A stretch of DNA of 10,037 nt, taken from the NCBI GenBank assembly GCA_964549305.1, contig CAZJVM010000082.1:1-10037 (forward strand), read 5' to 3'. This document shows positions 1 to 10,037 of the stretch, one piece after another; within the stretch, counting starts at the first letter, position 1; each line of letters starts with the position of its first letter. The stretch is from an uncultured bacterium. GTDB taxonomy: Bacteria; Schekmanbacteria; GWA2-38-11; J061. Under the pieces are notes generated by a model. That model did not search any database, was not told the DNA's origin, and saw only the letters and a program-made list of their open reading frames with translations. Made by a program: the position numbers and the translations under genes.

Positions 1-142
1 AGTCCTGACACCAAATGAGCGCGAAATTTCAACCTTGACAGTGCACCGGAAAGAATCAATAAAAGAGATGAGCAGAATTACGTGAAAAGATTTCAGATAC
101 TTTTTCTAAGCTTTTAATTTCTAACTGAAAGGGATTAACGCT

Positions 143-799
143 ATGACTGAAAATCAGGAATCATCGGGCAGGGAAGATTTTTTAAAGGAAGTTAGAAGAA
201 GAGTTGAGGAATCGAAGAATTGGCTGCAGGAAGTGACGATAACATCGGTAAACGGCGACTGCCCTTACGGACACAGGGAAGGGGAGATATACAAGGTAAA
301 CGATATCCGCACGGGCGGGCTTTGCGGCGCGTTGTACAGGGACATTCTCGATTCTGTGCTGATAACGCATTATGGTGGGAATCTTCCGTGGGAAAAGGAC
401 GATGGGAGTTTTAGCGGAATATGTTCTGAACAGGGTAAGGTGCAGGTAAATGTAAAAAAGGTTCATAAAGATAATCTAAGCACTTCAATCGTGAAACCCT
501 CCCTGAGGGATATGACAGGGAAGGGATTTTCTGCAATTGATAACTTCAGGATATTCGTCGAAATAGACAGCGTGGCAAATCAATGCAACTGGGGACACAG
601 GGCAGGGCAGAGAATAGAAATAGATCCTTTCAACTCGTGGAAGGTCTGCGCGAGACTTTTCGTTAATGCCTTCTACGCGATGAATGTGATTCTTTCGCAG
701 AAGAAACTCCACTGGCAATACGAGGATGACAGGGTGCAGATGACTTGTCCCGATACCTATAACATAACGACTTTTACGCTTGTGAGAGAGAAGAGATAA
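143..799 (+). CDS. Tandem two-domain TIGR04076-family-like protein (putative metal/Fe-S-binding, function unknown), 218 aa
   Basis: Two internal repeats: V(T/E)I.SV...C..GHR.G (CPYGHREGE / CNWGHRAGQ), then a mid-domain Cys (LCGALY / VCARLF), a Trp (LPW / LHW) and a C-terminal Cys (CSE / CPD). AAGGGA lies upstream of ATG143. Pattern recalled from TIGR04076 members. Confidence 0.75.
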   Translation: MTENQESSGREDFLKEVRRRVEESKNWLQEVTITSVNGDCPYGHREGEIYKVNDIRTGGLCGALYRDILDSVLITHYGGNLPWEKDDGSFSGICSEQGKVQVNVKKVHKDNLSTSIVKPSLRDMTGKGFSAIDNFRIFVEIDSVANQCNWGHRAGQRIEIDPFNSWKVCARLFVNAFYAMNVILSQKKLHWQYEDDRVQMTCPDTYNITTFTLVREKR

Positions 800-829
800 T
801 AGTTAGGGATTGAACGGAAAGTTTATACT

Positions 830-859
830 CCGGAGAACAACGGAATAATCTCCGGTTTT
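830..859 (+). terminator. Possible intrinsic terminator after the TIGR04076-like gene
   Basis: CCGGAGA (830-836) pairs perfectly with TCTCCGG (849-855), followed by TTTT (856-859). The 12-nt loop and short U-tract weaken the call. Confidence 0.4.
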
Positions 860-931
860 AACTATGGAATTTATTATGGTGTTGACGGTCCGGTCGATGC
901 CGGACAATGACAGCAGGGGAAAGGAGATAAT

Positions 932-1087
932 ATGAACAAGATAAAGAAACATTACAGAAAACCTGAATTGAAGCAGGTAAAATTAATTCCTGAAGAAGCC
1001 ATCCTTGGCACCTGCAAGAATGACCTCGGTTCAGGTCCGAACCAGAGCCAATGCCTGATTCCGCAGTGCTTTAATCAGGGGAGTTGA
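932..1087 (+). CDS. Putative RiPP precursor peptide, 51 aa: MNKIKKHYRKPELKQVKLIPEEAILGTCKNDLGSGPNQSQCLIPQCFNQGS
   Basis: Hand-translated; below the ORF-track cutoff. AAGGAG at 921-926, 5 nt before ATG932; TGA at 1085-1087. Basic N-terminus with YxxPxL (YRKPEL), then PEEAIL, then a Gly/Ser/Asn/Gln-rich core with Cys28, Cys41 and Cys46. Confidence 0.8.
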   Translation: MNKIKKHYRKPELKQVKLIPEEAILGTCKNDLGSGPNQSQCLIPQCFNQGS

Positions 1088-1138
1088 ATAAGGGTAATTT
1101 CATCATTTTTTTGCGAAAAATTCTAATATAAGACACAT

Positions 1139-2311
1139 TCAATAAATCCGCCACAAGTCGCTTTCTGCGTGGTTTCCGCAGTGTTTGTAGTCGTCAAATT
1201 CCAGATGCAGACCATAGGCAGTGTGTATGTCGTGAAACTCTTTTGAAAGACGAAGATAATATTCAAGGGGCGGTTGTTTCTGTTTGTGAAAAGCCGCACC
1301 TAAAGCGGGCTTAAACACGAAACTCATCATCGATATACCCCGTTTGGCAAGATATTCACATCCTTCAATATTTGACTTCAGAGCTTCATCAACAGTTTTA
1401 AATCCGTGCGGTTCAGCCATTTCGCAACCTGCAACGATATTCGTGCAAACGCTTCCTTCGCCGAACACCTCCAGCGCGTCAAACATACTGTTTATCCACA
1501 TGTCCTGTCCTACAAATTTTTCCTTGCCCGGGCAAATCCACTTGAATAAATCCTTGTCCCAAACTTCAAGGTCGGGGCAATAACGCATTACACCGGTTTC
1601 ATCGTGAAGGCGTTTAAGCTGTTTTTTCGAAAAGGCGCTGCAGGTAATGTGGCTTGGAAATTGTTTTTCGGAAAAATTCTCTCCTACTGCCTGAAGAACT
1701 TCTATGTAACGATTCACCTCGTAGTCAAAGGGTTCGTCTCCACGCGGGTCTGAACCGCCCGTTAGGATTAACATAGAAAATCGTCCCGGTTCTTTTAATA
1801 TTTCCGCTATTGTTTCTGAGATGTCCTGCGGGTCCAGATCCGCATTGTTGCCTAACTTTTTTTTCCGTTCATTGAAATAGAGCCCTGCAGAACAGAATTT
1901 ACACTGATTGCCTCCTTCAAAATAGTGGCAGTAATTATAAGACCATAAATTTATTGCTTGAGGTCTTACATTGGCAATCCCCGTCATAGGTGTGCCGCGA
2001 CTGGTTGTTTCGCTGTAAAAAAGAGGCGTTGGAGGAAATTCAATCTCCTCTACATATTCATCTTCATAGAATATTCCAAGCCCGCCGTTATGAAAATGTA
2101 TGGTGTAGTGGTCCGGCATTTGAGTCTTTCCGCCTACAACAACGGAAGTGCCGTCGCGAAGAAGCATTGGTCCGGGATTTCCGCCGTATTTCTTTGTAAC
2201 CTCATCTGAAAAAGCAACCCCCCTGCGGTACATATCCATTTTAAGAATGATAAAGCGGGGATAATCGGGATATTTATCAACTGCTTCAAAATATGTGAGG
2301 TCTTTTTCCAT
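1139..2311 (-). CDS. Radical SAM enzyme with non-canonical CX8CX2C motif, no SPASM/Twitch domain, 390 aa
   Basis: CHYFEGGNQCKFC (nt 1892-1930) keeps the aromatic-Cys ending typical of rSAM motifs. ILTGGSD is a GGE-like motif, followed by LEVWD..F..ICPGK and TNIVAG. AAGGAA RBS at 2322-2317. Motif spacing and PGK resemble, from memory, the MSMEG_0568/TIGR04043-like clade. Confidence 0.85.
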   Translation of the reverse strand: MEKDLTYFEAVDKYPDYPRFIILKMDMYRRGVAFSDEVTKKYGGNPGPMLLRDGTSVVVGGKTQMPDHYTIHFHNGGLGIFYEDEYVEEIEFPPTPLFYSETTSRGTPMTGIANVRPQAINLWSYNYCHYFEGGNQCKFCSAGLYFNERKKKLGNNADLDPQDISETIAEILKEPGRFSMLILTGGSDPRGDEPFDYEVNRYIEVLQAVGENFSEKQFPSHITCSAFSKKQLKRLHDETGVMRYCPDLEVWDKDLFKWICPGKEKFVGQDMWINSMFDALEVFGEGSVCTNIVAGCEMAEPHGFKTVDEALKSNIEGCEYLAKRGISMMSFVFKPALGAAFHKQKQPPLEYYLRLSKEFHDIHTAYGLHLEFDDYKHCGNHAESDLWRIY

Positions 2312-2500
2312 ATTGTTTCCTTTGATTATTGATTGGTTTTATAATGTTGAGTAAAATTATGGATAATGATTAACCAACAAATAGATAATAATCAACCGAT
2401 AAAGAGTTATTTATCTAAAAAAGTATGGATTTATTAACGTGAAAAAATAGGTGTTTTGAATGAATTGCACGCATAACGATAAAATATTCTGTCTCGAAAA

Positions 2501-3739
2501 TTAATCAAAAAATCCGGACAATTCTCTTTCGATATTTTTTATCCTTTTTTCCCTGTGGGGTATATCAAGCAATTTGTTTTTCAGTATATATTTTGATACT
2601 AAAAGTCCCGCCAGATAGTTTCCTTCCTTGTTCCAATGGTTGTCATATTTCCAGTAGAGTTCTTTTGTGCTGCCGGTTTTTTCTTTTGGATTTGTGTGTG
2701 AACTTTGTTTAAAGTCGGGCAGAAGGTCTATATAGTCAATGCCTTCCTCTTTAAAAAAGTCATGAAGGATTCTGTTTGGTTTTTCAGTGTCTATACTGCG
2801 GAGATTTTTATATCTTTCCCTATAGACCTGATATTTTGGCGGTATAATTACAATTAAAAGCTTTGATTTGTTTTTTTCTGCAAGTCTTCTGAATGCTCTG
2901 ATATTTTCATAATGAATTTCCCAGGCAATTTTTATCCAGTCATAATCATAGAAGTGAAGATTCGGATTATTCCATGTTGAAGGCGGTGGTCTGTTAAGAT
3001 AATAATAAAGCATGTCATAAATAATGGAATATTGTCTGAGAATGAATTTTGTTCTTTGTATCAGGGGATGGTCGGGATAAGTCTTTGTTCCGAATTTTTT
3101 CCATATCTGAAATTTATCGTTGAGGTTTTTTGTCACAGTAATTCTGCCTGTTGTTATATCAAAGGAACGGTCGAAAGTTTTAACTCCATTGACAACAGTT
3201 ATTTCAGGAAAGAGATAATCATCCTGTAAGTCATTTACATAGTAACCCACAATAATTATTTTCGGTGAATACAATATTCGGGCAATAATGTTCTGCGCCT
3301 TGTATAGTTCTGCTCTTGTACCGTAACCGGGGACTCCGCATTTTAAGACTCTGTATCTGAGAAGGTCTTCAACCTTTGTTCCCCATTTGTCTTCAAATTT
3401 TGCATAGGAATGGGTAAAACTGTCTCCAACGAGCAGTATATAGTCTTTTGTGTCTTTTGCGTCAGTATCGAAACATCCGATTTCATTTGACCAGACTTTA
3501 TAAGTGCCTTCTCTGTAGATATAGGCGTCTGAGGGTTTAAAATTTTCTCTGATATCAAAACCCTTTACAGGGTCCTTCTTGAAATAGTTTGTCGGGAAAG
3601 GGAAGTTGTATAATGTGCTTCGAAGTCTTTCCTGATTTAAAGTTGTAAATCTCAGGATACTCTCTGCAATAAACAGAGTTGCAATGATTGCGACAACTGA
3701 CAAGCTTAAATTAATTACAGTATTTTTTATCCGTTTCAT
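2501..3739 (-). CDS. Membrane-anchored SGNH/GDSL hydrolase (AlgX/AlgJ-like fold), 412 aa
   Basis: N-terminal hydrophobic helix followed by AESILR. SGNH blocks: I (LLVGDSFT), II (GVPGYG), III (GYYVND) and V (DNHWN, catalytic Asp/His). Confidence 0.85.
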   Translation of the reverse strand: MKRIKNTVINLSLSVVAIIATLFIAESILRFTTLNQERLRSTLYNFPFPTNYFKKDPVKGFDIRENFKPSDAYIYREGTYKVWSNEIGCFDTDAKDTKDYILLVGDSFTHSYAKFEDKWGTKVEDLLRYRVLKCGVPGYGTRAELYKAQNIIARILYSPKIIIVGYYVNDLQDDYLFPEITVVNGVKTFDRSFDITTGRITVTKNLNDKFQIWKKFGTKTYPDHPLIQRTKFILRQYSIIYDMLYYYLNRPPPSTWNNPNLHFYDYDWIKIAWEIHYENIRAFRRLAEKNKSKLLIVIIPPKYQVYRERYKNLRSIDTEKPNRILHDFFKEEGIDYIDLLPDFKQSSHTNPKEKTGSTKELYWKYDNHWNKEGNYLAGLLVSKYILKNKLLDIPHREKRIKNIERELSGFFD

Positions 3740-3834
3740 AATGGAATATTCTCCAGATTAGCTTAACTAATCCGAAATAAACTCCATTAAAGCATTAATT
3801 TCAAGAAGTATATTAATTACAGGTTACTTCCAAT

Positions 3835-4743
3835 TCAAAACTTGATCACAGGCGGAACATTTGCAAGCGACCACGCTTCAAAGGGGACAATCTTTTTTGC
3901 ATAGGGATCTGAAAAAAGCTGGTCCAAAAGCCATTCGCGACGCATAGTGTCCTGCGCTTCAATGTCTTTTTGTGTATAGGGCGAGTCCTTATGTTTTTCA
4001 ACCAACTCCATATATTTATCTGCAAAACTCACGAAAGTTTCCGAAACAAGGTCAAAGTTTTTTTCTGTTTCAAAAAAGAGGGGTCTCCCGTAAAAGCTCA
4101 CTCCCACGCAGGCAGGTTTGCGCCTCCATCTGCGGTCGATTTCCTTGGGGTCGCCCTTGCAGATTAGATTACGGTTGTAGTCAGGGCTTTTTTCGAATTT
4201 TTTGAATACGCTGTCCACGCTTTCTTTAAGGGAGTTTAGGTCTTCCTCGATTCTAGTGCCGGGCATAATGCCGAGCCATCCGCCTGTAAATGAAATTCCG
4301 CTGTCAAATACCTGTACGACTATAGTCGCGTGAAGCATTCCCACAAGGGGTGTCTTCGGGTGCGCGTCTATGGAATAGAATCGCCCCCAAAGAAGATTTC
4401 CGGGAAGCCTGCTGTTGGGAGCGGCTTTTTTCCCTACGGCGAGCATCCTTCCCATCTTTTCAATCACAGACCCCCGCGTTACTTTAATGTCATAATCGGA
4501 GTAGTCACTTAGAAATTTTTTTGTCTCCGATGACCTGTTTTCGTTAATTTTGTAAGCGCGTCCGAAGTATCTCTTGTCCATATCCTCCATAAACTTGAGC
4601 ATACGTTCTGTCAGTTGTTTCTGCTCAGGTGATAATGTTTTTACTGCTTCTTCATCTGCCGCATAGGAAGGGGAATGGAATGTAATGCCTGCGAATAAAA
4701 TTAAAAAAGGCAGGATAAGGATACACCAATAACGCGCTCTCAT
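3835..4743 (-). CDS. Secreted divergent coproporphyrinogen III oxidase (HemF)-fold protein, 302 aa
   Basis: Start moved to ATG4743 (GGAGGA at 4756-4751, 7-nt spacer). Sec-type signal peptide MRARYWCILILPFLILFAGITFHSPSYA. Co-linear HemF-like blocks: GSVIEKMG, SIDAHPKTPLVGMLH, FTGG, VGVSFY, SPYTQKDIEAQDTMRR, LFSD and C-terminal VPPVIKF. Confidence 0.7.
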   Translation of the reverse strand: MRARYWCILILPFLILFAGITFHSPSYAADEEAVKTLSPEQKQLTERMLKFMEDMDKRYFGRAYKINENRSSETKKFLSDYSDYDIKVTRGSVIEKMGRMLAVGKKAAPNSRLPGNLLWGRFYSIDAHPKTPLVGMLHATIVVQVFDSGISFTGGWLGIMPGTRIEEDLNSLKESVDSVFKKFEKSPDYNRNLICKGDPKEIDRRWRRKPACVGVSFYGRPLFFETEKNFDLVSETFVSFADKYMELVEKHKDSPYTQKDIEAQDTMRREWLLDQLFSDPYAKKIVPFEAWSLANVPPVIKF

Positions 4744-4808
4744 AATCAAATCCTCCGAAAGTAAAATTTGAAAATCAGAAAAACAAAAATATTCGCTATG
4801 CCGTTAGG

Positions 4809-5516
4809 TTATACAATCTTGGTTGAGCAGATTTCTCCCGGCGTAACTTTTATTTTTATTCCGCCTTCTTCTGCCTGACCGCTCAAGCGGGGTATGCAGA
4901 AGTTGTTGCAGACTTGCTCGATTTTAAGTTTTGTGCCGAGAAAAGCGTTATGTGCTATTCCGTCTCTGAAGGGGCATATTACGAGGCGCTCATTGGGACG
5001 CTTATAAATCTTTTCATAGAGTTGAAATGCGCAATCCGTTCCTTCAAACATGGCTGAAAGAATCTCATCTTTACTACCGCCTGTCTTCTCCACTTTCATT
5101 TTTATTCTCTTCATAAGCGGACTGAGAAATTCCTTGTCGAACTGAATGTATTTTTTAATCATTCCATTCTTGATGAGAAATTCGACATAGCTGAGATGGG
5201 CTTTTACGAGTGCATCATTAAACTTGTGTTTATAGCCATGGTCAATAGCATGGGTTTGTATCAAAGAATTGATTGCGTTTCCGAGCATATCAGTATCGTG
5301 AATCTGTCCGTATTTTACTGCCGGTACGGCATCTGCAGGCATTGGAGGCAACGGTTTCGACTGCATTGCCATATGCCTTGATGCAGGCGGTCGTCCTGCT
5401 TCCGCACTTCTTATATTTGGCGATGCTGCCGCAGCTAAAACGGCACCTCCCAGTGCTGCGCCTGAAGTCTTGAAAAAATCTCTCCTGTCGATGCCTTCTT
5501 TTTTTTCTTTCTTCAT
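4809..5516 (-). CDS. Tat-exported Cys-containing protein (C-terminal pattern reminiscent of ATC-hydrolase/V4R-like domains), 235 aa
   Basis: Start moved to ATG5516 (AAGGGGG, 9-nt spacer). DRRDFFK twin-arginine motif, Ala/Gly-rich h-region and AEA cleavage site, then a Pro-rich linker. Five Cys: DCAF, ICPF, VCNNFC and EIC. The Tat call is strong; the domain call is tentative. Confidence 0.8.
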   Translation of the reverse strand: MKKEKKEGIDRRDFFKTSGAALGGAVLAAAASPNIRSAEAGRPPASRHMAMQSKPLPPMPADAVPAVKYGQIHDTDMLGNAINSLIQTHAIDHGYKHKFNDALVKAHLSYVEFLIKNGMIKKYIQFDKEFLSPLMKRIKMKVEKTGGSKDEILSAMFEGTDCAFQLYEKIYKRPNERLVICPFRDGIAHNAFLGTKLKIEQVCNNFCIPRLSGQAEEGGIKIKVTPGEICSTKIV

Positions 5517-5603
5517 AAAATATTTCCCCCTTAGAGTTGAGTTGTTGGTCCCCTTTTTAAGCAAAGTAGTTCTGGCAGGATGATTCTAAAACATACGTAA
5601 ACG

Positions 5604-5630
5604 AATATAAAACTAAATTGGTCTTGTCAA
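5604..5630 (-). promoter_or_regulatory. Possible sigma70 promoter for the Tat/HemF-like genes
   Basis: TTGACA (5630-5625) and TATATT (5609-5604) with a suboptimal 15-nt spacer. Confidence 0.35.
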
Positions 5631-5631
5631 T

Positions 5632-5646
5632 CAAATCATTGATTTG
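5632..5646. promoter_or_regulatory. Palindromic operator-like site CAAATCA-T-TGATTTG
   Basis: Perfect 7-1-7 inverted repeat in the divergent intergenic region, next to the minus-strand TTGACA. Confidence 0.45.
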
Positions 5647-5893
5647 TTCAGTTATAATTAGGTTAACGTAAGATTAGCTTTATGGGGAAAAATATTTGTT
5701 TCCCTGCTTTTTCTTCATAATCAGGCATCTGCCGGAAAATCAGGAGCTCATTGTCAGGCAAGGGAATGACAGTGTGGCGGATCTCCCGAACAATTTGTGT
5801 GATGACGATTGTTGGTGTCGTAAAATGACGAGTTGCGGGAGCGCGGAGTTACGAAATCTGTCGGTTTTTACTACTTTTTCATTTAACATTCCC

Positions 5894-5923
5894 TTGACAA
5901 CAGACCTTTTAAATAAGTACTTT
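5894..5923 (+). promoter_or_regulatory. sigma70-type promoter of the formate dehydrogenase module
   Basis: TTGACA (5894-5899), 18-nt spacer, TACTTT (5918-5923). The predicted +1 falls at or near ATG5931. Confidence 0.55.
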
Positions 5924-5930
5924 TCCATTT

Positions 5931-6782
5931 ATGCCTGAAAGAAAAAACAAAACGCCCGTATCCCTCGACTATGTGCCCACAAATTGCAAAATAGGTTCGG
6001 TTTCCACACTAACACCATCGGAAAAACTCATTCGAATAGAGATGCCTGAAGGCAGAGAATTGGGGCACAAACCCGGACAGTTTGTGCAGGTTTCAATTCC
6101 CGGACTCACCGAAGCACCTATCTCAGTTGCAAGTTCGCCTACGCGCAGGGGATATTTTGAACTTGGAGTAAGAAACGCGGGCACTTTTACAAGCGCGCTT
6201 CACCGCCTCGGCGAAGGTGACGAAGTCGGAATCAGAGGACCTTTCGGAACATACTTTGATATTGAAGCGATGAAGGGAAAAGATCTTCTGCTTATTTCGG
6301 GCGGATGCGGACTTGCGCCTATGCGCTCACTAATTCAATACTGCGAGGATAATATCGAGCAATTTAAAAGCGTAAAGATTCTCTACGGAGCGAAAACACC
6401 ACTGCAAATGCTATTTAAGGGTGAACTTTCGCAATGGGAAAAATCCGGACACTTTTACTGCCAATATACTGTTGATGAGAATACCGGAAGAAACGGATAT
6501 AAGGGCAGGATAGGGCTTATTACGAAACTGATACCTCCACTTGAAATTGATAAAGATAACACAATTGCAGTGATAGTCGGTCCCCCTGTTATGTACAGGT
6601 TTGTAATTGCGGAGCTTAAGAAAAAGGGAATCACGGAAGAGAAGATTATAGTTTCACTTGAACGTTATATGCGATGCGGAGTAGGCAAATGCGGACACTG
6701 CGTAATTGAGCATAAATACTGCTGCATAGACGGTCCCGTGTTTTGGTTAAAGGATGTAGCGGGACTCAGAGGAGCATTATGA
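5931..6782 (+). CDS. FAD/NAD(P)H-binding [2Fe-2S] oxidoreductase subunit (AsrB / sulfhydrogenase gamma HydG / FlxA-like), 283 aa
   Basis: PGQFVQV, EAPISVAS, GTFTSAL, RGPFG, SGGCGLAPMRS, LYGAK, VGPPVMY and SLERYMRCGVGKCGHC...C..GPVF ([2Fe-2S]). Confidence 0.93.
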   Translation: MPERKNKTPVSLDYVPTNCKIGSVSTLTPSEKLIRIEMPEGRELGHKPGQFVQVSIPGLTEAPISVASSPTRRGYFELGVRNAGTFTSALHRLGEGDEVGIRGPFGTYFDIEAMKGKDLLLISGGCGLAPMRSLIQYCEDNIEQFKSVKILYGAKTPLQMLFKGELSQWEKSGHFYCQYTVDENTGRNGYKGRIGLITKLIPPLEIDKDNTIAVIVGPPVMYRFVIAELKKKGITEEKIIVSLERYMRCGVGKCGHCVIEHKYCCIDGPVFWLKDVAGLRGAL

Positions 6783-8842
6783 AAAGGACTTTAACGACCT
6801 GTCCCTACTGCGGAACAGGTTGCCGTTTTTATCTCATTAGCGATGATTCCGGAAAGGTTTGCGGTGTCGAAGCGTCCACTGAGCATCATACAAGCAGGGG
6901 GCAGTTGTGCATCAAAGGGTGGAATGCCTATGAATTCGTAAATCATCCCGACCGCCTTACCGTTCCTCTTATACGCAAGAATGGGAAACTCAAACCTTCA
7001 TCGTGGGATGAAGCGCTTGATACAGTTGCAAAACGCCTAAAAGAAATATCCGAAAAACACGGTTCCGATTCCCTGATGTTTTTCTCGTCGGCAAAGACTA
7101 CGAATGAGGAAAATTTCGCAATGATGAAGCTTGCAAGGGCAGTTTTCAGGACAAACAACATTGACCACTGCGCGCGCCTTTGCCACTCGTCAACGGTTAT
7201 GGGACTTGCGGCAAGTTTCGGCTCCGGCGCGATGACAAACTCAATCTCCTGTATGGAGAAAGCCCGAGGCATTCTTGTAATCGGCTCAAACACAACTGAA
7301 CAGCATCCTCTTATAGGAACGAGAATCATCAACAATACCGCGGACAACGGATGTAACCTCATTGTGGCAGACAGCAGGTCAATACGCCTTTCCCGTTTCG
7401 CGAAACTTCATCTTCGCCACAAAAACGGCACTGATGTGGCGCTTCTGAACGGGATGATGAATGTGATAATCGCCGAAGGGCTCGAGGATAAAAAATTTAT
7501 CAGTGAGCGAACGGAAGATTTTGGAAAACTTAAAAAAACCGTTGAAACATATACACCGCAATATGTAGCGCGGATTACCGGATTGCAGTCAGAGGAGATA
7601 ATCGAGGCGGCGCGCATCTTTGCCGCAAACAAACCCGCAATGATTGTCTATGCAATGGGAATCACCCAGCACACTCACGGAGTTGACAATGTAAAAAGCT
7701 GCGCAAACCTTGCGATGCTCACGGGAAATCTCGGTATTGAAGGCGCAGGAGTAAATCCCCTTCGCGGGCAAAACAATGTTCAGGGCGCCTGCGATATGGG
7801 GGCGCTTCCAAATGTTTACAGCGGATATCAGAAGATTACGGACAAAGAAACACGGGAAAAATTCGAAAAAGCGTGGGAAGTTTCGCCCCTTCCCGATAAA
7901 GCGGGACTTACGGCAACAACGGCAATTACCGCCGCGGCAGAAGGGAAACTTAAGGCGCTTTATGTAATGGGTGAAAACCCCATTCTCTCCGATGCAAACC
8001 AAAAACACGTGCGGGGCGCTTTTGATAACATAGAGTTTCTCGTTGTGCAGGATATTTTTCCCACTTCAACCACTGAGCTTGCCGATGTAGTGCTTCCTGC
8101 CTGTTGTTTCGCAGAGAAGGACGGCACATTTACATCCACTGAGCGCGGTGTGCAGCGAGTAAGAAAAGCGGCAAACCCTCCCGGTGAATGTATGGACGAC
8201 TGGAAAATATTCGGTGAGATAGCGGGGCGTCTCGGATACGCAGGTCTCGATTATGTTTTTCCCGATGAAATACTCTCAGAGATAAATTCCCTTACACCAA
8301 GCTATGGAGGAATTACGCCCGGGCGCGTTGAAAATGAGCTGCTGCAATGGCCCTGCTATGATGAGAATCATCGGGGGACTCCTGTGCTTCACGAAAAGAG
8401 CTTTGCAAGAGGAAAGGGAAAATTCCATTCCGTTGAATATAAGCCCTCTGCCGAACTTCCCGATGAGGATTGGCCCTTTATGCTTTCCACGGGACGCTGT
8501 TATTTTCATTTTCATACGGGCACTATGACAAGGCGCTCGAAACTTCTTGACCGCGAGGAGAGGTTTCCATATGTGGAAATTCATCCCGATGATGCAAAAT
8601 ATCTCAAGCTGAATGACAGGGAGTTTTGTGTTGTTTCAACGCGAAGAGGCGAAGTTGAGGCGATGGCGCGGGTTACAGATGATGTTTTAGCTGGAAATAT
8701 TTTTATGCCCTTCCATTTTTTGGAGGGCGCGGCGAATGTGCTTACAAACAACGCCCTTGACCCCGAGGCGAAAATTCCGGAGTTTAAGGTTTGCGCGGCA
8801 AATGTGAGAAAAAAAGAAAATGAAAGCGTTAACAACTGCTGA
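6779..8842 (+). CDS. fdhF: Cytoplasmic Mo/W-bis-PGD formate dehydrogenase alpha subunit, cysteine-type, 687 aa
   Basis: Start moved to ATG6779 (ATGA overlap with the upstream stop; GAGGAG RBS). CPYCGTGC...LCIKG [4Fe-4S]; active site NNIDHCARLCH; PLRGQNNVQGACDMG; AEKDGTFT; C-terminal HTGTMTRR...PFHF...IPEFKVCA. No signal peptide. Confidence 0.95.
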   Translation: MKRTLTTCPYCGTGCRFYLISDDSGKVCGVEASTEHHTSRGQLCIKGWNAYEFVNHPDRLTVPLIRKNGKLKPSSWDEALDTVAKRLKEISEKHGSDSLMFFSSAKTTNEENFAMMKLARAVFRTNNIDHCARLCHSSTVMGLAASFGSGAMTNSISCMEKARGILVIGSNTTEQHPLIGTRIINNTADNGCNLIVADSRSIRLSRFAKLHLRHKNGTDVALLNGMMNVIIAEGLEDKKFISERTEDFGKLKKTVETYTPQYVARITGLQSEEIIEAARIFAANKPAMIVYAMGITQHTHGVDNVKSCANLAMLTGNLGIEGAGVNPLRGQNNVQGACDMGALPNVYSGYQKITDKETREKFEKAWEVSPLPDKAGLTATTAITAAAEGKLKALYVMGENPILSDANQKHVRGAFDNIEFLVVQDIFPTSTTELADVVLPACCFAEKDGTFTSTERGVQRVRKAANPPGECMDDWKIFGEIAGRLGYAGLDYVFPDEILSEINSLTPSYGGITPGRVENELLQWPCYDENHRGTPVLHEKSFARGKGKFHSVEYKPSAELPDEDWPFMLSTGRCYFHFHTGTMTRRSKLLDREERFPYVEIHPDDAKYLKLNDREFCVVSTRRGEVEAMARVTDDVLAGNIFMPFHFLEGAANVLTNNALDPEAKIPEFKVCAANVRKKENESVNNC

Positions 8843-9800
8843 ATTGAAATCGTTTCTTGAGTCGCTGACAGGCGAGTATGATGTGCGCGTACCCGTGAAA
8901 CTTCAGGACGGGACAAGGGCGCTCGGTCATCCCGATGAAGGCGCTCTTTGTATTGTAGGCGGACGGATAGCGAGAAAGCCCACTGATATATTTTTTCCTC
9001 AGCTTGATGTGATGCTTATGGCGCGAAAGGGGGAATTCAGTTTTGCCGGGAATGAAGAGAAGCCTTTTTTTGTTCTTGGATTTACGGCAGAGGATTGTGA
9101 ATGCCTTGAGTTTATCGACAGGTTTTATTCCGCGAATTTTCGCGACGAGATTTATTTTGCAAGGCGCGATAGCACGGTTATTGCCGCAATCTCGGGAAAA
9201 TGTGGAAGGGAAGGCGGAATGATGAAGATTGCAGGGGAAAATTGCGATTTGGAGTTTATAGGCGATGGAGAAAGATATATTGTTTCTGCATACTCTGAGG
9301 TGGGGAAAAAGCTTGAGGCAATGATGAAGTGTGAAATCAATGATGCTTCAATTGATGAGCTTAAAAAACTTTCGGATTCAATACCTGATGATGACTTGAT
9401 TATAATGAAAAAAGCTTCTGAGCTGATTCGAAAAGACGCGGTCCCTGATGAATTCTGGAAAGAGATTGCAGACCGCTGTATCTCCTGTACTGCCTGCAAT
9501 ATTTCCTGTCCGACGTGCACCTGCTTTGATGTATGCGACCACGACCGCGATAAATCCATTGAACGAAGCCGTCTCTGGGATTCCTGTCAGCTTGACGGAT
9601 TTATGAGGGAGGCAAGCGGTCATAACCCCATGGGCGTGGAATCCCTTAGAACAAGAAGGCGAATTCATCATAAGCTTGCCGCGGATTATGAAAGATGGGG
9701 GCATATTACCTGTTTTTTGTGCGGACGATGTGATGATGTATGCCCGACTAATATCGGGATTAAATCTGTTAACCGCGAAATCGTCAAACGCTTTGGATAA
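8820..9800 (+). CDS. 2x[4Fe-4S] subunit (AsrA / sulfhydrogenase beta HydB / FlxC-D-like), 326 aa
   Basis: W..IADRCISCTACNISCPTCTCF, R.WDSC, GHNP, R.R.RI.HK and CFLCGRCDDVCPTNI. Overlaps the fdh 3' end by 23 nt. Confidence 0.92.
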   Translation: MKALTTAELKSFLESLTGEYDVRVPVKLQDGTRALGHPDEGALCIVGGRIARKPTDIFFPQLDVMLMARKGEFSFAGNEEKPFFVLGFTAEDCECLEFIDRFYSANFRDEIYFARRDSTVIAAISGKCGREGGMMKIAGENCDLEFIGDGERYIVSAYSEVGKKLEAMMKCEINDASIDELKKLSDSIPDDDLIIMKKASELIRKDAVPDEFWKEIADRCISCTACNISCPTCTCFDVCDHDRDKSIERSRLWDSCQLDGFMREASGHNPMGVESLRTRRRIHHKLAADYERWGHITCFLCGRCDDVCPTNIGIKSVNREIVKRFG

Positions 9801-9921
9801 TAGTAGAATACCTGAGACACGGCGACACGGAGAAATTGAGATGCAGGGATGGGCAGAAGAATTTTAAAGAAGACTTGCTGCTTAAAGTGACTTTTGTCAA
9901 AAAAGCATGGGGGTGAATAGT

Positions 9922-10037
9922 ATGAGAAAAATAATCAAAGTCTTTTCAGGATTAGTTTTCGTTTTGCTTGTTTTTTCAAACTTTTCATACGCAGAGGATT
10001 TAACGCTTCTTTCGACATTCGATACGCCGGGTGATGC
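9922..10037 (+). CDS. 5' fragment of a secreted protein, probably LVIVD-repeat beta-propeller type (runs off the window)
   Basis: GGGGGTG RBS, then MRKIIKVFSGLVFVLLVFSNFSYA|EDLTLLSTFDTPGD... with a Sec signal ending in SYA. 'LLSTFDTPG' resembles the LVIVD repeat turn motif. Absent from the ORF track because it is truncated. Confidence 0.65.
   Translation, partial: MRKIIKVFSGLVFVLLVFSNFSYAEDLTLLSTFDTPGD

Follow-up and report, generated by a model that had tools for sequence, protein, structure and literature searches.

A predicted RiPP precursor of a large unnamed family and a distant operon that may mature it in an uncultured bacterium

We predict that a short gene at positions 932 to 1087 (+ strand) of the window, the whole 10,037-nucleotide stretch of DNA analysed here, encodes a RiPP precursor of a large family. 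The peptide would be matured in trans by an operon on another contig of the same genome, C28, which has no precursor gene of its own. We put the probability of this reading at roughly 0.75; maturation in trans is deduced only from the co-occurrence of the peptide family and the operon. An earlier sequence-only reading of the window had proposed a true precursor of an uncharacterised RiPP family, and the homologs, the codon constraint and the maturase-linked relatives described below support that proposal.

The precursor gene and its superfamily

The 51-codon gene is a real gene. It runs from an ATG at 932 to a TGA stop at 1085-1087 on the + strand and encodes the 51 amino acid peptide MNKIKKHYRKPELKQVKLIPEEAILGTCKNDLGSGPNQSQCLIPQCFNQGS. 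We read a ribosome-binding site, AGGAG, at 922-926 (+ strand), 5 nt ahead of the ATG, and GGAG or GGGG occurs at the same distance in other copies of the peptide gene. The feature had originally been placed from position 921, which falls at the ribosome-binding site; the open reading frame itself starts at 932. The predicted leader, M1 to G26 (932-1009, + strand), ends in EEAILG and contains Y8-R-K-P11-E-L13 (953-970, + strand), a predicted binding motif for a RiPP recognition element (RRE). The predicted core, T27 to S51 (1010-1084, + strand), includes C28-K29, G35-P36, C41, C46 and a C-terminal G50-S51, with the three cysteines spaced as C-x12-C-x4-C. The final codon (1082-1084, + strand) is that of Ser51, a candidate (poly)phosphorylation site, and 76 of 77 superfamily peptides end in serine. 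The ribosome-binding site, the YxxPxL motif, the cysteine spacing and the GS ending are all present as first described. The peptide lacks a signal sequence.

A copy of a dispersed repeat (888-913, + strand) is found just upstream of the ribosome-binding site; in it the hairpin GTCCGG-TCGATG-CCGGAC is followed by AATGACAG. Genome-wide, this hairpin-plus-ATGACA element occurs 17 times among 4360 TGACA[GA] sites, with many occurrences at contig ends. It precedes the peptide copies on contigs C82 (the window) and C87, and a truncated remnant on contig C49. A promoter and terminator scan of the window gave consensus-level sites only, and a search of the whole window with Rfam gave no matches at E ≤ 1. 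Among the sequencing runs listed for the sequence none is an RNA run, and the shares are 0.47 or lower.

The source genome contains four copies of the peptide, 60-100% identical to the query. There are 2-10 matches per genome in all five searched genomes of the order and none in the 36 genomes searched outside it. All 17 candidate proteins from a collection of 5.8 billion proteins pass E ≤ 0.01; the exact 51 amino acid sequence is not among the matches listed from this collection, and the closest relative from another sample has 92% full-length identity. Codon-level conservation was checked with 18 in-register copies, in which pairwise differences at the first, second and third codon positions number 1456, 1242 and 3874. 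The third positions are about three times more variable than the first or second, a pattern that points to purifying selection on the protein. The sequence-only reading also held that gene callers would miss the peptide, which is not always the case: relatives are already called as genes in public data.

By sequence comparison, the peptide is a member of a large superfamily that has no name, Pfam model or NCBIfam model. The homologs looked for include 757 representative proteins (E ≤ 1e-3), and a locus search of species-representative genomes with a 14-sequence alignment gave at least 598 pattern matches, 567 of them confirmed by tblastn. Judged by their record titles, the loci are mostly from Acidobacteriota and Polyangia, with Nitrospirae-type and other lineages also represented. 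Pfam and NCBIfam searches with the peptide and 50 distant relatives returned no family in common; isolated weak matches, in 1-3 of the sequences, include DUF5972 (3 of 50; 0.032) and the lasso PadeA family (1 of 50; 0.73). The matches listed from the ESM Atlas (3 of 30) are unnamed “hypothetical protein” clusters.

The superfamily consensus is Y-x-K-P-x-L-x2-V-x-L-x-P-E-E-A-V-L-G-x-C-K-x5-G-P-x4-C-x4-6-C-x3-G-S-COOH. All 21 close and 50 distant relatives have Y8 and P11. The distant relatives also have C28, K29 and C41 without exception; G35 and C46 are conserved in at least 90% of them, and E22, A23, V24 and L25 hardly vary. A conserved leader and a variable core had been anticipated, and this is the pattern across the superfamily: the stretch from the tyrosine to the glycine before x-C-K is 19 amino acids long in all 77 peptides and has 68% pairwise identity, vs 45% for the 26 amino acid cores. 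The expectation fails within the source lineage, where mean pairwise identity (five genomes) is 74% for the core and 67% for the leader.

A candidate maturation operon and a proposed pathway

We fetched 80 superfamily loci, 77 of which contain a recognisable peptide. In 45 of the 77 the peptide gene is flanked by genes for a radical SAM/SPASM enzyme and an HprK-like kinase; the radical SAM/SPASM gene is directly upstream on the same strand in 58 and the kinase gene downstream in 55, with a median gap of 7 bp from the peptide stop codon to the kinase start. Genes for radical SAM/SPASM enzymes (61 of 80 loci), kinases (61), SipW-like peptidases (55), C25 peptidases (41) and PqqD proteins (37; PF05402, by profile) recur, and the idea that homologs sit beside RRE or maturase genes is borne out by the upstream radical SAM/SPASM and PqqD counts. 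A SipW-like signal peptidase and a PF14907 transferase are also encoded near the peptide gene, and ABC exporters near the operon. A giant PorU-like C25 peptidase is often found there too, and in some loci the signal-peptidase domain is fused to its polypeptide. The set of kinase, RRE, peptidase, transferase and exporter is also present in relatives, for example at loci L045 and L042. One genome outside the order, the only such genome with a good kinase match (G026), has a distant precursor exactly between the radical SAM and kinase genes.

Contig C28 of the source genome carries the operon intact on the - strand. It comprises genes for a PqqD protein (C28:11652-11951; PF05402, 5.7e-16), a radical SAM protein (C28:10548-11648; PF04055, 1.1e-24, with CX3CX2C), an HprK-like kinase (C28:9648-10523; kinase fold by structure model), a SipW-like signal peptidase (C28:9167-9670; TIGR02228, 59.9 bits vs a cut-off of 51.85) and a nucleotidyltransferase-like PF14907 protein (C28:7929-9161), with two ABC exporters alongside. 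Profiles built from the superfamily operons match the radical SAM protein at 7e-144, the kinase at 1e-90, the peptidase at 5e-38 and the PqqD protein at 1e-32. The radical SAM protein has C40-x3-C44-x2-C47 and eight further cysteines (247-348). No Pfam SPASM domain is listed for it; judged by eye, C262, C280, C317, C320, C326, C329 and C348 have SPASM-type spacing, including C-x2-C-x5-C-x2-C. Its nearest solved structures are the thioether-forming SkfB (3.3e-17) and 5wgg (1.1e-7), which we take to be the sactionine-forming CteB. It reaches no curated NCBIfam cut-off, the best scores against characterised thioether-forming families (PapB, StsB, AlbA, SkfB) being 75-93 bits vs cut-offs of 340-850. 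The kinase was modelled at pLDDT 94, and a fold search with this model returned the folds of PEPCK and HPr kinase; a PDB sequence search with the kinase returned nothing meaningful.

The same operon is found in three further genomes, G001, G002 and G003. No precursor lies beside it in 20 kb searched in the source genome (G000) or in about 3.8 kb searched in each of the other three. A fourth genome, G004 (70% complete), has peptide copies, and kinase and radical SAM orthologs were not found in it. A maturase, RRE or kinase gene is absent both from the window and from the surroundings of all four peptide copies. To judge from the sequences, the cognate PqqD and radical SAM/SPASM genes for the window peptide are most likely those on contig C28. 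The operon order in most organisms is PqqD-type RRE, radical SAM/SPASM enzyme, precursor, HprK-like kinase and SipW-like (archaeal-type) signal peptidase; in the source order the operon is kept whole without a precursor gene, and the precursor genes have multiplied and scattered.

We propose that the PqqD protein binds Y8-x-x-P11-x-L13 and that the radical SAM/SPASM enzyme then cross-links the three invariant cysteines, most likely as thioethers. The kinase would (poly)phosphorylate a serine, most likely the C-terminal Ser51, and the PF14907 protein may decorate the phosphorylated peptide. The signal-peptidase-like enzyme would next cut off the leader after G26, and the ABC pumps would export the 25-residue product. 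The modification chemistry, thioethers included, is inferred.

Recognition of the leader had been proposed on the basis of YxxPxL as an RRE-binding motif. The motif is present, its Y and P are invariant, and it matches [Y/W]xxPx[L/V/I/F/A], to which discrete lasso and LPP RREs bind according to the available text of PMC13381572. The predicted complex of the precursor with the C28 PqqD protein scored 0.49, vs 0.02 for the best of three controls, with at least 96% contact agreement between runs and a partner pLDDT of at least 53. Of 80 solved complexes, 58 reach the mark applied, as do 2 of 110 mismatched pairs; among scores no higher than 0.60 it is reached by only 7 of those 80 solved complexes and by both of the passing mismatches. 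The pass may mirror likeness to known structures, since RRE-leader complexes have already been solved. The complex prediction weakly supports binding of the leader by PqqD.

As for the cleavage site, we infer removal of the leader after G26 from the sequence. The residues at -3 (V or I) and -1 (G) are compatible with cleavage by a type I signal peptidase. In the LPP pathway the leader peptidase, LppS, is type I signal peptidase-like (PMC13381572, available text).

Alternative readings and the secreted-protein neighbours

The window encodes a radical SAM protein of its own. This variant protein (NF045502; 209 bits vs a cut-off of 125) is encoded by a convergent gene at 1139-2311 on the - strand, which ends 52 bp from the peptide stop codon, and upstream, given as context only, is a gene for a protein with two TIGR04076 domains (143-799, + strand). 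The genome has six NF045502 paralogs and 11 TIGR04076-family matches, one of which, on contig C8, has another variant radical SAM match about 1.3 kb away. We consider it very improbable that the window peptide is matured locally by the adjacent NF045502 enzyme, perhaps with the TIGR04076 protein. The C87 peptide copy is about 2.6 kb from another paralog, so that two of the four copies are near one of the six; these two adjacencies may not be independent, because the C82 and C87 copies have the same upstream repeat. Close NF045502 orthologs in G001 (C72, C32) and G002 (C12:204192, C12:217783) are not beside peptide copies, and G003 and G004, both of which carry the peptide, have no ortholog at E ≤ 1e-20. 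There is no PqqD gene near the window peptide, and the NF045502 type is absent among the recurrent neighbour clusters of the 80 superfamily loci. We rejected the NF045502 and TIGR04076 neighbours as the maturation system; the adjacency is seen in the source genome only (two of four copies). The dispersed repeat directly upstream, the truncated 14-codon remnant with the same element on C49 and a 47 amino acid variant in the protein collection, identical to the window copy for 37 residues and then diverging in a frameshift-like way, could instead mark the window copy as a silent by-product of a repeat or duplication. We consider this very improbable for a copy that keeps an intact frame and ribosome-binding site and every conserved residue, given also the family-wide codon constraint and the 92% identical full-length relative from another sample.

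The positions of the copies could suggest a different function. Genes for secreted proteins with a common C-terminal domain of about 110 amino acids precede 12 of 23 copies on the same strand, at a distance of 17-260 bp. Pfam and NCBIfam contain no family that fits this domain (only a weak RGI_lyase match, 6e-4). The domain is unique and Lys-tailed. The scattered copies might be small unmodified (or disulfide- or metal-bound) Cys-rich peptides that aid the co-transcribed secreted proteins as an inhibitor, chaperone or secretion helper, and the highly conserved core and the separation of the copies from the operon would suit such a role. We consider this unlikely: Y8, P11, EEAVLG, the three cysteines and the C-terminal serine are still (nearly) invariant in the scattered copies, which is unexpected if recognition has been abandoned, and the operon is kept without its own precursor in G000-G003 and would otherwise have no substrate. 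We also count the lack of a signal sequence in the peptide against such a role.

A cell-surface role of the matured peptide is hinted at by the precursors behind secreted-protein genes and by the recurrent PorU-like C25 peptidases. The operon is joined across phyla to sortase-like giant PorU-like C25 peptidases, from which one may argue, at low probability, that the matured peptide belongs to a cell-surface system for the sorting or processing of proteins and is not an antibiotic-like product. The phosphorylated, possibly glycosylated, cross-linked peptide would then serve as an acceptor or anchor, with its new N-terminus or the invariant Lys29 as the nucleophile, or might be indispensable, as a cofactor or regulator, for removal of the C-terminal domain by the C25 enzyme. 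One peptide copy in the order lies two genes from a PorU-like C25 peptidase. In the source order, the near-invariant core and the position of the copies, mostly behind secreted-protein genes, leave room for a function other than the one that the operon-linked relatives have.

Relation to known pathways and significance

Of the known systems, the linear polyphosphorylated peptide (LPP) pathway comes closest; here a radical SAM enzyme is added to it. The LPP pathway of Bacillota (Popov et al., Nat Commun 2026, PMC13381572) has the genes LppK, LppB, LppS, LppN and LppD, and its authors, in the available text, describe LPPs as restricted to Bacillota. All five members of the LPP core set (HprK-like kinase, discrete RRE, SpI-like peptidase, NTP transferase and MsbA-like exporter) have counterparts on contig C28, and the YxxPx[L/V/I] leader motif also occurs in the present precursor. 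Only YxxPx[LIV] is in common with the LPP leader consensus YxxPxVLxHQxIxFETxxS, whereas xxVxLxPEEAVLGxCK follows here. The present precursors differ further in having three invariant cysteines with the C-terminal serine. The LPP product is linear, with phosphorylation as the primary modification and without a core-cross-linking enzyme; the present pathway has a radical SAM/SPASM gene (61 of 80 loci and the C28 operon), and “radical” and “SPASM” occur 0 times in the text of PMC13381572. The present family is found in Acidobacteriota, Polyangia, Nitrospirae-type and other lineages and is often linked to PorU-like C25 peptidases.

The sactipeptides (products of SkfB and CteB) and ranthipeptides (PapB) are alike in having an RRE, a radical SAM/SPASM enzyme, a Cys core and a YxKPxL-type leader. 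To our knowledge, these families have no kinase, signal peptidase or PF14907 gene. The C28 pathway appears to be an LPP relative and not a plain sactipeptide or ranthipeptide pathway, because a kinase, an archaeal-type signal peptidase and a PF14907 transferase are also present. The PapB, StsB and AlbA models align to the C28 radical SAM protein but far below their cut-offs (PapB 81 vs 340), and the enzyme is only a distant relative of the characterised thioether-forming families (PapB, StsB, AlbA, SkfB).

Lasso peptides of the paeninodin and pseudomycoidin type also have an HprK-like kinase, a nucleotidyltransferase homolog and a strictly conserved C-terminal serine; PadeK-type kinases phosphorylate this serine in the precursors, and the transferase homolog PsmN adds hexose (PMC9266682, available text). 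They differ in that no lasso cyclase or B2 peptidase is among the recurrent neighbour clusters here. HprK-like proteins are likewise paired with a PqqD relative and a radical SAM/SPASM enzyme in the SynChlorMet, HPr-rel-A and GeoRSP systems, which are computational NCBIfam/TIGRFAMs groupings. The SynChlorMet models are weak on the C28 proteins (ScmE 96 vs 400, ScmD 29 vs 100, ScmC 23 vs 125), and the 50 distant-relative peptides gave no match to a shared NCBIfam model. Prochlorosin-type systems have many unlinked precursor genes, one maturase and hypervariable cores. The precursors here are likewise scattered far from a single maturase locus, but their cores are near-identical (74%, five genomes).

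Searches of the open-licence literature in PubMed Central and bioRxiv found no description of a RiPP with radical SAM, PqqD and HPr kinase genes, no paper on an HprK-related kinase, none on SynChlorMet, and for linear polyphosphorylated peptides only PMC13381572. Among the papers listed on HprK, radical SAM, RRE and signal peptidase, only the LPP paper contains HprK, without radical SAM. Literature on ranthipeptides, Acidobacteriota and HPr kinase consisted, in the parts of the sources available, of gene-cluster surveys only.

If our reading is correct, the peptide belongs to a large, phylogenetically broad RiPP family without a Pfam or NCBIfam model or a description in the searched literature. 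The family would join radical SAM/SPASM cross-linking to kinase, signal-peptidase and transferase machinery for which experimental evidence came only in 2026 (LPP) and would extend LPP-type machinery well beyond Bacillota. It predicts a new type of product, Cys-cross-linked and C-terminally phosphorylated, and would give a clear substrate to an orphan radical SAM subfamily. The arrangement in this lineage would be unusual, with a precursor-less operon and near-identical precursors behind secreted-protein genes.

The peptide gene and its relatives

The window contains an open reading frame on the plus strand for a 51 amino acid peptide, MNKIKKHYRKPELKQVKLIPEEAILGTCKNDLGSGPNQSQCLIPQCFNQGS, running from an ATG at 932 to a TGA stop codon at 1085-1087, with AGGAG upstream of the start (922-926). 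The peptide has the leader motif Y8-x-x-P11-x-L13, cysteines at positions 28, 41, and 46 (C-x12-C-x4-C), and a C-terminal GS, all as a sequence-only reading had described. The window's genome (2.94 Mb in 169 contigs) encodes four copies, on contigs C82 (the window), C51, C87, and C7, with 100, 78, 75, and 60% identity to the query, respectively. A profile of the close relatives matched in 5 of 41 genomes, exactly the five of the window's order (two to ten matches each), and in none of the 36 genomes outside that order. Summed pairwise differences at codon positions 1, 2, and 3 are 1456, 1242, and 3874 (18 in-register copies), a pattern of purifying selection on the peptide. The observation of the window peptide is confirmed.

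A collection of 5.8 billion proteins includes 17 close relatives, none of which has a name or a Pfam domain; the matches listed did not include the exact window sequence. Because these relatives are in the collection, gene callers do call such genes, contrary to the earlier expectation that they would be missed. A 47 amino acid protein in the public collection (P0016) matches the window peptide over its first 37 residues and then differs; the divergence, relative to window positions ~1040-1087, resembles the outcome of a one-base frameshift, and either an assembly error or strain variation could account for the protein.

The peptide belongs to a large superfamily: a profile run against 1.84 billion representative proteins gave 757 matches (E ≤ 1e-3). 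Across 50 diverse members, which have no Pfam or NCBIfam model in common, Y8, P11, C28, K29, and C41 are invariant and L18, E22, A23, V24, L25, G35, and C46 nearly so. The EEAVLGxCK stretch occurs at at least 598 sites in 185,579 species-representative genomes, of which 567 listed sites were confirmed; by record title these are mostly Acidobacteriota and Polyangia, and the remainder include some MAGs labelled Nitrospirae, Syntrophorhabdales, and Dormiibacterota. Among 80 loci fetched, 77 have a recognizable peptide. The stretch from the leader tyrosine to the glycine before x-C-K is 19 amino acids in all 77, and the final residue is serine in 76 (GS in 68). Mean identity is 68% for leaders vs. 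45% for cores (40 cores of 26 amino acids), which bears out the prediction of a conserved leader and a variable core.

A probable maturation operon and its location

We clustered all open reading frames in the 80 loci, identified representatives with Pfam and NCBIfam, and counted the recurrent neighbors per locus with profiles of our own. The neighbors are a ~420 amino acid radical SAM protein (PF04055, aligning to SPASM-type maturases; 61 loci), a ~320 amino acid P-loop protein matching HprK-related kinase B (61 loci), an archaeal/SipW type signal peptidase I (NCBIfam; 55 loci), a very large PorU-like C25 peptidase with DUF11, CARDB, and Laminin_G_3 domains (41 loci), PqqD (PF05402, 2e-14; 37 loci), and a PF14907 nucleotidyltransferase-like protein (Pfam; 14 loci), as well as MsbA-like ABC exporters. 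In the 77 peptide-bearing loci, the radical SAM gene lies upstream on the same strand in 58, the kinase downstream in 55, and both in 45, with a median gap of 7 bp from peptide stop to kinase start. The superfamily peptide therefore sits within a maturation operon.

In 32 of the 80 loci, the peptide operon is immediately followed by a gene for a giant protein of ~2300-2450 amino acids. These proteins join a signal-peptidase-I-like domain at the N-terminus to CARDB, an AgmC-like region, DUF11 repeats, and, at the C-terminus, a PorU-like C25 peptidase; one example, with the signal-peptidase domain at the N-terminus of the C25 protein, is at locus L048 (8851-16122).

Neither the window nor the surroundings of the other three copies in its genome contain a gene of this operon. 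The whole operon is instead on contig C28, with genes on the minus strand for PqqD (11652-11951), the radical SAM protein (10548-11648), the kinase (9648-10523), the signal peptidase (9167-9670), and the PF14907 protein (7929-9161), and with the plus strand encoding two ABC exporters (4367-6130 and 6175-7905). The sequence of the radical SAM protein shows C40-x3-C44-x2-C47 and, at its C-terminus, many cysteines with SPASM-type spacing; the kinase carries GTSGAGKST, and the peptidase carries a GGSMHP serine box. Modelled with a pLDDT of 94.2, the kinase is similar in structure to PEPCK and to HPr kinase/phosphatase 1knx.

The 20 kb of C28 that were searched contain no precursor, and none lies next to the orthologous operons in three genomes of the same order (G001, G002, and G003), whose kinases are 72, 39, and 62% identical, respectively. 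A kinase ortholog was not found in the fourth (G004, 70% complete). Among the 36 unrelated genomes, only one (G026) has a good match to both kinase and radical SAM protein, and there a distant precursor (…YAKPTV…GCK…C…C…SGS) lies exactly between the two genes. We therefore take the window peptide to be a substrate that would be matured in trans. The interpretation as a RiPP precursor is supported, with the predicted maturase encoded elsewhere in the genome and not beside the peptide gene.

Surroundings of the peptide copies

Convergent to the window peptide is a gene for a 390 amino acid variant radical SAM protein (NF045502, 209 bits; 1139-2311), a family to which the genome has six matches. 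We rejected it as the peptide's partner because the adjacency is not kept in G001-G004: its orthologs in G001 and G002 do not adjoin peptide copies, and G003 and G004 yielded no ortholog. Upstream of the peptide, a gene at 143-799 encodes two TIGR04076 domains, a family with 11 matches in the genome, one of them near a further variant radical SAM match. Neither gene is linked to the peptide. Genes of the two families lie near each other in at least two places (the window and C8, 28245-30389) and may belong together as a functional pair. Positions 5931-9800 of the window hold an operon of ordinary anaerobic energy metabolism, with genes for a formate dehydrogenase alpha subunit (TIGR01591, 847 bits) and for two proteins that resemble AsrB (FAD/NAD-binding) and AsrA/ShyB (4Fe-4S).

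A dispersed repeat at 888-913 consists of a GC-rich hairpin (xTCCGG-loop-CCGGAx) followed by (A/G)ATGACA(A/G). It recurs on contigs C8, C11, C24, C31, C32, C49, C64, C79, C87, C125, C146, and C154, often at contig ends and sometimes followed by tandem ~22-nt units containing GATGACAA. In G002, too, peptide copies are preceded by similar units of a hairpin and ATGACA. The last ~120 bases of C49 hold, on the minus strand, an incomplete remnant of a fifth copy, preceded by this hairpin and by a stretch resembling a ribosome-binding site; its reading frame has 14 codons and an early stop, MDKQKNEHTYILNN. The ends of C24 and C87 share a ~60-base sequence that extends into the beginning of the peptide copy on C87, and the two contigs probably join there. 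A sigma-54-dependent activator gene (locus L036 on C87, 7738-9096) is convergent to that copy.

Many copies in the window's order lie downstream, on the same strand, of a gene for a secreted protein (for example locus L035 on C51, 4193-6205, and loci L022-L033 in G002-G004). These proteins share a ~110 amino acid C-terminal domain (…PTAITLSSF…W.T.TEIDN.GFNI.RSE…Y.KLEDID…) with a lysine-rich tail, which matches no Pfam or NCBIfam model and has the look of a sorting signal. The N-terminal parts vary (S8 subtilase, thrombospondin-type repeats, and others without a Pfam family). The domain occurs in four proteins of the window's genome and has 3, 25, 6, and 2 matches in G001-G004, respectively. 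By coordinates, such a gene precedes 12 of 23 strong peptide matches at a distance of 17-260 bp (one of four in the window's genome, eight of ten in G002, two of three in G003, and one of four in G004, where two copies at contig ends were left unjudged); the window copy is not among these 12. One G001 copy has, by eye, a similar lysine-rich gene end upstream. Behind the C51 copy come genes for a PEP-CTERM protein and then for a 952 amino acid PorU-like C25 peptidase, echoing the C25 link across the superfamily. This adjacency and the C25 links are the grounds for a surface-sorting role for the peptide, which we consider improbable.

Predicted pathway

We predict that a RiPP recognition element (PqqD type) would bind Y8, P11, and L13, a radical SAM/SPASM enzyme would cross-link the cysteines, the kinase would phosphorylate Ser51, the peptidase would cut after G26 (V/I at -3, G at -1), and the ABC pumps would export the product. 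The nearest solved relatives of the C28 radical SAM protein are SkfB (3.3e-17) and 5wgg (1.1e-7), and it misses all curated family cut-offs. The predicted PqqD-peptide complex scored 0.49 vs. 0.02 for the best of three controls, weakly supporting the pairing. Of 80 solved complexes, 58 attain that mark, as do 2 of 110 mismatched pairs; at scores ≤0.60 only seven of the solved complexes do so, together with both passing mismatches. The runs share at least 96% of contacts, with partner pLDDT at least 53. Because solved RRE-leader complexes exist, the prediction shows likeness rather than binding.

No family model (Pfam, NCBIfam) was found for the peptide family, and no paper (open-licence PubMed Central, bioRxiv) on it or on a RiPP operon with radical SAM, HprK, and signal peptidase. 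In related lasso pathways, according to one study (PMC9266682), the kinase phosphorylates the strictly conserved C-terminal serine of the precursor, to which the transferase homolog adds hexoses. The predicted pathway of the window peptide goes beyond a plain sactipeptide or ranthipeptide system. The closest experimentally studied system is the linear polyphosphorylated peptide (LPP) pathway, and that paper makes no mention of radical SAM enzymes (PMC13381572). By comparison, the window-peptide pathway would be LPP-like, adding a radical SAM/SPASM step and using a new precursor family.
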